Below, piece by piece: positions 1-64,000 of a DNA stretch of 64,000 nucleotides (position 1 is the first letter of the stretch; each line of letters opens with the position of its first letter). The position numbers and the translations under genes are program-made. The stretch spans positions 178,306 to 242,305 of the forward strand of contig CAYJKP010000002.1 of NCBI GenBank assembly GCA_964371245.1, written 5' to 3'. The notes below the pieces were generated by a model. The model did not search any database and had not been told where the DNA came from. It saw only the letters and a program-made list of their open reading frames with translations. Source of the DNA: an uncultured Gammaproteobacteria bacterium. Its GTDB lineage: Bacteria > Patescibacteriota > Patescibacteriia > JAHIZJ01.

Positions 1-129
1 AACATCACCTATATCCTCAAGAACAACAAACTCTATAGTATTATCCAGTATATTCCAAAACTGACCGACCGGGGTATGTACACGGCAATCTACGGCCAGA
101 TCCTGGCAAATTTTTCCTTCACGCAGTAG
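1..129 (+). CDS. 3-prime end of an unidentified CDS entering from the left edge (open frame 1 ending TAG at 127-129)
   Basis: Open reading frame from base 1 to a TAG stop, followed by a rho-independent terminator. No family recognised from 42 aa. Confidence 0.3.
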   Translation, partial: NITYILKNNKLYSIIQYIPKLTDRGMYTAIYGQILANFSFTQ

Positions 130-137
130 CGAAAGAT

Positions 138-172
138 AAAAAAACCGCCCGAGGAATCCGGCGGTTTTTTGT
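138..172. terminator. rho-independent terminator (bidirectional hairpin between convergent genes)
   Basis: A-run, then ACCGCC stem and GGCGGT stem, then TTTTTTG. It lies between the left-edge CDS and the minus-strand CoA-binding gene. Confidence 0.6.
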
Positions 173-199
173 TATGTCTATATTACAAAAATAGGGTGA

Positions 200-622
200 T
201 TATTTCTGACCTTGTTTATATAATTGGTCACGTATGGTCATAATGCACGACCCATCGGCGACAATATCCATTCCGAGTTTCAACGCCTTATCACGGATGT
301 CCTGGCTTTCCGCGCCGGGCTGGAACCAAAGCTTGGCCACATGGGCAAAATTGGCGTCATCGAGCACTGCCCCGCCTTCATCCGGGGAAACCACAACAAT
401 CGCTACGTCAACTCCGCCCGGGATATCCTGAAGCCGATGGTATACCGGAGCACTGGCGATTTTCGTGACTTTAGCGTTAGAATTTACACCCACAACTTTA
501 TAGCCAGCGTTGAAAAAATCCACGAGAACGCGGTACCCGTATTTCTCTTGGTGCGTGCTGGCACCGACGACAGCATACCGGTATTTTTCATTTATAAACC
601 TTTTCGCTCGTTCGAGGTCCAT
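200..622 (-). CDS. CoA-binding domain protein (YccU-like)
   Basis: The 140-aa ORF has a Rossmann-like YAVVGAS motif, small size and overall YccU/CoA_binding_2 family resemblance. Confidence 0.65.
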   Translation of the reverse strand: MDLERAKRFINEKYRYAVVGASTHQEKYGYRVLVDFFNAGYKVVGVNSNAKVTKIASAPVYHRLQDIPGGVDVAIVVVSPDEGGAVLDDANFAHVAKLWFQPGAESQDIRDKALKLGMDIVADGSCIMTIRDQLYKQGQK

Positions 623-772
623 ACTATATAGTATACAGAAAAAAATTACATCTGTTAATAAATTAAGGGGGTGATTTTTATTGACAACCGCGACAATTCC
701 TTTTAAGATAGCGCCGTTGATGACTGTAGCCTGGTGGCGGTGTTGGTATGAACACTTTTCAAGGGAGGTGGC

Positions 773-2029
773 ATGCGCCGAACTAGCCTGTACTTTTTCA
801 TCCTCACCTGTCTGTTCGCGGCCCAGCCGGCCCGATCACAGGAACCCCTCAGCCTCCGCTTCATGAGCCAGCGCACCCAGCTGGACCGGTATCTCGGTCA
901 GGACGCCGTCGGTCAAATCAGCGGACAGGACATCAAACTGTTCGTGGACAATTCACGGCGGACGCGGCTGCTCGCCCTGGAGATCGAGAACTACAACAAC
1001 GACGTTCCCGACTCAATCGGCCTGGAGCTGCCCGAAAAACGCCGCAACATCGGCGTCTGCCTGCCGCTCACGAATCACTTCACGTTTCGCTACGTCCACA
1101 ACTCGTACGAGTACAACATCTCCGACGACTTCACCACCGAAGGGTACTATCCGTGTTTCGATGACACGACCAACCGGATCATGTTGGGCTTTGAGGAAGA
1201 CAACGAGCGTTCCTTCCTCGCCTATGGGTATGGCCGGCAGCAGCTCGGCCATTGGCAGCTGTATACAGCTGCTTCCCAGGAACGATACGACAAGGGAATG
1301 CGACAGAAAGAGCGCGTGATCAATGAACGCCTTGGCTTCGCGACCAGCCGTCTGGTCAGCGGGCTGCAGCTGTTCGCCTCCGGCACCTACAACTTCGGCA
1401 CTGAGCGGCCGACGTGGTCAGCTGGTTTGGCCCGCCCCGTGCCGATGGGTTCCACTCAGCCCGGATTCTATGTCTCCGGCCGATACAAGCCGGAAGCCAC
1501 CTTCGTGCTGGCGATGTTCACGATCGGCACGAAGGCCTTCCCCCAGGAGATGGTGGCTGACCAGTTTACTTCTTCGATGGTTTCGACGATGCATACCAGC
1601 CGGATTGTGCGCGGTCGCGACTTCGATGTCATGGGCGGCAGCTCATCGGGTTACAAGATCCAGGAGATGAGCGATGTCGCCGGCTACCTCACCCTGGTGG
1701 ACACCGAAGTGACTGAGACTGCCTCAGTCCGAGAGCTCGAAGCGGCTCTCTACGGCACGTTGTCCTGGTGCATTGCCCGACTAGCCAACCCGTTCATCGG
1801 TTTCGCCCATTCGGAATCGCGCGACCTGATCTACAACCCCATGCTTCACGGCATGGATGATCCCGGACAGAGCTGGAACACCGTCATGCTCGGCGGAAAG
1901 ATCAACGTTCTGGCTAGGCCCGATCCTCGCGGAACCAGGAAAGCCGGTTATCTGAAACTGGAATCAAAGCTCCGTTTCAACCGACACGGCTTCAACGGCC
2001 TAAGCCTCGAAGGCACCTTCTGGCTCTAG
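773..2029 (+). CDS. hypothetical secreted / outer-membrane-like protein (high GC)
   Basis: N-terminal signal peptide (MRRTSLYFFILTCLFAAQPARS) and a beta-rich sequence with aromatic residues near the C-terminus (GTFWL). No family assigned. Confidence 0.5.
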   Translation: MRRTSLYFFILTCLFAAQPARSQEPLSLRFMSQRTQLDRYLGQDAVGQISGQDIKLFVDNSRRTRLLALEIENYNNDVPDSIGLELPEKRRNIGVCLPLTNHFTFRYVHNSYEYNISDDFTTEGYYPCFDDTTNRIMLGFEEDNERSFLAYGYGRQQLGHWQLYTAASQERYDKGMRQKERVINERLGFATSRLVSGLQLFASGTYNFGTERPTWSAGLARPVPMGSTQPGFYVSGRYKPEATFVLAMFTIGTKAFPQEMVADQFTSSMVSTMHTSRIVRGRDFDVMGGSSSGYKIQEMSDVAGYLTLVDTEVTETASVRELEAALYGTLSWCIARLANPFIGFAHSESRDLIYNPMLHGMDDPGQSWNTVMLGGKINVLARPDPRGTRKAGYLKLESKLRFNRHGFNGLSLEGTFWL

Positions 2030-2125
2030 GTCAAACCCGATTCATTTATTGATTCCGGGTTTTTTTCTTTGGTGCTATCTGTTACAATGGAGATGTTTCG
2101 ATATCTTAGCAATTAACCCATTTCT

Positions 2126-3205
2126 ATGAACCAAAAAGGCTTTATTTCGCTTATTGCCACGATTATCATCGTGCTCGCCGTTCTGGCCGCTGGGGCGTAT
2201 TATTATGGCCGTGGTTCGGGAAAGGTCATAACAGAAAATCGCGACGTGACCACCTTTTCAAAAATCTCGCTCAAGGGCATCGGGAACTTGAAGATAAGCC
2301 AGGGTGATACGGAAAGCCTCCGCATTGAGGCCGAAGACAACCTCATGAAAAAGATCGAGACTGAAGTGCGCGGCGACACACTTCACATCGGTTTTAAATT
2401 GGCCTGGCCGTTTTGGAGCGTCTGGCCGACGAAAGACGTCAATTTCTATGTGACCGTGAAAAATCTTTCCGACGTCAGTGTTAACGGGTCAGGGAAAATC
2501 GACTTTACTACCCTTGCCCTCCAGGACGTAGGTTTACGCGTTAGTGGCTCGGGCACCATCACTGGCACAACGCTAACTGGCCGCAATGTTACTATCAACA
2601 TCAGCGGTTCGGGAAAAGTACGGCTTGGCCTGAATGTTGAAAAAATTGTTTCACACATCAGCGGTTCAGGCGACTTCTCGCTCAATGGCATCGCGACCGA
2701 TCAAGAGATTTCCATCAGCGGCTCGGGGAAATACTTGGCCAAAGATCTGGTCAGCCAGAACGTGAAGGTCGATATCAGCGGCTCGGGGAAATCTGAGGTA
2801 AACGCCCAGAAAAGTCTGACGGTAAAAATCAGCGGCAGCGGTAAGGTCGGTTATTACGGCCAGCCGGTGATCGACCAATCCATTTCCGGCTCAGGTAAGA
2901 TCGAACGGCTGACCGACGGTCCGGCGACCAACGCAAATACTAACACTAACGCGGTGGCTAATATTAATTACCAGCCAGCACCAAGCGATGCCTATCGCAA
3001 CAATCCGCGGTACTGCGAACAAACCGCCGACTGTGTGGCCGTGCCCCACCCAGCGAACAGTTGCTACAAAGCCTACTATAATATCTACGCCGAGAATGAA
3101 ATCGAAGCCTATAAAAACCAGACCGGCGCCGTAAGGGAAGATTGTCCGTTCAACGGACCCGCCCTCTGTGAAAATAATGTTTGTATCGGTAGAGCGCTGA
3201 TGTAA
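2126..3205 (+). CDS. DUF2807/GIN-head putative adhesin-like protein with repeated ISGSGK motifs and a Cys-rich C-terminal domain
   Basis: N-terminal TM/signal. At least 7 tandem (I/V)SGSG(K) beta-solenoid-like repeats. C-terminal 6-Cys segment. Asn/Thr-rich linker (PATNANTNTNAVANINY). Confidence 0.6.
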   Translation: MNQKGFISLIATIIIVLAVLAAGAYYYGRGSGKVITENRDVTTFSKISLKGIGNLKISQGDTESLRIEAEDNLMKKIETEVRGDTLHIGFKLAWPFWSVWPTKDVNFYVTVKNLSDVSVNGSGKIDFTTLALQDVGLRVSGSGTITGTTLTGRNVTINISGSGKVRLGLNVEKIVSHISGSGDFSLNGIATDQEISISGSGKYLAKDLVSQNVKVDISGSGKSEVNAQKSLTVKISGSGKVGYYGQPVIDQSISGSGKIERLTDGPATNANTNTNAVANINYQPAPSDAYRNNPRYCEQTADCVAVPHPANSCYKAYYNIYAENEIEAYKNQTGAVREDCPFNGPALCENNVCIGRALM

Positions 3206-3210
3206 ATAAG

Positions 3211-3245
3211 AAAAAACCGGCTACCGTCTGGCAGCCGGTTTTTAA
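3211..3245. terminator. rho-independent terminator (bidirectional)
   Basis: AAAAAACCGGCT..AGCCGGTTTTT hairpin with flanking A- and T-runs between convergent genes. Confidence 0.65.
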
Positions 3246-3262
3246 TTTTGCTGAGCTTAAAA

Positions 3263-3520
3263 TTAGTTCCGTTTTTCGACGACGATTGAACACTTCGTCA
3301 GCAATGCGGCCATGGCGCCGAGGGCGGCAAAAACCGGCAGCAGTACTGCACCGACCGCCGCGAACGTTACTGGTATTTCCAATATCGACTCACCTTTTTC
3401 GTTTTTGATAATGATCCGGCGAATGTTCCCTTGATGGATTAATTCCTTTACTTTTTGGACGAGCTCGTCGCCGTTGATTTTGAATTCCTCTTGACTGGGG
3501 CTTGTTTTTTGGGTTGCCAT
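3263..3520 (-). CDS. DUF4342-like small protein
   Basis: 85 aa with a soluble N-terminal half and a Gly/Ala-rich hydrophobic C-terminal half (AAVGAVLLPVFAALGAMAALL) typical of DUF4342. Confidence 0.5.
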   Translation of the reverse strand: MATQKTSPSQEEFKINGDELVQKVKELIHQGNIRRIIIKNEKGESILEIPVTFAAVGAVLLPVFAALGAMAALLTKCSIVVEKRN

Positions 3521-3597
3521 AATGTTTGGAATAAATGGTAATGTTTTGCCTAGTCGTACGTATCATTATAACATATGCATCTTCTACGACTAGCCGG

Positions 3598-4296
3598 TCA
3601 CTCATCATAACAAACGTATTGGCACGGGTCGATCCAGCCTGACAGCTCGGCCTGGGTATTCACATAGCCTCTGATATTTACGTCCGCACCTTTGTGAAAA
3701 CCAAGGTGCAAATGCCTGCGCTCCCCGGCTGTTTCCACGCTGTATCCTTTTCCGAGAATACCCAGCTCATCACCATGATTGACGATATCACCAACACTCT
3801 GTTCAATACTTGATAATCGAAGGTGTCCATAAATAACTGTTATTGCTTCCCCATTGAGCTGACACGATTGCACCGCCACCCCGCCATATCCGCTGGCTGA
3901 CTTACGCACGCTGAGCGGTCCGGTGCAGACGGCATGAACCACGACGTCGGCATTAAGTTCTTCCGGGAAAATCTCGAAATCCGCCCCAGTATGATACCCC
4001 CGGAATCGCTCTGGCTGAATCGGCGATGTTTGGGGTGTGATAAATATACCAAATGGCTTTTTCGTCACCCTTTCTCCTGAACGCGTGAGCAGCGGTAGGG
4101 ATATGTCAGCGGCTGAATTTGTTTGAGCTGGAAGCGACGAATTATTGACAATCGTATTTGTATTGGACGGGGCCGGTGGCGTGTTCGATTGATTCTGGGT
4201 TGGCGAAGATAACAATCGAAGCGACAGAAAGACCGCACCAACGAAGAAAATTATTACGATGAGGATATATACCTTTTTCATAGTGTTGTTAGGCAA
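3598..4296 (-). CDS. M23 family metallopeptidase (LytM-type), membrane anchored
   Basis: N-terminal TM. HxxxD (HTGADF) and HLH (HLHLGFH) zinc-ligand motifs of the M23 family. Asn/Thr-rich linker. Confidence 0.75.
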   Translation of the reverse strand: MPNNTMKKVYILIVIIFFVGAVFLSLRLLSSPTQNQSNTPPAPSNTNTIVNNSSLPAQTNSAADISLPLLTRSGERVTKKPFGIFITPQTSPIQPERFRGYHTGADFEIFPEELNADVVVHAVCTGPLSVRKSASGYGGVAVQSCQLNGEAITVIYGHLRLSSIEQSVGDIVNHGDELGILGKGYSVETAGERRHLHLGFHKGADVNIRGYVNTQAELSGWIDPCQYVCYDE

Positions 4297-4513
4297 ACAA
4301 ATTCAGGAAAAAATAAGGTTGTTGTGGTATAAAGAATACGCGAGCAGGTCGCAGTGTCATACCTAATACGCCCCGTGTGGAAAAATAATGATAAAAAGAT
4401 TCTCTCGGCGGCGGCGTCATGAGGCTTGTCTCAACTTAGGGAAAAAAGTGCGTCTATGAAACAACCATAATCTCTGCTATAATGCACTACCCTAAATACT
4501 AACACACTCCCAT

Positions 4514-5089
4514 ATGACAAACTATCTCCAACCGCCTACCCAACAAGCAGACGCAAAGCCAGAAGGCTTTCGCTCCATCTATACGCTCTATGCGCCAAAA
4601 GTGTTTAATTATCTCTGGTATCGCGTCGGTAATAATTATGCCGTGGCCGAAGATCTCATGCAGGAAACGTTCCTGCGCGCCTTCGAACGCCTGCCCTTCT
4701 ACACCCAGCGCGGCTATTCCTATCTGACCTATCTCATTACCATCGCGCACAATCAGCTCATGAATTACTTCCGACGGCCGATCACCTTGTCGCTTGAGGA
4801 AGCTTACTATCTGACGGTCGACACCAGTTCCGAGGTCGAGCGACGACTCATGGCGAGCCATGTCTGGAACCACATCCGCCGATTGCCGCCGAGCGAGTAC
4901 CGCCTCTTTGATCTCCGCTACCGGCAAGATTTATCCATCAAAGCAATTTCAAAAAAAGTTCATAAGTCGGCCAACGCCATCAAATTGACGCTTAGCCGCT
5001 CCCGAGAAAAAATCCGCCGCGAGCTTGCCCAAGAAGACCAGCTCCAAAAAGCCTCGTACCACCGCACCGCCCAGCCAACGACGGCCTGA
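4514..5089 (+). CDS. RNA polymerase sigma-70 factor, ECF subfamily
   Basis: Region 2 (DLMQETFLRAF) and region 4 HTH (LSIKAISKKVHKSANAIKLTLSRSR) are characteristic of ECF sigma factors. Confidence 0.8.
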   Translation: MTNYLQPPTQQADAKPEGFRSIYTLYAPKVFNYLWYRVGNNYAVAEDLMQETFLRAFERLPFYTQRGYSYLTYLITIAHNQLMNYFRRPITLSLEEAYYLTVDTSSEVERRLMASHVWNHIRRLPPSEYRLFDLRYRQDLSIKAISKKVHKSANAIKLTLSRSREKIRRELAQEDQLQKASYHRTAQPTTA

Positions 5090-5174
5090 CACCTTTTTCT
5101 GGCTCAGGTGTTTAATATAATGTGAGGGAAAACAATGACTGTGTTGTTTTTCCCAAATAACCCACCTTTTTTAC

Positions 5175-5207
5175 GGCAAAACCGGCTCCCTACAGCCGGT
5201 TTTGTGA
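5175..5207 (+). terminator. rho-independent terminator after the ECF sigma gene
   Basis: AACCGGCT / AGCCGGTT hairpin followed by TTTTGTGATT. Confidence 0.6.
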
Positions 5208-5212
5208 TTGGC

Positions 5213-5240
5213 TTGACTGTCGATATAAAACCGTTATACT
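5213..5240 (+). promoter_or_regulatory. sigma70-like promoter (TTGACT-16-TATACT) ahead of a ~180-nt GC-rich leader
   Basis: Consensus-like -35/-10 hexamers with 16-nt spacing. Confidence 0.45.
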
Positions 5241-5421
5241 GACCAGCTTGTCTGTCAAACGATAAGCGATGGCGCGTTCACGTCGCCCTGGACGGAATGC
5301 CATGTACCGGAGCCCGAAATTCGGGCGACTGGTGCAGGGATGGCCGGCCTTGGCACTTCCGCCTGCAGGATAGTCCGGCTTTCTTGAGCCGGACAGACCT
5401 GCGGTACCGGAGGACACTATC

Positions 5422-6258
5422 ATGCTAGACTGTCAGGAGTGCGAGAAAGCTGACCAGCTGAAACAAGAACGGTCGAAGTACCACCCAGCAGTCCATCTGA
5501 TCGGGGGACTGCTATTGCTCGCCGCCGCCTTCATCGGCAATCGGTACGGCTGGCGAAATCCCGCTGACTTCACACACGACTTGGCGTGTGCCGCTGGCAT
5601 CCTCAGCTTCGTTTTATCCGTCTGGGTAGGTTTCATCCCGTACATCGGCCGCAGCGTCATCGGCCACTATCTCTTCGACTACGTGAATCACCGGAGCGAA
5701 GGACATACCCACCTGACGCAGCCTCGGTACGGCTTTTCGGATGACTACGGGTTCAATGCCAAGGGGCCGATTTTCCGGATCACGCTCGGCGGTTGGTTCA
5801 AGCGCAACGCCGTGCTGCATCAGCCATCCGGCCACTGGTGGCACCACCTGAGGCGGGCTAACGGTATTCGGTTTCAATCAGGCAACAGTTACTCGCTGAG
5901 CGACCCGGAAGGAGGCTGCCTGCCGCCGATGACTCTGGCCGAGCTGCGCTGGGTGGTGGAATGCTTCACCGGACTGCGCACGCTGATCGAATTCGCCCGC
6001 GTGGTTGAAAGACAGCGGGATCATCTGGGCGGAACAGCTTGCGCAGTTGTGCGCTATGCCAAGAGTACCAAAGACAGGGAAAAGTCTCCGACAGCCCAGA
6101 GCATGCGACTGATGCTCGAGCAGGGAGTTCGGACCGTTCCGGCTCATCGTTACGGCGGCTCAGTCGACTCCTCGGGCCTACTGGCTAGCTGGGATGAGCT
6201 CGCGACCCGGATGCTACCCCCAGAACCGGCCGGCACGAGCGAGCTAGCCGCCGGCTAG
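5422..6258 (+). CDS. hypothetical protein (high GC), N-terminal Cys-x2-Cys and 2 TM helices, His-rich middle
   Basis: Long ORF with coding-like composition. CQEC motif, two hydrophobic helices, HxxH-rich segment. No family assigned. Confidence 0.4.
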   Translation: MLDCQECEKADQLKQERSKYHPAVHLIGGLLLLAAAFIGNRYGWRNPADFTHDLACAAGILSFVLSVWVGFIPYIGRSVIGHYLFDYVNHRSEGHTHLTQPRYGFSDDYGFNAKGPIFRITLGGWFKRNAVLHQPSGHWWHHLRRANGIRFQSGNSYSLSDPEGGCLPPMTLAELRWVVECFTGLRTLIEFARVVERQRDHLGGTACAVVRYAKSTKDREKSPTAQSMRLMLEQGVRTVPAHRYGGSVDSSGLLASWDELATRMLPPEPAGTSELAAG

Positions 6259-6329
6259 TTGATCGGTTGATCCGTTTCTCTCCGCGCCAAGGACGATTAT
6301 GTCCGCGGCGCTTTTTCATACTCGGAAGA

Positions 6330-6358
6330 TTGACAGTAAAGAAAAATAATGCTAGTAT
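6330..6358 (+). promoter_or_regulatory. sigma70-like promoter (TTGACA-17-TAGTAT)
   Basis: Near-consensus hexamers 22 nt upstream of the 6381 start, preceded by a GC hairpin terminator. Confidence 0.5.
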
Positions 6359-6380
6359 ACCGAGTTGTTAATCCAATCGT

Positions 6381-7220
6381 ATGCCTGCGTCGTCGCGAAA
6401 AAAATCTATCTGGTTGTCCATTGCCCTAATTGTGGTGGCTGGTTTGTTTTTTGCCTATCAGTACCGAGTCGCCCTGAAAGAATGGGTGAGCGGAAACGCC
6501 GTCAGTGATCTACCCCCAGCCCAACCAAGCACAAATTTCAATCGCAACACCGCCAATGAGAACGGCAACGACAATTCGAGCCAACCTGTCAACGAAAACA
6601 TTAACAGCAATACAAACGTTCAACCAAAGCCGCTGCCCGCTGAAATCAACCTTAGAGTTCCGTTCACCTCCCAAGCCCCGGACGCGAATTGGGACATGCC
6701 CTACCAGGAAGCCTGCGAGGAGGCGGCCGCGATCATGATCAACGCCTATTGGAACAAGAAAACGTCGTTTACGAAACAAGAGGCGGACACGGCCATTCTC
6801 GATCTGGTGGCGTTTGAAGAACAGCATTATGGTTTTTATAAGGATACTGACGGCGCGGAGACCATCCGATTTATCAAAGACAAGTGGGGATATGAAACGG
6901 TTGATTTGTATACCGGGGACGAGGTAACCATCGAGCGGATGAAGCGCGAGGTAGCGGATGGCTATCCCGTTCTGGTCCTGACGGCCGGCCGGATGCTCGG
7001 CAATCCGAATTACAAAGCGCCCGGACCGATCTACCACGCCCTCGTCATTAAAGGGTACAAAAAAGATGGCACGATCATCACCAACGATCCGGGCACGCGC
7101 AAAGGTGCTGATTATGTCTATGATCCCCAAACCCTGCTCAATGCCATCCACGAATGGAATAATGGCGATGTGAACAATGGTCAGAAGGTCATGATTGTCA
7201 TCCGTCCGAAAAGCGAGTAA
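6381..7220 (+). CDS. C39-like cysteine peptidase family protein (YvpB/BtrH-like), membrane anchored
   Basis: N-terminal TM, Asn-rich linker, then a domain with QAPDANW...CEEAA (catalytic Cys context) and a C-terminal His region resembling Peptidase_C39_2. Confidence 0.55.
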   Translation: MPASSRKKSIWLSIALIVVAGLFFAYQYRVALKEWVSGNAVSDLPPAQPSTNFNRNTANENGNDNSSQPVNENINSNTNVQPKPLPAEINLRVPFTSQAPDANWDMPYQEACEEAAAIMINAYWNKKTSFTKQEADTAILDLVAFEEQHYGFYKDTDGAETIRFIKDKWGYETVDLYTGDEVTIERMKREVADGYPVLVLTAGRMLGNPNYKAPGPIYHALVIKGYKKDGTIITNDPGTRKGADYVYDPQTLLNAIHEWNNGDVNNGQKVMIVIRPKSE

Positions 7221-7324
7221 TCACTCATTTTCCATTAATATTGACAAGTAATAATCATACAGAGTATGATATTTTTGTTTTTGGATCTTCAAACCGTCAA
7301 CAAATCCTCGAAGGAGGGTGAGGA

Positions 7325-7594
7325 ATGCCAGCGGCTACCCAGCCCCGAAGAAGAATCGGTGAAGTGGTTGCACATCAGATGATGCGGAACGGGCTAAGGG
7401 TCTTCGTCGTCACAGGCGCTGAAGGATCTCTGCATGTTGGGGGTGAGATCACGCTCGGAGAGGCTCCACCCGTCACTGTCAATGGCCTGGAACGCGATGG
7501 TCAGTCGATCGAGTCGGTCGGCGGCGGAACGAAGGTGAGCTTTCACCTGTCCGATGATCGCATCATTCCAAACGGCACACCGGTCTTCGCCTAG
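7325..7594 (+). CDS. hypothetical small protein (high GC)
   Basis: 89-aa ORF with a strong SD (GGAGGGTGAGG) 5 nt upstream of ATG, followed by a hairpin terminator. Confidence 0.4.
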   Translation: MPAATQPRRRIGEVVAHQMMRNGLRVFVVTGAEGSLHVGGEITLGEAPPVTVNGLERDGQSIESVGGGTKVSFHLSDDRIIPNGTPVFA

Positions 7595-7673
7595 ACCGAC
7601 GATTGCTTCAACGGCCTTGGCCGTCGAGACCTGCTTCGGTAGGTCTCTTTTTCAATAAAAAAGGGGGCGGGTA

Positions 7674-8390
7674 TTAACCACCCCCGGCGCTTTCCTTGTC
7701 GGAAAGCAATCGACCGGTCCCGGCTGTAGCCGGAGCAGTGTGAAGATGCCGTATCTGCGGGCCGGTGAAGAAACCGGCAAACGGTTCATTCCGGTCGTTG
7801 TAGTAGCGCCGGCTTTGCTCCCCGAGCTCAGCGACCCAGGGCTGGATCCGCGGATGCCGATCGGCCAATTCGGGCCGGAATACCGCCGCCATCGGCAAAA
7901 GGATATCCAGTGTCTCGTGCGCCTTCCGTACGCGGCTTTCCGGCGGCATGACGTCGCAGGTTCGGAAGTAGTGCAGCCGATCGCCCAGTTTCAGTAGAAC
8001 AACACGCGGGTCGCGCAACGCGCAGCGATAGAGCTTCCCGTAGTACATCTCGGCTTGCGGCACCCAGCCCAACTGGCTGAATTCCTTGTCGCATGAGACG
8101 GCCTCGACCAGACCCGCTACTTCGGGACCGAACAAGTCGAGGATCACGGCGATGCAGACATCCGTGTCCTCATCGAGGTCGTGGAGTATGGCCGCACACA
8201 CTTCAACCCACGTGCAACCGATCGCCAGCATATAACCGGCGACGGCATAGGCGTGGTTGACTGCTGGTGCTCCAGAACGGCGGAGCTTGCCGGCCATGGC
8301 CTGTTCGGCAATGCTGCTCGCCTGATAGATGCGTTCTGGTTGTTCGATGCTGGAACGTGCCAGTTGAAGCCGAAATTCGTCCTTTGTCAT
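7674..8390 (-). CDS. HD-domain phosphohydrolase, (p)ppGpp-hydrolase-like (RelA/SpoT N-terminal HD family)
   Basis: H..HDxxED motif (ILHDLDEDTD) and surrounding helices typical of SpoT-type HD domains. SD GGGGGTG upstream. Terminator hairpin overlaps the stop. Confidence 0.55.
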   Translation of the reverse strand: MTKDEFRLQLARSSIEQPERIYQASSIAEQAMAGKLRRSGAPAVNHAYAVAGYMLAIGCTWVEVCAAILHDLDEDTDVCIAVILDLFGPEVAGLVEAVSCDKEFSQLGWVPQAEMYYGKLYRCALRDPRVVLLKLGDRLHYFRTCDVMPPESRVRKAHETLDILLPMAAVFRPELADRHPRIQPWVAELGEQSRRYYNDRNEPFAGFFTGPQIRHLHTAPATAGTGRLLSDKESAGGG

Positions 8391-8515
8391 TGCCCACCCC
8401 CTGAGTACCGAATCCGTGGTTATTCGCCTCTTCCGTCAAACGCCGAAGCGTTTCTTCCGTGGAAAGAACAGGTGCGTTCCTATGATGTACGGGTACGAGA
8501 AAACATTGTCATAAA

Positions 8516-8550
8516 CAAAAAATCGCCTGGTTCGGCGATTCGTTTTTTGG
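8516..8550. terminator. isolated rho-independent terminator hairpin (A-run/T-run flanked)
   Basis: AAAAAATCGCC..GGCGATTCGTTTTTTGG. No annotated CDS ends here, so it may close a small transcript. Confidence 0.45.
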
Positions 8551-8786
8551 CACACACCTACTCCTCGGGAGGGAGAACGTGAAGCTACTTCGCGGTCTCC
8601 TCTTCCCTCTCTTTTCCGACCAGGCCGCTGGGAAGATGCCAATATTCATATGGTAAATTTGCTCCATTATATCATCGTTTCAGCGACGGTCAAGTGTACA
8701 ATCCACCGTCGAAATACTACCTTGTATGATTCCGAGATTAGTGCTACGGTATTGATAGAGAATATAATAATTCACTCACGTATAGT

Positions 8787-9587
8787 ATGAACCGCAAAAC
8801 TTCGGTTTCGATCATTCTTACGTCACTTATTCTCATTGTCGGCGTCGGCGCGCTCACGCTTTTCGTATATCTGCCGAAGAAAAAGGCACAACAAAACAAG
8901 AGCGACGTTCTGGGCGCGAAAACGACCAGCGCCCTCGAAACAACAACGGCCTATTTGACGACGCAGGTTGGCGTTGTAAAAGAATTGGAACGCCTGATTC
9001 GCAATTCCGGTCCGGTCTATACCGATCGCGAGAACAGTCAATACACGCCCGACGATCAACTCAAAACAGCTGACTCGACCCGACAAAAACTTCTCGCTTT
9101 TAAGGTTCAGGCGCAAGGCTGGGTCGTACCGGCTGAGGCCGGCGAGGTTCAAGCGCTTTTTCAAAAAGTTCTCGACCAGGAGCTCACTGTTAGCGACTCA
9201 TATCTAAAAGCCTTTAACCAAACAACGGGCAACGCTCAAGAAGCGCAATTCACCTTGGTAGAATCAGCGCGCTTACGGGTGGAGAGTGAAAAACTCGTAG
9301 CCAGCCTGAAAACAAAAAATGGCGAATTGCTAAAAAATGCCGGCGCCACATTTACTGATTCCGACGGCGACACCTTGCCGGACGTTTGGGAACGAATTGC
9401 CGGCAGCGACCAAACGCTGGTCGATACCGACGACGACGGACTGCTTGACGGTGAAGAATTCAATCTCTATCTTACGAAGCCATATGAACCCGATACTGAC
9501 GCCGATGGTTTTAGCGACGGTCAAGAAATAACGAACGGATTTAACCCGATTGGCCTTGGTAAATTGATACAGTCGTCAAGCAATTAA
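8787..9587 (+). CDS. membrane-anchored protein with C-terminal calcium-binding DxDxDG (thrombospondin type-3-like) repeats
   Basis: N-terminal TM. C-terminal repeats DSDGDTLPD, DTDDDGLLDGEE and DTDADGFSDGQE. Confidence 0.5.
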   Translation: MNRKTSVSIILTSLILIVGVGALTLFVYLPKKKAQQNKSDVLGAKTTSALETTTAYLTTQVGVVKELERLIRNSGPVYTDRENSQYTPDDQLKTADSTRQKLLAFKVQAQGWVVPAEAGEVQALFQKVLDQELTVSDSYLKAFNQTTGNAQEAQFTLVESARLRVESEKLVASLKTKNGELLKNAGATFTDSDGDTLPDVWERIAGSDQTLVDTDDDGLLDGEEFNLYLTKPYEPDTDADGFSDGQEITNGFNPIGLGKLIQSSSN

Positions 9588-9753
9588 ACCTGTTTTTCAT
9601 ATTTCGATAACCAACTAGCCGGCCCCATGGTCGGTTGGTTTTTCTAGGCGGGACCCCGCAAGTGGTGTATACTTTTACTAGGTTTACGCCCGCGCCCTTG
9701 ATTTTTTTCACCATTCTGGTATACTCACAAATTCTTAGAAATTTACGTAATCC

Positions 9754-11340
9754 ATGGAAAACGAGACACCCCAACAACCGATCGCGAAGCTCGTTCACGC
9801 CTATCAACAGCCAAATCTCGACTTTGCCGCCTTCCCGTCCGAGCCCCGTATCCAGGTCAGTCAGATGGCCAGTCGGATGGCTTTTATTTATGAACGGATC
9901 CGCAACGCGCTTGAATATCAAGAGCTTCATCTGATCCGAAAGAACGCTATTGAACGAACAATGAAACGGCGGCTGATGTCGCGGGTCAAGCCGTCAGAGC
10001 TGGGCCAGGATTTAATATATGAACTTATCCGTGGCCGCTACCTGCCTGACAAACAAGTCCCGGAGCATAAAATCGCCGACGTCACAAATATTCTCAATAA
10101 ATACTTCTACCTTTTTAATCGGATCGGCTTTTATCAAAAAGGCGGGGAAAAACGAAAAACGTACAAATGGCTCATCGGCATCGCAGCCGTCGAGATTGAC
10201 CAAGCACTGATTTCTCCAAACAAGACGCAGGCATTGGCTGAGTTCATGTACTCAACCATCCAAAAGAATATCCAACTCGACCAGAAAATACCGGATTTGG
10301 AAAAGAACATCCAAATTTATCTCGCGGTTCAGCGAGCGCTCCTTCGTTCGGATCAGTCGATCCTCCGCTATCAACTCTTCCTCTATTACAATCAGGGCTG
10401 GTATCAAGCCGACCGAGCCTTCGTTGAAAAACTTGCTCAAAATCTACGCTCCATAAAAGGCGAGATTGAACGTCAGATCAGCCACCCGATCGGCGACAAC
10501 CTCTTTCGCTATCTCAAGAAATACTGCATCTACTTCCACGTCATGAAAGACGTGGTGGAAGAAGATCCGGCCACGGCCTTGCAGCGTTTCTCGGATTTCT
10601 CAAACCTCGAGGTCAGCTTAAAAAAGGCCTGCGCGGAACGGTATAACCAGGCACGCCGGAAGCTTCGGACGGGAGCGGTTCGGGCAATCATCTACATTTT
10701 CATCACCAAAATGATGTTAGCGCTGATCATGGAAGTGCCGTACGACCTCTATCTGAAAGGGGAAACGAATTTGTACCATCTTGGCCTGAATGTCATTTTC
10801 CACCCTCTGTTGTTGTTCCTCGTCGCCCTGACCGTCCGGATCCCAGCCGAGGAAAACACCGCGCAGATCATTGTCGGCGTAAAAAGCATCCTGGCGCGCG
10901 GCGACGCTGGCGAAATACTGATCCAACGAATATTCCGACGACGGAAGATCTTAACATCGGCCTTCAACTTCCTCTACGTCATTCTATTTGTCATTACCTT
11001 TGGAGCGATCATCTTTGTATTAAATCGATTTAATTTCAATGAGCTCAGTATCGCTCTGTTCCTGCTGTTTTTAACGCTGGTCAGTTTCTTTGGCATCAAG
11101 ATGCGCGAAGAGGCGAAAGAGTATATCGTGGTTGGCCGCCGGGAAAGCACGCTCGGATTCGTGATTGACCTCTTTTCAATGCCGATTGTCCGGGCGGGAC
11201 GCTGGATTAGCTTAAAATCGCCGAAAATCAACGTCCTGCTTTTTGTCTTCGATTTCATTATCGAGGCGCCCTACAAGACATTCGTTAATATTTTTGACGA
11301 ATTGACAAAGTTTATTCGCGAGAAAAAAGAAGAGTTATAA
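9754..11340 (+). CDS. hypothetical integral membrane protein (soluble N-terminal ~300 aa, then 5 or more TM helices)
   Basis: Long ORF with a clear hydrophobic helix cluster in the C-terminal half. No family recognised. Confidence 0.5.
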   Translation: MENETPQQPIAKLVHAYQQPNLDFAAFPSEPRIQVSQMASRMAFIYERIRNALEYQELHLIRKNAIERTMKRRLMSRVKPSELGQDLIYELIRGRYLPDKQVPEHKIADVTNILNKYFYLFNRIGFYQKGGEKRKTYKWLIGIAAVEIDQALISPNKTQALAEFMYSTIQKNIQLDQKIPDLEKNIQIYLAVQRALLRSDQSILRYQLFLYYNQGWYQADRAFVEKLAQNLRSIKGEIERQISHPIGDNLFRYLKKYCIYFHVMKDVVEEDPATALQRFSDFSNLEVSLKKACAERYNQARRKLRTGAVRAIIYIFITKMMLALIMEVPYDLYLKGETNLYHLGLNVIFHPLLLFLVALTVRIPAEENTAQIIVGVKSILARGDAGEILIQRIFRRRKILTSAFNFLYVILFVITFGAIIFVLNRFNFNELSIALFLLFLTLVSFFGIKMREEAKEYIVVGRRESTLGFVIDLFSMPIVRAGRWISLKSPKINVLLFVFDFIIEAPYKTFVNIFDELTKFIREKKEEL

Positions 11341-11427
11341 TATTCGGTAATTCATAAAAAGAAAAGAGGCGGTCCAACCCGGTTGAGTGGAAACGCCTCG
11401 TTTGTGATTCACTAGGAATCACGTGTG

Positions 11428-14400
11428 CTAGATCTTTCTCGTCCTCGGCAGCGAGTGAATGCCGCCCCTACCCTGCCGTTCATGGAGATCCCAGGCATAG
11501 CTGGCTAGCTGCGCCGGATCGATCGGGTCGCCATCAACGTACAAGAACAGGATATTGGCACCATCAACGTGGTGCAGCTGCGCTTGGGCGTACTTGGATG
11601 GCATGCAGCCCTGGGGACAGACGGCCACACCGCCATGGCGCAGGTCCACGATAGTCAGCGCCGCCTCGCCTTCAGGCGCGCCTTCGAAGTACGGTTTGAC
11701 CGCTGCCATAACAGGCTCGATTCTCGTGTGCGTGTTCCGGCCGATCGCGTGAGCGACGACGCGATCCAGGCGCCAGAATACCCACCACTGCAGGAGGGCC
11801 TTCAGGCTGACCGCCACGCGATTGAACTGATCGCGCTTGTGGCCGTGCCCTTGGGTCCAGGTGAGATACTGGATCCATTCGTGAATCGTTGAGCGCCGAA
11901 CCCTGACATTGTGGTCAGCCAGTATTCTGACCACATTGCCATTGGCATGGGGGTCTCTGACCACGTAGATCTCGCCCGAGAGGTGTCCCTGGACTACATT
12001 GGCCTCTCGCTCAGGATCAATCCAGATCGACTGAAACTCACGGACGACTCGGTCCAAGAAACCGGGTAGCCCCCAGTCGCACAGCCAATCTCGGATCTGA
12101 CCCGGCAAGCGCTGGGCTACCGGACGAACCTTCAACTGCTCTACCGCCCGCGCCATCGCCCACTGATACACTCGATCGACGTCAGCCGGGTTCCGGGCTA
12201 TCGGCAGATAGTAGCACCAGAGCTCGTCCAGCAGATCAGCCAGCATGACTGCGGCGCAGGCCTTAAGTCGCAGGTGTTTTCCCACGCCGTCATAGGCATT
12301 GTCCGATGAAGTAGCAAACAGGTGAACTGCTTGCGCTGGATCCAGCTGGGTCAGAATGATCCCGTGCTGCGTCCGGTACGAACCGAAGCGGCAGGGACCA
12401 GTCGTGGCCGGCATGAACCAGTAGAAGTGTTTGATCTCGGGATATTGCGGCAGAACCTCCCGGACCATGTGCTCGAGAACGCCGGTTACGTACATGTACG
12501 GGACGCATTCTTTTCCGGTCGCGTACCGGCCGCGTCCCAGACGAAGTATCTGGTCATTGGTCGGCGGGGCCGCGATTACCCTGATGCCGATTGACGAATA
12601 GACCGCGGTCAGCAAAGGCTCGAGGTTACCGAACTGACAGAGAACCAGCGCTGACTCAGGGTCATCCGGATTAAACGGCTTGCCCGTATCGTGTTCCTGA
12701 AGCAAGGTGAGATCGGAAACCAGCCCGCGCTTATCTCCGTCCCGATAGTGCCGACGCATGGCGTAGACACTCGACTGAATCCGCGTCGTGAAGCCGCCCA
12801 TGCCCGTATGCCCATCGGTTTCGATGATGCAGTAGGGCACGTCGGCAATGTACCGCAGCCAGTGCTCCAGAAAAGCGTCCGGACCGCAGGAATAGCACGT
12901 GATCATCAGGGGATAAACGCCGGGCCGACGGTGCAGGTCAACCACCGCCCTGAGAATCCTCTGCCCCTCGCCCCAGTACACCAGGTCGAGAAAAGGCGTG
13001 GTCGGATCCACCGGGTAGCAGTCAACCGGAATGGCCACGACGCCGCTGCCCTGAATGATCTCTGGAATCTGTCCGTTGATCGCCGGAGACAGCGTGACAT
13101 AGAGCCGACCCAGCACCACGACGGCTGGCACCCGGTGTACCTCGGCATAATCCAGTGCGCGCTGGCCGATCGCCAGACAACGCTCCTGAAAATCCCGCTG
13201 CACACCAACGGCCAGGTCGAACGCCCGAAGGCTCTCGGCCTTGGTACGGCCCAGCTCTCGTCCCATCGAGACGAAAACCTCTCGCACTTCTTCGCTCGCC
13301 TGCCAATTCAGCCCGAACTTGATTACCGGCCTCAGGATTTTCATCCCGGGATCCGATGAATCATTCGGATTTACTCCGTTGATGGCGGCAGCCACCAGCT
13401 CGGGCGTTCCCTGAACCAGCGGGCACGTACTACCGACGTCGCAGCCGCTCTCCCGAGGCAGCAAAACCACCTTGGGAAAGCAGATCAGATCAACGCCAAG
13501 CTCAACCGCCTGGTCAGCCAAGCCATGGGCAACCTTGACCGGCGCGCACATGTCTTTGCCCAAACTGATCTCCTCACCCCGCTTGAGGGTTTCGGTGGTC
13601 GGTTCAAGCACTTTGACATTCACGCCGAGGTTGGCCCAGAACGAGGTGAGCAGGGGCATGAACCGGACGTTGGCCAGCGTCAGGGGAACCGCCACTGTTG
13701 GCTGCCCCTCCCGATCCACCGGCAAGGCCCGGGTCAGTGCCTCGTGAAGTTTGCGCCGTTCGTCAAACGGCTTCGGTGCGTCGGTCGGCAGTCTGTTTCT
13801 GGCGTTCCCTTCGTGCAGCGGACACATGCCGCCCGACTTAACCGTAACCGTGCGATCGCCGATTGACACCTTTGTCCGGTCAATCCGGCACTTGGCGCCG
13901 CAGTCGCGATTGCCGCAAGCGAAGCTTGAGCGCTCGACGACCTTGGCCGCGAGGAACTGCTCGAGATCAAACGGCTGATTCAGGTCAATCTGTTCCTGAC
14001 GGCATTGCTCGAGCGTCAACAAGGCGATGCCAATAGCACCGGTAGCGCCCGGCCGAGGCGGTACGATTACCTTACGACCAGTTACTGCCGCGATCGCCAT
14101 AGGCAAAGCGATGTTGTTCACCGGCATGCCAAGCGCGAAGATGACCTCTTCCAGTCCCAGTTGTCCGACCAGCCGGTTTAACCAGTTGTGGGCAATGAAG
14201 TAGAAGCGGCCGGCAGCGATGTCTTGGACGGTAAAGCCCTCACCCAACGCCCGGTCGGCAATGTCTCCGGAGTAGACAACGCAGGTTTGGCCCATGTCGA
14301 TCGGCTCTCGCGATTCGAGCGCCCATCGGCCAAACTCCTGAATCGTCGCCTTCATCCGCCTCGCGTCATACTCAACTTCGAAACCTGTTCCCGCCGAGCA

Positions 14401-15774
14401 AGCCCGGTTCATGTCTGAAGCGACTGGCATTCCTTTCCGGATATTGACCACCTTGGCATCCTGGCCGCCCAACTCACAGATAGTTACGGATCGGCCATGC
14501 TCTGGATCGTAGTAGCACGCACCCGCGGCATGCGCGGTGATTTCTGTTTCAACCAGCATCTGATTCCGCAAACCGCCAAAGCAAGCCTCAGCCACGTCGT
14601 AGACCGCGCGCCGACCCGAACCGGTAAAACCGAGACTGACAATCTGAACTCGGTCTCCGACCGCGGCCAGCATTTGCCGAACGATCAGTTGCGCAGCGGC
14701 GACCGGATTGCTGTTGGTTGGAACATAGTCGTCCCAGACTCGGCGTCCGGTAGCTACGTCGACCAATGCCGCCTTGGTTCCAGTTGAGCCGGAATCAATG
14801 CCGAGCGCGGCTCGTCCGCTCCAATGTGCCAGATCAAAATCCGGCTCGGTCAGCTTCTGGACCAGATGAGCTGCTGTGGTGAGCGGCTTGAACGTACGGA
14901 TGCTCCGAGACTTCGGACGAACGACAGTTGCTGAATCAGCGGTGTAGCGAGATACCTGGCCAGCCATGACCAAATCAGCCGCGATCAATCCCGCACCCCA
15001 GGCTTCGAAATAGTCAGACTCGGGATGGATTTCAATCGTCGGCTGGCCGATCATCGACTGGAGAGAGTCCATAACCGGCTGATTCTTGGTCACGCCGCCG
15101 ATTACGATCACCCGCCCGTCAATCGAGTTCTTCCTAAACAGGGCGTAAACAGATGCGGCAATGCCTCGAAAATAGCTCTTCAGCAAGACCGCAATGTCTT
15201 CGCCCGCATTGGCTAGGTGAGTGATCTCAGACTGGGCGAACGCCGCACAGCGCGGAACTAACTCAACCACTCGGTCAGTTGCCTGCGCCGCAGTAATCGC
15301 CTCGGGTACGCTCATGTCGGCTCGGGCGCATTGCTTCTCAACCGCTTCACCCGTGCCAGCCGAACACTTTTCAGCCAGCGAATTAGAGTATTCACCACCT
15401 TGGTTGCGCGTGAGCACGCTGTAGCCCCCGGCGCTGATCCGGATCAGGTTGATCGGCTCGTGGCCGACACCCTCAACCGGCGGGAAGAAATGTTCGCAGG
15501 CGCGATTCAGAGCCGCATCTCTGGGAATGTCACTTTGAACTTGTCCCCCGAGAATGCTGCCCAAGCTGCCAGTGGCCACCACCTTGCGAATCCGTGAATG
15601 GTCGAGTCGGGCCCAGATCTGGCCGACCGCCCTTCCCGGATTGCGCTGATGGGGGCACAGCACTTCGTCAGCCTTCACCCAACTTCCATCAGATCGTTCC
15701 AGGACGATCGCCGCCACGGTAGTCCGCCCGACTTTCAGGCCGACCACCTGGTCTCTCTGAGCCATACTGATCAT
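11428..15774 (-). CDS. acyl-CoA dehydratase activase-related protein: two BadF/BadG/BcrA/BcrD (ASKHA) ATPase domains fused to a dehydratase-like DUF2229-type C-terminal region
   Basis: Two activase-type ATPase N-termini (LKVGRTTVAAIVLE and LGIDSGSTGTKAALVD), each with a GGV.KN...GA.G.AL tail. Cys-rich C-terminal half (CGNRDCGAKC...GGMCPLHEG). Start at internal ATG with SD AGAAGGAGG. 1449 aa. Confidence 0.7.
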   Translation of the reverse strand: MISMAQRDQVVGLKVGRTTVAAIVLERSDGSWVKADEVLCPHQRNPGRAVGQIWARLDHSRIRKVVATGSLGSILGGQVQSDIPRDAALNRACEHFFPPVEGVGHEPINLIRISAGGYSVLTRNQGGEYSNSLAEKCSAGTGEAVEKQCARADMSVPEAITAAQATDRVVELVPRCAAFAQSEITHLANAGEDIAVLLKSYFRGIAASVYALFRKNSIDGRVIVIGGVTKNQPVMDSLQSMIGQPTIEIHPESDYFEAWGAGLIAADLVMAGQVSRYTADSATVVRPKSRSIRTFKPLTTAAHLVQKLTEPDFDLAHWSGRAALGIDSGSTGTKAALVDVATGRRVWDDYVPTNSNPVAAAQLIVRQMLAAVGDRVQIVSLGFTGSGRRAVYDVAEACFGGLRNQMLVETEITAHAAGACYYDPEHGRSVTICELGGQDAKVVNIRKGMPVASDMNRACSAGTGFEVEYDARRMKATIQEFGRWALESREPIDMGQTCVVYSGDIADRALGEGFTVQDIAAGRFYFIAHNWLNRLVGQLGLEEVIFALGMPVNNIALPMAIAAVTGRKVIVPPRPGATGAIGIALLTLEQCRQEQIDLNQPFDLEQFLAAKVVERSSFACGNRDCGAKCRIDRTKVSIGDRTVTVKSGGMCPLHEGNARNRLPTDAPKPFDERRKLHEALTRALPVDREGQPTVAVPLTLANVRFMPLLTSFWANLGVNVKVLEPTTETLKRGEEISLGKDMCAPVKVAHGLADQAVELGVDLICFPKVVLLPRESGCDVGSTCPLVQGTPELVAAAINGVNPNDSSDPGMKILRPVIKFGLNWQASEEVREVFVSMGRELGRTKAESLRAFDLAVGVQRDFQERCLAIGQRALDYAEVHRVPAVVVLGRLYVTLSPAINGQIPEIIQGSGVVAIPVDCYPVDPTTPFLDLVYWGEGQRILRAVVDLHRRPGVYPLMITCYSCGPDAFLEHWLRYIADVPYCIIETDGHTGMGGFTTRIQSSVYAMRRHYRDGDKRGLVSDLTLLQEHDTGKPFNPDDPESALVLCQFGNLEPLLTAVYSSIGIRVIAAPPTNDQILRLGRGRYATGKECVPYMYVTGVLEHMVREVLPQYPEIKHFYWFMPATTGPCRFGSYRTQHGIILTQLDPAQAVHLFATSSDNAYDGVGKHLRLKACAAVMLADLLDELWCYYLPIARNPADVDRVYQWAMARAVEQLKVRPVAQRLPGQIRDWLCDWGLPGFLDRVVREFQSIWIDPEREANVVQGHLSGEIYVVRDPHANGNVVRILADHNVRVRRSTIHEWIQYLTWTQGHGHKRDQFNRVAVSLKALLQWWVFWRLDRVVAHAIGRNTHTRIEPVMAAVKPYFEGAPEGEAALTIVDLRHGGVAVCPQGCMPSKYAQAQLHHVDGANILFLYVDGDPIDPAQLASYAWDLHERQGRGGIHSLPRTRKI

Positions 15775-15981
15775 TCGACTGCCTCCTTCTATTCGTGTCC
15801 ACTGATTGCCATACCTACGTAAAAACACGGGTTTTCAAAGACCGTGTTTATCTTTATTTTCAAGCCAATTTGGCTATATACCTTGTACCAGTTTCAGGCC
15901 GGCTTGTCAAAAAGAAAAAACGGCTCAAACCAGGGGGTTTGAGCCAAACTGACTGTGGTGCCACCGAGTGCACCGAAAGGG

Positions 15982-17109
15982 CTAGACTTCCTTGAACATG
16001 TACTTCCCGAAGGCCCGGTCGATCCGCTGCCGCCAGTCGTCGGGGCAGAAGAACTGGGTGACTGCCGCCGCGCTTGAAAGCAGCGAGTTCCCGTCCTGAG
16101 GGGTGAAGGCGAAACCCACGATCTCGTTACCATTGACCTCGAGCGTGTTGACCGGAATCACGGTTTGATCGAGGAACCGACCGTAGAACCCGTCGTCACG
16201 CGCCTCGGAAAACACCTGACCGGTGTTGTCCCACCAGGTCGTCGCCATGAGCGGCTGTTCCCGGATCGCCGCGATGAGCAGCTCGAGCGTCGGCGGATCA
16301 GCTACCTCGAGATTGAAGTGGCAGACATGCATGTACTGAGAGGGGATCTGAAGGGCAGACGAGAACAGGTTGAGATCCAGTCCGCACAGTTGGAGCAGCC
16401 GCCAGGCGTCGTAGGCGTGGTGCGTCCCGAACCGCCGGATCACGACATCTCCGTCCTTCAAAACCTCCTTGTGCTTGTCCACCTTCGGCGCCGAGATCAT
16501 TTCCGCCTGGCTGATGTCAGTCGCCCGCCGGATCATGACGAACCGACCCTTGATGAGCACCAGCCCCATCTTGCGGAGAAGGTTCAGCAGCGCCAGAATG
16601 TTGTGGGTGTTGCACGAAACCACCTGGCGCCACTTACTGTCCGCGACCTCGTCGTTGTTGACGTCGAGAGCGAACGGGACACCGAAACCATCCTCAGATC
16701 CCTGGGCAATGAACCCGCGCGTGGTCGCCTCGTGCTGAGGATACCACGGCTCCACCTTCACCGACTTCTTCTCGCCGGTCTTCTTGTCCTTGACCAGCAT
16801 CTCGCCGGTCTTGTGGCCGAGTCCGGCCGGAGTGCAGTCGATCACCACGTCCGCCCAGGCGAGCGCCTCCTCCCGGCTCATCTGCGGCTCCAGGCCGAGC
16901 TTGGCGAACTCGCCGAATTGATCCTGGTCAGTGACGAAGATCGCATCGCGCTGGATCAGACGTCGAACCGATGCCCTAGTCTTCAGTTCCGGCGTCCGCT
17001 TGTGGAACGCCACTTCGCGGATGCCGAGTTCCTCCCTCCTCTTCGTAAGCAGCCCGATCAACGGCTTGCCAATGGTCCCCGTGCCGACAACTAAGACCTT
17101 CCCCATCAT
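15982..17109 (-). CDS. archaeal-type (type II) glyceraldehyde-3-phosphate dehydrogenase family oxidoreductase
   Basis: GTGTIGK dinucleotide-binding start, DVVIDCTPAGLG and catalytic VVSCNTH motifs align with type II GAPDH. Contains a ~50-aa insertion. SD GAGGAGG before ATGATG. Confidence 0.55.
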   Translation of the reverse strand: MMGKVLVVGTGTIGKPLIGLLTKRREELGIREVAFHKRTPELKTRASVRRLIQRDAIFVTDQDQFGEFAKLGLEPQMSREEALAWADVVIDCTPAGLGHKTGEMLVKDKKTGEKKSVKVEPWYPQHEATTRGFIAQGSEDGFGVPFALDVNNDEVADSKWRQVVSCNTHNILALLNLLRKMGLVLIKGRFVMIRRATDISQAEMISAPKVDKHKEVLKDGDVVIRRFGTHHAYDAWRLLQLCGLDLNLFSSALQIPSQYMHVCHFNLEVADPPTLELLIAAIREQPLMATTWWDNTGQVFSEARDDGFYGRFLDQTVIPVNTLEVNGNEIVGFAFTPQDGNSLLSSAAAVTQFFCPDDWRQRIDRAFGKYMFKEV

Positions 17110-17245
17110 TGACCTCCTCGATGGCCGCATTCACCCGGGTAATCGCATCGAACACAACTCGTTCCTCGGAACGAAAGAAGGCCTGAGTTACCCTCCCCTG
17201 CCTTCTTACCAATCAAATAGTATTACGTATGATGAGGTATGACAA

Positions 17246-17704
17246 GTGCGTTTTTCCACAGTATTGCTTTTAAAAATACCTAGCTATGATAGAATGTTGT
17301 TACATTTACGTTTTTCTGGTGTTCTGTCAGCAAAGGTTGGCAAAAATATTAGTGGTTTTTTTCTTTTTCCCCTCATGATTTTCATTGGTCAATTCTTTGA
17401 GATATTAGCCATCGATCGGCAAAAAACAGCCGCCGGATTTCAACTGCCCTCGTTCCAACTACCGGAGATAGATTATTCCGGTCTGGCCATGAACGGTGCG
17501 ATGTGGCTGGCGATCTTTTTGGCGTTTTTTATGTTAAGCCGGATGATCTTCCATATCTATAAGCTCGCCGTTGCCGATGCTGACGACGAAAACCGGGAAA
17601 TGGCAAAGGATAATATTAAGAAAAATATTGGGTTTTTCCTTCTGGCTTCGCTTTCGTGGATGGCCTTGTCTTTTTTTCGACACGGAATTTCGCAATATTT
17701 TTAG
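17246..17704 (+). CDS. hypothetical small membrane protein (start uncertain)
   Basis: AT-rich ORF with 3 predicted TM helices. No clear SD. Confidence 0.3.
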   Translation: MRFSTVLLLKIPSYDRMLLHLRFSGVLSAKVGKNISGFFLFPLMIFIGQFFEILAIDRQKTAAGFQLPSFQLPEIDYSGLAMNGAMWLAIFLAFFMLSRMIFHIYKLAVADADDENREMAKDNIKKNIGFFLLASLSWMALSFFRHGISQYF

Positions 17705-17831
17705 GAATTCAAATTTCTCAACATTTTCTTAATAACGGACGCTATTAAGAAATTTATATTAGGTTACCTTTGTCGTACCATTATTATTTTTGCGTCAAAC
17801 AGTCATTTTTTCGAACCGGGACACCAATTAT

Positions 17832-17860
17832 TTGTCAATTATTGGAAAATATATTATAAT
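17832..17860 (+). promoter_or_regulatory. sigma70-like promoter (TTGTCA-17-TATAAT) for the hsp20 gene
   Basis: Perfect -10 and near-consensus -35, ~45 nt upstream of the start. Confidence 0.55.
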
Positions 17861-17903
17861 GTACTAGTAGACGGCAGTATTTTATCCATATTTAGCCACA
17901 ATA

Positions 17904-18368
17904 ATGCCAGACGAAAAATTTGTTACTCAATTAAAAGACTTAGACACGACAAAACAAAACACTGAACCCGATGAGAGTGTGAAATTATTCACATCAAATG
18001 ACAATGAGGGTGACATTTACTTAGAAGAAGATTACTCCGGCCAACTCGCCGTTGATGTTTATCAAACACCCAAGGACATTGTTATTAAATCGACCATCGC
18101 CGGCGTACAGCCCGAAGATCTCGACATCACCATCAACAACGACATGGTGACCATCAAGGGCATCCGTCGGAAAGAAGAGGTGGTGGCTGATGAAGATTAC
18201 ATTTATAACGAATGCCACTGGGGCGGTTTTTCCCGCTCGATTATTTTACCAGTCAATATTAAAGAAGATCGCGTCAAGGCGAATTTGAAAAATGGCATCT
18301 TGACCATTGTCCTCCCAAAAGCCGGAAAATCAAAAGTCCGCGTTGTTGAAGTTCATGAAGAAACTTAA
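17904..18368 (+). CDS. Hsp20/alpha-crystallin family small heat-shock protein
   Basis: Alpha-crystallin domain signature with the C-terminal GILTIVLPK motif. 154 aa. Confidence 0.85.
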   Translation: MPDEKFVTQLKDLDTTKQNTEPDESVKLFTSNDNEGDIYLEEDYSGQLAVDVYQTPKDIVIKSTIAGVQPEDLDITINNDMVTIKGIRRKEEVVADEDYIYNECHWGGFSRSIILPVNIKEDRVKANLKNGILTIVLPKAGKSKVRVVEVHEET

Positions 18369-18384
18369 TTTTAAATGTTTCACT

Positions 18385-19611
18385 ATGCAAAGGCATCTTT
18401 TCGTTCTTGCCTTTCTCAGCCTAGCCACGGCTGGCGTTATCACGGCACTGTCAGTCCACGCTGACTCGCTAAGCAGTGATGCTGTGGCGGGGTTAACAAA
18501 TAAAGATTTTCGTACTGCCCGAACCGAGGTTCAAAACAGCAAGCAATTTTTCCGCGACGCGAAAATTAATTGGGAAAAGGCGCGCGACGCCTATCAAGAA
18601 GACCCCAGCGCGAGCAACCTGGAGTCGGCCAAAAAATACGCCGTTCAGCTTATCAAACAGGCGATTGATGTTTATGATAAGCACTACATCCTCCTGGCCG
18701 CTCGGCTGAAGAATTCGACAGGCTTCGTCGAGGCCGAGCAGACGGCCATGCTCAATGATTTGACCGCTGAGCAGGCCTGGCTTCAAACTCAGCGCGTGGC
18801 GATTTCTGAGACCAATGATCCGGCCATCATCACTGATATCGCTAACCGGCTCAATACCTACCGGGTAGATAAAAGTGTTTTTGTAAAAAAGGTGGTTGGC
18901 GCCATTGCCAGCAGCCGGATCCAAACAACCTTGGCTCAAATGAACGATGCCACCGCTCGCGTCGATGATGATGTGGCGGTGTTAATCGCTCTTCAAAAAG
19001 ATACTGGATCGTTAACAAGCCCACGCGCGGATTTTGCCTTGAAGCTGGCAGCGGCAAAAGAAAAATACCAGCTTGGCCGCGATGGTTTCGCGAGTTTGGT
19101 GAATGCCGCGACGGTGGAACAAGATTTTGAATCAGCGCTGGCCAAGCTCCGCGAAGCCGGCGAAAAACTTACCGACGCCAAAACATCGTTGGACCAGATT
19201 ATCGCCGAACTGAAAAAAGTGAAAGCCTCGCGGGTCGGTGGCAACGGCGCGCTCTCTGCCCAGGGCGAGGGTAAATATGTTATATCTGCCAAAGAAGGGA
19301 CCGTCGCTATCGCCGCCGGTGAATCCGCCTCCTTAACCATATATGATCATGCCGGAGATGTGACGGTTGAGACCCAGGGAACAACCACCAAGGACATAGC
19401 TGGGCGCGGTACTGTATATACCGGCTTCACACAAGCCACCATTACCGGTGCCGATTTTCTGCTCGTCTACCTCGGCTCGACGACCGAACTGACCGCCAAG
19501 GGCACGGGCCGGGCGTATCTGAAAGGAACAGGCACGTTTCAAGCCGTACCGGACGGCGTGGCCGAAAGTTTCGCGGATGAAAACGGCGTCATTTTTAACC
19601 TTACTCAGTAA
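18385..19611 (+). CDS. hypothetical secreted protein (signal peptide, long coiled-coil/helical region, beta-rich C-terminus)
   Basis: Start moved to an internal ATG beyond the hsp20 stop. Signal peptide MQRHLFVLAFLSLATAGVITALSVHA. Confidence 0.5.
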   Translation: MQRHLFVLAFLSLATAGVITALSVHADSLSSDAVAGLTNKDFRTARTEVQNSKQFFRDAKINWEKARDAYQEDPSASNLESAKKYAVQLIKQAIDVYDKHYILLAARLKNSTGFVEAEQTAMLNDLTAEQAWLQTQRVAISETNDPAIITDIANRLNTYRVDKSVFVKKVVGAIASSRIQTTLAQMNDATARVDDDVAVLIALQKDTGSLTSPRADFALKLAAAKEKYQLGRDGFASLVNAATVEQDFESALAKLREAGEKLTDAKTSLDQIIAELKKVKASRVGGNGALSAQGEGKYVISAKEGTVAIAAGESASLTIYDHAGDVTVETQGTTTKDIAGRGTVYTGFTQATITGADFLLVYLGSTTELTAKGTGRAYLKGTGTFQAVPDGVAESFADENGVIFNLTQ

Positions 19612-19623
19612 CCGTTAAACTAT

Positions 19624-19893
19624 ATGAGAAAAAAAACGCGCGTTAGTCTCATCCTCGTACTCATCGTCGTTATTGTTGCGGCTGGAGTCTGGTACTTTTT
19701 CTTCCGGTCGTCATCAAAAAAGGAAGCCTCAAACAATAATACGAACCAGGTCGAGGATCTCGGATATGACAGCGTGCTTGATACGAGCGATCTGAGTAAA
19801 ATTGATCCGGCCAGCGCGGTGGATGGGCTTGATTCGGACGTTGAAGATTACGCCCAGCCGGATGTTAGCCTCGAAATTGATCTGAAAAAATGA
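19624..19893 (+). CDS. small membrane-anchored acidic protein
   Basis: N-terminal TM (VSLILVLIVVIVAAGVWYFFF) followed by an Asp/Ser-rich tail. Its stop overlaps the next start. Confidence 0.45.
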   Translation: MRKKTRVSLILVLIVVIVAAGVWYFFFRSSSKKEASNNNTNQVEDLGYDSVLDTSDLSKIDPASAVDGLDSDVEDYAQPDVSLEIDLKK

Positions 19894-20129
19894 CAGCCCC
19901 AGACGCCCGCGAGGCAATCGTAACGTCAGTTGAAGAGACAGCGGTTGTTCTCGATCTTGACGGCCAGAAAATTACGTGGCCGAAAAAACTCGCTCCAAAA
20001 AACGTGGCGGTCGGCGATCGGCTCATGCTCGCGCTTATGGATGTGGCCGCCTATCAAGCCAAGCGCGAAGAACTAGCCAAAGCAATTTTAAACGACATCC
20101 TTCAGGATAACGGAAACAAAGAGGCATGA
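19890..20129 (+). CDS. DUF3006-like small protein
   Basis: 79 aa. The pattern A.V..vE...AVl.ldg..i..p..l.P..v..GD.l fits DUF3006. Translationally coupled to neighbours. Confidence 0.45.
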   Translation: MTAPDAREAIVTSVEETAVVLDLDGQKITWPKKLAPKNVAVGDRLMLALMDVAAYQAKREELAKAILNDILQDNGNKEA

Positions 20130-22102
20130 CCGCAACGCCAGCAAAAAGCAAAAAAACGCCTCAACGGCGGTGGTTGTGGGTAACCCTAGCCGTCGTTTTT
20201 ATAATTATTATCGGTATCGCCGGCCTACTCGTCTATCAAGTCTCAGCCTACCACGACAGCGTGATCCCGGGCGTTCGACTGGCCGGACGGGCCCAGGCTG
20301 GATTCATGAGCCGTCTCAGCCAACCAGACCTTGAGTCGCTCCTCACCACCTACCAACAAAATATTGATGACGAAGGCTTTACTTTCGAATTTCAGACGCG
20401 AAAAGCAAATCTTCCCTCGCTCGTCCAGTCGACGGTCGATCCAGATCTTTCCCAGCAGCTTTTTTCGGTAGACATCACCGCGACGAAAGACGCCGTCTGG
20501 AGCTACGGCCATCACGCTTCGTTTGTCCGCAACGCGGGGGATGTTATGCGAGCGTTTTTTATCGGGATTGATGTCCCGGTCCAGTACACGCTTAATCGTG
20601 CCGGCGTGAAAAAAGTCCTACAGGAGAATTTTAAAGAATACGACAATCCAGCGACAAATCCGCAAATAGCCGTCCAGCCAGGCGGAACGATTTCCGTCAC
20701 ACCGGAGCAGTCCGGCGAAACCTTGGATTATGACCAAGCCTTGTCTGAATTAGCCGCTCAGATTGAAGCGCTTGATAATGAAACAATAACGCTCAAAAAA
20801 ATATATGACCAGCCGACAATCACAACCGATGAGATTGCGTCGGCTCGAACCGACCTCGGTACCCTGATAAAAACCCTTCCCTGGACACTCAGCTATGAAG
20901 ACAAGCGTTGGGCGATTACCTTGGCCGAGGTAACGCATTGGTTTCGCTTCAGCCGTCGTGACGATGGCTCGGTCACCTTCGATTTCGATCCCGCGGGTGT
21001 TGCCCAATTCCTCGATGCGACGCCCGGACCAATCATTAATGTTGAGGCGAAAGAAGGAAAATTCAAGATCAATAACGGCCGCGTCACGGAATTTCAAGTC
21101 AGTACGCCCGGCCAACACATTGACCTCGACAAGACAGTCGCTAATCTCAACGAAGCGATGATTGCAAAAGGCGCAACAGAAAGCCTGATCGCCGTTCAGA
21201 TAACCGAACCGCAGTCAAAAGAAACGGATGTCAACGAGCTTGGCATCAAGGAACTGGTGGCTGAAGGACGGACCGATTTCAAGGGCAGTCCAGCCAACCG
21301 GATACACAATATCACCGTCGGCGCCGAAACGCTAAACGGTCTCGTCATCAAGCCGGACGAGGAATTTTCATTGATCAAAGCACTCGGAAAAATCGACGCC
21401 TCAACCGGCTACAAGAGCGAGCTGGTCATCAAGGGAAATAAGACGGTGCCGGAATATGGCGGCGGGTTATGCCAAATTGGTACGACCTTCTTCCGGCTCG
21501 TTTTGAATACCGGCCTGCCGGTGCTGGAACGGCAAAACCATTCCTACCGCGTCTCGTATTACGAACCGCCGGTTGGTAAAGACGCCACGATCTATGATCC
21601 CAAGCCGGATTTTCGCTTTACAAACGACTATGATCATCACTTGCTTTTGCAGACCCGGATTGAGGGTACGCAATTGATTTTTGAGTTCTATGGTACCAAA
21701 GACGCGCGGACGATCGAACAGTCCGATCCGAAAATTTATAATTACGTCAGCCCTGGTCCAACCAAGATGGTTGAAACTGAAGATCTGGCCCCGGGCGAGA
21801 AAAAATGCACCGAAAAAGCCCACACCGGCGCTGACGCGGAATTCACCTATACCGTCACGTATCCGAATGGGGAGGTTAAACCAACCACCTTTAAATCACA
21901 TTATAAGGCATGGCCAGCCGTTTGTCTGGTTGGAAAACAGCCCAGCCCGCCTGAAACACCCCCGGTCGAACCACCCGCGACCAATACAAATGCAAACGCC
22001 AACACGAACGCCAACGTGAACACGAATTCTAACGCAAACACAAATACGACGACCAACACGAACACGAATAGCAACGCTAACGTTAACGCAGAAACCCCAT
22101 AA
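20126..22102 (+). CDS. VanW family protein (YoaR-like), membrane anchored, with Asn/Thr-rich low-complexity C-terminal tail
   Basis: N-terminal TM. VanW domain core (GYKSELVIKGNKTVPEYGGGLCQIGTTFF). C-terminal TNTNANANTNANVNTNSNANTN tail. Confidence 0.75.
   Translation: MTATPAKSKKTPQRRWLWVTLAVVFIIIIGIAGLLVYQVSAYHDSVIPGVRLAGRAQAGFMSRLSQPDLESLLTTYQQNIDDEGFTFEFQTRKANLPSLVQSTVDPDLSQQLFSVDITATKDAVWSYGHHASFVRNAGDVMRAFFIGIDVPVQYTLNRAGVKKVLQENFKEYDNPATNPQIAVQPGGTISVTPEQSGETLDYDQALSELAAQIEALDNETITLKKIYDQPTITTDEIASARTDLGTLIKTLPWTLSYEDKRWAITLAEVTHWFRFSRRDDGSVTFDFDPAGVAQFLDATPGPIINVEAKEGKFKINNGRVTEFQVSTPGQHIDLDKTVANLNEAMIAKGATESLIAVQITEPQSKETDVNELGIKELVAEGRTDFKGSPANRIHNITVGAETLNGLVIKPDEEFSLIKALGKIDASTGYKSELVIKGNKTVPEYGGGLCQIGTTFFRLVLNTGLPVLERQNHSYRVSYYEPPVGKDATIYDPKPDFRFTNDYDHHLLLQTRIEGTQLIFEFYGTKDARTIEQSDPKIYNYVSPGPTKMVETEDLAPGEKKCTEKAHTGADAEFTYTVTYPNGEVKPTTFKSHYKAWPAVCLVGKQPSPPETPPVEPPATNTNANANTNANVNTNSNANTNTTTNTNTNSNANVNAETP
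21980..22090 (+). repeat. imperfect tandem hexanucleotide-like repeat (AAY-RCN units) encoding the Asn/Thr/Ala tail of VanW
   Basis: aatacaaatgcaaacgccaacacgaacgccaacgtgaacacgaattctaacgcaaacacaaatacgacgaccaacacgaacacgaatagcaacgctaacgttaacgca. Confidence 0.6.
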
Positions 22103-22140
22103 TACGACGCCGTCACAAGATTTATCCCCAGGGGGGGCTC

Positions 22141-22169
22141 TTGACGGTGTTTTTTAGTTGTCGTAGAAT
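22141..22169 (+). promoter_or_regulatory. sigma70-like promoter (TTGACG-17-TAGAAT)
   Basis: Consensus-like hexamers at the start of a ~1 kb protein-free interval. Confidence 0.5.
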
Positions 22170-22176
22170 GCTTTTC

Positions 22177-22491
22177 ACGTGCCTAAAATCGGGCGAGAGT
22201 GGCGTAGTGGGGATCTCGCCCACCGGACCGAGAGTTTCGGCTCTCCACGGTGGATCGAGATCCCCCTCCCACTACTTCCATTGCACCTTCTTCTCGCACG
22301 GCATAGATAATGGGGTGAGGCCTCCCCTACACGTTCCAACGTGTATCGGTGGCCGAACGCATACAACACTGACACCAGGACGGTCATCCGTAAACCATGG
22401 AAGGTTCTCACCCCTGCTACCCCCGCCGCGCGCCATCACGTTACCCCTTTGTTGTACCCCTGGCACGTGATGGTCGCGCGGTTTTTCTTTT
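22177..22491 (+). ncRNA. candidate structured non-coding RNA (unclassified), ~310 nt, GC-rich, bounded by a promoter and a terminator
   Basis: No credible ORF: all six frames give short, overlapping ORFs. Multiple local helices, including mutually exclusive pairings GGGCGAGA/TCTCGCCC and GGGGATCTCG/CGAGATCCCC. Ends in a 15-bp GC stem plus T-run. Confidence 0.35.
22426..22491 (+). terminator. rho-independent terminator (CCGCGCGCCATCACG ... CGTGATGGTCGCGCGG + TTTTTCTTTT)
   Basis: Long GC stem with one bulge, followed by a T-run. Confidence 0.5.
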
Positions 22492-22493
22492 AC

Positions 22494-22523
22494 TTGACAA
22501 TTGGTAAAAAGGAATGATAGGAT
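22494..22523 (+). promoter_or_regulatory. sigma70-like promoter (TTGACA-18-TAGGAT) for a second short transcription unit
   Basis: Immediately follows the previous terminator. The unit ends at the 22758-22799 terminator. Confidence 0.4.
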
Positions 22524-22757
22524 GTGTCCGTCTTCGACAACCACACTACACGGAGGTGCAGTCGTGTCCAGACGGAACAATCATGTCCCGAGGTGCACTC
22601 AAGGCCATCCGCCGACAACAATGGAGGTGCGCTCTAAGTCGAAACACAGCACAATCTACGCTTGCCCATGTTGCGGTCGGGCGGAAACGGTCCACACCGA
22701 AAAAGGCAAGGTCGTCCAACCCGCCAACTGATCATTCCTCGGATCCGAAGAGTCTGA

Positions 22758-22799
22758 CCGTCTCGCCTGCGCGCAGAGACGGTTTTTGTATATTTTTCC
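22758..22799 (+). terminator. rho-independent terminator (CCGTCTCGCCTGCGC/GCGCAGAGACGG + TTTTTGTATATTTTT)
   Basis: Strong GC hairpin plus U-run. Confidence 0.6.
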
Positions 22800-23033
22800 A
22801 CCTTTACTTTTTTTGCAAACACCCTACAATACAAAACAGCTGATCGAGTACCTGCAGTCAAGAGAATTTTCCTGAGGAGATAGAAAAGGTGAAACACCTG
22901 TTCTAGCCTCAGAAAAACCCCCATGCTTTTCGTGACTGCAGATACCTGACCAGCTGAATAAATCCAATATCGATACAAATCTTCAATTCTCGATTTTTTC
23001 GAGAACGCGCTATCTTATCACACCTAAAAAATC

Positions 23034-23063
23034 TTGTCAAGACCCCTCAAAAGGTGGTACACT
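23034..23063 (+). promoter_or_regulatory. sigma70-like promoter (TTGTCA-18-TACACT) for the NIF3-ruvB-queH operon
   Basis: Hexamers ~30 nt upstream of the 23094 start. An upstream palindrome TTCTCGATTTTTTCGAGAA is at ~22986-23004. Confidence 0.45.
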
Positions 23064-23093
23064 GAGGTGACTTATCTTCTCTAAAAAAAGCAT

Positions 23094-24074
23094 ATGACGA
23101 TCAAAAACATTTATGACCTGGCAGTTCGTCTCGGCATTGCCAATGATCTCCGTGGCCAAAAAGCGGTCGTAAAAAAGCTCAATAAAGAACGGGCAAAATA
23201 TGAGGCGCTCCGCGGCGATGACCGGAAGGAATTCGACACCGAACGGCTGGTTAACCCTTTTTCTGATACGCGCATTTACTACGGCAATCCGGAGCAACCG
23301 GTCCGACGCGTCCTGGCTGGCATCGATATCGAAGCGGCTGAAATACTCGTGGCCAAAGAGCTGAGCCGGCAGAAACCCATTGATTTGATTATCTCGCACC
23401 ATCCGATCGGCGTCGGCTTGGCCGGCCTCGACGAAGTGATGCAGATGCAAGCGGAAATTTACGCTCTCTACGGCGTCCCGATCAATATCGGTGAATCATT
23501 GCAGCGCAAGCGAATCAGTGAGGTAGCGCGCTCGATCTCGGCTGAGAACCATAATAAGACCGTCGACGCCGCCCGGCTGATGAATATGCCGTTGATGTCA
23601 ATGCATACGGCGACGGATAATCTGGTCGCAAAATTCCTTGATACGCTCATCAAACGGCAGCGCCAAACATTGGACACCGTTGACGATGTCATGAAATTAT
23701 TAAAAACGATACCGGAATATGCCGCGGCCATGCGCCTAAAAGCCGGCCCGAAACTCTTCGCCGGGCACTTGGATCACTCCCTCGGGAAAATTGCGCTCTC
23801 GGAAGTGACGGGCGGCACTTCGGGCGCGAAAGAAATTTTCGCCGAACTCTCGCGCGCCGGCGTCGGGACGATTGTCGGCATGCACATGTCCGAAGAACAT
23901 AAGAACGAAGCAGAGAAAAATCATCTCAACGTCATCATCGCCGGACATATTTCATCCGACTCGATCGGCTTAAATTTGTTTCTCGATGAACTTGAGAAAA
24001 AAGGCATCGAGATAATTCCCTGCGGCGGTCTGATCCGCATCAGCCGAGTAAAAAAAGTTCAGCGTAAAAAATAA
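23094..24074 (+). CDS. Nif3-like dinuclear metal center protein (YqfO/GTP cyclohydrolase 1 type 2 family)
   Basis: Conserved SHHP motif (LIISHHPIGVG) and a C-terminal metal-binding region with the IIAGHISSD segment of NIF3 family proteins. Confidence 0.7.
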   Translation: MTIKNIYDLAVRLGIANDLRGQKAVVKKLNKERAKYEALRGDDRKEFDTERLVNPFSDTRIYYGNPEQPVRRVLAGIDIEAAEILVAKELSRQKPIDLIISHHPIGVGLAGLDEVMQMQAEIYALYGVPINIGESLQRKRISEVARSISAENHNKTVDAARLMNMPLMSMHTATDNLVAKFLDTLIKRQRQTLDTVDDVMKLLKTIPEYAAAMRLKAGPKLFAGHLDHSLGKIALSEVTGGTSGAKEIFAELSRAGVGTIVGMHMSEEHKNEAEKNHLNVIIAGHISSDSIGLNLFLDELEKKGIEIIPCGGLIRISRVKKVQRKK

Positions 24075-24077
24075 GCC

Positions 24078-25100
24078 ATGCCCAAAGAACGCGTCATTGC
24101 CGGTGAGGAAAAACCGGAAGACGAACGGCTCGACTATACGTTGCGGCCGAAAACCCTGAAAGAATACGTCGGCCAGGACACGATCAAAGCGAACCTGAAG
24201 ATTTTCATGTCCGCGGCCAAAAAACGGAATGAGGCGATTGAGCACGTCCTTCTCCACGGCTCGCCCGGTCTCGGCAAGACAACACTGGCGCATATTATCG
24301 CCCGAGAAATGGGGGTCAATATCCGCGTCACCTCCGGCCCGGCCATTGAGCGGGCCGGCGACCTCGGCTCGATCCTGACGAATTTAGAAGATCGCGATAT
24401 CATCTTCATTGACGAAATACACCGTCTGAACCGGGTGGTCGAGGAAACGCTCTACCCAGCCATGGAGGAATATGGCATCGACATCGTCCTCGGCAAAGGC
24501 TTAGGCGCCCGCACCATGCGCCTGGATCTGCCGAAATTCACGCTCATCGGCGCCACCACACAAATCAGCAAACTATCCTCGCCGCTCCGCGACCGCTTCG
24601 GCAACACTTTCCGGCTTGATTACTATGCCGACAAGGACATCGAGCAGATCCTTCAGCGGTCGGCGAAAATCCTCCGCATCCCGATTGAAGCCGAGGCGGT
24701 GAAAGAAATCGCCCGCCGCAGCCGGAAAACGCCGCGCATCGCCAATCGGCTGTTGAAACGAGTGCGCGATTATGCCGAGATGGAAAACGACGGCCAGGTA
24801 ACCATCGCCTCAACCCAAACCGCGCTCGAAATGCTGGAAATCGACAAATTCGGGCTCGATAAGACTGACCGCCTTATTCTACAAACAATCATCGATAAAT
24901 ACAGCGGCGGCCCGGTTGGCCTGAATACCATTGCCGCGTCGACCTCCGAAGAAATGGACACGATCATGGAGGTCTACGAGCCGTTCCTGCTCCAGCTCGG
25001 CTTCCTGGCACGTACCACTCGCGGCCGGGTCGTGACCAAGCCCGCCTATGACCATCTCAACCGGAAACCGCCGGCCAACCTCCAGGATAAATTAATCTAG
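24078..25100 (+). CDS. ruvB: Holliday junction branch migration DNA helicase RuvB
   Basis: Walker [12 protein letters not shown] and Walker B DEIHRL. AAA+ and winged-helix C-terminus collinear with RuvB. 340 aa. Confidence 0.9.
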
Positions 25101-25101
25101 C

Positions 25102-25680
25102 ATGCCCCGCCTGCTTCTCCACGCCTGCTGCGCGCCGTGCGTGGTCTATCCGATCGAGCGGCTTGAACCCGAATTTGAACTCGGCGTGTTTTTTTATAAT
25201 CCAAACATCCAGCCGGCCGAGGAATATGACAAGCGGCTGTCCGAATTGATCCGCTTTTGCCAAAAACAGAATATGGTTCTTATTGAACGACCGTACGATA
25301 CTGCCGAGTGGTTTGATAAAATAAAAGGTCTCGAGAACGAGCCCGAGCGCGGACGGCGGTGCGATATCTGTTATGAAATGCGCTTAAGAAAAACGGCCGA
25401 GTACGCAAAGAAAAATGGCTTTGCCTGGTTTGGCACCGGACTGACCAGCAGTCCGTATAAAAAGGCGGACAAAATAAACGAGCTCGGCCAGCAATTAGAA
25501 AAAGAGCTGGGTGTGAAATATTACGCCGCTGATTTCAAGAAAAAGGGCGGGGCGCTCCGGGCCGTGGAGCTTTCAAAGAAATACGGTTTTTACCGCCAAA
25601 ATTATTGCGGGTGCGTATTTTCGAAACGGGAACGCGAGACAAAAGACGCAAAACGTAGAGAAGCCTTAAGGCTTCTCTAA
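25102..25680 (+). CDS. queH: epoxyqueuosine reductase QueH (DUF208)
   Basis: N-terminal HACCAPC cluster and C-terminal CGC motif characteristic of QueH. 192 aa. Confidence 0.8.
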   Translation: MPRLLLHACCAPCVVYPIERLEPEFELGVFFYNPNIQPAEEYDKRLSELIRFCQKQNMVLIERPYDTAEWFDKIKGLENEPERGRRCDICYEMRLRKTAEYAKKNGFAWFGTGLTSSPYKKADKINELGQQLEKELGVKYYAADFKKKGGALRAVELSKKYGFYRQNYCGCVFSKRERETKDAKRREALRLL

Positions 25681-25709
25681 ATACAATGCGCTTGTTCGCG
25701 TTTTTAGCC

Positions 25710-25738
25710 TTGACAAAACTACGCTTTTACTGTATTAT
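25710..25738 (+). promoter_or_regulatory. sigma70-like promoter (TTGACA-17-TATTAT) ahead of a structured leader
   Basis: Consensus hexamers. Followed by a 13-bp inverted repeat GAAGACCGAAaag...ctttGTTCGGTCTTC. Confidence 0.45.
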
Positions 25739-25903
25739 ACTCGGTTCATTGAATAATCATGAGAAGACCGAAAAGAACGCTTGTTTAATCAAGTGCTTTG
25801 TTCGGTCTTCTCAAATGAGGAGCCTGGATTTGGTGCCGGAACGCTACCGAGCATCGAATTCACGACACGCAACTTCCGCACGATGCCTGAAAGGAGGCGC
25901 GCG

Positions 25904-26209
25904 ATGGGAGCGGTGCTACTCAGTCACCAGTTGATCGATGGTGGGTTCTTCTGTGCGCTCGGCACCACCGAGCATCCTGGAATGACGCAACCCGGCGTCA
26001 TCGTCAAGAAGGGGACCCCCTTCACCTGGGACTACAACAACGGCACTTTCGTCGTCTACGACGAGGCCGGCCGACCCTGGATCACCGGCGATCGTGCGGT
26101 CATGGATCGCTTCGAGGTCGCCTGCCACCAGCTCAGCCGCGGGGCATACGTCCCGCACTCGAACGACTCCGGCCACTTCATCCGGGCTATCCTCCCGACG
26201 CTACTGTAG
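25904..26209 (+). CDS. hypothetical small protein on a high-GC insert between queH and queA
   Basis: SD AGGAGG 7 nt upstream of ATG. 101 aa. Followed by hairpins and a T-rich stretch. No family assigned. Confidence 0.35.
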   Translation: MGAVLLSHQLIDGGFFCALGTTEHPGMTQPGVIVKKGTPFTWDYNNGTFVVYDEAGRPWITGDRAVMDRFEVACHQLSRGAYVPHSNDSGHFIRAILPTLL

Positions 26210-26309
26210 CCAGCTGTTCGTTCCGCTCTTGCCTCTGCGGATTTTTACCACTTCGGTGGTAAGGATCCCGGGGGCTTTTCTTTTCCAGAAAAACACGTAC
26301 AATACGTAT

Positions 26310-27329
26310 GTGAAACTTTCACTTTTTGATTACCATCTCCCAAAATCCCAGATTGCGCAAAAACCCGTCCGGCCGCGCGATCATTCGCGCCTCCTGGTGT
26401 TGGATTGGAAAACAAAGACTATCGAACACCGGCATTTTTATGATCTGGCTGAATACCTAAAACCCGGTGACGTGCTCGTGCTGAATAATTCAAAGGTGTT
26501 TCCGGCCCGGCTGATCGGCCGGAAACCGACCGGCGGGAAAATCGAAGTTTTTTTATTGCACCAAGAAAATCCGAACACCTGGTCTTGTTTGCTTGGCGGC
26601 AAAGGGCGACGCGTGGGATTACAAATTACCGTAGGCGAACAAGCACTTGTTCGCCTACGGGGTATCATAACAAAACAGCTTCCCGACGGTACCTGGCACA
26701 TCCGCTTCAACCAATCCGGCCGCAAACTCCTCGACTCAATAAATATCCTCGGCCAAGCGCCCACCCCGCCCTATATCAAACGCGCCTCGAATCTGAAAGA
26801 ATACCAGACGGTCTACGCCGACAAGGCTGGCTCAGTGGCCGCGCCAACCGCCGGGTTTCACTTTACAAAACCATTACTAAACAAACTGCGGAAACGAGGC
26901 GTCCACGCCGAGTTTATCACCTTGCACGTCGGCCTGGGCACATTCCAGCCGGTAAAATCCAACGACATACAAAAACACCGGATGCATCCGGAATTTGTCG
27001 AGGTTGACAAAGCCGTCCATCGGCGGCTGGTAAAAGCAAAAAAAGAAGGCCGGCGCATTATCGCGGTCGGCACCACGACGGTCCGGACACTCGAAACCTT
27101 GCCGAGAAAACTCGTTACATCCCGGCGCTGGATAAATACGTTCATCTACCCAGGTTACAAATTTAAGATGGTCGACGGCTTGGTAACGAATTTTCATTTG
27201 CCGAAATCGACCTTACTTATGCTCGTCTCAGCCTTTGCCGGGCGGACGCTCATACTCAAGGCGTATACACGGGCCATACAAAAGGGATATCGGTTCTATT
27301 CCTTCGGCGACGCCATGCTGATATTATAA
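26310..27329 (+). CDS. queA: S-adenosylmethionine:tRNA ribosyltransferase-isomerase QueA
   Basis: GTG start giving VKLSLFDYHLPKSQIAQKP, the canonical QueA N-terminus. Collinear over 340 aa with FHFT and GTT motifs. Confidence 0.85.
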   Translation: MKLSLFDYHLPKSQIAQKPVRPRDHSRLLVLDWKTKTIEHRHFYDLAEYLKPGDVLVLNNSKVFPARLIGRKPTGGKIEVFLLHQENPNTWSCLLGGKGRRVGLQITVGEQALVRLRGIITKQLPDGTWHIRFNQSGRKLLDSINILGQAPTPPYIKRASNLKEYQTVYADKAGSVAAPTAGFHFTKPLLNKLRKRGVHAEFITLHVGLGTFQPVKSNDIQKHRMHPEFVEVDKAVHRRLVKAKKEGRRIIAVGTTTVRTLETLPRKLVTSRRWINTFIYPGYKFKMVDGLVTNFHLPKSTLLMLVSAFAGRTLILKAYTRAIQKGYRFYSFGDAMLIL

Positions 27330-27364
27330 CGCTGACAAATTCGCAAAACAGGCACGGGGCGTAA

Positions 27365-27397
27365 TAAAAAGACGCGGTAAGACTGCGTCTTTTTTAC
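27365..27397. terminator. bidirectional rho-independent terminator between queA and a convergent gene
   Basis: AAAAAGACGCGGTAAGACTGCGTCTTTTTT. Confidence 0.65.
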
Positions 27398-27408
27398 TGG
27401 ATTGAATG

Positions 27409-27711
27409 TTACGCCGTGGTCGCCACGATTTCGGCAAAGTGTTCCAGGGCCTTTTTTTGAGATTCCTCCAGATCCTTGAACGGCTGACGCAAGATGCAGT
27501 AGCTGATCGCCTCCAGATAGACCAGCGGGTCATGGCTGTTGAGCTGCTTATCTTTAAGGTATTGGCGGGCGCAGCTCAAGAGATCGGTCATTTCAGCCGA
27601 GTCTTCGGCCGGCAATTTCACCTCGTCGCTAAAAAATCCTTGCTGAATAAGAAACGTCTGTAATTCCACGGCCGACGGATGGCAATCAATGGGTTGGTCC
27701 GTTGAATCCAT
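27409..27711 (-). CDS. hypothetical protein
   Basis: 100-aa ORF with coding-like composition, translationally close to the downstream SpoIID-like gene. Confidence 0.4.
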   Translation of the reverse strand: MDSTDQPIDCHPSAVELQTFLIQQGFFSDEVKLPAEDSAEMTDLLSCARQYLKDKQLNSHDPLVYLEAISYCILRQPFKDLEESQKKALEHFAEIVATTA

Positions 27712-27716
27712 ACATT

Positions 27717-29756
27717 TTAATATATTTGCTTAAGCGTGACGCCGGTATAATAATACTGGAGAATTTCCGTCCAGGTTTTTCCCTGGCTGGCCATGCCCAG
27801 TGCGCCTTGGGCGCTCATACCAACGCCGTGGCCCCACAGGGTCATGCCCTTGCAGTTTGGGTCCGAAACGGAGACGAGCCACGGGTACGGCCCGCCCGAC
27901 CAGACTTCATTCCAGGAGCGCGTCCGGCCGTCGCTGCGCGAAAAATACGGCGTGATCGCAACCGAATTGTCAAAGGTAGCAATCGTGCCAGCCGTTGCCT
28001 TGGCGTTTTCAGCCATCTTCGGCGCGCGGAGCTCAAAATTATAGCCACGGTAGACCTGATCGTATTGGGCGTCGACGGTAAAATGGTCGGCCGCGTGTTT
28101 GGTGTTGCGCTGAATGTGGTAATAGGCGTAGGTTCGCGCAGCCGTGATGAGCGCTTTGACGAATTCAGGCGGCGCGTTGCCGGACGATTCGGCGAGCCCC
28201 CCGAGATATGATTCGAGCGGCAGTTCGTTGATGACCCATAATTTTTTTGTTGCTTCAGCCCAGCGGATTTCAATCACGCCGCGGAAACGGTTATCGTTCA
28301 GGGCCGTGTTCCAGGCTGGCCGGTTTTCATAGCTAAGTAACTCAACAACACCGTTCGGTTCTGTCGGCTCAAACCGCAAATATTGGGTCGCGGTATACCG
28401 CTTATGGCCGAGATCATAGAGATACGTGCCGTTGCTGTACGAAACAGCCACCGGCGTTCCGGCCTGGGCAGTCTGGAGCGTTCGTCCCTGGCCATCGACA
28501 ATCGCGAAGGTGGTATTGGCGGTCAGACGAATAAGCGCAGTTGTATTATACAATCCAACGCGAATATCCGGCTGCTGCCGTTCCCCGCCCACCGGTCCGC
28601 TGACGGTGATGTGATAACTAAATGTTCCGCCACTAAGCCAAGCCACGTTTTCTGCCACGATGCCAAAGGACTCGTCATAGACACCGGGCTGCAAGGGCGC
28701 TTTCAGCGTGAAGGAAAAACGGCCGACTTCGCCGGGCTTCACCACCGTGGTATCGAGGCGGGTCGGTCGATAATAATATTCGGTCCAGTTCTCGTGTTGG
28801 AAAGCTGAGAGACGGCCGGCAGGATTAGTGACGTTCAAGGCGATAAAATGATCGCCGGTATTCGTCCAAGCGGCCGTACCGGTATTCTTCGCGTCCGCCC
28901 AGACGGTAAACGAATCGCCCGGCTCAACGGTTAGGCTGGTCTTGCTTTGTTTCACAATTTTCGCCTGATACGGGGGCGGCGGGGGCGTAACGGTGAGGGA
29001 TAGTGAAATGTGCCCACCCTCGAGCCAAGTATAGTTTTCAGCCACTAAATTGTAGCTTTCGACGTAATCGCCGGGTTTGTCCGGAGCACGTAAGGCGAAG
29101 CGGATAGTCCCGGTTTGACCGGGCTGGACGAGTGGCTCAAGGAGCCGGGCCGGACGATAATCAGCCCGCCAAAAAGGGTGACGGAACGGCGACGTGCGGC
29201 CAGCCGGGTCAGTGACGTTCAGCGCGATAAAGCGATCACCAAAATTGGTCCAGATCGCGCTCCCGGTATTTTTAACCTTTATTTCAACGGTGAGCGAGCG
29301 GCCGGTTTCAACGGTAATCCGTCCGGTCGGCTGTCCGACGATGGTTGCCTGATATAACGGCGTCGGGGCAACAGCCGGGCGATAGGTCTGGACGCCCAAA
29401 ACCGCGCTCCCTTCGGCGGCGAGCAAGGCATGATCATTGACGGACGGTTGCTCGGGCAAGTCAACCGGCGGCATCAAATTGAAGTAATCGCCGACATAGC
29501 CCTGGCTGATCGTTTCACGAACCGCGTTTTGTTCGACCGTGCTCCAGATTTCGGCGCTGGCATTGTTGACCGTTTGGACAAAGTTCAACGCCTGGGCCGC
29601 GGCAATGACGCCAAGCATGAAAATAAAAAGACGGATTGTTTTTTCCGCCAACGCTTCACCGGTCCGGTCCCCACGATAAAAGGGCCCGCTGGAATTATCC
29701 AAGACGCCCTTTGCATGAAAAACACCCCAATTTTTATTTTGTTTTTGTGTTTGCAT
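27717..29756 (-). CDS. SpoIID/LytB domain protein with N-terminal tandem Ig-like (NTG-x-W) repeats
   Basis: C-terminal SpoIID signature (LESYLGGLAE...PPEFVKALITAARTYA...GHGVGMSAQGALGMA). N-terminal signal/TM. Two ~110-aa repeats (KNTGSAIWTN.GD.FIALNVT.PAGR). Confidence 0.7.
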   Translation of the reverse strand: MQTQKQNKNWGVFHAKGVLDNSSGPFYRGDRTGEALAEKTIRLFIFMLGVIAAAQALNFVQTVNNASAEIWSTVEQNAVRETISQGYVGDYFNLMPPVDLPEQPSVNDHALLAAEGSAVLGVQTYRPAVAPTPLYQATIVGQPTGRITVETGRSLTVEIKVKNTGSAIWTNFGDRFIALNVTDPAGRTSPFRHPFWRADYRPARLLEPLVQPGQTGTIRFALRAPDKPGDYVESYNLVAENYTWLEGGHISLSLTVTPPPPPYQAKIVKQSKTSLTVEPGDSFTVWADAKNTGTAAWTNTGDHFIALNVTNPAGRLSAFQHENWTEYYYRPTRLDTTVVKPGEVGRFSFTLKAPLQPGVYDESFGIVAENVAWLSGGTFSYHITVSGPVGGERQQPDIRVGLYNTTALIRLTANTTFAIVDGQGRTLQTAQAGTPVAVSYSNGTYLYDLGHKRYTATQYLRFEPTEPNGVVELLSYENRPAWNTALNDNRFRGVIEIRWAEATKKLWVINELPLESYLGGLAESSGNAPPEFVKALITAARTYAYYHIQRNTKHAADHFTVDAQYDQVYRGYNFELRAPKMAENAKATAGTIATFDNSVAITPYFSRSDGRTRSWNEVWSGGPYPWLVSVSDPNCKGMTLWGHGVGMSAQGALGMASQGKTWTEILQYYYTGVTLKQIY

Positions 29757-29962
29757 AAGCTTTTTGTTTTTGTTTTTCTATCTTTATATTATCATATTTT
29801 TCACAAAAAGTCAATGCGTATCGCCTCTCATAGACCCCTCTCGAGTGATGGAAAATCGGCTGTATTATTACTGAACAATTTTAGTGTTCACCACATAGAT
29901 GCTACCGTTTGCCAAGTACGCCCGATAAATGATATGATTTTGGCAGCATTGGTCTATTCATC

Positions 29963-31384
29963 ATGACACTAACCCGACGCATCGCTCACAATACTTTTTA
30001 TCAAACGCTCGGCCGAATCATCAGCACGATTCTCGGCCTCGTTGTTTTTGGCTTGTTGGCTCGCTATCTCGGCACGGACGGTTACGGACAATATTCAACG
30101 GTCATCGCGTTTATCCAGATCTTTGCCGTCGTGCTCGACCTCGGCCTCTATATTATCCTGATCAAAAAGATTTCCGAACCGGACGCGCCGGTTGATCGCT
30201 ATGTCAATAACGTTTTTACCCTGCGTTTCTTTTCAGCCATAATTTTTCTCAGCCTGGCGCCGGTCGTCGCGTTGTTTTTTCCGTATCCCGCCCCGATAAA
30301 AATCGGGATTGCCATCACAACTTTTTCGTATCTCTTTATTTCTTTAAATCAAGTACTGACCGGGCTTTTCCAAAAAAATCTGCAGATGAATAAAATCGCG
30401 GTGGCTGAAATCATCGGTCGGATCGCGCTCTTGGCGGCGACGGGCGCGGTGCTCTTTTTCCACCTCAATCTGTACGCCGTTTTTGGATCGGTCATTGCCG
30501 GAAGCTTGGCGAACTTTTTGTACGTGTTTATTTCAGCCCATAAATTTGTCCGCCTCCGCTTCACGTTTGAATGGCTGATCTGGCGCCAGGTTTTGAGCGA
30601 ATCTTGGCCGATCGGACTGTCCGTCGCGCTCAATCTGATTTATTTCAAGGCTGATACCGTGATTTTATCGCTCTACCGGCCAGCGGCGGATGTCGGAATT
30701 TACGGCGCCACCTACAAAGTACTTGAAGTCTTAGTCACAATTCCGGCAATGTTCGCCGGGCTGATCATGCCGCTTATCACCGCCGCCTACGTGGTCAAAG
30801 ATTTCGAACGCTTCCGGTTTATCGTCCAGCGGGCGTTTGACTTCCTGGCCATGATGGCCTTGCCGCTGATCGGCGGGACGATCTTTATTGCCACACCGCT
30901 GATGGTTCTCGTCGCGGGTGGCGAGTTCTCGGCCGCTGGTTCAGTTTTGAAAATCCTGGTCGTGGCCACCGGCATTATCTTCATCGGCAGCTTATTCGGC
31001 AACGCGGTCGTGGCCGTGAACCGGCAAAAACCGATGATCTGGGTTTATCTGGCTGTCGCGGCCATCTCGCTCACCGGTTATCTCATCCTCATCCCCCGGT
31101 ACAGCTATTACGGCGCGGCCGGCGTCACGGTCGCGTCTGAAACAATGATCATGCTCGGCTCTTATTTCATGGTCAATCATGCGGCTCGATTGAAGCTCAG
31201 GCTTGGCAAGGTTGGAAAAATGGCGCTCGCGACCGCAGTTATGTCAGGCGCCCTTTGGCTCAGCCGCGACCTCTCCTGGCTCTGGCTTGTTCCGATCGGA
31301 CTCGGTGTCTATGTCATTTGCCTTTATCTCTTCCGAGTCGTTTCAAAAGCCGAATTGAAAGAAATCCTATCGCTCTCTCGATGA
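29963..31384 (+). CDS. polysaccharide biosynthesis protein / Wzx-type flippase (MOP superfamily)
   Basis: 473 aa with ~12-14 TM helices and an N-terminal motif typical of PST-family flippases. Confidence 0.7.
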   Translation: MTLTRRIAHNTFYQTLGRIISTILGLVVFGLLARYLGTDGYGQYSTVIAFIQIFAVVLDLGLYIILIKKISEPDAPVDRYVNNVFTLRFFSAIIFLSLAPVVALFFPYPAPIKIGIAITTFSYLFISLNQVLTGLFQKNLQMNKIAVAEIIGRIALLAATGAVLFFHLNLYAVFGSVIAGSLANFLYVFISAHKFVRLRFTFEWLIWRQVLSESWPIGLSVALNLIYFKADTVILSLYRPAADVGIYGATYKVLEVLVTIPAMFAGLIMPLITAAYVVKDFERFRFIVQRAFDFLAMMALPLIGGTIFIATPLMVLVAGGEFSAAGSVLKILVVATGIIFIGSLFGNAVVAVNRQKPMIWVYLAVAAISLTGYLILIPRYSYYGAAGVTVASETMIMLGSYFMVNHAARLKLRLGKVGKMALATAVMSGALWLSRDLSWLWLVPIGLGVYVICLYLFRVVSKAELKEILSLSR

Positions 31385-32508
31385 AAAATGTTCTGATTTT
31401 AAAATTCCCTTACTCCTCTCAATACGGCGGCGGCGAACGCCACACCGTGTTGCTCGTCGAACAATTGCAGAAATTGGACGTGCGTTTTTTCCTCGTCTCA
31501 TCTTGTCCCGTGCTCCTGGCTGAATTCGGCCGGCGGCGCTGGCCAACGCAGAAACTCTGGCTGCCGCGCGAACCGGTTTCAAAGATCGCCCTGCTGCTTT
31601 TTCCGCTTTGGGCGTGGCTGGCCTTCTTCATTCTGATCGGCGTGCTTATCCGCGCCCGTTTTACCCAAGGCGTCCGGACCGTCTACTGCCTCTCCCTGAC
31701 GGAAAAAATACTGGCCGCCATTCCGGCTCGTCTCCTCGGGCTGAGGGTCATCTGGGCTGAACACGTCGGCTTTCACCGCTGGCTGACGAAAAATCCGTTG
31801 CGCTATTTTTATCGTCTGTTTTCAAAATTCGCCACGATCGTCGTGATCTCGCAGGCGCTTCAGCATCAGCTTGTCGACCTGGGCGTGGCCGAGAAAAACA
31901 TCACGGTCATCTATAACGGCTTTGACTTTCCCTATTTTACCGGTCTCCGCCAGCCCGCCGCCGGCCAGAAACCGGATCAATTTGTCGTCGGGACAATGTG
32001 CCGGCTGGAAAAAGAAAAGGGCGTTGAAGTATTATTACTCGCTTGTCAAAAAGCGATTGAAATAATCCCGTATTTGCGACTGATTATCGTCGGCGAGGGC
32101 GGCGAACGGAAGCGCCTCGAGTGGCTGGCGAAAAATCTGAGCCTTGATCGGCGTGTTCAATTCGTCGGCTTCCAGCAAGAACCGGCGCTCTGGCTCAGGG
32201 ATTTTGACGTGTTCGTGCTCCCGTCGGTCAAACGCGAGTCGTTCGGGGCGTCGCTGGTTGAGGCCCTGGCTTTGGAGCGGCCGGTGGTGGCCTCAAACCT
32301 CGAGGGCATCCCAGAAATTGTCAAACAGAATGAAACCGGCCTGCTGGTCCAGCCGGGCAATTCCGAGGAGCTGGCCCAAGCACTCATTTATCTCTATCAA
32401 CACCCCGAAACGGCCCAGTCGCTCGCCCAGCGGGGACGGCAGTATGTTGAAGGCCAATTTACCATCGAACGCATGATCAGCGCTTTTTTCCGATTGTTCA
32501 GCGAATAA
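31381..32508 (+). CDS. glycosyltransferase family 4 (GT-B, RfaG-like)
   Basis: Start ATG overlaps the flippase stop (ATGA). C-terminal GT4 motif (E.FG..LVEA.A...PVVAS...G..E.V). 375 aa. Confidence 0.8.
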   Translation: MKNVLILKFPYSSQYGGGERHTVLLVEQLQKLDVRFFLVSSCPVLLAEFGRRRWPTQKLWLPREPVSKIALLLFPLWAWLAFFILIGVLIRARFTQGVRTVYCLSLTEKILAAIPARLLGLRVIWAEHVGFHRWLTKNPLRYFYRLFSKFATIVVISQALQHQLVDLGVAEKNITVIYNGFDFPYFTGLRQPAAGQKPDQFVVGTMCRLEKEKGVEVLLLACQKAIEIIPYLRLIIVGEGGERKRLEWLAKNLSLDRRVQFVGFQQEPALWLRDFDVFVLPSVKRESFGASLVEALALERPVVASNLEGIPEIVKQNETGLLVQPGNSEELAQALIYLYQHPETAQSLAQRGRQYVEGQFTIERMISAFFRLFSE

Positions 32509-32509
32509 C

Positions 32510-34000
32510 ATGGGAAACATATTAAAACAATTACGCTCACGGGAAACGATCATCGGCGGTTTGTTCGTCCTTGCCACCGTGCTGCTCTTAGGATTGGCCA
32601 CCGCCAAGCTGCCGGTTCTGCTGCCGCTCGGCGGAGTTGTCCTGGCCGGCCTGGCGCTCTTCACCTACCGCTCGCCGTTCCTGGCGCTGCTGGTGATCAC
32701 CTTCTTCCTGCCGTTCGAGCGCATCGGTTCGTACGACGTCGCCGGCATCACCGTCCGGCCGAGCCAGATCCTGGCGCTCATCTTGATCGTCGTCTGGTTT
32801 TTGCACGGCGTGATCAATCGGAATTTCCGAACCCAGAAGAATCCGATCGTCATCCCGCTGATCGCCTTTCTCCTGATCAATCTCGTCTCGCTGACCGGCG
32901 CAGCCAATATCCAGCGCTCCATCCTCGTGTTCGCCTTTACCCTTTTTACCATCGGCTTCAGCCTCCTCATCCCGAATTACGTCACCGACGAGGTGAAGCT
33001 GCGGCGCGTCATCCGCATCCTCCTGATCACCACCACCTTGGTCGCGCTCTTTGGCCTGTGGCAATTCTTCGGCGACATGATTGGCCTGCCGACCACCCTG
33101 ACCGGGCTGCGCGAGCACTATACGAAGATCGTCTTCGGCTTTCCGCGCATCCAGTCGACCGCGCTTGAGCCGCTTTACTTCGCGAATTTCCTGCTCATCC
33201 CGATCGCCGTGATCTACGCGCTCCTGATCAGCCGCTCAAGCTCGATCAAAATGATCCGGCTCCTGCCGCTCCTCATCCTGACCGTTTTGAATCTCGTCCT
33301 GACCGTGTCACGCGGCGGCTATCTCGGCGTGATCGTCATCATTCTCGTGGTGAGCTTTGTCTATCTGCGGAAGATATTTCGTTGGCAATTTCTGGTTTCG
33401 CTGGTTGTTGGGATAGTGGTGGTTTGGTTTTTTGCCATCCGGGCACTCGGTTTCGGCGACGTTTTCCAGCTGAACGCCGAAACCTTCCTGACCCACATCG
33501 TCGATTCCTTTTCCGGACCAGCCTATACCGAGCGTATTGAGACATTTCAGTGGGCTGAAGAAGCCTGGCGGGCAAATCCGATCATCGGCATCGGGCCCGG
33601 TCAGTACGGACCGTTCGTCTCGTCTCATCCGTATATTGAGCCAAAGGAAGGCTGGAAAATCGTGAATAACGAGTTTATCGAATTGCTGGCGGAAACAGGT
33701 GTCCTCGGCTTGGCTGCGTTCCTGGTTGTCATCGGCAGCCTCGTCATCCGCTCGCTCAAGGCTATTGTCCGCGCGCGCACCCCCTATCTCCGGGCGCTCA
33801 TGACCGCGCTCCTGGCCGCCCTGCTCGGCATCCTTGCCCAGTATATGACCTTCTCTATCTTATACATCATGCACGTCTGGTTCCTGATCGGACTCATGGT
33901 GGCGGTCCAGAACATCATCCTGAATCCAGCCGTGGCCGAACCCGAACCAAAACCCGAAGAATTGGTTAGCCATACTACCATTCAGCCGCCTCAGCCATGA
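32510..34000 (+). CDS. O-antigen ligase/polymerase family membrane protein (Wzy_C domain)
   Basis: Polytopic protein with the TVSRGGYLG motif in a periplasmic loop, characteristic of Wzy_C/WaaL-like proteins. Confidence 0.65.
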   Translation: MGNILKQLRSRETIIGGLFVLATVLLLGLATAKLPVLLPLGGVVLAGLALFTYRSPFLALLVITFFLPFERIGSYDVAGITVRPSQILALILIVVWFLHGVINRNFRTQKNPIVIPLIAFLLINLVSLTGAANIQRSILVFAFTLFTIGFSLLIPNYVTDEVKLRRVIRILLITTTLVALFGLWQFFGDMIGLPTTLTGLREHYTKIVFGFPRIQSTALEPLYFANFLLIPIAVIYALLISRSSSIKMIRLLPLLILTVLNLVLTVSRGGYLGVIVIILVVSFVYLRKIFRWQFLVSLVVGIVVVWFFAIRALGFGDVFQLNAETFLTHIVDSFSGPAYTERIETFQWAEEAWRANPIIGIGPGQYGPFVSSHPYIEPKEGWKIVNNEFIELLAETGVLGLAAFLVVIGSLVIRSLKAIVRARTPYLRALMTALLAALLGILAQYMTFSILYIMHVWFLIGLMVAVQNIILNPAVAEPEPKPEELVSHTTIQPPQP

Positions 34001-35286
34001 TTATCGGCCTGATCAGCCTCGTTGTCTTTTTCGCTCTCGCCATTTTACGTTTCCAATGGGCGTCGCGCGCTTTGGTATTGCTGTTACCGACGTATCTGGT
34101 TCGTTTTTCCATATTCGGCATTCCGTTTACCCTGCTCGAGGGAATGATCTTGATACTCTTCGCCGTCTGGGTCGGCCGGGTGATCGTTTTCCGCGAAGGC
34201 CGAAAATTGGTCCTGCCCTGGAGATGGGTAATTCTCCTTTTCCTGGCCGCCGCGACCGCATCCGTGTTCGTGGCGCCGGAACTAAAGCCTGCGCTGGGCT
34301 TATGGAAAGCCTATTTCATTGAACCAGTACTATTATTTCTCGTGCTGGTGAACACGGTGAAGAAAACCTCAGAAAAACGCTGGCTCGTGTACGCTCTTGG
34401 TTTGAGCGCCATCTTCATCAGTCTCTATGCCGCTGGCCAATACATCGGGTTTTTCAAAAGCCCGGCGCCCTGGATCAATGAAACGCCCAAGCGCGTTTCC
34501 TCGGTGTTCGACTACCCGAACGCGGTCGGCCTGTATCTCACGCCCATAGTGGTTTTATTCCTGAGCTTTTTCGCGTTCAAACGCGCAGCTGCCAACCGCC
34601 TGTTCACAGCCTTTGTCGTGATCCTCGGCCTAGCCGCGATATTCTTCTCGTTCACCCGCGGGGCAATCCTCGGCTTCGCGGCCGCGCTGGTTTTTCTCGG
34701 CTTTGTCAGCGAACGAAAAAAATTGATCTGGCTGATAATCGCCGTTACCATCGGCACCAGTCTTATCCTGCCGGCGAGCCGTCACGTGATTAATTCAGTC
34801 GTCAGCGTGAAAGACACTTCGACCGACGTGCGCGTGGTCCTCTGGCAGGGCACCTGGAATCTCCTGAAAGCCCACCCCTGGCTCGGCGCCGGTCTGGGCG
34901 GCTTCCCTGCGCTCTACGATAAATACCGTCTGATCAAACATACGGAGCTCCTGCTTTACCCGCACAATATTTTCTTAAACTTCTGGGTTGAAATCGGCCT
35001 GGCCGGCCTGGTAGCATTTTTCGTTATTCTTTACTCTTTCTTTAAGAATGGCGTCCGCGCCATTCGTTTGGAAAAATCCCGCATCTGCGGCTACAGCCTC
35101 ATGGCAAGCATGATCAGCCTCGTTATTTATGGCCTCGTCGAAGCGCCCTATTTCAAGAACGACCTCTCAGCTTTGTTCTGGGTTCTGTGCGCCTTGGTGG
35201 TTATCGTCAGCCGGCAGGTTGAGCGGGACGATGTGCTTAGCCCCGAGGCATCGGAGAGGTTGAAGAAGAATAGGATGCAGGTTTGA
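33997..35286 (+). CDS. O-antigen ligase/polymerase family membrane protein (second, tandem paralog)
   Basis: Polytopic protein with FSFTRGAILG and YPHNIFLNFWVEIGLAG motifs of the Wzy_C family. Overlaps the previous gene by 4 nt. Confidence 0.65.
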   Translation: MIIGLISLVVFFALAILRFQWASRALVLLLPTYLVRFSIFGIPFTLLEGMILILFAVWVGRVIVFREGRKLVLPWRWVILLFLAAATASVFVAPELKPALGLWKAYFIEPVLLFLVLVNTVKKTSEKRWLVYALGLSAIFISLYAAGQYIGFFKSPAPWINETPKRVSSVFDYPNAVGLYLTPIVVLFLSFFAFKRAAANRLFTAFVVILGLAAIFFSFTRGAILGFAAALVFLGFVSERKKLIWLIIAVTIGTSLILPASRHVINSVVSVKDTSTDVRVVLWQGTWNLLKAHPWLGAGLGGFPALYDKYRLIKHTELLLYPHNIFLNFWVEIGLAGLVAFFVILYSFFKNGVRAIRLEKSRICGYSLMASMISLVIYGLVEAPYFKNDLSALFWVLCALVVIVSRQVERDDVLSPEASERLKKNRMQV

Positions 35287-35332
35287 GAAATGGCTAAGCT
35301 TGTCTTATGTGTTAATACGTCTGTATAAATTT

Positions 35333-35560
35333 ATGGAAATCAAAATCCTTGACGGCGCTAACCTCGACATCGACCTCGTTTCCCAGGACAAAACATCGTG
35401 GAAGCAAATGCCGTGCCCCTGGAACGAAGCCGATGGCACAAACGCTCACAAATGCGCGGTCAAAAATGTTTCAATCTGCGAGTATTTTTGCGGCATCCAA
35501 TATCTCGATAACGTGCTGTGCTGCTATCCGAACAAGAATGAATCGGTTGATAATAAGTAG
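35333..35560 (+). CDS. small Cys-rich hypothetical protein (75 aa, 7 Cys)
   Basis: Internal ATG chosen. No signal peptide. CPW...C...C..C....CC pattern. Confidence 0.3.
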   Translation: MEIKILDGANLDIDLVSQDKTSWKQMPCPWNEADGTNAHKCAVKNVSICEYFCGIQYLDNVLCCYPNKNESVDNK

Positions 35561-35597
35561 AAAAAGTGATTTCACCGGATCAAGCTGATTAAATCCA

Positions 35598-36233
35598 ATG
35601 GATAATCTCCCACATATTGATAAGCCCGGCCTGGCCGTCGACATCGACGAGACCCTCTCCTGGACCATCGGCTACTGGACGGAAAAGATGATGGAGATAT
35701 TCGGCAATCCCGAAAACCTCACGGTCAAGGAAATTATCGAGAAATACCGCTACACCCAGAACGTGCCCTACTGGCAGTCGGCCGAGGCGAAGCAATGGAT
35801 GCACGACAAGATCCATTCCGACGATCTGCAGAAAGAACTGCCGCTGATCGAAGGCGCGAATGACTACTTACAAAAAATATATTCTATCATTCCGATCGCG
35901 GCTTACATCACTGTCCGGCCACAGTCAGTAATCAAGGGTACGCAAACCTGGCTCGATAAGCACGGTTTTCCAAAAGCGCCCATCATCTGCAAGCCGCTGG
36001 ACGTAGTACATGGCGACGGCAATAAATGGAAAGCCGAAGTCCTGCAAAAGCTATATCCGGATGTCCTGGGAATGATCGACGACAACGCCAAACTGCTCGA
36101 TTTCCTCGACGCCAAATACCCGGGCGTTATCTTTCTCTACGACCACCACACGGTTGAGAGCACCCTCAACGTCATCGCCTGTAAAAATTGGGGGGAGGTG
36201 TTTGGAGAGGTGGAGAGAAATTTCAATAAATAA
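35598..36233 (+). CDS. HAD-superfamily hydrolase, possibly 5'(3')-deoxyribonucleotidase-like
   Basis: HAD motif I DIDET(L) near the N-terminus and a C-terminal DD motif (MIDDNAKL). 211 aa. Confidence 0.45.
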   Translation: MDNLPHIDKPGLAVDIDETLSWTIGYWTEKMMEIFGNPENLTVKEIIEKYRYTQNVPYWQSAEAKQWMHDKIHSDDLQKELPLIEGANDYLQKIYSIIPIAAYITVRPQSVIKGTQTWLDKHGFPKAPIICKPLDVVHGDGNKWKAEVLQKLYPDVLGMIDDNAKLLDFLDAKYPGVIFLYDHHTVESTLNVIACKNWGEVFGEVERNFNK

Positions 36234-36392
36234 TCAATAAAACATTATCTAATAGTTATAAATGAGGTATTTACGAGAATAAACTAATAAATATTAGTAG
36301 TAATCCATTAATAAGATGGATTTTTTTATGCTAATATTAGTTATTTTTAGATAATATATTTAGATCTATTATTTTTATCCACATTTTTTATC

Positions 36393-36420
36393 TTGACACA
36401 ATATTATATTATGATAGTAT
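36393..36420 (+). promoter_or_regulatory. sigma70-like promoter (TTGACA-16-TAGTAT) at the left end of the low-GC island
   Basis: Near-consensus hexamers within a 150-nt AT-rich spacer. The ORF tool start (TTG) coincides with the -35 box, so the real start is placed at the downstream ATG. Confidence 0.5.
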
Positions 36421-36452
36421 ACATATATATTAATTCATCTAATTTTAACAAC

Positions 36453-37622
36453 ATGACAAACAATCCTCTATTATTCAAACTCCCTGCCATTAGAATTCGG
36501 CAGAGAGAGGAAACAAAACAAGCAATATATACCGCAGTTGTAAAAGCAAAAGATTTCATTACAAGAGAAACTGAAAGGTTTGTAATCGATTATTATAAGA
36601 GAGAGGATGGGATCGAAGATGGCTATCAAAGACCATTGACACCCATCTCAGTAACGAAAATTAAAGATTATATTCTAAAAGAGGTAAAAAATCCTTTATT
36701 GCCTACGAGTATTCTCGTGAATGCGCGAGATAGACTAAAATTTGAAGCAATTAACGACCCATACGGCTACCTGACCATAGATCAACCATTATTTATTATT
36801 GATGGACAACATAGATTCGAAGCCTGGAAACAACTTATGCATGATGAAAAATTAAGAGAAGTTTTAGGTGATTATGAGTTTCCAGTTGTTATCTTGTCGG
36901 GCTTTGAGCAAATAAAAGAAATAGAGCAATTCTATGTAATAAATTCAAGGCAAAAAAGAATAAAAACAGATTTAGCTCAAAGAAATTTCTTAAAGCTTGC
37001 AGGTAATAAAAATACGGAGTCAATAATCCCGGAAAGATCTAAATGGACATTATACGCAACTAAAATAGTGGATATTCTGAATGAGCAAATAAATGATTCG
37101 ATCTGGCACGATAGAATCATATTACCAAGCGACGGGTCTGATTTAAGGAAAAGGAAGATTATTTCACAGGCGTCTTTTGTTTCATCTTTGAAGCCAATGT
37201 TCATTGGTAGAGATGCAATTTTCGCCATCAATGACGATGAACTCCCGAAATTAATAAAAAAGTGGGCAGATCTTGTTAATAGCTATTGGGATACAGTCTA
37301 TAAAATATATCCGGAAGCGATAGATAATCTTCATGATTACTCCTTAATGAAAACGGTTGGGGTCTTCTCGCTACACTTATTATTGGTAAAGATTATAAAT
37401 CAAAAAGGGCTAAAAGACACTATTCTTGATCCGAAAGTACAAACAGACATATTAAAAGAATCAAAAGAAAAAATTGAAGAAGCTAAAAAGCATACGTTTA
37501 AGTTGGATTTCTGGAGATCAAAAGTGTCAGATATTAAAAAGGACAGGGGTGAATATGCCGGATCATATTCATCATCTGTTGGACATAATAAAATTGTAGC
37601 CAGAATATTCCTGGGCTATTAA
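36453..37622 (+). CDS. DGQHR-motif protein (DndB/ParB-like nuclease superfamily), stand-alone
   Basis: Exact FIIDGQHRF motif, the diagnostic core of DndB/DGQHR domains. 389 aa. ~32% GC versus ~55% flanks. No dndACDE or dpdA partners in the window. Confidence 0.7.
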   Translation: MTNNPLLFKLPAIRIRQREETKQAIYTAVVKAKDFITRETERFVIDYYKREDGIEDGYQRPLTPISVTKIKDYILKEVKNPLLPTSILVNARDRLKFEAINDPYGYLTIDQPLFIIDGQHRFEAWKQLMHDEKLREVLGDYEFPVVILSGFEQIKEIEQFYVINSRQKRIKTDLAQRNFLKLAGNKNTESIIPERSKWTLYATKIVDILNEQINDSIWHDRIILPSDGSDLRKRKIISQASFVSSLKPMFIGRDAIFAINDDELPKLIKKWADLVNSYWDTVYKIYPEAIDNLHDYSLMKTVGVFSLHLLLVKIINQKGLKDTILDPKVQTDILKESKEKIEEAKKHTFKLDFWRSKVSDIKKDRGEYAGSYSSSVGHNKIVARIFLGY

Positions 37623-37630
37623 CAAGCCAT

Positions 37631-38272
37631 ATGTTCACCGAAACTAATACATGGTTTTATACGTTGAGTACTATTTCCCAGACTTGCGCTGCTATACTTG
37701 CGCTCGGTGCAACATTCGTTGTATTTAAGCTTGATAAAGTAAAAATAGCAATTGATAATTATAGAGGTAGAGTAGTTCGATTATTACAGCTCTGGCATAG
37801 AGGTGAAAAAGCGCCAGATAAGTTTTTTGATGAGCCTGATGAAAAAATAATAGAACAGTACATAACAAGCGTAATTGATAGCGATGAAGATGTATTTGAC
37901 AGAAACGGTGTTATAGAATTATATGAGCTTTTTGAAGGAGTTCGTTTGAATTATGCTGTATCAAAAGATGCATTTATAATGAGCAACGGAATAAAACTAG
38001 ATCATGAAGAAAGAAAAAGGTGGTGTAACAGAATGGCTCACCTCATGAAAAAAAACGTTATACTAAATAATAGAATATATAATTATTTACGGTTTTCTAT
38101 AATATCTCTAGCGATGAGTATAATAATAAGCGTCGGATTGTTAATAGCGAAACCCTTAAATTTACCTGTTGATAAAAATACTTTAATTGTAATTGTGGCT
38201 TTTGCAATTTTATCAATTGGGTACAGCGCTTATGCTGTTTGGAAAATCGCCAGATCAAAACCTATTCAATAA
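37631..38272 (+). CDS. membrane protein co-transcribed with the DGQHR protein (1 N-terminal and 2 C-terminal TM helices, ~110-aa acidic soluble core)
   Basis: Starts 8 nt after the DGQHR stop. Same low GC. Hydrophobic segments WFYTLSTISQTCAAILALGATFVVF and FSIISLAMSIIISVGLLIA/LIVIVAFAILSIGYSAYAV. Confidence 0.55.
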   Translation: MFTETNTWFYTLSTISQTCAAILALGATFVVFKLDKVKIAIDNYRGRVVRLLQLWHRGEKAPDKFFDEPDEKIIEQYITSVIDSDEDVFDRNGVIELYELFEGVRLNYAVSKDAFIMSNGIKLDHEERKRWCNRMAHLMKKNVILNNRIYNYLRFSIISLAMSIIISVGLLIAKPLNLPVDKNTLIVIVAFAILSIGYSAYAVWKIARSKPIQ

Positions 38273-38299
38273 ATATGTGACCATAAAATACTGTATACA

Positions 38300-38701
38300 A
38301 TGCTCTACCTAAAAAATCCCCACCGGGCGATTAAACACCTCATCGTCATCCCGCTCGTCTCCACCCTGATCATCCCCCTCGCCCTCCTCGACCTCTGGGC
38401 GGAGATCTACCACCGGGTCGCGTTCCCGCTGTACCGCTTCCCCTATCTGAAGCGGCGGGAATACATCAAGCTCGACCGGCACAAGCTGAAATATCTGTCG
38501 TTCTGGGAAAAGTGCTACTGCGCCTATTGCAGCTACGGCAACGGCGTAATCAACTATTGGCTGCGGATGGCCGGCGAGACCGAGCGCTACTGGTGCGGCA
38601 TCAAGCACGCGGCTGACCCCCGCTTCCACGAGCCGGCGCACCAGCGGAAGTTCGCGGAGTATAATAACGAAGAGGATTTTAACCGCAAATATAAGCAATA
38701 A
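38300..38701 (+). CDS. hypothetical protein with N-terminal TM and a CYCAYC...WCG Cys cluster
   Basis: 133-aa ORF of normal GC. No family assigned. Confidence 0.4.
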   Translation: MLYLKNPHRAIKHLIVIPLVSTLIIPLALLDLWAEIYHRVAFPLYRFPYLKRREYIKLDRHKLKYLSFWEKCYCAYCSYGNGVINYWLRMAGETERYWCGIKHAADPRFHEPAHQRKFAEYNNEEDFNRKYKQ

Positions 38702-38702
38702 A

Positions 38703-39308
38703 ATGAAACAAACAATTTGTTTATTCGGCGACAGCATCGCCTGGGGAGCCTGGGACCGGGAACGGGGCGGCTGGGCTGCTCGATTGAGAATCTATTTAGA
38801 AACAAATAACCGCGATATTGCCGTGTATAACTGCGGCGTATCCGGTGATACAGTCGCAGATTTGCTTCAACGAATCGATGTCGAGTGCCAGGCCAGGTGC
38901 CCGAATATCATCGTCTTGTCTATCGGAATTAACGATTCCCGATATTACACGACAAAAGACAAACCGGAAACAACCCTCGAGCAATTTCAAAAGAACTTTG
39001 ACGAACTTCTTAAGAAAGCAAAAAAGTATGCTGATACAATCATCTGTCTGGGGCTCACCAAAGTTGATGAAAAGATAACAACACCCTGCTCTTGGAAGCC
39101 AGATAAGTATTACGATGATGAAAATATCAGAAAGTATGACGCGATAATACAAAAGTCTTGTGACAGCGCGGGCGTACTTTTCTACAGCATGTATGACTTG
39201 CTAGATTTCTCCGATCTGGTCGATGGTCTGCACCCCAGCCCCAAAGGACATGAAAAAATGTTCCAAGTGATAAAAGAGTTTTTTCAGAAGCAGGGATATA
39301 TATCATAG
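38703..39308 (+). CDS. SGNH/GDSL-family hydrolase
   Basis: Block I FGDSIAWG (GDS-type catalytic Ser), block III GxND, block V DGLHPS. Confidence 0.75.
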   Translation: MKQTICLFGDSIAWGAWDRERGGWAARLRIYLETNNRDIAVYNCGVSGDTVADLLQRIDVECQARCPNIIVLSIGINDSRYYTTKDKPETTLEQFQKNFDELLKKAKKYADTIICLGLTKVDEKITTPCSWKPDKYYDDENIRKYDAIIQKSCDSAGVLFYSMYDLLDFSDLVDGLHPSPKGHEKMFQVIKEFFQKQGYIS

Positions 39309-39477
39309 CCGGTAATAAAATATCTCTCGACTAAGTCAGCCGAAGCTTGGCGAAGGCTGACGCATGGAGAGATACGATAAATTAATGTATCTCTCGACCT
39401 TGTTCGAGAAATATTTTTTATTAAATTAAAAAGACCCTGTTTATTACTCGTCGGGTCTCGGTAACGAGTGTGTGCTG

Positions 39478-39963
39478 CTAAACGATGCTCACGCCGGCCT
39501 GGTTGAGCTCGACGACGATGCTCGCCTCGTCGTCCAGGATCTGGCCATCGCACCAGTCGAGGCGGTCCTCGTCACAGCCGGTGCACCGGGCGTAGAGCCG
39601 GTCGGGATTCCCGCCGGGATCGCGCCGCGTCACTTCCCAGACGCGGCCGTGCGCATCCCTGATGCCGTTGCCCAGCGCCAGATCGCGCCATTCCGTCTGG
39701 GTGATTGGCGTCTTCCATACGCGCCCGTCCTCGATCGCCGTCACCGTGAGGCTCACCTCAAGCCTGGTGACCTCGCCGTCGTCGGTGTATTTCGGCTCGA
39801 GCGAAACGCCGCTCTGAACCTGGAGCGTCCGACGGTCCATCGACACCTGGCCTACGCGGACCTGGCCCGCGGGAGCGTTCAGACCGGGATCGTAGACGCG
39901 CCAGATCTCGTGCCCGTTCTCGAAACAGAAGACATCACCGGTCTTGAGCGTGCTTAAGAGCAT
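39478..39963 (-). CDS. hypothetical protein (high-GC island)
   Basis: Start at internal ATG with SD GGAGAAGGAGG. 161 aa. Downstream hairpin terminator. Confidence 0.45.
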   Translation of the reverse strand: MLLSTLKTGDVFCFENGHEIWRVYDPGLNAPAGQVRVGQVSMDRRTLQVQSGVSLEPKYTDDGEVTRLEVSLTVTAIEDGRVWKTPITQTEWRDLALGNGIRDAHGRVWEVTRRDPGGNPDRLYARCTGCDEDRLDWCDGQILDDEASIVVELNQAGVSIV

Positions 39964-40118
39964 GAGGTTCCTCCTTCTCCGTGGACATTCATGGCCATGA
40001 GTGCATCGTGACAACAACCGCCCATACTAGCAAATTCCCGCGAATTGTCAAGGTGGCTATCTGGAGCGCCGCTTCAAAAAATGCGATAAAGCGCCGCCTA
40101 TAAATACGTTTATACCAC

Positions 40119-40188
40119 TGTCATCCCGAACTTGTTTCGGGATCTCACTGCTGCACTATGGAGATACTGAAACAAGTTCAGTATGACA
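40119..40188. repeat. 70-nt imperfect inverted repeat (20-nt arms TGTCATcccGAACTTGTTTC / GAAACAAGTTCagtATGACA) forming a long hairpin
   Basis: 17/20 complementary arm positions with a 30-nt spacer. Followed by a CCGGCAAAGCCGG hairpin and a T-rich run. Lies in a divergent intergenic region. Confidence 0.5.
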
Positions 40189-40226
40189 ATAAGAAGGCGG
40201 CGCTTTCCGGCAAAGCCGGACTTTTC

Positions 40227-40257
40227 TGTCACTTTTCTTTTTAAAAGAAAAGTGACA
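40227..40257. promoter_or_regulatory. perfect 15-bp-arm palindrome TGTCACTTTTCTTTT-T-AAAAGAAAAGTGACA, candidate operator
   Basis: Perfect dyad symmetry ~40 nt upstream of the 40299 start. Shares TGTCA/TGACA half-sites with the neighbouring long inverted repeat. Confidence 0.4.
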
Positions 40258-40298
40258 AAGGACTTGTAAATTAGCTCATCCTGAATTACGATGAGTAT

Positions 40299-40919
40299 AT
40301 GAAACGAACGAAAACCCAAATCTTCTACATCCACGGCGGCGATACCCACCAAAACGAACGGGCCTATCAGCGCTGGCTGAAAACGCGGCCGATCACCATC
40401 GAGAAAAAAATCACCTGGACCACGACCTATCTCGACCAGGCGCTTGGTCCACGCTTTCACATCATCCGTCCCCGGATGCCGCTCCAGGACAACGCGAAGT
40501 ACCGGGACTGGAAAACGCATTTCGAACGGTTTTTCCCGAAGCTGAAAAACAATATTATCCTCATCGGCCAGTCGCTCGGCGGCATTTTCCTAGCCAAGTA
40601 TTTATCCGAGAACAAATTCCCCCGGAAGATATTATCCGCCTACCTGGTCTGCCCGCCGTTCGACGACACCCTGCGAAAAGAACGTTTGGCCGGCGGATTT
40701 AAACTCAAGTCTGACTTTTCGCTCCTCGAAAAGAACGCGTCCAAACTCACCTTGCTTTTTTCGAAGAACGACGACGTTGTTCCATACGTTCACGCAGCCA
40801 AGTACGCGAAGAAATTGCCGCACGCGAAGGTGATTGTCTACAAACACATAAACGGACACTTCCGAGTGGCGAGGTTGCCCGAGATTGTCAGGATGATTAA
40901 GCACGATATGAAAAAATAG
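40299..40919 (+). CDS. alpha/beta-fold serine hydrolase (RBBP9/YdeN-like esterase family)
   Basis: GxSxG nucleophile elbow (GQSLGG). 206 aa with a conserved His near the C-terminus. Confidence 0.6.
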   Translation: MKRTKTQIFYIHGGDTHQNERAYQRWLKTRPITIEKKITWTTTYLDQALGPRFHIIRPRMPLQDNAKYRDWKTHFERFFPKLKNNIILIGQSLGGIFLAKYLSENKFPRKILSAYLVCPPFDDTLRKERLAGGFKLKSDFSLLEKNASKLTLLFSKNDDVVPYVHAAKYAKKLPHAKVIVYKHINGHFRVARLPEIVRMIKHDMKK

Positions 40920-40920
40920 C

Positions 40921-41295
40921 ATGAAAATTATTCGAAAAGAAGAAACGCCATTCGTCTCAAAACCTGAAGGCACGAATGTCCGCTACTATTTGCGCGACGA
41001 ATATGAAGTGCATCACAACGAACAGGCTCCGGGCTCAACGCAAACGTGGCACCATCACGAAAAAATCCTTGAAACTTTGTATATTATCGAGGGCGAACTG
41101 ACGGCTGAATGGAAACACGATGGGAAAAGCGAAAAAGAAATCGTCCGGGCCGGCGACTTGATTGAAACCGAGAATACGCCGCACACGTTTACGAACCATA
41201 CTGATAAAATCGTGAAGTTTATTGTTATTAAGCAGGTGCTGGTTGGCACAAATAAACGCGACATTTTAAAAAGCGATAAGGTCGTCGATCAATAA
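40921..41295 (+). CDS. cupin domain protein
   Basis: Two-His cupin motif (WHHHEK...) in a 124-aa beta-barrel-sized protein. Coupled to the upstream gene. Confidence 0.55.
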   Translation: MKIIRKEETPFVSKPEGTNVRYYLRDEYEVHHNEQAPGSTQTWHHHEKILETLYIIEGELTAEWKHDGKSEKEIVRAGDLIETENTPHTFTNHTDKIVKFIVIKQVLVGTNKRDILKSDKVVDQ

Positions 41296-41313
41296 ATTCT
41301 ATTTTTCTCATAT

Positions 41314-42075
41314 ATGGACTATATAAACATCGCTACCCAGGCGGTAAAAAAATCTGGTGACGTATTGAAAAACTCCTTTGCTCGCCAATCGACGGTCGAA
41401 GGAAAAGGCAAGCATGACATTGTCACTGAAGCGGATCGCGCGTCGGAAAAAATAATACTCGACCTCCTGCATGATTATTTTCCAGACCATGCCATTGTGG
41501 CCGAGGAGTCAGGCGCCCGACACACAAATTCCTCCTACACTTGGTATGTTGACCCGCTTGATGGGACGACTAATTTTGTGACTGGAAATCCGTATTTTTC
41601 CGTTTCACTCGCACTGGCGCATGAGGGAGAGGTCGTGTTGGCGGTTGTTTTCAACCCCATACTCGATGAATTGTATGTCGCCGAAAAAGACCATGGCGCG
41701 TTTCTGAATGGCCAACAAATGCACGTTTCAAAAAATAGACAGTTTTCCGAAGCCTTACTGGCGGCCGCGTATTCTATGGCTGAAAACGACATCAGGCGTG
41801 GCCTGAAAACCATCGAAGCACTCGCGCTTAAGGCGCGAAAAGTTGTCATCAATTTTTCTCCCGCCCTGGATTTGTGCAATATTGCGCGCGGCCGAATCGA
41901 CGGCCTGGTCGATAATGGCACCACGCCCGAAGATCACGCGGCCGGGAGTTTAATTCTGACCGAGGCCGGCGGCGCGGTCCAAAATTATCAGTCCGCCCAT
42001 TGGAACGTGAACGAAACCGGCGTCATCGCCTCGAATGGCGTGTTTCAAAAAGAACTTGCCACGATCGCGCAATAA
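41314..42075 (+). CDS. inositol monophosphatase family protein (SuhB/IMPase)
   Basis: Motifs EESG and WYVDPLDGTTNF, and a C-terminal region diagnostic of IMPase/FBPase family metal sites. Confidence 0.8.
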   Translation: MDYINIATQAVKKSGDVLKNSFARQSTVEGKGKHDIVTEADRASEKIILDLLHDYFPDHAIVAEESGARHTNSSYTWYVDPLDGTTNFVTGNPYFSVSLALAHEGEVVLAVVFNPILDELYVAEKDHGAFLNGQQMHVSKNRQFSEALLAAAYSMAENDIRRGLKTIEALALKARKVVINFSPALDLCNIARGRIDGLVDNGTTPEDHAAGSLILTEAGGAVQNYQSAHWNVNETGVIASNGVFQKELATIAQ

Positions 42076-42102
42076 TAATTCAGCGCATCTAATATAAACA
42101 AG

Positions 42103-42146
42103 CGACCCTGCAACTGGTTTGGTGCAGGGCTGCCTGTTTTTTATCT
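42103..42146. terminator. rho-independent terminator between convergent genes
   Basis: CCCTGCAactggtttggTGCAGGG hairpin followed by a T6 run 7 nt downstream. Confidence 0.45.
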
Positions 42147-42162
42147 TATTTTGTTGTCTTCG

Positions 42163-44106
42163 CTATTGCCGCGGCGCGAGCGAGAAGTTCACGTTCTTGG
42201 CGATATTGCCGATCGTGATTGTTACGTTTCGCGGGCCGGGCAGGTCATAATATGGACTGACGACAGTAACGCGGCGCGCGCCTGGGGCGATCCCGTCGAC
42301 AACGTAGTAGCCGTTCGAGTCTGACCAGGCCGAAAACACCGTATCGACTATCTTCACCAGCGCCGAAACCGGCAAACCAGTCACTTTATCCGTCAGGTAG
42401 CCGGAAACCGAGCCGGCCGGCGCGAGCGCCACGACTGATCCGGTCTTTTGGCCGGCGGTAACATTGGCCTTAACGATCTGGGTAACGTATTTGGTCGAGC
42501 TGATTTTCAGACGATAGGTGTTGGTCTTCAGGCTCCGCACCAGGTAGTACCCTTTTTCATCAGTCACGGCATACGTATAGGGAATTTCTTTGCCATTATT
42601 CGGCGCATAGACCTCAACGATCGCGCCCGCGACGCCTTTACCGCTGGCTGTCACCCGTCCATGGATTGAGCCGCCCTTGTCGAGTCGGTACTTTTGGCCG
42701 GTCGTATTGGCATTTAAGGTGATCGTTTCTTTGTTATACGTAATGTAGCCATTGAGGATAATTTTCAGCCGGTAATCGCCAGGCGAGACATTGCGGAAGG
42801 TGAAGCCGCCGTCGCTCTTCGTGGTAAAGGCGTAATCAGACACCTCCGAGCGGGTTTTATTCCGTTTAAATAGATAGACAACCGCGTTATCGAGCGGGAC
42901 GCCGCTCTTTGATTTCACGGATCCGCTGAATTTCACAGCTGCTGGCAGGGTGAGGTTTTTACCCGAGGTGGTCCGACCAGCGCTGACGGAAACGCCATAA
43001 AGCTTCTGGCCGACGTAATAGTTCCGGGTGGCCGTAACCGTGTAGCTGGTCGAGGGTTTCAGCCGTGAGAGCGTATACTTCCCGCCCGACCCGGTTGTCG
43101 TGGAATAGGTATGACCGTAGCCGTCATCGGCGGTAATGGTAACACCCGAGAGGCCGCTGCCACTCGATTTCGTGATTTTACCCGTAATCTTCCCTCCCTT
43201 GTTCAAAGAGAGATTCCGATTTGTCAGATGCGTGTCGTCGCCCGCGATGGAAATGTCCGCTGTTTTTGTGACATAGCCCGACACGCTGACCGTCATCGTA
43301 TAATCGCCCACGGCCGTACTGTTCGTGGTATACATGTCGTAAATAGATACCGTATACCGGCCGGAGGAGTTCGTCGTGGCGCCGTAGGTGCCGCCGGTCG
43401 ACTTCGCAAGGGTAACCGTCGCGCCGGATAGGGCAGCGCCGCTGGCAGTCTTTATCACGCCGGAAACGGTACTGGCCGGCTTCAGCCAGAAATTTCTGGT
43501 TACAGTCCGTTCATCGCCAGTCAAGTTGACGCCGCTCACGGAAGCGCTGAAATACCCAGGTTTTTGAATTATCACGTTGTACACGCCAGCCGCCGAATCA
43601 GTATAGTCGTCAGGCAGTGGAATATTATAATACACGCCGCTCGAGGTCGAGGTTGCATACCCGTAGCCGTTCGCCGAGCCGCCGGCGTGGGTATAATAAA
43701 TGGTCGCCTCGCTCACTCTAGTAACTCCATCAGATGCGTATACGCGTCCGGTAAAACGGCCGCGCTTGGTTAGAGAAAAATTTCTGGTCACCGTACCGGC
43801 GCTCGTAACCGTGACTGTTTTTGTCTGTTGGATTAAATACATATTGGAAACATTCCCTAGATACATGTAGTGTGTTACGTCATACGTGCCGGGCGCCACG
43901 GCAATGCTGTATGAGCCATCGGCTCCGGTCGTGGCATATTCGACAGACCCACTGCTTGTGTTTTGCGCATACATGGTCAATGATTCGATCGGATTGCCGT
44001 TTGACGCATACGTGACCGTACCCTGAATTGTTCCATCCGCGGCCAGGGCGGGCGTGGCCACAACAAAAGCCGCGCCGATGATGAACGCGTAGAGAAGTTT
44101 TTTCAT
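42163..44106 (-). CDS. secreted protein with ~7 tandem carboxypeptidase-regulatory-like (CarboxypepD_reg) beta-sandwich domains
   Basis: Signal peptide (MKKLLYAFIIGAAFVVATPALA) and repeated G.V.G.V....G.P...A.V.. units along the whole length. Confidence 0.55.
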   Translation of the reverse strand: MKKLLYAFIIGAAFVVATPALAADGTIQGTVTYASNGNPIESLTMYAQNTSSGSVEYATTGADGSYSIAVAPGTYDVTHYMYLGNVSNMYLIQQTKTVTVTSAGTVTRNFSLTKRGRFTGRVYASDGVTRVSEATIYYTHAGGSANGYGYATSTSSGVYYNIPLPDDYTDSAAGVYNVIIQKPGYFSASVSGVNLTGDERTVTRNFWLKPASTVSGVIKTASGAALSGATVTLAKSTGGTYGATTNSSGRYTVSIYDMYTTNSTAVGDYTMTVSVSGYVTKTADISIAGDDTHLTNRNLSLNKGGKITGKITKSSGSGLSGVTITADDGYGHTYSTTTGSGGKYTLSRLKPSTSYTVTATRNYYVGQKLYGVSVSAGRTTSGKNLTLPAAVKFSGSVKSKSGVPLDNAVVYLFKRNKTRSEVSDYAFTTKSDGGFTFRNVSPGDYRLKIILNGYITYNKETITLNANTTGQKYRLDKGGSIHGRVTASGKGVAGAIVEVYAPNNGKEIPYTYAVTDEKGYYLVRSLKTNTYRLKISSTKYVTQIVKANVTAGQKTGSVVALAPAGSVSGYLTDKVTGLPVSALVKIVDTVFSAWSDSNGYYVVDGIAPGARRVTVVSPYYDLPGPRNVTITIGNIAKNVNFSLAPRQ

Positions 44107-44334
44107 GTGTGTATTGTGAATACTTAGTACTCTTAGTATAGCAACGGATTGGATTACGCGCTAGCAAGCGATTTTTCCTCATGTTTTACAGGCCTAAGCA
44201 CAATCGGAGCGGGACTTGACGTTCGGTCCATATATGATACATTATTCAGTCGAGCCAATACGACTATTTGCGGTTGTGCTGGCTTCGGACGACGGGGTTA
44301 CGGTCGGACACACGGATAGAAGGAGGGTTCAGTC

Positions 44335-44949
44335 ATGGAGCTGAGGATTCCGTCAACTGCTTACGGCGTGACCTTGTTTGTGCGTCGGGGCGAGGCGCAT
44401 AAGGAAGTGCCGGCCATAAGCCGCACCCTGACCCAAGAGGGCGCTGATCACTGCATCGGGGTCAGTTCGTACTGGGAAGAGGTGATCGGCTCACTGAGCA
44501 CTCGGTTCGACAGGCCTCGGTATTTCACCGGTTCGATGCCCGCCACGGTGCTCACGTGCTACTTCATCTTCGGGCCGTCGGCGATTACCATCCACCCGCA
44601 CCTCACCTCCACGGTCAGCGGCAAGACCATCCAGGAAGGTCGCTGGTTCGAGGCGCAGCAGGCGGCTGGCAGGACCCGCGTCCAGACCATCAGAGCGCTC
44701 TGGGAAACCCCGGAGATCTGGGAAGGTCAGCCGTTCGAGCACCAGAGCCGGCAGGTGCACCAGTTCCTCGTGGAAGAAGGGGCTGGTCTCTTCCGCATCG
44801 CCGTCAGCGACGAGCCAGCGATCACGCTCGCGCTTCTCGACGCGGTCGATGACGAAGTGCTCGGCCTGGGTCCTTGCGAAGGACTTCTGATCTTCCGTGA
44901 TCGGGAGGGCACCATCGTTGGCACCCAGAAGCTCGTTCCCTCAGTGTAA
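44335..44949 (+). CDS. hypothetical protein (high GC)
   Basis: 204-aa ORF with an SD-like GAAGGAGGG upstream and a clean terminator downstream. Confidence 0.4.
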   Translation: MELRIPSTAYGVTLFVRRGEAHKEVPAISRTLTQEGADHCIGVSSYWEEVIGSLSTRFDRPRYFTGSMPATVLTCYFIFGPSAITIHPHLTSTVSGKTIQEGRWFEAQQAAGRTRVQTIRALWETPEIWEGQPFEHQSRQVHQFLVEEGAGLFRIAVSDEPAITLALLDAVDDEVLGLGPCEGLLIFRDREGTIVGTQKLVPSV

Positions 44950-45063
44950 CGCCGCCCTTAGGCGCTGCGCGTCAGTCCAGGGATTCCTCGGACTGACTTT
45001 TTTTATATATGAAAACGACCCGTCTGAATACGGGTCAAAGTGCGATTTCAATTGTCGGACAGT

Positions 45064-45921
45064 TCACTCGTCGTGCGTGACCGTTACATCAGGAAAGATG
45101 AGCTGGGTTGATTCCGCATTGATGGTCGCTTGGGTACAGCCGAGCGTTTGCAGAGCGCGGAAGTGTTTCCGCAGACCGCGTAAATGTGCGAGCAGGAATT
45201 CAGCGCCGTCAAAGTTCGGCAGATCGGCTGGCGGTGTCGTAGCCGGGGCGGGTGCCTCGCGCGTGGGTTCGTCCAGGCGAGGGGCTGATGGCACCAGGTC
45301 AGGTTCAGGCGATAGTCTCAGCCAAGCGCCAATTTCCTCAAACAGATCGGCCGCTCGGACATCCATCGGATCGAGACGATACTGGATCGCCTCGTCTGAA
45401 ACGCGCACGGCACAATGAAGATAGCGACCATCGCCGCTGACTTCCAGCCGGTAGGGTTGTCCCCCCTGGAGCTGGAGCAGATGATTGCGCTCTCGATCAT
45501 ACTGTGCAACGTGCGGGTTCCTCTCAAAATAGTCCTCGAGCCCTGCCAGCGTGATCGGCTGACGCGTCCTGCCGCTGTCCGAACCGGGCGGCGGCTTTTC
45601 ATCTGCCTCGGGCGCAGGATCCCGCGGCTGAAATCTCGGAAAGGCCTGCCGCAAATCTGTAACCATGCCATGCACATTAGCGCCGGGTGCCGAACGAATG
45701 TCGATCGGTTGAAGCCAACGGCCCTCGTAGTACGTCACGATAACGCGATCATCCTTGACGTTTGCAGCTGGTAAGCGCGCCGACCCGACGTACGGCTGGC
45801 GCGGTCTCGGCGTAGCTGACTGAACGCGGCCTTTCAGCAATACCTTGATCCAGGTAATGAGCTGTTCGAGGTGCGCTTGAAAGAGCGCCTCCGGTTCAAA
45901 AACCCGCTCTGTTGAACTCAT
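45064..45921 (-). CDS. hypothetical protein (high GC)
   Basis: Start at internal ATG with SD AGGAGA. 285 aa. Convergent terminator at ~45020-45060. Confidence 0.4.
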   Translation of the reverse strand: MSSTERVFEPEALFQAHLEQLITWIKVLLKGRVQSATPRPRQPYVGSARLPAANVKDDRVIVTYYEGRWLQPIDIRSAPGANVHGMVTDLRQAFPRFQPRDPAPEADEKPPPGSDSGRTRQPITLAGLEDYFERNPHVAQYDRERNHLLQLQGGQPYRLEVSGDGRYLHCAVRVSDEAIQYRLDPMDVRAADLFEEIGAWLRLSPEPDLVPSAPRLDEPTREAPAPATTPPADLPNFDGAEFLLAHLRGLRKHFRALQTLGCTQATINAESTQLIFPDVTVTHDE

Positions 45922-46142
45922 GATTGTCTCCTTCTGGCCGCTTGGCCAGATTGCCTGAAACAAAAGCCGTGGCGTGTGCCCTGCGAATAACCGACCCCAC
46001 CTTACCAATCGTGCCCTTGACTGTCAAATAAAAATCGGGCGGCCCTAATCAGTAATTGCCTTGATGTTAATCAATATTATCCCCCTGGACAAAAACCTAA
46101 AAATGCGCTATAATTACTGCAGAAAGTAAAAATAAAAACACA

Positions 46143-48368
46143 ATGATACTTCGCAAAACAACAAAGCGCGTGGGGGGCGTATTCGCTATTCTGGCTGTCC
46201 TCTGGCTCTGCCTGGCTTCATATCATCAGGCCGCAGCCATTGCCCCAGACCGCATCAGCGCTGAAACGATTCAGCAAAATACTTTGGGTGAACAAGCACG
46301 TTCTCCTTTTTTAATTGGCACGGAATATCAATCGCCAGACATCACGTTGTCAAAAGCCGCCACGGTTTTCGGCTTTACCTGGCAGGGCACTGCAAGCGCA
46401 ACGTTTTCCGTTCAATTAAAAAACGATACCACTTGGTCGGATTGGAAAGTAGTACCGGCTATGGAAGGGGTCGGAAAAAATGACCTTTCTGGCACTGATC
46501 TGCTTTTTGTCAGTCCCACCACAACCTTCCGTTATCGTTATACCGCCAGCGAACCACTGACAAATGTCCGGGCGTTTGCGCTCCGCGTTGATTCTCAAAC
46601 TGGCGTTGTCAGTTGGCTCCAGCGATTTCTCCAGTCATTCGTACCCGCCAGTCGAGCCAATGTACCGATCATTCCACGCGCTGACTGGGGTGCAAACGAG
46701 GAAATCAGCTTCTGGGAACCGGAATACGCCCAACCGGAGAAAATTATCGTCCACCATACCGCCGGCGCTGACGGCAGCGTCAATCCCGAAACCGTTATTC
46801 AGTCCATCCAATACTGGCACGCGGTCGCGCTGGGCTGGGGCGACATCGGCTATAATTATCTGATCGACGCCAACGGCAATATCTACGAAGGGCGCAAAGG
46901 CGGCGACGGCGTCATTGGTGCCCATGCCTATCGTAATGGCGCCTGCAACGAACAGCGTTTCGGCGGCGACCACGTCGGCGTCGACTTTAATCGCGGCACG
47001 ATCGGTATTTCCCTACTCGGCAATTATCAAGATAACGAACCGACTGCCGCCGCGCTCGACTCATTGAGCCGGCTGATCGCCGAGAAAGCGCATCGCTATG
47101 GTATTTCTCCGACCGGCTTTTCTGATTTCCAGGATCTCGTGAACGTACCAAATGTCCTCGGCCATAAGGACGTCGATTGTACGCTCTGCCCCGGGACGAA
47201 CGTGGAGGATCGACTCGCCTCAATTCGAACGCACAGCCAGCACTATTACAACGAGCTTGGCACGCCGGAGGCGACTACCCGGGCAAGCTTTATCGCCGCC
47301 AGCGATCGTGATTTCAATCTTCAAACCCAGGAGACAATAACCCTGTGGGCGGATTTTAAAAACACCGGCACGTCAACCTGGCACCGGAATGACACGGTCC
47401 CGCTCATGTTGGCAATAAGTCACGCCGGTTCGCCCTTGGCAGATTCCAGCTGGCTGTCCGATACCGTGGCCGCAAAATTACACGCGGTCAGCGTGGCGCC
47501 GGGCGAAACCGGACGTTTTGAATTTACCGTCACCGCCCCGAGTGACCATCTCGAGGTGACCGAAACCTTTCAACTCGTCCAGGATGGATTAGCAATCGTC
47601 AATACGGATTTTCAGCTCGTCGTCCACGTGACTGGACTGGACTGGGCGGCCCGGCCGAAAACCCAGGCTGTCAACGCGGCCAGCTTCTTGGGTGCGCGAC
47701 TGCCAGCCAGGTTGACGTTTACGAATGCCGGCACAAAGACGTGGACGCGCGATAATACCTACCTCTATATCTATGACCTCGGCGACGCCGCCAGCCGCTA
47801 TCGTGACCGCGACTGGTCAGAACCGGACGGCAAAATATTGCTCAAACAGACAAGCGTAAAGCCTGGCCAGACCGGTACCTTTGAATTTCAGGAAACCAGC
47901 CCGGTTAACCCGGGACGCTACAAACAAATTTTCCGGCTCTACGCCGCCGGCCGACGCGTCGTGAATTCCGAGGTTGAATTGATTACCCGCGTGGACGCCA
48001 TGTATAAAGCACGGTATATTTCCTCAACTCTGCCGCTCGCCATGAAAACCGGCTGGCGGCCGCTGGTGACGCTCCGATTCAAAAATACCGGCGTGACGAT
48101 TTGGGATAAGAATGTTTGCCTCAACGCCTACGACTTGGGCTTCCGAGCCAGCCGATTTTCCGATTCCGATTGGTCAACTGCTACGGGCGGCGCAACCTTG
48201 AATGAAACCTCAGTAAAACCTGGCGCCATTGGCACGTTTACGCTTCGGCTGCGAGCACCGCAACCAGGGCTCTATTTGAATATGTTCCAATTGTCGGCTG
48301 CGAACTACCCTTATCAAATTCAAGGCGGGACGGCAGCCAACATCACGCGCGTCGATCCGGCGCGATAG
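46143..48368 (+). CDS. N-acetylmuramoyl-L-alanine amidase (Amidase_2/PGRP domain) with four C-terminal Ig-like (NTG-x-W) repeats
   Basis: Signal peptide. Amidase_2 zinc-ligand context (IIVHHTAG ... HKDVDCTLCPG). C-terminal repeats of ~110 aa (FKNTGTSTWHRND.., FTNAGTKTWTRDN.., FKNTGVTIWDKN..). Confidence 0.8.
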   Translation: MILRKTTKRVGGVFAILAVLWLCLASYHQAAAIAPDRISAETIQQNTLGEQARSPFLIGTEYQSPDITLSKAATVFGFTWQGTASATFSVQLKNDTTWSDWKVVPAMEGVGKNDLSGTDLLFVSPTTTFRYRYTASEPLTNVRAFALRVDSQTGVVSWLQRFLQSFVPASRANVPIIPRADWGANEEISFWEPEYAQPEKIIVHHTAGADGSVNPETVIQSIQYWHAVALGWGDIGYNYLIDANGNIYEGRKGGDGVIGAHAYRNGACNEQRFGGDHVGVDFNRGTIGISLLGNYQDNEPTAAALDSLSRLIAEKAHRYGISPTGFSDFQDLVNVPNVLGHKDVDCTLCPGTNVEDRLASIRTHSQHYYNELGTPEATTRASFIAASDRDFNLQTQETITLWADFKNTGTSTWHRNDTVPLMLAISHAGSPLADSSWLSDTVAAKLHAVSVAPGETGRFEFTVTAPSDHLEVTETFQLVQDGLAIVNTDFQLVVHVTGLDWAARPKTQAVNAASFLGARLPARLTFTNAGTKTWTRDNTYLYIYDLGDAASRYRDRDWSEPDGKILLKQTSVKPGQTGTFEFQETSPVNPGRYKQIFRLYAAGRRVVNSEVELITRVDAMYKARYISSTLPLAMKTGWRPLVTLRFKNTGVTIWDKNVCLNAYDLGFRASRFSDSDWSTATGGATLNETSVKPGAIGTFTLRLRAPQPGLYLNMFQLSAANYPYQIQGGTAANITRVDPAR

Positions 48369-48428
48369 CCATATTTTCAACACAAAATAAAAGCGGGCCT
48401 GGGAAATTCCCGAGGTCCGTTTGTCGTC

Positions 48429-48797
48429 TCACGGGTATGAGACGGACTGAAATCGAAAGGGGCGTCGCCGAAGAAGCGTGTGGATGATGCTTGCTGCCGC
48501 CGTGGTGCTTGGCCGTCGGGTCGGTCGTGGCCCTCCCGGCGTGCCGCCTGGACCGTTCCGTCGCAGGCCCTCACGCTCTATCCGACCGGCAACTTCCTCG
48601 CGGTTCACGAGGTAATGCCTCGGATCGGCGACGATACCGATGCCGGCTTCCCCAAGCCGCAGCTCTTGCAGGACGATTGTCGCCACCCGCTCTTGCCTGC
48701 CTCTCCCGAATAGATGCCAGAGGTTCCTGAGACCGGGACGAGGCTTCCGTCGATCGATAAAGATCTTTTCGCCCGGTCGGCGTGTCAAAATGAGCAT
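48429..48797 (-). CDS. csrA: CsrA-like carbon storage regulator homolog carrying a 21-aa insertion and a long low-complexity C-terminal tail
   Basis: N-terminus MLILTRRPGEKIFID matches the CsrA start (MLILTRRvGEtlmIgD). After a 21-aa insert, RVATIVLQELRLGEAGIGIVADPRHYLVNREEVAGRIE aligns to the CsrA beta3-5/GVxAP-REEI region. SD GGGGAGG. The high-GC context inflates shadow ORFs, so the end point is uncertain. Confidence 0.45.
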   Translation of the reverse strand: MLILTRRPGEKIFIDRRKPRPGLRNLWHLFGRGRQERVATIVLQELRLGEAGIGIVADPRHYLVNREEVAGRIEREGLRRNGPGGTPGGPRPTRRPSTTAAASIIHTLLRRRPFRFQSVSYP

Positions 48798-49060
48798 TGT
48801 GTCCTCCCCAGTCGGAGCCCTTCACTATCCTTAGGTATTGCTACCCCAGGTTTATCACTGCGTATCACCACGATTTCCCGAAAATACAAGGAAACGTATC
48901 GTGAGTATAAGCGGGATTCCCCGGTTTTGTCAAGGGTCTTGACGCCGCCCGCACCCAGAACAGAAAGGCCATGGAAATACACCTAAAATCCCCTTTACGT
49001 AAGGGTAAAAATGTGCTACTCTTTTGGTACAAGAAAATATAGTGAATTAAGGATTTTTTT

Positions 49061-49696
49061 ATGTATATTACCTGGCACGGTTTGACCAGCTTCAAAATCC
49101 AAACGCAAGATTGCACACTGATAACCGATCCCTTTGGCAAGGAGACGGGCTTAAAACCGGTGCGCAGCCAAGCGGAAATCGTCACTATTGGCCAGTCGAA
49201 GAACCCGGACGGCAACTACACGAGCGGCATATCAGGCAATCCCTATATCATCACTGGGCCCGGTGAATATGAGCTGAAACGGGTGTTTGTGCACGGCTTG
49301 GCTGACCAACTCGCTGGCCAGCCGCTGAAGCCTGATTTTTTAACCCTCTATTATTTTGAGGTTGAAGGCATCCAGATCGCCCACCTGGGTACGATCAACC
49401 ATCCTCTGACAAATGAACAGCTCGAAACATTTGAGGACATCGACGTCCTCCTTATTCCGGTCGGTGGTAAGCCCGCCCTCTCAGCCGATAAAGCTACGGA
49501 AATCATCAGCCAAATAGAACCGCGAATTGTTATCCCGATGTACTATCGGTTGCCCGGCTTGAAAACGCGACTCGACACCCTGAATGGTTTTTTACAGGAG
49601 ATGGGCATAAAATCGCCCGAAGAAATGCCAAAACTCAAGCTTGTCAAACGCGATTTGCCGCAGGAAGAAACACGTACGATTATTCTCCAACCGTAA
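49061..49696 (+). CDS. metal-dependent hydrolase, MBL-fold (UPF0173-like)
   Basis: 211 aa. The His/Asp pattern (ITWHG...D...H..HLGT..H) fits the beta-lactamase-fold UPF0173/YtkL family. Confidence 0.6.
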   Translation: MYITWHGLTSFKIQTQDCTLITDPFGKETGLKPVRSQAEIVTIGQSKNPDGNYTSGISGNPYIITGPGEYELKRVFVHGLADQLAGQPLKPDFLTLYYFEVEGIQIAHLGTINHPLTNEQLETFEDIDVLLIPVGGKPALSADKATEIISQIEPRIVIPMYYRLPGLKTRLDTLNGFLQEMGIKSPEEMPKLKLVKRDLPQEETRTIILQP

Positions 49697-49699
49697 CCC

Positions 49700-50176
49700 A
49701 TGCCACCAAAGAAAAAAACCAAGGCGCCAGCTCCGAAAAAACGCGCTCAAGCCGTCACCGTGCGGATTGTTGAAACTCGGCCGAATATTACGCCAGTCGA
49801 GCCGCCCGCCCCAGAGCTACTCCTCGCGAAACCGACTGCTGTACCCGAAGCGAAAAAGAGAGCCCGACCGCTCGCCTCGCTGCGTCCGACTGAAACGGTC
49901 GTTCGCCCAAAAACCTACGCCTGGATTGGCGTCGGTGTAAGTTTTGCGTTTATCGTCGTCGCCTGGGTTTTTTTCATGAAGTATTTTCCGTCGTCAAAGG
50001 GACCAAATCAAGCCGATCAAACACTGTCGAATATCGGTAAAATCGTCGGCCAAGCAACGGCTGATCTAAAAGGGCAGGCGGATAAATTAAAGAACGCATT
50101 ACCCAGTGAACCAACCCAGCAGGAACTCGAAGTACAAGAACTTGATCAAACGGTCTTTCCGGAATTTTATCAATAA
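49700..50176 (+). CDS. hypothetical membrane-anchored protein (Lys/Pro-rich N-terminus, 1 TM)
   Basis: 158-aa ORF immediately downstream of the MBL gene. TM segment WIGVGVSFAFIVVAWVFFM. Confidence 0.45.
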   Translation: MPPKKKTKAPAPKKRAQAVTVRIVETRPNITPVEPPAPELLLAKPTAVPEAKKRARPLASLRPTETVVRPKTYAWIGVGVSFAFIVVAWVFFMKYFPSSKGPNQADQTLSNIGKIVGQATADLKGQADKLKNALPSEPTQQELEVQELDQTVFPEFYQ

Positions 50177-50206
50177 TCGGTAATTCGTAATTTGCCTTAA
50201 TCCTCT

Positions 50207-52651
50207 ATGGTAGACAACCTCGGAAAAATAACAATTCGCAACATCACCGATGAAATGCAGGAGTCGTACCTCGACTATGCCATGTCGGTGATTGTGGCTC
50301 GTGCTTTGCCCGATGTCCGTGACGGCTTCAAACCTGTCCACCGCCGCATCTTGTATGCCATGTGGAATATTGGCTTGAAACCAGGGTCAAAATATCGAAA
50401 ATCCGCCACCGTCGTCGGCGAGGTACTCGGCAAATACCATCCGCACGGCGATTTAGCCGTCTACGACGCGATGGTCCGAATGGCCCAAACGTTTTCGCTG
50501 CGCTATCCCCTGGTCGATGGCCAGGGCAATTTTGGTTCAATCGACGGCGACAGCGCTGCCGCCCATCGATACACTGAGGCGCGGCTGGCAAAAATCTCCG
50601 AGGAAATTCTTGCCAATATTGAAAAGAATACTGTTGATTTCATCCCGAATTATGACGGCTCCCAGCAAGAACCGCAGGTGCTGCCGGCCCGGCTGCCCAA
50701 TTTATTGCTGAACGGAACCATGGGTATCGCGGTCGGCATGGCCACAAATATTCCACCGCACAATCTCGGCGAAGTCGCCGATGGCCTGATCCACCTGATC
50801 GACCAGCCAAATAGCTCGGTCGAGGATTTGATGAAATTCATCAAGGGACCGGATTTTCCGACTGGCGCGCAAATCTTTGATATCAACGAAATCAAACAGG
50901 CTTACGCGACCGGCCGAGGCAGCATCGTGATGCGGGCGAAGAGTGAGATCGTCGAAGAACATGGAAAATTCAAAATCATTATCACCGAAATACCCTATCA
51001 GGTAAACAAAGCGCAGCTGCTTGAGCATATCGCCCAATTGGTGAATGACAAGAAGATCGACGGGATCCGCGATCTGCGCGACGAATCGGACAAGGACGGC
51101 ATTCGAATCGTCATCGAGCTGAAGAAAGAGGCCTATCCGAAGAAAACACTCAACCGGCTCTACACGCTCACCCAGCTCCAAGATGCGTTTCATGTAAATA
51201 TGCTGGCGCTCGTTGACGGCATCCAGCCGCGCGTTTTGACCCTCAAAATGATCCTCGAAGAATATCTGAAACACCAGCAGGTCGTGACGCGGCGCTATCT
51301 CACCTATGATCTCGATCGGGCTAAAGAGCGGGCGCACGTCCTGGAAGGTTTGAAAATCGCCCTGAAACATCTCGACGCGGTTATCGCCACCATTAAGAAA
51401 TCAAATGATCGTGAGGAAGCAAAGGTCAATTTAATAAAGCGGTTTAAATTAACCGAAATTCAGAGCGTGGCTATCCTCGAGATGAAGCTCTCCCAGCTGG
51501 CCAATCTGGAACAGCAAAAGATCCTCGACGAGCTGAAGGAAAAACTGAAGTTAATCGATGAGTTAAAGGGCCTGCTCGCCTCCCCGAAGAAAATTCTCGG
51601 CTTGATCAAAAAAGACCTTCTTCACATGAAGGAAAAATACGACAACAAGCGACGGACCGAGGTCTTCCCGAATCCGGTCGATAAATTCACGCAGGAAGAT
51701 CTGATTCCGAATATTGCCACGATCGTCATGAGCACCCGTGACGGTTATATCAAACGCGTCGAGCCGGAGTCGTTCCGGACCCAGGGCCGGGGTGGCAAAG
51801 GCGTCATCGGTCTGACGACCAAAGAAGAGGATGCCGTCGAACATTTCTTTACCACCACTACGCACGCCAACCTTTTGTTCTTCACCACGCGGGGTCGCGT
51901 TTTCCAATTAAAAACCTATGACATCCCACAGGCCAGCCGGACCGCCCGCGGCCAGGCGATCGTGAATTTCCTGCAGCTCCCGAGCCACGAAAAGGTTTCA
52001 ATCATCCTGCCCATCCCGGAATTAAAAGGCTCCCAATACCTGATGATGATTACCCGCAATGGCGTTATCAAGAAAGTCGATATTAAAGATTTTGAAAACG
52101 TCCGCCGCTCCGGCTTGATCGCCATCCGGCTGAAGACCAACGACACGCTCGAATGGGTCAAGCCGACGACCGGTAGCGATAATATCGTCTTGGTCAGCCG
52201 CGAGGGGCAGGCGATTCAATTCCGCGAAAAGGAAGTTCGCGCCATGGGACGCAGCGCCGCCGGCGTCCGCGGCATCCGTCTAAAAGGCACGGACGAGGTC
52301 TGCGGCATGGCGATTATTTCGCAAGGCAAGGTGCTCCCGGAAATGCAGCTTCTCGTCGTGATGGAAAACGGCCATGGCAAGCGTTCTGGACTGAAGAATT
52401 ACAAAGTCCAAGGCCGCGGCGGTACTGGTATAAAAACAGCCAAGATAACGACGAAAACAGGTAAAATCGTCTCAGCGTTCGTCGTGAACTCAAAACTTGA
52501 AAAGGAAGACCTGATCATTATTTCCGGTAAGGGACAGGTGATCCGCTTACCGATCAAGTCTGTTTCGGTACTCGGTCGGGCCACCCAAGGCGTCCGTCTA
52601 ATGCGCTTCTCGGAAACGTCAGATAAAGTCGCCTCCGTAACCTTCATTTAA
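50207..52651 (+). CDS. gyrA: DNA gyrase subunit A
   Basis: N-terminal [14 protein letters not shown] and the active-site Tyr region. The QRDR-region motif ([17 protein letters not shown]) is collinear with GyrA over 814 aa, including the C-terminal beta-pinwheel repeats. Confidence 0.95.
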
Positions 52652-52655
52652 ACGA

Positions 52656-53351
52656 ATGGTTGACGAGGCGCTGGCCGTCCAAATCCAAGAACTTACTAAG
52701 TCATATACGCTCGGAAAAGTTGTCACTCCCGTGTTGAAGGGAATAACTTTTTCGATTCGCCGAGGTGATTTTATTGCTTTAATCGGCCCGTCTGGATCGG
52801 GTAAATCTACGCTCCTCAACCTGATCGGCGGCCTCGACCGGCCGACCTCAGGGCGTTTAACCGTCTTCGGCCAGGGCGTTGGCTCGCTGAAAGACCGCCA
52901 GCTGGCACATTACCGCCAGCGCGAGGTTGGTATGATTTTCCAGTCCTTCAATCTCCTGCCAAATATCAGCGCTGAACAAAATGTTCTGCTGCCCGCCCTC
53001 CTGGCCGGCGACGACATGAAGGCGGCCACCCGCCGGGCTAATGAACTGATGGAACGCGTCGGCTTGTCAGCTGTGCGCCACCATCGTCCGGCCGAGCTCT
53101 CGGGCGGCGAGCAGCAGCGCGTCGCGGTTGTCCGGGCGCTCCTAAACCGGCCGAAGCTCCTGCTCGCTGACGAACCGACTGGCAATCTGGACAGCGCCTC
53201 AGGCAAAGAGGTAATCCAGGCGATCACGAACTTGGCACGCGATGCCGGCAGCACGCTGCTGGTTGTTACCCACGATGATCGCGTCGCGGCCGCCGCCACA
53301 CACACCATCCACCTGCTCGACGGTAAAGTTGAAACTGGAGGACGGCCATGA
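52656..53351 (+). CDS. ABC transporter ATP-binding protein (MacB/LolD/FtsE-like)
   Basis: Walker A GPSGSGKST, signature LSGGEQQRVAVVRAL and Walker B LLLADEPTGNLD. Confidence 0.85.
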   Translation: MVDEALAVQIQELTKSYTLGKVVTPVLKGITFSIRRGDFIALIGPSGSGKSTLLNLIGGLDRPTSGRLTVFGQGVGSLKDRQLAHYRQREVGMIFQSFNLLPNISAEQNVLLPALLAGDDMKAATRRANELMERVGLSAVRHHRPAELSGGEQQRVAVVRALLNRPKLLLADEPTGNLDSASGKEVIQAITNLARDAGSTLLVVTHDDRVAAAATHTIHLLDGKVETGGRP

Positions 53352-54637
53352 AACCAGCGCGACTTTTTCAATTATCCTTTCAAAATATTTGGCGTCGGAA
53401 ATTCCGGACGGTTTTGACCGTGCTCGGCATGAGCGTTGGCATCGGTGCCATGGTTTTATTAATCTCGTTTGCTGCCGGCCTTCAAAAGGCTAATAAAGAA
53501 ATGCTTCTGTCGTCAATGGAGCTGACGCAGTTGACGGTGATGAAAAACTCTCCCCAAAATGGGCCTGGCCTGGTTGTTGAAGGTGACGCATCGTCGAGTT
53601 TTTCCGTGGACGAACTGAAAACGTTGACTGACATACCTCATGTAAAAATCGCCTACCCGTCATACACGCTTTACGATTTGAAGCTTTCCTATAACGGCGC
53701 GACCAACGAACAGATGTTGACCCCGACGCCGGTCGAGATCATCGACCAGAAAAAGAAAGACAAGCTTGAAGCCGGTGCCTGGTGGACTGAAAACGACGCT
53801 ACCGCCGTCGTGCTGTCGCAACAGACCGCCGATAATCTGAAGGTATCCCCGAGCGACCTCGTCGGTAAAACAGTAACATTGCAGCTGCTTAAATGGTCAA
53901 TGCAGGGGCAGAGTGAGGTCGTCAAGGAATATTCGGCGACCGTGACGGGCGTACTTAAAAAGTCGACCAATTCATTTGGACCGTTCGGCGCTGACGCGAT
54001 CAGCCTGGGTTTTGCCGAAGTTATTAATAATGACCGGCCGGCCGGCGAGGGATATGATCCGAAGCTGGAAAGTTGGAGTACCGTCAATGTTATCGTGGAT
54101 GAACCGGATAATGTGAAGTCGGTGCGGGAGGAAATCCAAAAAAAGGGCTGGTATGCCAGCGGCGTGGAAGAACTGATCAACCAGCTTAACCAGGGTTTCC
54201 TGATCATGAAAATCGTCCTCGGGATCATCGGCGGCATCGGCTTAGTGGTTGCCCTGATCGGTATCACTAATTCAATGCTGATGGCGGTATTGGAACGGAC
54301 CAGGGAGATCGGCATTTTAGCTGCTCTCGGCGCCTCACGTCGGACGATCACCTGGCTGTTTCTCATCGAAGCCGCCTGGCTGGGACTACTCGGCGCTGCA
54401 GTCGGATTGGGCGGCGCGTTCGTGCTCGGCAAACTGATCGTGGCCGGCGTCGGCACTTATTTTTCGGCCACCGGCAAAGATCCGGGCGAGACGACGACTT
54501 TTTTGAAATTCTACATCAGCGCCGGTTTGGCGCTCAGCACTCTGGCGGGTGCGTTTGTGATCACGCTATTGGCGGGCTGGCTGCCGGCCCGGCGCGCCGC
54601 TCGGCTTGATCCAGTGAAGGCTTTACGTCACGAGTAA
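53348..54637 (+). CDS. ABC transporter permease (MacB-like periplasmic core + FtsX-like C-terminal 4-TM domain)
   Basis: N-terminal TM, large periplasmic domain, and a C-terminal FtsX-type TM bundle. Overlaps the ATPase gene by 4 nt. Confidence 0.8.
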   Translation: MKPARLFQLSFQNIWRRKFRTVLTVLGMSVGIGAMVLLISFAAGLQKANKEMLLSSMELTQLTVMKNSPQNGPGLVVEGDASSSFSVDELKTLTDIPHVKIAYPSYTLYDLKLSYNGATNEQMLTPTPVEIIDQKKKDKLEAGAWWTENDATAVVLSQQTADNLKVSPSDLVGKTVTLQLLKWSMQGQSEVVKEYSATVTGVLKKSTNSFGPFGADAISLGFAEVINNDRPAGEGYDPKLESWSTVNVIVDEPDNVKSVREEIQKKGWYASGVEELINQLNQGFLIMKIVLGIIGGIGLVVALIGITNSMLMAVLERTREIGILAALGASRRTITWLFLIEAAWLGLLGAAVGLGGAFVLGKLIVAGVGTYFSATGKDPGETTTFLKFYISAGLALSTLAGAFVITLLAGWLPARRAARLDPVKALRHE

Positions 54638-54663
54638 CAATATTCTCTACTCTCCTTCAGATA

Positions 54664-54702
54664 GAAAACAGACGGGAGAAATCATCCCGTCTGTTTTGTT
54701 TA
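54664..54702 (+). terminator. rho-independent terminator after the ABC transporter operon
   Basis: ACAGACGGGagaaatcatCCCGTCTGT followed by TTTTGTTT. Confidence 0.65.
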
Positions 54703-54716
54703 GCCGGTCAATGATC

Positions 54717-54745
54717 TTGACAAAATCAAGAAAAGACTTTATATT
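54717..54745 (+). promoter_or_regulatory. sigma70-like promoter (TTGACA-17-TATATT) for rpmF-nusB-rnc
   Basis: Consensus hexamers ~60 nt upstream of rpmF. Confidence 0.5.
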
Positions 54746-54804
54746 TACACGGATACGGCAGCCTTGTGTAATGAATAAAATTATTGTATATTTAAACTGT
54801 CTTT

Positions 54805-55071
54805 ATGGCACTTCCAGGAAAACAATCATCAAAATCCCGCAAACGCGGACGCATCTCCCTGCTTAAACAGAAGAAGGTTTCTCTTTCGATTTGTCCAAAA
54901 TGTAAAAAACCGATTCGACCACATCACGCCTGCGCGTTCTGCGGAACGTATCGTAGCCGCCCGATCCTTGAGATAAAGACAAAACTCAAGACGCCAAAAA
55001 AGAAACGCGAAGCCGAACAAGAGGCGAAAGAACAGAAAAAGCACGAAAAAGAGGAAGAGAAAAAACGCTAA
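54805..55071 (+). CDS. rpmF: 50S ribosomal protein L32 with Lys/Glu-rich C-terminal extension
   Basis: Basic N-terminus and a zinc ribbon C-x2-C ... C-x2-C (CPKCKKPIRPHHACAFCGTY), as in Firmicutes-type L32. Confidence 0.7.
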   Translation: MALPGKQSSKSRKRGRISLLKQKKVSLSICPKCKKPIRPHHACAFCGTYRSRPILEIKTKLKTPKKKREAEQEAKEQKKHEKEEEKKR

Positions 55072-55074
55072 CCC

Positions 55075-55530
55075 ATGTCAAACCGTCACCTCGGCCGAAC
55101 CTTGGCCATGCAAACCCTCTACGAATGGGACTTTAACGGTCAAAAGCCCATTAATTTAGCGAAAGCCGCGAAAGACAATGTTGAAAAGTTTGCGCCCGGC
55201 TTTGACGACGTGGAATTTACGCAGCGGCTCCTCAAGGGCGTTACCGAGCACATGAAAAATATTGATCAGCTGATCACGAAATACGCGCCAGAATGGCCGC
55301 TCGAACAAATTACCGTGGTTGACCGCAACATTCTCCGGATCGGCGTGTACGAGCTGAAATTCGCGCCGGATATTCCGCCCAAGGTGGCAATCAATGAAGC
55401 GATCGAGCTGGCCAAGACGTTCGGCGGCGAATCATCGGGTAAATTTGTCAACGGCGTTCTGGGAGCGATCTATAAGGATATGGATGCAGAAAAAAAGCCG
55501 GCGGAAGAAGTGAAACAACCAATTCAATAA
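55075..55530 (+). CDS. nusB: transcription antitermination factor NusB
   Basis: Conserved AR.AMQ.LY..D N-terminus and D..R.I.R.GVYEL / INEAIELAK motifs. 151 aa. Confidence 0.85.
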
Positions 55531-55611
55531 TTAATTTTCTTCGGTGCAGGAAACTCGGTATCGCGACCGTCAGGATACCCGGCTCCCTCCGCTGAAGACG
55601 CGTTCGACGCT

Positions 55612-56304
55612 ATGAAAGATCTCTCTCGACTTGAAAAAACACTCGGCCTCTCGTTCCAGAACAAAGATTTACTGAAACAGAGCCTTGTCCATCGCTCCTA
55701 TCTCAACGAGCATCCGGGTTTTGCCCTGGGGCATAATGAACGCCTTGAATTCCTCGGTGACGCGGTTCTCGAACTTGCCGTGACGAAGCATCTGTATGCT
55801 GAATTTCCGGATGAAAGCGAAGGCGTTTTGACAAATTGGCGGGCCAGCCTCGTCAAGAGCGAACGCCTCGCTGAAATGGCCGACGAGTTGAAGCTCAACG
55901 ATTTTCTGTATTTGAGCCGCGGCGAATCAAAAGATACAAATTCGAAAGCGCGTCGCTACATTCTCGCGAACGCCTTCGAATCGGTCATCGGCGCGCTCTA
56001 TCTTGATCAGGGATTTGAAGCGGCCGAACGAATGCTTCAACAATTCCTCCTCCCGAAGCTCAAGCACATCCTCCAAAATCATCTCTATCTTGATCCGAAA
56101 AGCCTTTTCCAAGAAAAGAGTCAGGAAATCGAAGGCATCACTCCGCACTATAAAGTACTTTCAGAAGACGGCCCGGATCATGCCAAACAGTTCGTCATCG
56201 GCGTGTATTTAAAAGACGTCTGCGTCGCCAGCGGAACCGGCGCCTCAAAACAAGAGGCCGAAGAAAGCGCCGCCCGCGCGGCTCTCAAGGTTAAAGAGTG
56301 GTAA
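55612..56304 (+). CDS. rnc: ribonuclease III
   Basis: RNase III signature ERLEFLGDAVLEL and C-terminal dsRBD. 230 aa. Confidence 0.9.
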   Translation: MKDLSRLEKTLGLSFQNKDLLKQSLVHRSYLNEHPGFALGHNERLEFLGDAVLELAVTKHLYAEFPDESEGVLTNWRASLVKSERLAEMADELKLNDFLYLSRGESKDTNSKARRYILANAFESVIGALYLDQGFEAAERMLQQFLLPKLKHILQNHLYLDPKSLFQEKSQEIEGITPHYKVLSEDGPDHAKQFVIGVYLKDVCVASGTGASKQEAEESAARAALKVKEW

Positions 56305-56308
56305 AACC

Positions 56309-56800
56309 ATGTCAGAATCCCTCCATCTCGTTCTCATCGCCTTAACCGCCCTCCTCATGGTGATTGGGTTTTTGGGAACGATTTTTCCGAGCTTGCCCGG
56401 CCTCCCGCTCCTTTGGACGGTCGTTGTCTTATACGGACTGACAACGCAATTCAAAACAATCGATATCAACTTTCTGATACTCACCACGCTGCTGGTTGTC
56501 CTGGTCATTTTCCTCGATATTATCGCGAGCGTGCGCGGCACGAAAAAGCTTGAGATATCCGCCTGGGGCGTTCTCGGCGCGATTGCTGGCGGCGTGATCG
56601 GTTCTGGCTTCCATTCGCTGCCTGTGCTGGTCATCCTGCCAATCGTCGGCGCGGTCATCGGCGAGCTGATTTCGGGCCGGGACGCCGTCTATCGGATTGA
56701 AACGAGCAATTATCACCTGGTCGGATTCGTCGGCGGCACGATTGTCAAAGCGGGCGTGGCCGTCACGATTATCGGATTGTTTTTGTCAAAAGTACTCTAA
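56309..56800 (+). CDS. DUF456 family membrane protein
   Basis: 163 aa, 4 TM helices, Gly-rich helix (GAIAGGVIGSG). Translationally coupled to rnc. Confidence 0.5.
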   Translation: MSESLHLVLIALTALLMVIGFLGTIFPSLPGLPLLWTVVVLYGLTTQFKTIDINFLILTTLLVVLVIFLDIIASVRGTKKLEISAWGVLGAIAGGVIGSGFHSLPVLVILPIVGAVIGELISGRDAVYRIETSNYHLVGFVGGTIVKAGVAVTIIGLFLSKVL

Positions 56801-56817
56801 GGATCGGCCAATACTGT

Positions 56818-56842
56818 TGCTCCCGAACCGGGAGTTTTTTGT
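56818..56842 (+). terminator. rho-independent terminator
   Basis: CTCCCGaacCGGGAG followed by TTTTTTGTTTG. Confidence 0.65.
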
Positions 56843-56969
56843 TTGACCAATCTTAATAACTGGTGTTAAATTATTGGCGGCTGTATAGCGCAAACAGCGT
56901 GGCTAATGTCAGGGGGAAACACTCCCTGATACCGCTACTGCACAGTCAACGCAATGGAGGATTTGTCGC

Positions 56970-57809
56970 ATGGACGGAAATCCGGGTAACGTCGTCCTGC
57001 CCGACGTGCTGCTTGGTGAAGCGAGAAGCCGGTTGATCGTGGCGATTGACACCCCCGAGATCGACGGAGCTCGGCTGATCGCCAGGACTTTGAAGGGACA
57101 TGTCGGTCTCGGAAAAGTGGGACTCGAGATTCACTACAGTCACGGCGCTCCGCAGACCGTCGAAGCAATCGGCGGATTGGACACGATGGTGGACGGGAAG
57201 TTCCACGACATCCCAAACACCGTCGGCGGTGCAGTTACCGGTATTCTTGGTGGCGATCGGCACCTTCTGATCCGAATCCTGAACGTTCACATTTCCGGTG
57301 GCCTGGAGATGCTGAAGAGGGCGGTGGCCGCACGGGACAAGATCTGGGAAGAGACTGGAGAGACCAGCTTGCCGCGGCCGCAGCTTCTCGGGGTAACCAT
57401 CCTGACCACGCAGAAGTACAGCGACTTTGTGGCCATGGGTTTTGCGCCGAATCTCGGTCCCGATAAGGTGACGGCGACGGAGAATCTGTGGCTGCAGCAG
57501 CGAGTGCTCGATATGAGCGCCATGGCCAGGGAAGCAGGTCTGGACGGCGTGATCGTGCCAGGACCGTTCGCGGCGGCCGTTCGCGAGAAGTTCGGACCGG
57601 ACTTCGTCATCCTCTGCGCCGGCATCCGTTTTCCGGAGGGCGACCAGCACGACCAGGTGCACATCGCCACGCCCCAGGGCGCGATCGAGAACGGCGCCAC
57701 GTACGTGGTCATGGGTCGGGCTTTGACCGAAGCGCCTGAACCGGCAGCGGCAGCTGACCGCGCTGTCCATGAGATCGCTTTGGGTTTGCAGACGATCCGG
57801 TCGCGCTGA
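56970..57809 (+). CDS. pyrF: orotidine 5'-phosphate decarboxylase (high GC)
   Basis: LIVAIDTP (substrate-binding Asp), DGKFHDIPNTV (catalytic Lys) and C-terminal VVMGRAL motifs. SD GGAGGA 8 nt upstream. Confidence 0.8.
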   Translation: MDGNPGNVVLPDVLLGEARSRLIVAIDTPEIDGARLIARTLKGHVGLGKVGLEIHYSHGAPQTVEAIGGLDTMVDGKFHDIPNTVGGAVTGILGGDRHLLIRILNVHISGGLEMLKRAVAARDKIWEETGETSLPRPQLLGVTILTTQKYSDFVAMGFAPNLGPDKVTATENLWLQQRVLDMSAMAREAGLDGVIVPGPFAAAVREKFGPDFVILCAGIRFPEGDQHDQVHIATPQGAIENGATYVVMGRALTEAPEPAAAADRAVHEIALGLQTIRSR

Positions 57810-57856
57810 CCGCCTGCAACCAACCGCCGATCTTGCTACCTGAAAGGAGTGGTATC

Positions 57857-57955
57857 GTGCCCGCATGGCTGGTCGTAGCATTCGTGCTACTCGGACTGTA
57901 CGCTGGTAGCATGGGCGACGTTGAAGACGCCGGAGACATGCCGCCTTCCCCGTGA
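57857..57955 (+). CDS. tiny hydrophobic peptide ORF (32 aa, GTG start, single TM)
   Basis: SD AAAGGAG 7 nt upstream. Peptide VPAWLVVAFVLLGLYAGSMGDVEDAGDMPPSP. Too short for homology-based support. Confidence 0.3.
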   Translation: MPAWLVVAFVLLGLYAGSMGDVEDAGDMPPSP

Positions 57956-57986
57956 GCCGCACTCTTCGGCGTTGAAGGAGGGCTAA

Positions 57987-58076
57987 ATGCCCCACCAATT
58001 GATCATTGCCGGAAGCGTTCTTCTCGGCCTGGCCGCGCCAGTCGTTCGGTGGCTGGTCCTGAAGAAACGCTCCTAG
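57987..58076 (+). CDS. tiny hydrophobic peptide ORF (29 aa, single TM, basic C-terminus)
   Basis: SD GAAGGAGGG 5 nt upstream of ATG. Peptide MPHQLIIAGSVLLGLAAPVVRWLVLKKRS. Followed directly by a terminator. Confidence 0.3.
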   Translation: MPHQLIIAGSVLLGLAAPVVRWLVLKKRS

Positions 58077-58078
58077 TT

Positions 58079-58111
58079 GCCCGAAGAGTCCGCTCAACGG
58101 GCATTTTTATT
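58079..58111 (+). terminator. rho-independent terminator
   Basis: GCCCGaagagtccgctcaaCGGGC + ATTTTTATT. A TTGACA -35 box follows immediately. Confidence 0.5.
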
Positions 58112-58237
58112 GACAAAATAGCGTATGATACTATAAGCTGTCAGGACAGTGCATTCCGATGGAATGAACTGTCACCCACGATAACCCAACTACCGTACCG
58201 TGAACGACCGTGATCACATCAGGACTTTCTAGAGGGA

Positions 58238-59440
58238 GTGTGCCTCGCTATGGAGCCGCAACTTGCACAACGCGTTGAGAATGTCCAGACCGAAAACGCG
58301 TTCGTGACCTTCAAGAATGGTCTCGCTATCCAGGCGGAGATCGATCGGGATCCGACCAGCCATCCTTTCGACCGAGTGATTTTCCTTTGCCTCGGCGAAC
58401 CCGATTTCCGGACGCCCAGACACATCTGCCGCGCGGCCATCCGTGCCATCCTGGCCGGCGTCCACCATTACGGACCGGCGGCCGGTCAAGCGCTCTTGCA
58501 GGAGGCTATCGTCCGGCGTACCCATGACACGCTGGGGCTCACATACGACCCCGACTGTGTCGTCGTGACGCCGGGCGCCAAGCCGCTCATCCTGTATACG
58601 CTCCTGGCCTGCGTCGATCCCGACATGGAGGTCGTCTACCCGAATTCCGGCTTCCCCATCTACCCTTCCGCCATCGATCTCATCGGCGCGCGCCCGGTAC
58701 CGATCCAGCTGCGGGAAGAGAATGGCTTCCAACTCGATCCGGACGAGCTGGAATCGTTGATCACCGACCGCACGCGGCTCATCATTCTCAACACGCCGCA
58801 CAATCCGACAGGCAGCGTGCTGAGCCGCGATGTTCTGCGTGAAGTCGCTCGGATCGCAACCAAGTACGGGATCTGGGTTCTCTCGGACGAAGTCTACGAT
58901 CGAATCATCTACGACGGGCTGGAGCACGTGTCGATCGCGCAAATGCCCGGCATGCAGGATCAGACGGTCATCATGAACGGTCATTCGAAAGCCTATGCCA
59001 TGACCGGCTGGCGCGTCGGCTACGGCGTCATGCCAAAGCGTCTGGCTGCAAAGATGACCCGCCTCCAGACCAATGTCACGAGCTGCACCAGCGTGATCAT
59101 GCAGGCCGGGGCACTGGCTGCGATCATGGGCGAGCAGGAGTGCGTCCAGACCATGGTCAGCGAGTTCGATCGACGCCGGCAGATCATCGTCGGCGCGATC
59201 AATGATATCCCCGACATTTGGTGCCGCCGCCCGGGTGGCGCATTCTACGCCTGGGCGAATGTCAGCGAGATCACGGACGACTGTGAAGCCTTCGCTGACG
59301 ACGTACTCAGAAAGAAGGGCGTTGCCATCGGTGCTGGCACGCACTTCGGCCAGGAGGGCTACGTGCGTTTCTCGTTCGCCAACTCGATCCCGAATATCAA
59401 GGAAGGCATCCACCGCTTCCGCACGTATCTCGGGAGATAG
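58238..59440 (+). CDS. pyridoxal-phosphate-dependent aminotransferase, class I (aspartate/aromatic aminotransferase family)
   Basis: NTPHNPTG and PLP-lysine context GHSKAYAMTGWRVGY. 400 aa. Confidence 0.85.
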   Translation: MCLAMEPQLAQRVENVQTENAFVTFKNGLAIQAEIDRDPTSHPFDRVIFLCLGEPDFRTPRHICRAAIRAILAGVHHYGPAAGQALLQEAIVRRTHDTLGLTYDPDCVVVTPGAKPLILYTLLACVDPDMEVVYPNSGFPIYPSAIDLIGARPVPIQLREENGFQLDPDELESLITDRTRLIILNTPHNPTGSVLSRDVLREVARIATKYGIWVLSDEVYDRIIYDGLEHVSIAQMPGMQDQTVIMNGHSKAYAMTGWRVGYGVMPKRLAAKMTRLQTNVTSCTSVIMQAGALAAIMGEQECVQTMVSEFDRRRQIIVGAINDIPDIWCRRPGGAFYAWANVSEITDDCEAFADDVLRKKGVAIGAGTHFGQEGYVRFSFANSIPNIKEGIHRFRTYLGR

Positions 59441-59727
59441 CTCTGTCACCCGCCGCCGCGCAACGCATTGTTGCTACCGGCGGTTTTTCTTACCTAGCGG
59501 AAATTGTTAATAAATGTCTTTATAAAAATTATAGCGATATTTATACACAGCCTGTTGATAAATTTCCTTGACACCCATACGGCACGGGACTAAGGTGGAA
59601 ACAACGATATCTGTGAGGCGATGAAGCGTAGTACTTAATTGGTCGCTTAGCCATCCTAGTTAAATAGAGGAGGGCTGGGACTACGCGGAGCCAGTAGCGA
59701 AACCGATCACGATTTCACTGACTTATC

Positions 59728-59755
59728 AGCCTCACTTTGTTGAGGTTTTTGTCTT
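59728..59755 (+). terminator. rho-independent terminator closing a ~150-nt ORF-less unit
   Basis: CCTCActttgtTGAGG + TTTTTGTCTT. Upstream at ~59567 there is TTGACA-17-TAAGGT. Confidence 0.4.
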
Positions 59756-59929
59756 ATATTGGGCAAAAAACTCAAGCATCCCACTCTTATCCGAATACAT
59801 CCCTCGGGTAAGTCAGGGTGCTGGAGGGATTACCCTGCCAAACGCACCTTGAGATTTTAACCACGGATAATTCGCAGAGTGTCTCTAAACCCGCAGCCAC
59901 GGAATCGTCCCGATCAGAAGGAGGGAGCC

Positions 59930-60682
59930 ATGCACCGACTCAGTGTCCTCTGTTGCATCGCCCTGGTAGCAGTGTTCAATGCCAGCTGCGCCCAGGCGAC
60001 CGAACCGTCAACCACAACCCGTGGCCCGGTTTGGGCCTACGGCGCCGAAGTCCAAGGCGAGGCCTGGTTTGAGGAACGCGAGGGCGTTTCCTACTACCAG
60101 GGAAGGTATCAGTACTGGCCGCGCGCCCACAGGGAGGAGGCGCCGGCTGCTCTGACGGAACTCGACCCCCTGACCGCCCACGCGTGCGAAGTGGCTGGCA
60201 CCGTCCTCGATGAGGCATCGGCGGCCGCCGGTAGCGCCGTGACGCAGTCCGACTGGGAACGTCTCTACACGCAGGTGCTGGAGGCGCACCGCGATGTCGT
60301 CATTTCCTACACACCGAACGGCCGGACCATCGCAATCGAGTTCGCCAATCTCCCGGTCAAGTACGTCATCAGCTGCCCGGTCAATCCCGCGCGGTCCGGC
60401 CGGATTGCGTCGGATCCCGACAGCGTCCGGCAAACCCAGGTCGATCGCTTCTGGAAGTTCTACAACAACGGGTCCTGGGTCTTCTGGGGCTCCGACTACT
60501 TCATGGTCGTGCCGCCGATCTGGCAGGCAAAAACCATCGCCGCCATCGACAGCGTGACCGCTCTCAAGAACAGCGGGCTCCAGGGCGAAGCGCTCACCCG
60601 CGCTATCGTCGCCATCGACATCAAGAACACCGCGCTCGAAGAGGACAACTTCGTCAGGGACCTGATCAGCGAGGGGAGGTAA
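59930..60682 (+). CDS. hypothetical secreted protein / putative lipoprotein (high GC)
   Basis: SD GGAGGGAG. Signal peptide MHRLSVLCCIALVAVFNASC with a lipobox-like FNASC. 250 aa. Confidence 0.5.
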   Translation: MHRLSVLCCIALVAVFNASCAQATEPSTTTRGPVWAYGAEVQGEAWFEEREGVSYYQGRYQYWPRAHREEAPAALTELDPLTAHACEVAGTVLDEASAAAGSAVTQSDWERLYTQVLEAHRDVVISYTPNGRTIAIEFANLPVKYVISCPVNPARSGRIASDPDSVRQTQVDRFWKFYNNGSWVFWGSDYFMVVPPIWQAKTIAAIDSVTALKNSGLQGEALTRAIVAIDIKNTALEEDNFVRDLISEGR

Positions 60683-60686
60683 GGCC

Positions 60687-62165
60687 ATGCGCATCCTGAA
60701 GCTCTGTTTGTTCAACATCTTCGGGCTCGCCTGTCTCTTCACCTGCGCTCTCGCATCACAGCCCGAACCGCCCGGCCAATGCAAAACGCCGGGCGCCTAT
60801 TTCGCCCGTCTCGAAGAGCCCTGGCAGTTCATCAACGGCGCGCAGCCTGACGCGGAGAACGCGCTCAATCACCAGGGATACACCTTCGTCTGGCACGGGA
60901 ACCCCGACACCACATTCTACCCTGCCTTGCCGGACCCGACTCTGACGGAGTTCGTGTCTGACATCGGGGCAGACGCTGGGGCATTCTTCCTAAGTGGAGA
61001 CTCTGACAACCAGTGCACTGCTGTCGAGGTCTACCCACACACCACTCGCGGACGTCGGCTCGCTCTCGCTGCTGGCCAGAACTATGCCAACCACGGCTTC
61101 AGCGGCGAGGTATACCTCTACGAAGACGCCTGGCAGAGCGGCTGGGCAGTCGCCTTGTCTTGGTCTGGAGTATCATCGCGCTGTAACTTCAACGACGCGA
61201 TCGTAGACATCGAGACCTGCATCAGCACCGCCTCGGGAACGTGGACCGGAGCCAGAGTGGAATTCGTCAATGACGACTATCTCTCTGACTCAGAGAGCTT
61301 CACGAACACGGACGCGATCTGGGGCGGGCTCGACGGACAGGACGGCTGGAAACGCCGAACGGCCAGTTGGGGCTTTGCCCACGCTTCTTCCAAGTGCCAC
61401 ATGCGCGAACCGCAGACCGACGGGGGCAAGACGACGCTGGCCCCCTGCGTGAAGTGGTTCAACTTCGACCACGGCGACCAGATTCCCGACCAGGGCCTTG
61501 ATCTCCAGGTCCTCTTTGACACCGAGATCACGACGGTCGGAGGTGCGCTGAGCGCCTTCGAGGTCACCCGACCCGGAGGCGATCCAGTCACCTTCACCGT
61601 GACAAACGCCCAGCTGGCGAATGACACGACTCTGACCGTCCACGTTGCGCCTGTCACCGGTTCCTTCGGCGCCTCCTACCTCTCCGCCCTCTCGAACAAT
61701 ATCGTCAGCAAGTGCAACAGCAATGCCCATCTCGACGGTAGCCAAGAGGGCGGTCCTGACGACATGACCTGGCGGCTGAAGCACGGCCAGGATCCGGCGG
61801 CGGAGATTTGCACCTTCGCCGTCGACGAGAACGGCCTCGCCCGGTGGGAGGTCTCGTCCGAGTATCGAACCGAGAAGTACCTTGTCCAGGGCCTCTCCGG
61901 CGCTGACTGGGTAACGCTCGCTACGATTCCGGCCGGCCAGTCCCACTATGAACAGTCCGTCGGCGCCGGCTACCCGGCCTATCGCCTGATCGAAGTCGAA
62001 ACCGGCGGCCACGAGATCATGCAGGAGACTGCCGTCGCTCATCCGATCCCGACTGCAGCACCGGACACGCTTCTGACCGATGACCAACTGCGAGCACTGC
62101 TCGACGAGAAAGAGCATAATCGCGGTGGCGGAACACCGTCCTGCGGGCGCGGCGGCGACACCTGA
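60687..62165 (+). CDS. secreted protein, N-terminal portion of a probable T9SS cargo (signal peptide present). Ends at in-frame TGA
   Basis: Signal peptide MRILKLCLFNIFGLACLFTCALA. Same reading frame as the downstream ORF. See finding. Confidence 0.5.
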   Translation: MRILKLCLFNIFGLACLFTCALASQPEPPGQCKTPGAYFARLEEPWQFINGAQPDAENALNHQGYTFVWHGNPDTTFYPALPDPTLTEFVSDIGADAGAFFLSGDSDNQCTAVEVYPHTTRGRRLALAAGQNYANHGFSGEVYLYEDAWQSGWAVALSWSGVSSRCNFNDAIVDIETCISTASGTWTGARVEFVNDDYLSDSESFTNTDAIWGGLDGQDGWKRRTASWGFAHASSKCHMREPQTDGGKTTLAPCVKWFNFDHGDQIPDQGLDLQVLFDTEITTVGGALSAFEVTRPGGDPVTFTVTNAQLANDTTLTVHVAPVTGSFGASYLSALSNNIVSKCNSNAHLDGSQEGGPDDMTWRLKHGQDPAAEICTFAVDENGLARWEVSSEYRTEKYLVQGLSGADWVTLATIPAGQSHYEQSVGAGYPAYRLIEVETGGHEIMQETAVAHPIPTAAPDTLLTDDQLRALLDEKEHNRGGGTPSCGRGGDT

Positions 62166-62195
62166 AGCTTCGTCATCATCGCAGCCCCACAGTTT

Positions 62196-63641
62196 GTGGG
62201 GGACAGCCAGTACATGTCCAACTACTGGACAGCGAAGGGCTACACCGTCACCATCGTCTCGACCTCTAGCTTCGGCGGCGACATCCTGAACGGCGTCAAG
62301 AACTACGTCCGAAACAACTCCGCCCAGTACTTCCTGCTCGTCGGCGACTACTCCGACCCAGCCTGGGGCGGTTCGCTCTGGAACGCCAACGGCTGGCCGA
62401 CCATCTACCAGGGGTATCTACAGGACGGTTACCCGTCCGGCGGTAACCCCACTCACAACCTGATCCCGACCCAGGTCGTACCGGATCCGTTGCCGCGGAA
62501 CCAGAATATGGCGTACTTCGCGCCCTACTGGTTCTTGAGCGACATGATCCTCTACGGCGATACGGACGACAACGGACTGCCCGACAAGACGGTCACCCGC
62601 CTGCCCTACACCACTGCCAGCCAGTACCTGAATCACATCTGGAACATGGAGTACTACAACGACGCCGGTTATCCGGCGGACTCGTACCAGGTCCAGTTCT
62701 TCGTGGGCGATGTGGATCACTACGAGGACGGCGAGGGCGACTTGGCGGTCGCCATGGCCGACAGTATCACCTCGATCCTGCCGGGCTACCAGTACGTCAA
62801 CCGCATGCTGGAATCGACCTATTTCGACGCCTACACCAGGGCGCTGATGGCGGCCCAGCGCTGGAACTCGGACCTCGAGCTCGTCATCTTCGCGAGTGCC
62901 ATGGGGAATCGGTACAAGCCGGGGAATTTCTTCTCGGTCAGCGCCGGCTTCTCCATGAGCATGATCTACTCCGGAACCTGGTGCCCCTGGGTTATCGGCA
63001 GTTCCTGCGACACCGGCGATGAGTTCTTCGTGATGCATCCAAGCTACCAGGAAACGGTCCTCAACCGGTTCCTGACCGCCTCGAACAAGGGTGCGATCGG
63101 CTGGGCTGGACCGACCGCCGGGACCTGGCAGGACGCGAACGTCGTTATCGCTGCCACGATCGTGCACCGCATCTACGAAGATCCATCTCGCCCGGTGGCT
63201 GAGAGTATCCGCTTGGCGCTGTGTGATATCCTGATCGCGTACGATCCTGAGACGCATCCGGACATCGTGAACACCGCCTTGTCGTATGCTGCCTTCTGCG
63301 ATCCGCTCACGCCGTTCCTGCACGCCAATCACGTCGTCGCCGTGGACGAGCAGAGATCCGACATCCAGCTGACTCTCGCCCAGAACCGTCCGAATCCCTT
63401 CGGCGGACAGACGGCCATTCGGTTCACGCTGCCTCAGGCCGGGCCGGTCAGCCTGCGCGTGTATGACGTGGCCGGGCGAGTCGTCCGTACGCTCATCAAC
63501 GGTCTGAGCCAGCCCGGTGCCTACCAGGCCGTCTGGAACGGAATGAACGACGACGGTCGGCTGGTCAGCCAGGGCATTTACTTCGCCCGTCTCGCGGCCC
63601 AGGGTCGCGAACTCGAGCGCAAGTTGGTGCTGATGCGCTGA
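62196..63641 (+). CDS. C-terminal portion of probable T9SS cargo protein (protease-like catalytic region + type-A T9SS C-terminal sorting domain)
   Basis: Last ~85 aa (NRPNPFGGQTAIRFTLPQAGPVSLRVYDVAGRVVRTL...SQGIYFARLAAQGRELERKLVLMR) match the T9SS CTD consensus. No signal peptide of its own. Listed start is an alternative codon (GTG). Confidence 0.55.
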   Translation: MGDSQYMSNYWTAKGYTVTIVSTSSFGGDILNGVKNYVRNNSAQYFLLVGDYSDPAWGGSLWNANGWPTIYQGYLQDGYPSGGNPTHNLIPTQVVPDPLPRNQNMAYFAPYWFLSDMILYGDTDDNGLPDKTVTRLPYTTASQYLNHIWNMEYYNDAGYPADSYQVQFFVGDVDHYEDGEGDLAVAMADSITSILPGYQYVNRMLESTYFDAYTRALMAAQRWNSDLELVIFASAMGNRYKPGNFFSVSAGFSMSMIYSGTWCPWVIGSSCDTGDEFFVMHPSYQETVLNRFLTASNKGAIGWAGPTAGTWQDANVVIAATIVHRIYEDPSRPVAESIRLALCDILIAYDPETHPDIVNTALSYAAFCDPLTPFLHANHVVAVDEQRSDIQLTLAQNRPNPFGGQTAIRFTLPQAGPVSLRVYDVAGRVVRTLINGLSQPGAYQAVWNGMNDDGRLVSQGIYFARLAAQGRELERKLVLMR

Positions 63642-63763
63642 TCCGTGGAACCTTGAACCTTTGACATCTCGGTGGAATGGCTTCATCCGAAGTCACTCCA
63701 CCATTTTCTCAAGGGCTGAAGAAATCAGCTTGCCTCTAATAAAAAATGAAAGGGGGTGACAGC

Positions 63764-63955
63764 ATGAAAAAATTTATTTTTGGCCTCATGGTCGCCATTA
63801 TGATTGCCGGAAGCATCGGCGCTTTCGTCATCATGACAAAAGCGCCGGCGCAGGCCCGACCACTCGAATACTCCATAGATTGTTCCTGGGGCGAAATCAA
63901 GGATTGCTATGGCGGTGGTTGTAATCACTGTTGCCCGGAAAACTGCAAGCCGTAG
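63764..63955 (+). CDS. small secreted Cys-rich peptide (signal peptide + 6-Cys ~30-aa mature region)
   Basis: SD AAAGGGGGTGA. Signal peptide MKKFIFGLMVAIMIAGSIGAFVIMTKAPAQA. Mature part has C-x8-C-x4-C-x2-CC-x3-C. The same SD motif recurs at 63980-63997 ahead of an ATG at the window edge. Confidence 0.4.
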   Translation: MKKFIFGLMVAIMIAGSIGAFVIMTKAPAQARPLEYSIDCSWGEIKDCYGGGCNHCCPENCKP

Positions 63956-64000
63956 CCGTCACGATGTATAAATAACGTGTGAAAGGGGGTGAAAACAATG

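Follow-up and report, generated by a model that had tools for sequence, protein, structure and literature searches.

Layout of the C25 locus

Two open reading frames of the window, by which we mean the whole 64-kb stretch of DNA that was analysed, share a single frame: 60687-62165 (492 aa, ATG start) and 62196-63641 (481 aa, GTG start). Only the TGA that ends the upstream ORF and 10 sense codons lie between them (Table 1). This arrangement is as the original prediction had described it, as are the signal peptide (by inspection) and the missing sorting tail of the upstream ORF, and the T9SS-type C-terminal domain, GTG start and missing signal peptide of the downstream ORF. When the 64 kb were scanned for same-frame ORF pairs split by a single stop, no other pair resembled this one, and the TGA is the only in-frame TGA found there. 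Automated annotation splits the gene into a 'hypothetical protein' and a 'C25 family cysteine peptidase', which conceals the real product, whichever decoding of the stop applies.

Table 1. Features of the C25 locus (positions in the window, or residues of the protein counted through the UGA)
Feature	Position	Strand	Basis or remark
Aptamer of a c-di-GMP-II class riboswitch, ahead of the two-gene operon	59606..59716	+	Rfam RF03169, 40.5 bits (GA 40)
Terminator-like hairpin and T tract straight after the aptamer	59728..59757	+	Consensus scan
Upstream operon gene, 250 aa from ATG 59930	59930..60682	+	ORF open from GTG 59879
N-terminal half, residues 1-492	60687..62162	+	
Signal peptide	residues 1-23		By inspection: MRILK, hydrophobic core, ALA/S
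Caspase-like clan-CD alpha/beta domain	residues ~30-245		
Two Ig-like beta-sandwiches	residues ~255-450		
Helix	residues 465-478		
Disordered linker	residues 480-492		
Predicted RNA element around the UGA	62142..62212	+	RNAalifold on 3 lineages
In-frame UGA, UGA-A context, residue 493, proposed recoding site	62163..62165	+	
Hairpin B	arms 62185-62191 / 62195-62201, loop 62192-62194	+	Identical in all three TGA lineages
Gingipain-like (Peptidase_C25) domain	62166..63326	+	Pfam, AF2 model, Foldseek, alignment
C-terminal Ig-like domain, FlgD_ig / Por_Secre_tail type	63384..63638	+	Profile matches
True terminal stop, UGA-U context	63639..63641	+	3/3 TGA lineages; homologs' C-termini coincide
Imperfect GC-rich hairpin followed by ATTTTCTC	63671..63710	+	Read from the sequence; consensus scan without a call

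Pfam PF01364 (Peptidase_C25) matches the downstream half over profile positions 1-372 of 374 (E=2e-19, 70.4 bits against a GA of 23), the match beginning 1-2 residues past the TGA. In Foldseek the same half retrieved RgpB (E=1e-16) and Kgp (E=2e-13), and its gingipain fold is confirmed at the level of the predicted structure. In the AlphaFold2 model the disordered linker ends at the TGA, and the gingipain-like domain has its first strand one residue further on. The codons of this strand (beta1, residues 495-499) lie between the TGA and the GTG, and a helix (residues 501-516) follows, so that a product begun at the GTG (residue 504) or at an ATG further on (residue 510) would be missing a strand of the core. 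The C-terminal domain is matched by FlgD_ig (39 bits, GA 27) and by TIGR04183, Por_Secre_tail (28.1 bits, cut-off 23); Pfam PF18962 reaches 19.3 bits, below its GA of 27. An N-terminal signal peptide (by inspection) and a C-terminal sorting domain (TIGR04183) are the features of a T9SS type-A cargo, and decoding of the UGA would be needed to bring the two together in a single polypeptide.

The protease that had been proposed for this locus is borne out in part, by its fold. Cys774, in the motif CDTGDEF, is invariant across the family alignment. The expected site of the catalytic His, 33 positions earlier, is occupied by Met741 and is variable in the family; it was placed by the His-to-Cys spacing of RgpB, and not by a residue-level structural alignment, so that the mapping is tentative. 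In the N-terminal caspase-like domain, the family-conserved His105 is Asp in the TGA clade. The protein thus resembles the gingipains and other C25 T9SS cargo of Bacteroidota (RgpB, Kgp, PorU) in its fold, the Cys in CDTGDEF, the Ig-like C-terminal domain and the signal peptide, but differs from them by the Met at the expected His and by the additional caspase-like and two Ig domains.

At every orthologous locus the upstream operon gene precedes the C25 gene. It has a hydrophobic N-terminus and matched no Pfam family, and its called length is 250 aa in 9 assemblies. At the same place before the orthologous operon, RF01786 matches were found in five loci (L002, L001, L005, L006 and L018), with 56.2 bits in L018, above the GA of 53.5, and 43-47 bits in the other four. 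With matches at the gathering score and a position kept across orthologs, the aptamer can be assigned by sequence to the c-di-GMP-II riboswitches, whose models are grouped in Rfam clan CL00127. The hairpin straight after it is likely the expression platform, and the operon carrying the C25 gene would be under the control of this riboswitch. The hairpin past the C25 gene is probably the operon's transcription terminator.

GyrA assigns the host to the Patescibacteria, for which we know of no outer membrane or T9SS. In related genomes the C25 gene is a syntenic resident beside gyrA, nusB, rnc and pyrF. The T9SS-bearing, FCB-like host or horizontal transfer that had been invoked to account for a T9SS cargo is not supported by these observations. 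No T9SS core gene (PorK/L/M/N, SprA, PorV, PorU) was found in the 64-kb window, and the system is described in PMC11611037 as confined to Bacteroidetes.

TGA is the terminal stop of 7/39 inspected genes of the window, among them the C25 gene itself and those with ATGA overlaps at 33997 and 53348. With a single in-frame TGA in 64 kb, this does not fit an alternative code (table 4 or 25), in agreement with the earlier view that TGA is not reassigned genome-wide. The two stops of the C25 gene differ in context, the internal one being UGA-A and the terminal one UGA-U in 3/3 lineages; UGA-A ends two ordinary genes in the window as well. UGA is the leakiest stop, and a +4A favours its misreading by tRNA-Trp, while a +4U tightens termination (PMC5289835).

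Conservation of the UGA and selection on the two halves

The lone in-frame stop was the sole reason for an initial suspicion of an error or a pseudogene. At least 10 assemblies, with 22 contigs between them, carry an identical truncated N-half ORF, and the TGA was present in 9/9 re-examined loci of further assemblies, which excludes the assembly error that had been offered as one option. The same TGA, followed by an identical hairpin, occurs in L002 (~90% DNA identity, dS 0.25-0.34) and in L006 (dS ~1.0), and neither locus has further stops in the gene. The dN/dS values of the two halves were 0.10 and 0.11 between the window and L002, and 0.12 and 0.16 between the window and L006; that of the C-terminal Ig-like domain was 0.088. 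Third codon positions hold 98/135 and 72/103 differences, and the only length difference is a single codon. Neutral simulation predicted 3.4 and 2.5 new stops, and none was observed; over its 1473 nt the C-half has no stop and no frame-breaking indel. Judging from these substitution patterns, both halves are under purifying selection. A recent pseudogenising mutation, another of the options, is excluded in turn by the retention of the TGA over dS ~1 with dN/dS of 0.10-0.16 in both halves. With at least 10 independent assemblies, two diverged TGA lineages and purifying selection, sequencing or assembly error and recent pseudogene were rejected, next to no probability being left to them.

The original prediction had proposed a comparison with orthologs, in which two separate genes would have spoken against a split single gene. 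All 37 aligned intact homologs (37/37) are single ORFs across the junction, as are the five syntenic orthologs checked on the DNA level and every other family member seen complete; those apparent C-half-only entries of the family that were checked proved to be contig-edge truncations. The TGA position is a sense codon in the intact homologs, and the single secreted protein that had been put forward as the functional unit is upheld, at ~984 aa. The column itself is variable (E in 9, N in 5, L in 4, also R, D, T and others), and Cys was found there in 0/37. The best explanation of the locus is one gene that appears as two ORFs only by its in-frame UGA. That this UGA, in the inter-domain linker of a genus-level clade, has been kept by selection would likewise best explain the comparisons.

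RNA structure predicted at the UGA

The 7-bp GC hairpin that had been noticed ~25 nt past the TGA is real, and the distance was a fair approximation: hairpin B (CCCCACA-GUU-UGUGGGG, -10.4 kcal/mol) starts 20 nt past the last TGA base, leaving a 19-nt spacer, and its loop starts 26 nt past the TGA. The GTG 'start' at 62196 sits within its 3' arm. The bacterial SECIS (bSECIS) consensus was taken from PMC13188914, and covers loop, stem, G in the loop, a spacing of 16-37 nt, and energy. Hairpin B satisfies every one of these with its GUU loop, 7 bp, 26 nt and folding energy. Among the UGA triplets of the window (n=2285), 3.9% pass the consensus and 1.3% have a SECIS-type hairpin as good as hairpin B. 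A perfect 7-bp hairpin starting 5-40 nt after a random site has p=0.026; given this value and the 1.3%, hairpin B is unlikely to occur by chance. The Rfam SECIS families gave no match at the site.

Hairpin B requires the rare codons CCA (6/54 Pro codons) and TTT (3/43 Phe codons), with a joint codon-choice p of 1.5e-4. It is unchanged in the three lineages while neighbouring synonymous sites vary, and it was absent from all four intact TGA-less orthologs that were folded. By this comparison the hairpin is tied to the TGA, being present only where the UGA occurs among the sequences compared. Synonymous variability falls to its minimum for the whole gene at codons -5 to +12 relative to the TGA, with 12-, 15- and 20-codon windows alike; 1/15 codons are synonymously variable there, compared to 50% gene-wide. 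RNAalifold, applied to the three lineages, predicts an outer stem (62142-62148/62206-62212) enclosing a helix A (62149-62159/62172-62182) with the UGA within its 12-nt loop. Structural covariation amounts to one compensatory pair (62144/62210, TGC>TGT with CAG>CAA), since the TGA-bearing lineages are just three, on two deep branches.

Two points about hairpin B speak against readthrough. Its inverted repeat may have its role in the DNA. At 19 nt from the stop it lies outside a ribosome with the UGA in the A site; known readthrough stimulators have spacers of ~8 nt, and the spacing of hairpin B is unlike theirs and matches SECIS geometry.

Proposed decoding of the UGA

Of the options originally listed, programmed UGA readthrough, that is, recoding, is the one favoured by the evidence. 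We give a probability of roughly 0.45 to a selected, site-specific recoding of the UGA that yields two isoforms, most likely by near-cognate readthrough. A conserved leaky stop is followed in frame by a region under purifying selection, and beside the stop synonymous variation is suppressed and RNA structure conserved. Since the stop has been kept in evolution and a hairpin comes right after it, short and full-length forms of the protein are probably both produced. The gene would encode a secreted protein with a caspase-like, two Ig-like, a gingipain-like and a C-terminal Ig domain, in that order. The majority of ribosomes would stop at the UGA, giving an N-terminal protein of 492 aa that folds by itself; a minority, we infer, would decode the UGA and go on to a full-length protein of 984 aa, the only form in which the signal peptide is joined to the gingipain-like and C-terminal domains. 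Decoding would most likely fall to a normal near-cognate tRNA, such as tRNA-Trp at UGA-A, aided by the local RNA context. Somewhat more tentatively, a Sec-independent UGA readthrough, assisted by RNA structure, may set the ratio of short to full-length protein from a chromosomal gene in a c-di-GMP-controlled operon. The site could then be a site-specific precursor of codon reassignment, because the Patescibacteria have repeatedly reassigned UGA: at least 2 times in Patescibacteriota, to Gly in JAEDAM01 and to Trp in the family JAKLIH01 (PMC13092985). If readthrough takes place, this would be a natural control of isoforms by a leaky stop within the Candidate Phyla Radiation, and the compact element of ~70 nt would be directly testable in reporters.

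The UGA could instead be a selenocysteine codon, with hairpin B serving as the SECIS that SelB recognises; the linker would then carry Sec493, perhaps partnered by a clade-conserved Cys at -7 (CxRGGDTU). The original prediction held this unlikely on the ground that the hairpin was not a canonical SECIS. That argument falls, as the consensus is satisfied in full (with the loop read as GUU or A-GUU-U) by few UGA triplets of the window, but the outcome stands on other grounds. As in bacterial selenoproteins such as E. coli fdhF, a conserved UGA and a stem-loop within the coding sequence are kept together at a fixed spacing, with coding conserved under purifying selection on both sides. The distance of the hairpin suits recruitment of a factor better than a mechanical roadblock, and the Cys at -7 is retained in three lineages despite a synonymous TGC>TGT change. 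However, Cys homologs and redox motifs are the rule for almost all selenoproteins known (PMC13188914), and here neither was found, the UGA column falling in a variable, disordered linker and not at a redox site. The host also speaks against it: the longest contig with this protein, 1.18 Mb, may be most of a small patescibacterial genome, our full-text literature search returned no report of Sec use in Patescibacteria, and no Sec gene (selA, selB, selD) or tRNA-Sec was found in the window or the fetched loci (64 kb and ~20 kb flanks). Without a Rfam SECIS match, a Cys homolog or a conserved linker position, and with this host, we consider selenocysteine unlikely. If it did apply, the selenoprotein would be one that lacks a Cys homolog and belongs to a lineage with no Sec use reported in the literature searched.

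Gene callers annotate two genes, and translation might always stop at the UGA, the C-half being made by termination-reinitiation or internal initiation at GTG 62196 or ATG 62214. The N-half folds alone, purifying selection on the C-half needs only some form of translation, and in L006 an ATG lies 3 nt past the stop (TGA-AGG-ATG). Against this, no restart codon is kept across the lineages, ATG 62214 being replaced by CTG in L006, and in the window the first 10 codons past the TGA offer no start; its GTG is sequestered in the hairpin and, judging from the 19-nt spacer, would be beyond the reach of a terminating ribosome. The context at the C-half start is GC-rich, compared to the AT-rich leaders of other genes. 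The C-half product of the window and L002 would miss strand beta1, and in all lineages it has no signal peptide, yet carries an extracellular-type C-terminal domain; complete family members are otherwise single ORFs. Two separate polypeptides are on this evidence quite improbable. Ambiguous decoding throughout the lineage, by a UGA-suppressing tRNA or a weakened RF2 at an early stage of reassignment, would agree with the two known reassignments in the phylum in both phylum and codon (code 25, UGA=Gly; JAKLIH01, UGA=Trp, newly reported), but here UGA still ends ordinary genes, including the C25 gene, and a single site with its own hairpin and synonymous constraint points to a local signal and not to a global change, which makes it very unlikely. 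Lastly, the C-half could be untranslated and the gene effectively truncated, conservation reflecting a palindromic DNA site or an overlapping feature. Hairpin B is a perfect DNA palindrome that could bind a dimeric protein, and the loss of His105 from the N-domain suggests a functional change. The dN/dS of 0.11-0.16 over dS ~1, the third-position bias and the intact frame of the C-half are incompatible with untranslated DNA, and the constraint around the TGA, which spans only ~54 nt, leaves too little room for an overlapping gene; this last explanation is highly improbable.

Programmed readthrough with two isoforms is known for A1 of phage Qbeta, at a UGA, for retroviral gag-pol, and for eukaryotic readthrough genes. 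The C25 site shares with them a leaky UGA, an extension under purifying selection, and suppressed synonymous variation with RNA structure on the 3' side; as predicted for this locus, the short form is functional alone and the long form adds domains. It differs in lying in a chromosomal bacterial gene, in the longer distance of the structure from the stop (19 nt compared to ~8 nt), and in a predicted upstream helix whose loop contains the UGA. To our knowledge, well-supported programmed stop readthrough in bacterial chromosomal genes, selenocysteine aside, is very rare. Two products of one gene are also known for dnaX (tau and gamma), where a -1 frameshift or transcriptional slippage gives the short form. 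The recoding proposed here would similarly yield a truncated and a full-length protein, in a set ratio, by a site-specific signal at a domain boundary, but with the short form as the default and decoding of the stop leading to the long form.

The internal TGA and the selection on both halves

The gene studied (60687-63641) encodes a secreted protein with a caspase-like domain, Ig-like domains and a gingipain-like (Peptidase_C25) domain. As originally predicted, it consists of two ORFs in the same frame, separated by one TGA and ten sense codons and with a hairpin after the TGA; the coordinates were confirmed (see the table below). An assembly error had been proposed as one explanation. It is ruled out: the exact 492-aa product ending at the TGA was found on 22 contigs from at least 10 independent assemblies (longest contig, 1.18 Mb), and the TGA was present in all nine loci that were re-aligned. 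In L013, a locus from the same species as the window, TGA is followed by GGC instead of AGC at the position equivalent to 62166; this puts G in place of A at +4 and Gly in place of Ser494.

The same TGA occupies the same codon in two diverged relatives, which form the TGA clade together with the window: L002, which is about 90% identical to the window in DNA and is a 159-kb contig from a MAG with the label Patescibacteria group bacterium, and L006, a Logan contig (81% protein identity in the N-half). The window and L002 are separated by 238 substitutions and no indel, and neither has another stop. Their dN/dS was 0.104 for the upstream half and 0.106 for the downstream half (C-terminal domain, 0.088), and 98 of 135 and 72 of 103 differences in the two halves lie at third codon positions. 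For this pair, a neutral simulation predicted that 3.4 and 2.5 stops would arise anew, with probabilities of 0.028 and 0.068 that none would appear. Between the window and L006, dS was about 1.0 and dN/dS 0.12 and 0.16 in the two halves. Low dN/dS at such a dS, with the TGA kept, implies that both halves have been functional over a long time despite the TGA. The dN/dS values, the bias towards third positions and the simulated stops together rule out a decaying pseudogene. The recent pseudogenising mutation once suggested is ruled out as well, since L002 and L006 share the TGA and both halves are under purifying selection.

That TGA is a normal stop elsewhere had been stated correctly: it ends seven of the 39 window genes inspected, including ATGA overlaps and the end of the studied gene itself, and no second ORF pair of this split kind was found in the 64-kb window, which rules out genome-wide recoding. 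Scanning the window around the TGA revealed neither a promoter nor a terminator inside the gene.

Coordinates of features in the window and in homologous loci of other assemblies (L numbers)
Feature	Position	Strand	Details
Upstream ORF	60687-62165	+	492 aa; signal peptide at N-terminus (by inspection)
In-frame TGA	62163-62165	+	With ten sense codons, separates the two ORFs
Hairpin CCCCACA-GUU-UGUGGGG	62185-62201	+	Starts 20 nt after the TGA
Downstream ORF	62196-63641	+	481 aa; GTG start; same frame as upstream ORF
His105 position (residue 105)	60999-61001	+	H in 37/40 family members
Cys178 (residue 178)	61218-61220	+	Conserved in 39/40 family members
Riboswitch in window	59606-59757	+	Terminator-like hairpin and T tract after aptamer
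Riboswitch aptamer in other loci	L002 4915-5025; L001 8904-9021; L005 2932-3044; L006 16-125; L018 123-206
Tandem small genes	63746-63955 and further ORF from 63998; L006 4157-4821		About 60-70 aa; downstream of operon
Partial 16S rRNA gene	L001 21119-21959		76-nt insertion
Low-GC island	36001-38300		GC 0.34; GC3 0.25-0.30; sharp
DndB-like gene	36393-37622		Within low-GC island
BcrAD_BadFG/DUF2229 gene	11428-15828	-	'CoA enzyme activase'; 1466 aa

When 1.84 billion representatives were searched with a profile, about 250 members of the family appeared at E<1e-30; the majority are a single ORF of 930-1000 aa spanning both halves. The gene is intact in all five syntenic orthologs from related genomes (L001, L005, L018, L019 and L020), where its neighbours are those of the window (Lactamase_B_3, gyrA, nusB, rnc, DUF456 and pyrF). 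The comparison with orthologs, which the original prediction had proposed as a check, supports its view of a single secreted protein as the functional unit: the homologs of relatives run as one ORF across the junction, and the closest orthologs at the DNA level have a sense codon, AAC, AAT or ACC, at the position of the TGA. Among 37 intact homologs, the residue in this column was E (9), N (5), L (4) or assorted others, and never Cys. ORFs limited to the N-half formed only two 90%-identity clusters, both from the TGA clade; two C-half-only protein entries considered as further split genes (P0164 and P0253) were both contig-edge truncations. The closest outgroup homolog, P0003 (from ENA contigs), is 46% identical to the N-half and stops within the C25 domain, at 703 aa. 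The next 560 nt or so have no gene call, and this gene may have been interrupted there independently.

Protein architecture and nucleotide signal at the junction

The signal peptide is carried by the upstream ORF, and none is found on the downstream ORF. Pfam Peptidase_C25 aligns from the second residue past the TGA onwards, over profile positions 1-372 of 374, so that the ten 'spacer' codons already belong to the downstream domain. In an AlphaFold2 model (38-sequence alignment, pLDDT 88.8), confidence was low at the signal-peptide junction, at residues 482-491, shortly ahead of the TGA (residue 493), and in the linker before the C-terminal domain; the gingipain-like domain has strand beta1 at residues 495-499, then a helix at 501-516. 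Foldseek matched RgpB (E=1e-16), Kgp and PorU; PDB sequence searches returned only FlgD for the C-terminal domain and no match for the N-half. The downstream ORF ends in an Ig-like domain, for which the predicted type-A T9SS identity held in part: TIGR04183 Por_Secre_tail (28.1 bits, cut-off 23) and FlgD_ig (39 bits, GA 27) were passed, but Pfam PF18962 was not (19.3 vs 27).

The term 'protease' agrees with the gingipain-type fold found by Foldseek, but less well with the residues. The fold of the N-terminal domain is caspase-like (clan CD), and its His/Cys pair is conserved in the family. Only the TGA clade has Asp at residue 105, so that the putative catalytic His was lost in the very clade that gained the UGA. 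Cys774 in the C-half is invariant, but the position where the His would be expected from the RgpB His-to-Cys spacing is Met and varies across family members. As this His is not conserved, protease activity is uncertain for the TGA clade.

Across the three TGA lineages, half of the codons with a conserved amino acid vary synonymously gene-wide, compared with one of 15 from codons -5 to +12 around the TGA, the gene's single lowest synonymous variability in windows of 12, 15 or 20 codons. Significance was reached only after L006 was added; the stretch of 95 identical nt shared by the window and L002 is not exceptional alone, a 98-nt run being present elsewhere. The hairpin sequence is identical in all three lineages; the flanking codons differ synonymously (GCA>GCC, GAC>GAT, CAG>CAA). 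It depends on codons seldom used by this GC3-rich gene (TTT, 3 of 43 Phe codons; CCA, 6 of 54 Pro codons), and the five codon choices it requires have a joint probability of 1.5e-4. None of the four TGA-less orthologs folded had the hairpin. Compared with shuffles, the 91-nt fold was not significant overall (z=-0.69): the signal resides in the local hairpin rather than in the energy of the whole. By RNAalifold, the hairpin may be part of a larger element (62142-62212), together with a helix whose loop holds the UGA and an outer stem in which one pair shows a compensatory synonymous change; from these three sequences, we hypothesize a three-part RNA element. Rfam gave only noise matches at the TGA site (E>2), for SECIS or any family.

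Possible routes to the C-terminal half

The data can be explained only if the C-half is translated and functional, and they argue that it is joined to the N-terminal signal peptide and strand beta1. If it must be so joined, the UGA would be decoded in a fraction of translation events. Our preferred route, with a probability of roughly 0.45, is readthrough by a near-cognate tRNA, in which some ribosomes would decode the UGA and make the full-length protein. All three TGA lineages have UGA-A at the internal stop and UGA-U at the terminal one; UGA is the leakiest stop, +4A favours misreading by tRNA-Trp and +4U tightens termination (PMC5289835). Near-cognate decoding would need no extra machinery and fits a variable, non-Cys linker position.

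Insertion of Sec at the UGA is the less probable route, though not for the reason first put forward, namely that the hairpin is not a canonical SECIS. The hairpin agrees with the bSECIS consensus in every criterion (PMC13188914), only 1.3-3.9% of the UGA triplets of the window do as well, and the 19-nt spacer is better suited to factor recruitment than to a mechanical block. Weighing against Sec are the lack of Cys homologs at the column, its location in a linker, and the host lineage, Patescibacteria, for which literature searches found no report of Sec use. No tRNA of any kind turned up when the window and 11 loci were scanned, a result that weighs neither for nor against tRNA-Sec or a suppressor tRNA. 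Reinitiation yielding a separate C-half product is more doubtful still: a product from the GTG (residue 504) or ATG (residue 510) would be without strand beta1, the GTG lies inside the hairpin, and the ATG at 62214 is CTG in L006. Even with UGA reassignments known in the Patescibacteria phylum (PMC13092985), we regard lineage-wide ambiguous decoding of UGA as improbable. Explanations at the DNA level or of other kinds receive very little weight. TadA was also considered as a possible A-to-I editor of the UGA, given that the UGA falls in a predicted hairpin loop, but this was set aside because that loop has no UACG context.

Host and genomic context

The best GyrA matches (70-82% identity) are from Patescibacteria group, Candidatus Kerfeldbacteria and Candidatus Nomurabacteria entries; judged by this protein, the organism belongs to the CPR and is not of the FCB type, contrary to the T9SS-bearing, FCB-like host expected for a T9SS cargo. 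The L001 contig is labelled 'uncultured Gammaproteobacteria', a label that is probably wrong: its GyrA is 82% identical to that of the window and clusters with Patescibacteria. The contig also carries a partial 16S rRNA gene. PMC11611037 describes the T9SS as limited to Bacteroidetes, and the proposed check for T9SS core genes, run on the 64-kb window, found no T9SS or Sec genes there. Given this range, the host lineage and the window content, the 'T9SS cargo' label is unsupported, though a sorting-type domain is present.

The gene is 8 to 15 GC points above its flanks in every lineage with comparable flanks, including L001, L005 and L006 (0.62 vs 0.53 in the window, 0.61 vs 0.46 in L006). Its higher GC notwithstanding, the horizontal transfer suggested earlier, as an island, is ruled out by the synteny kept in related genomes. 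Upstream of the two-gene operon, a riboswitch aptamer of the c-di-GMP-II class was found in all six loci examined. This finding puts the class in Patescibacteria, where it would control a secreted clan-CD protein. The tandem small genes are conserved downstream of the operon (dN/dS 0.064). Their products combine a signal/TM segment with a Cys-rich tail (CSWGEIKDCYGGGCNHCCPENCKP), pointing to secreted peptides rich in Cys.

Elsewhere in the window, the low-GC island contains the DndB-like gene and a 213-aa ORF, and was probably acquired horizontally as a module for defence or modification. The BcrAD_BadFG/DUF2229 gene, in a region of 57-60% GC, well over the window average, is unusual for a small-genome Patescibacteria bacterium.
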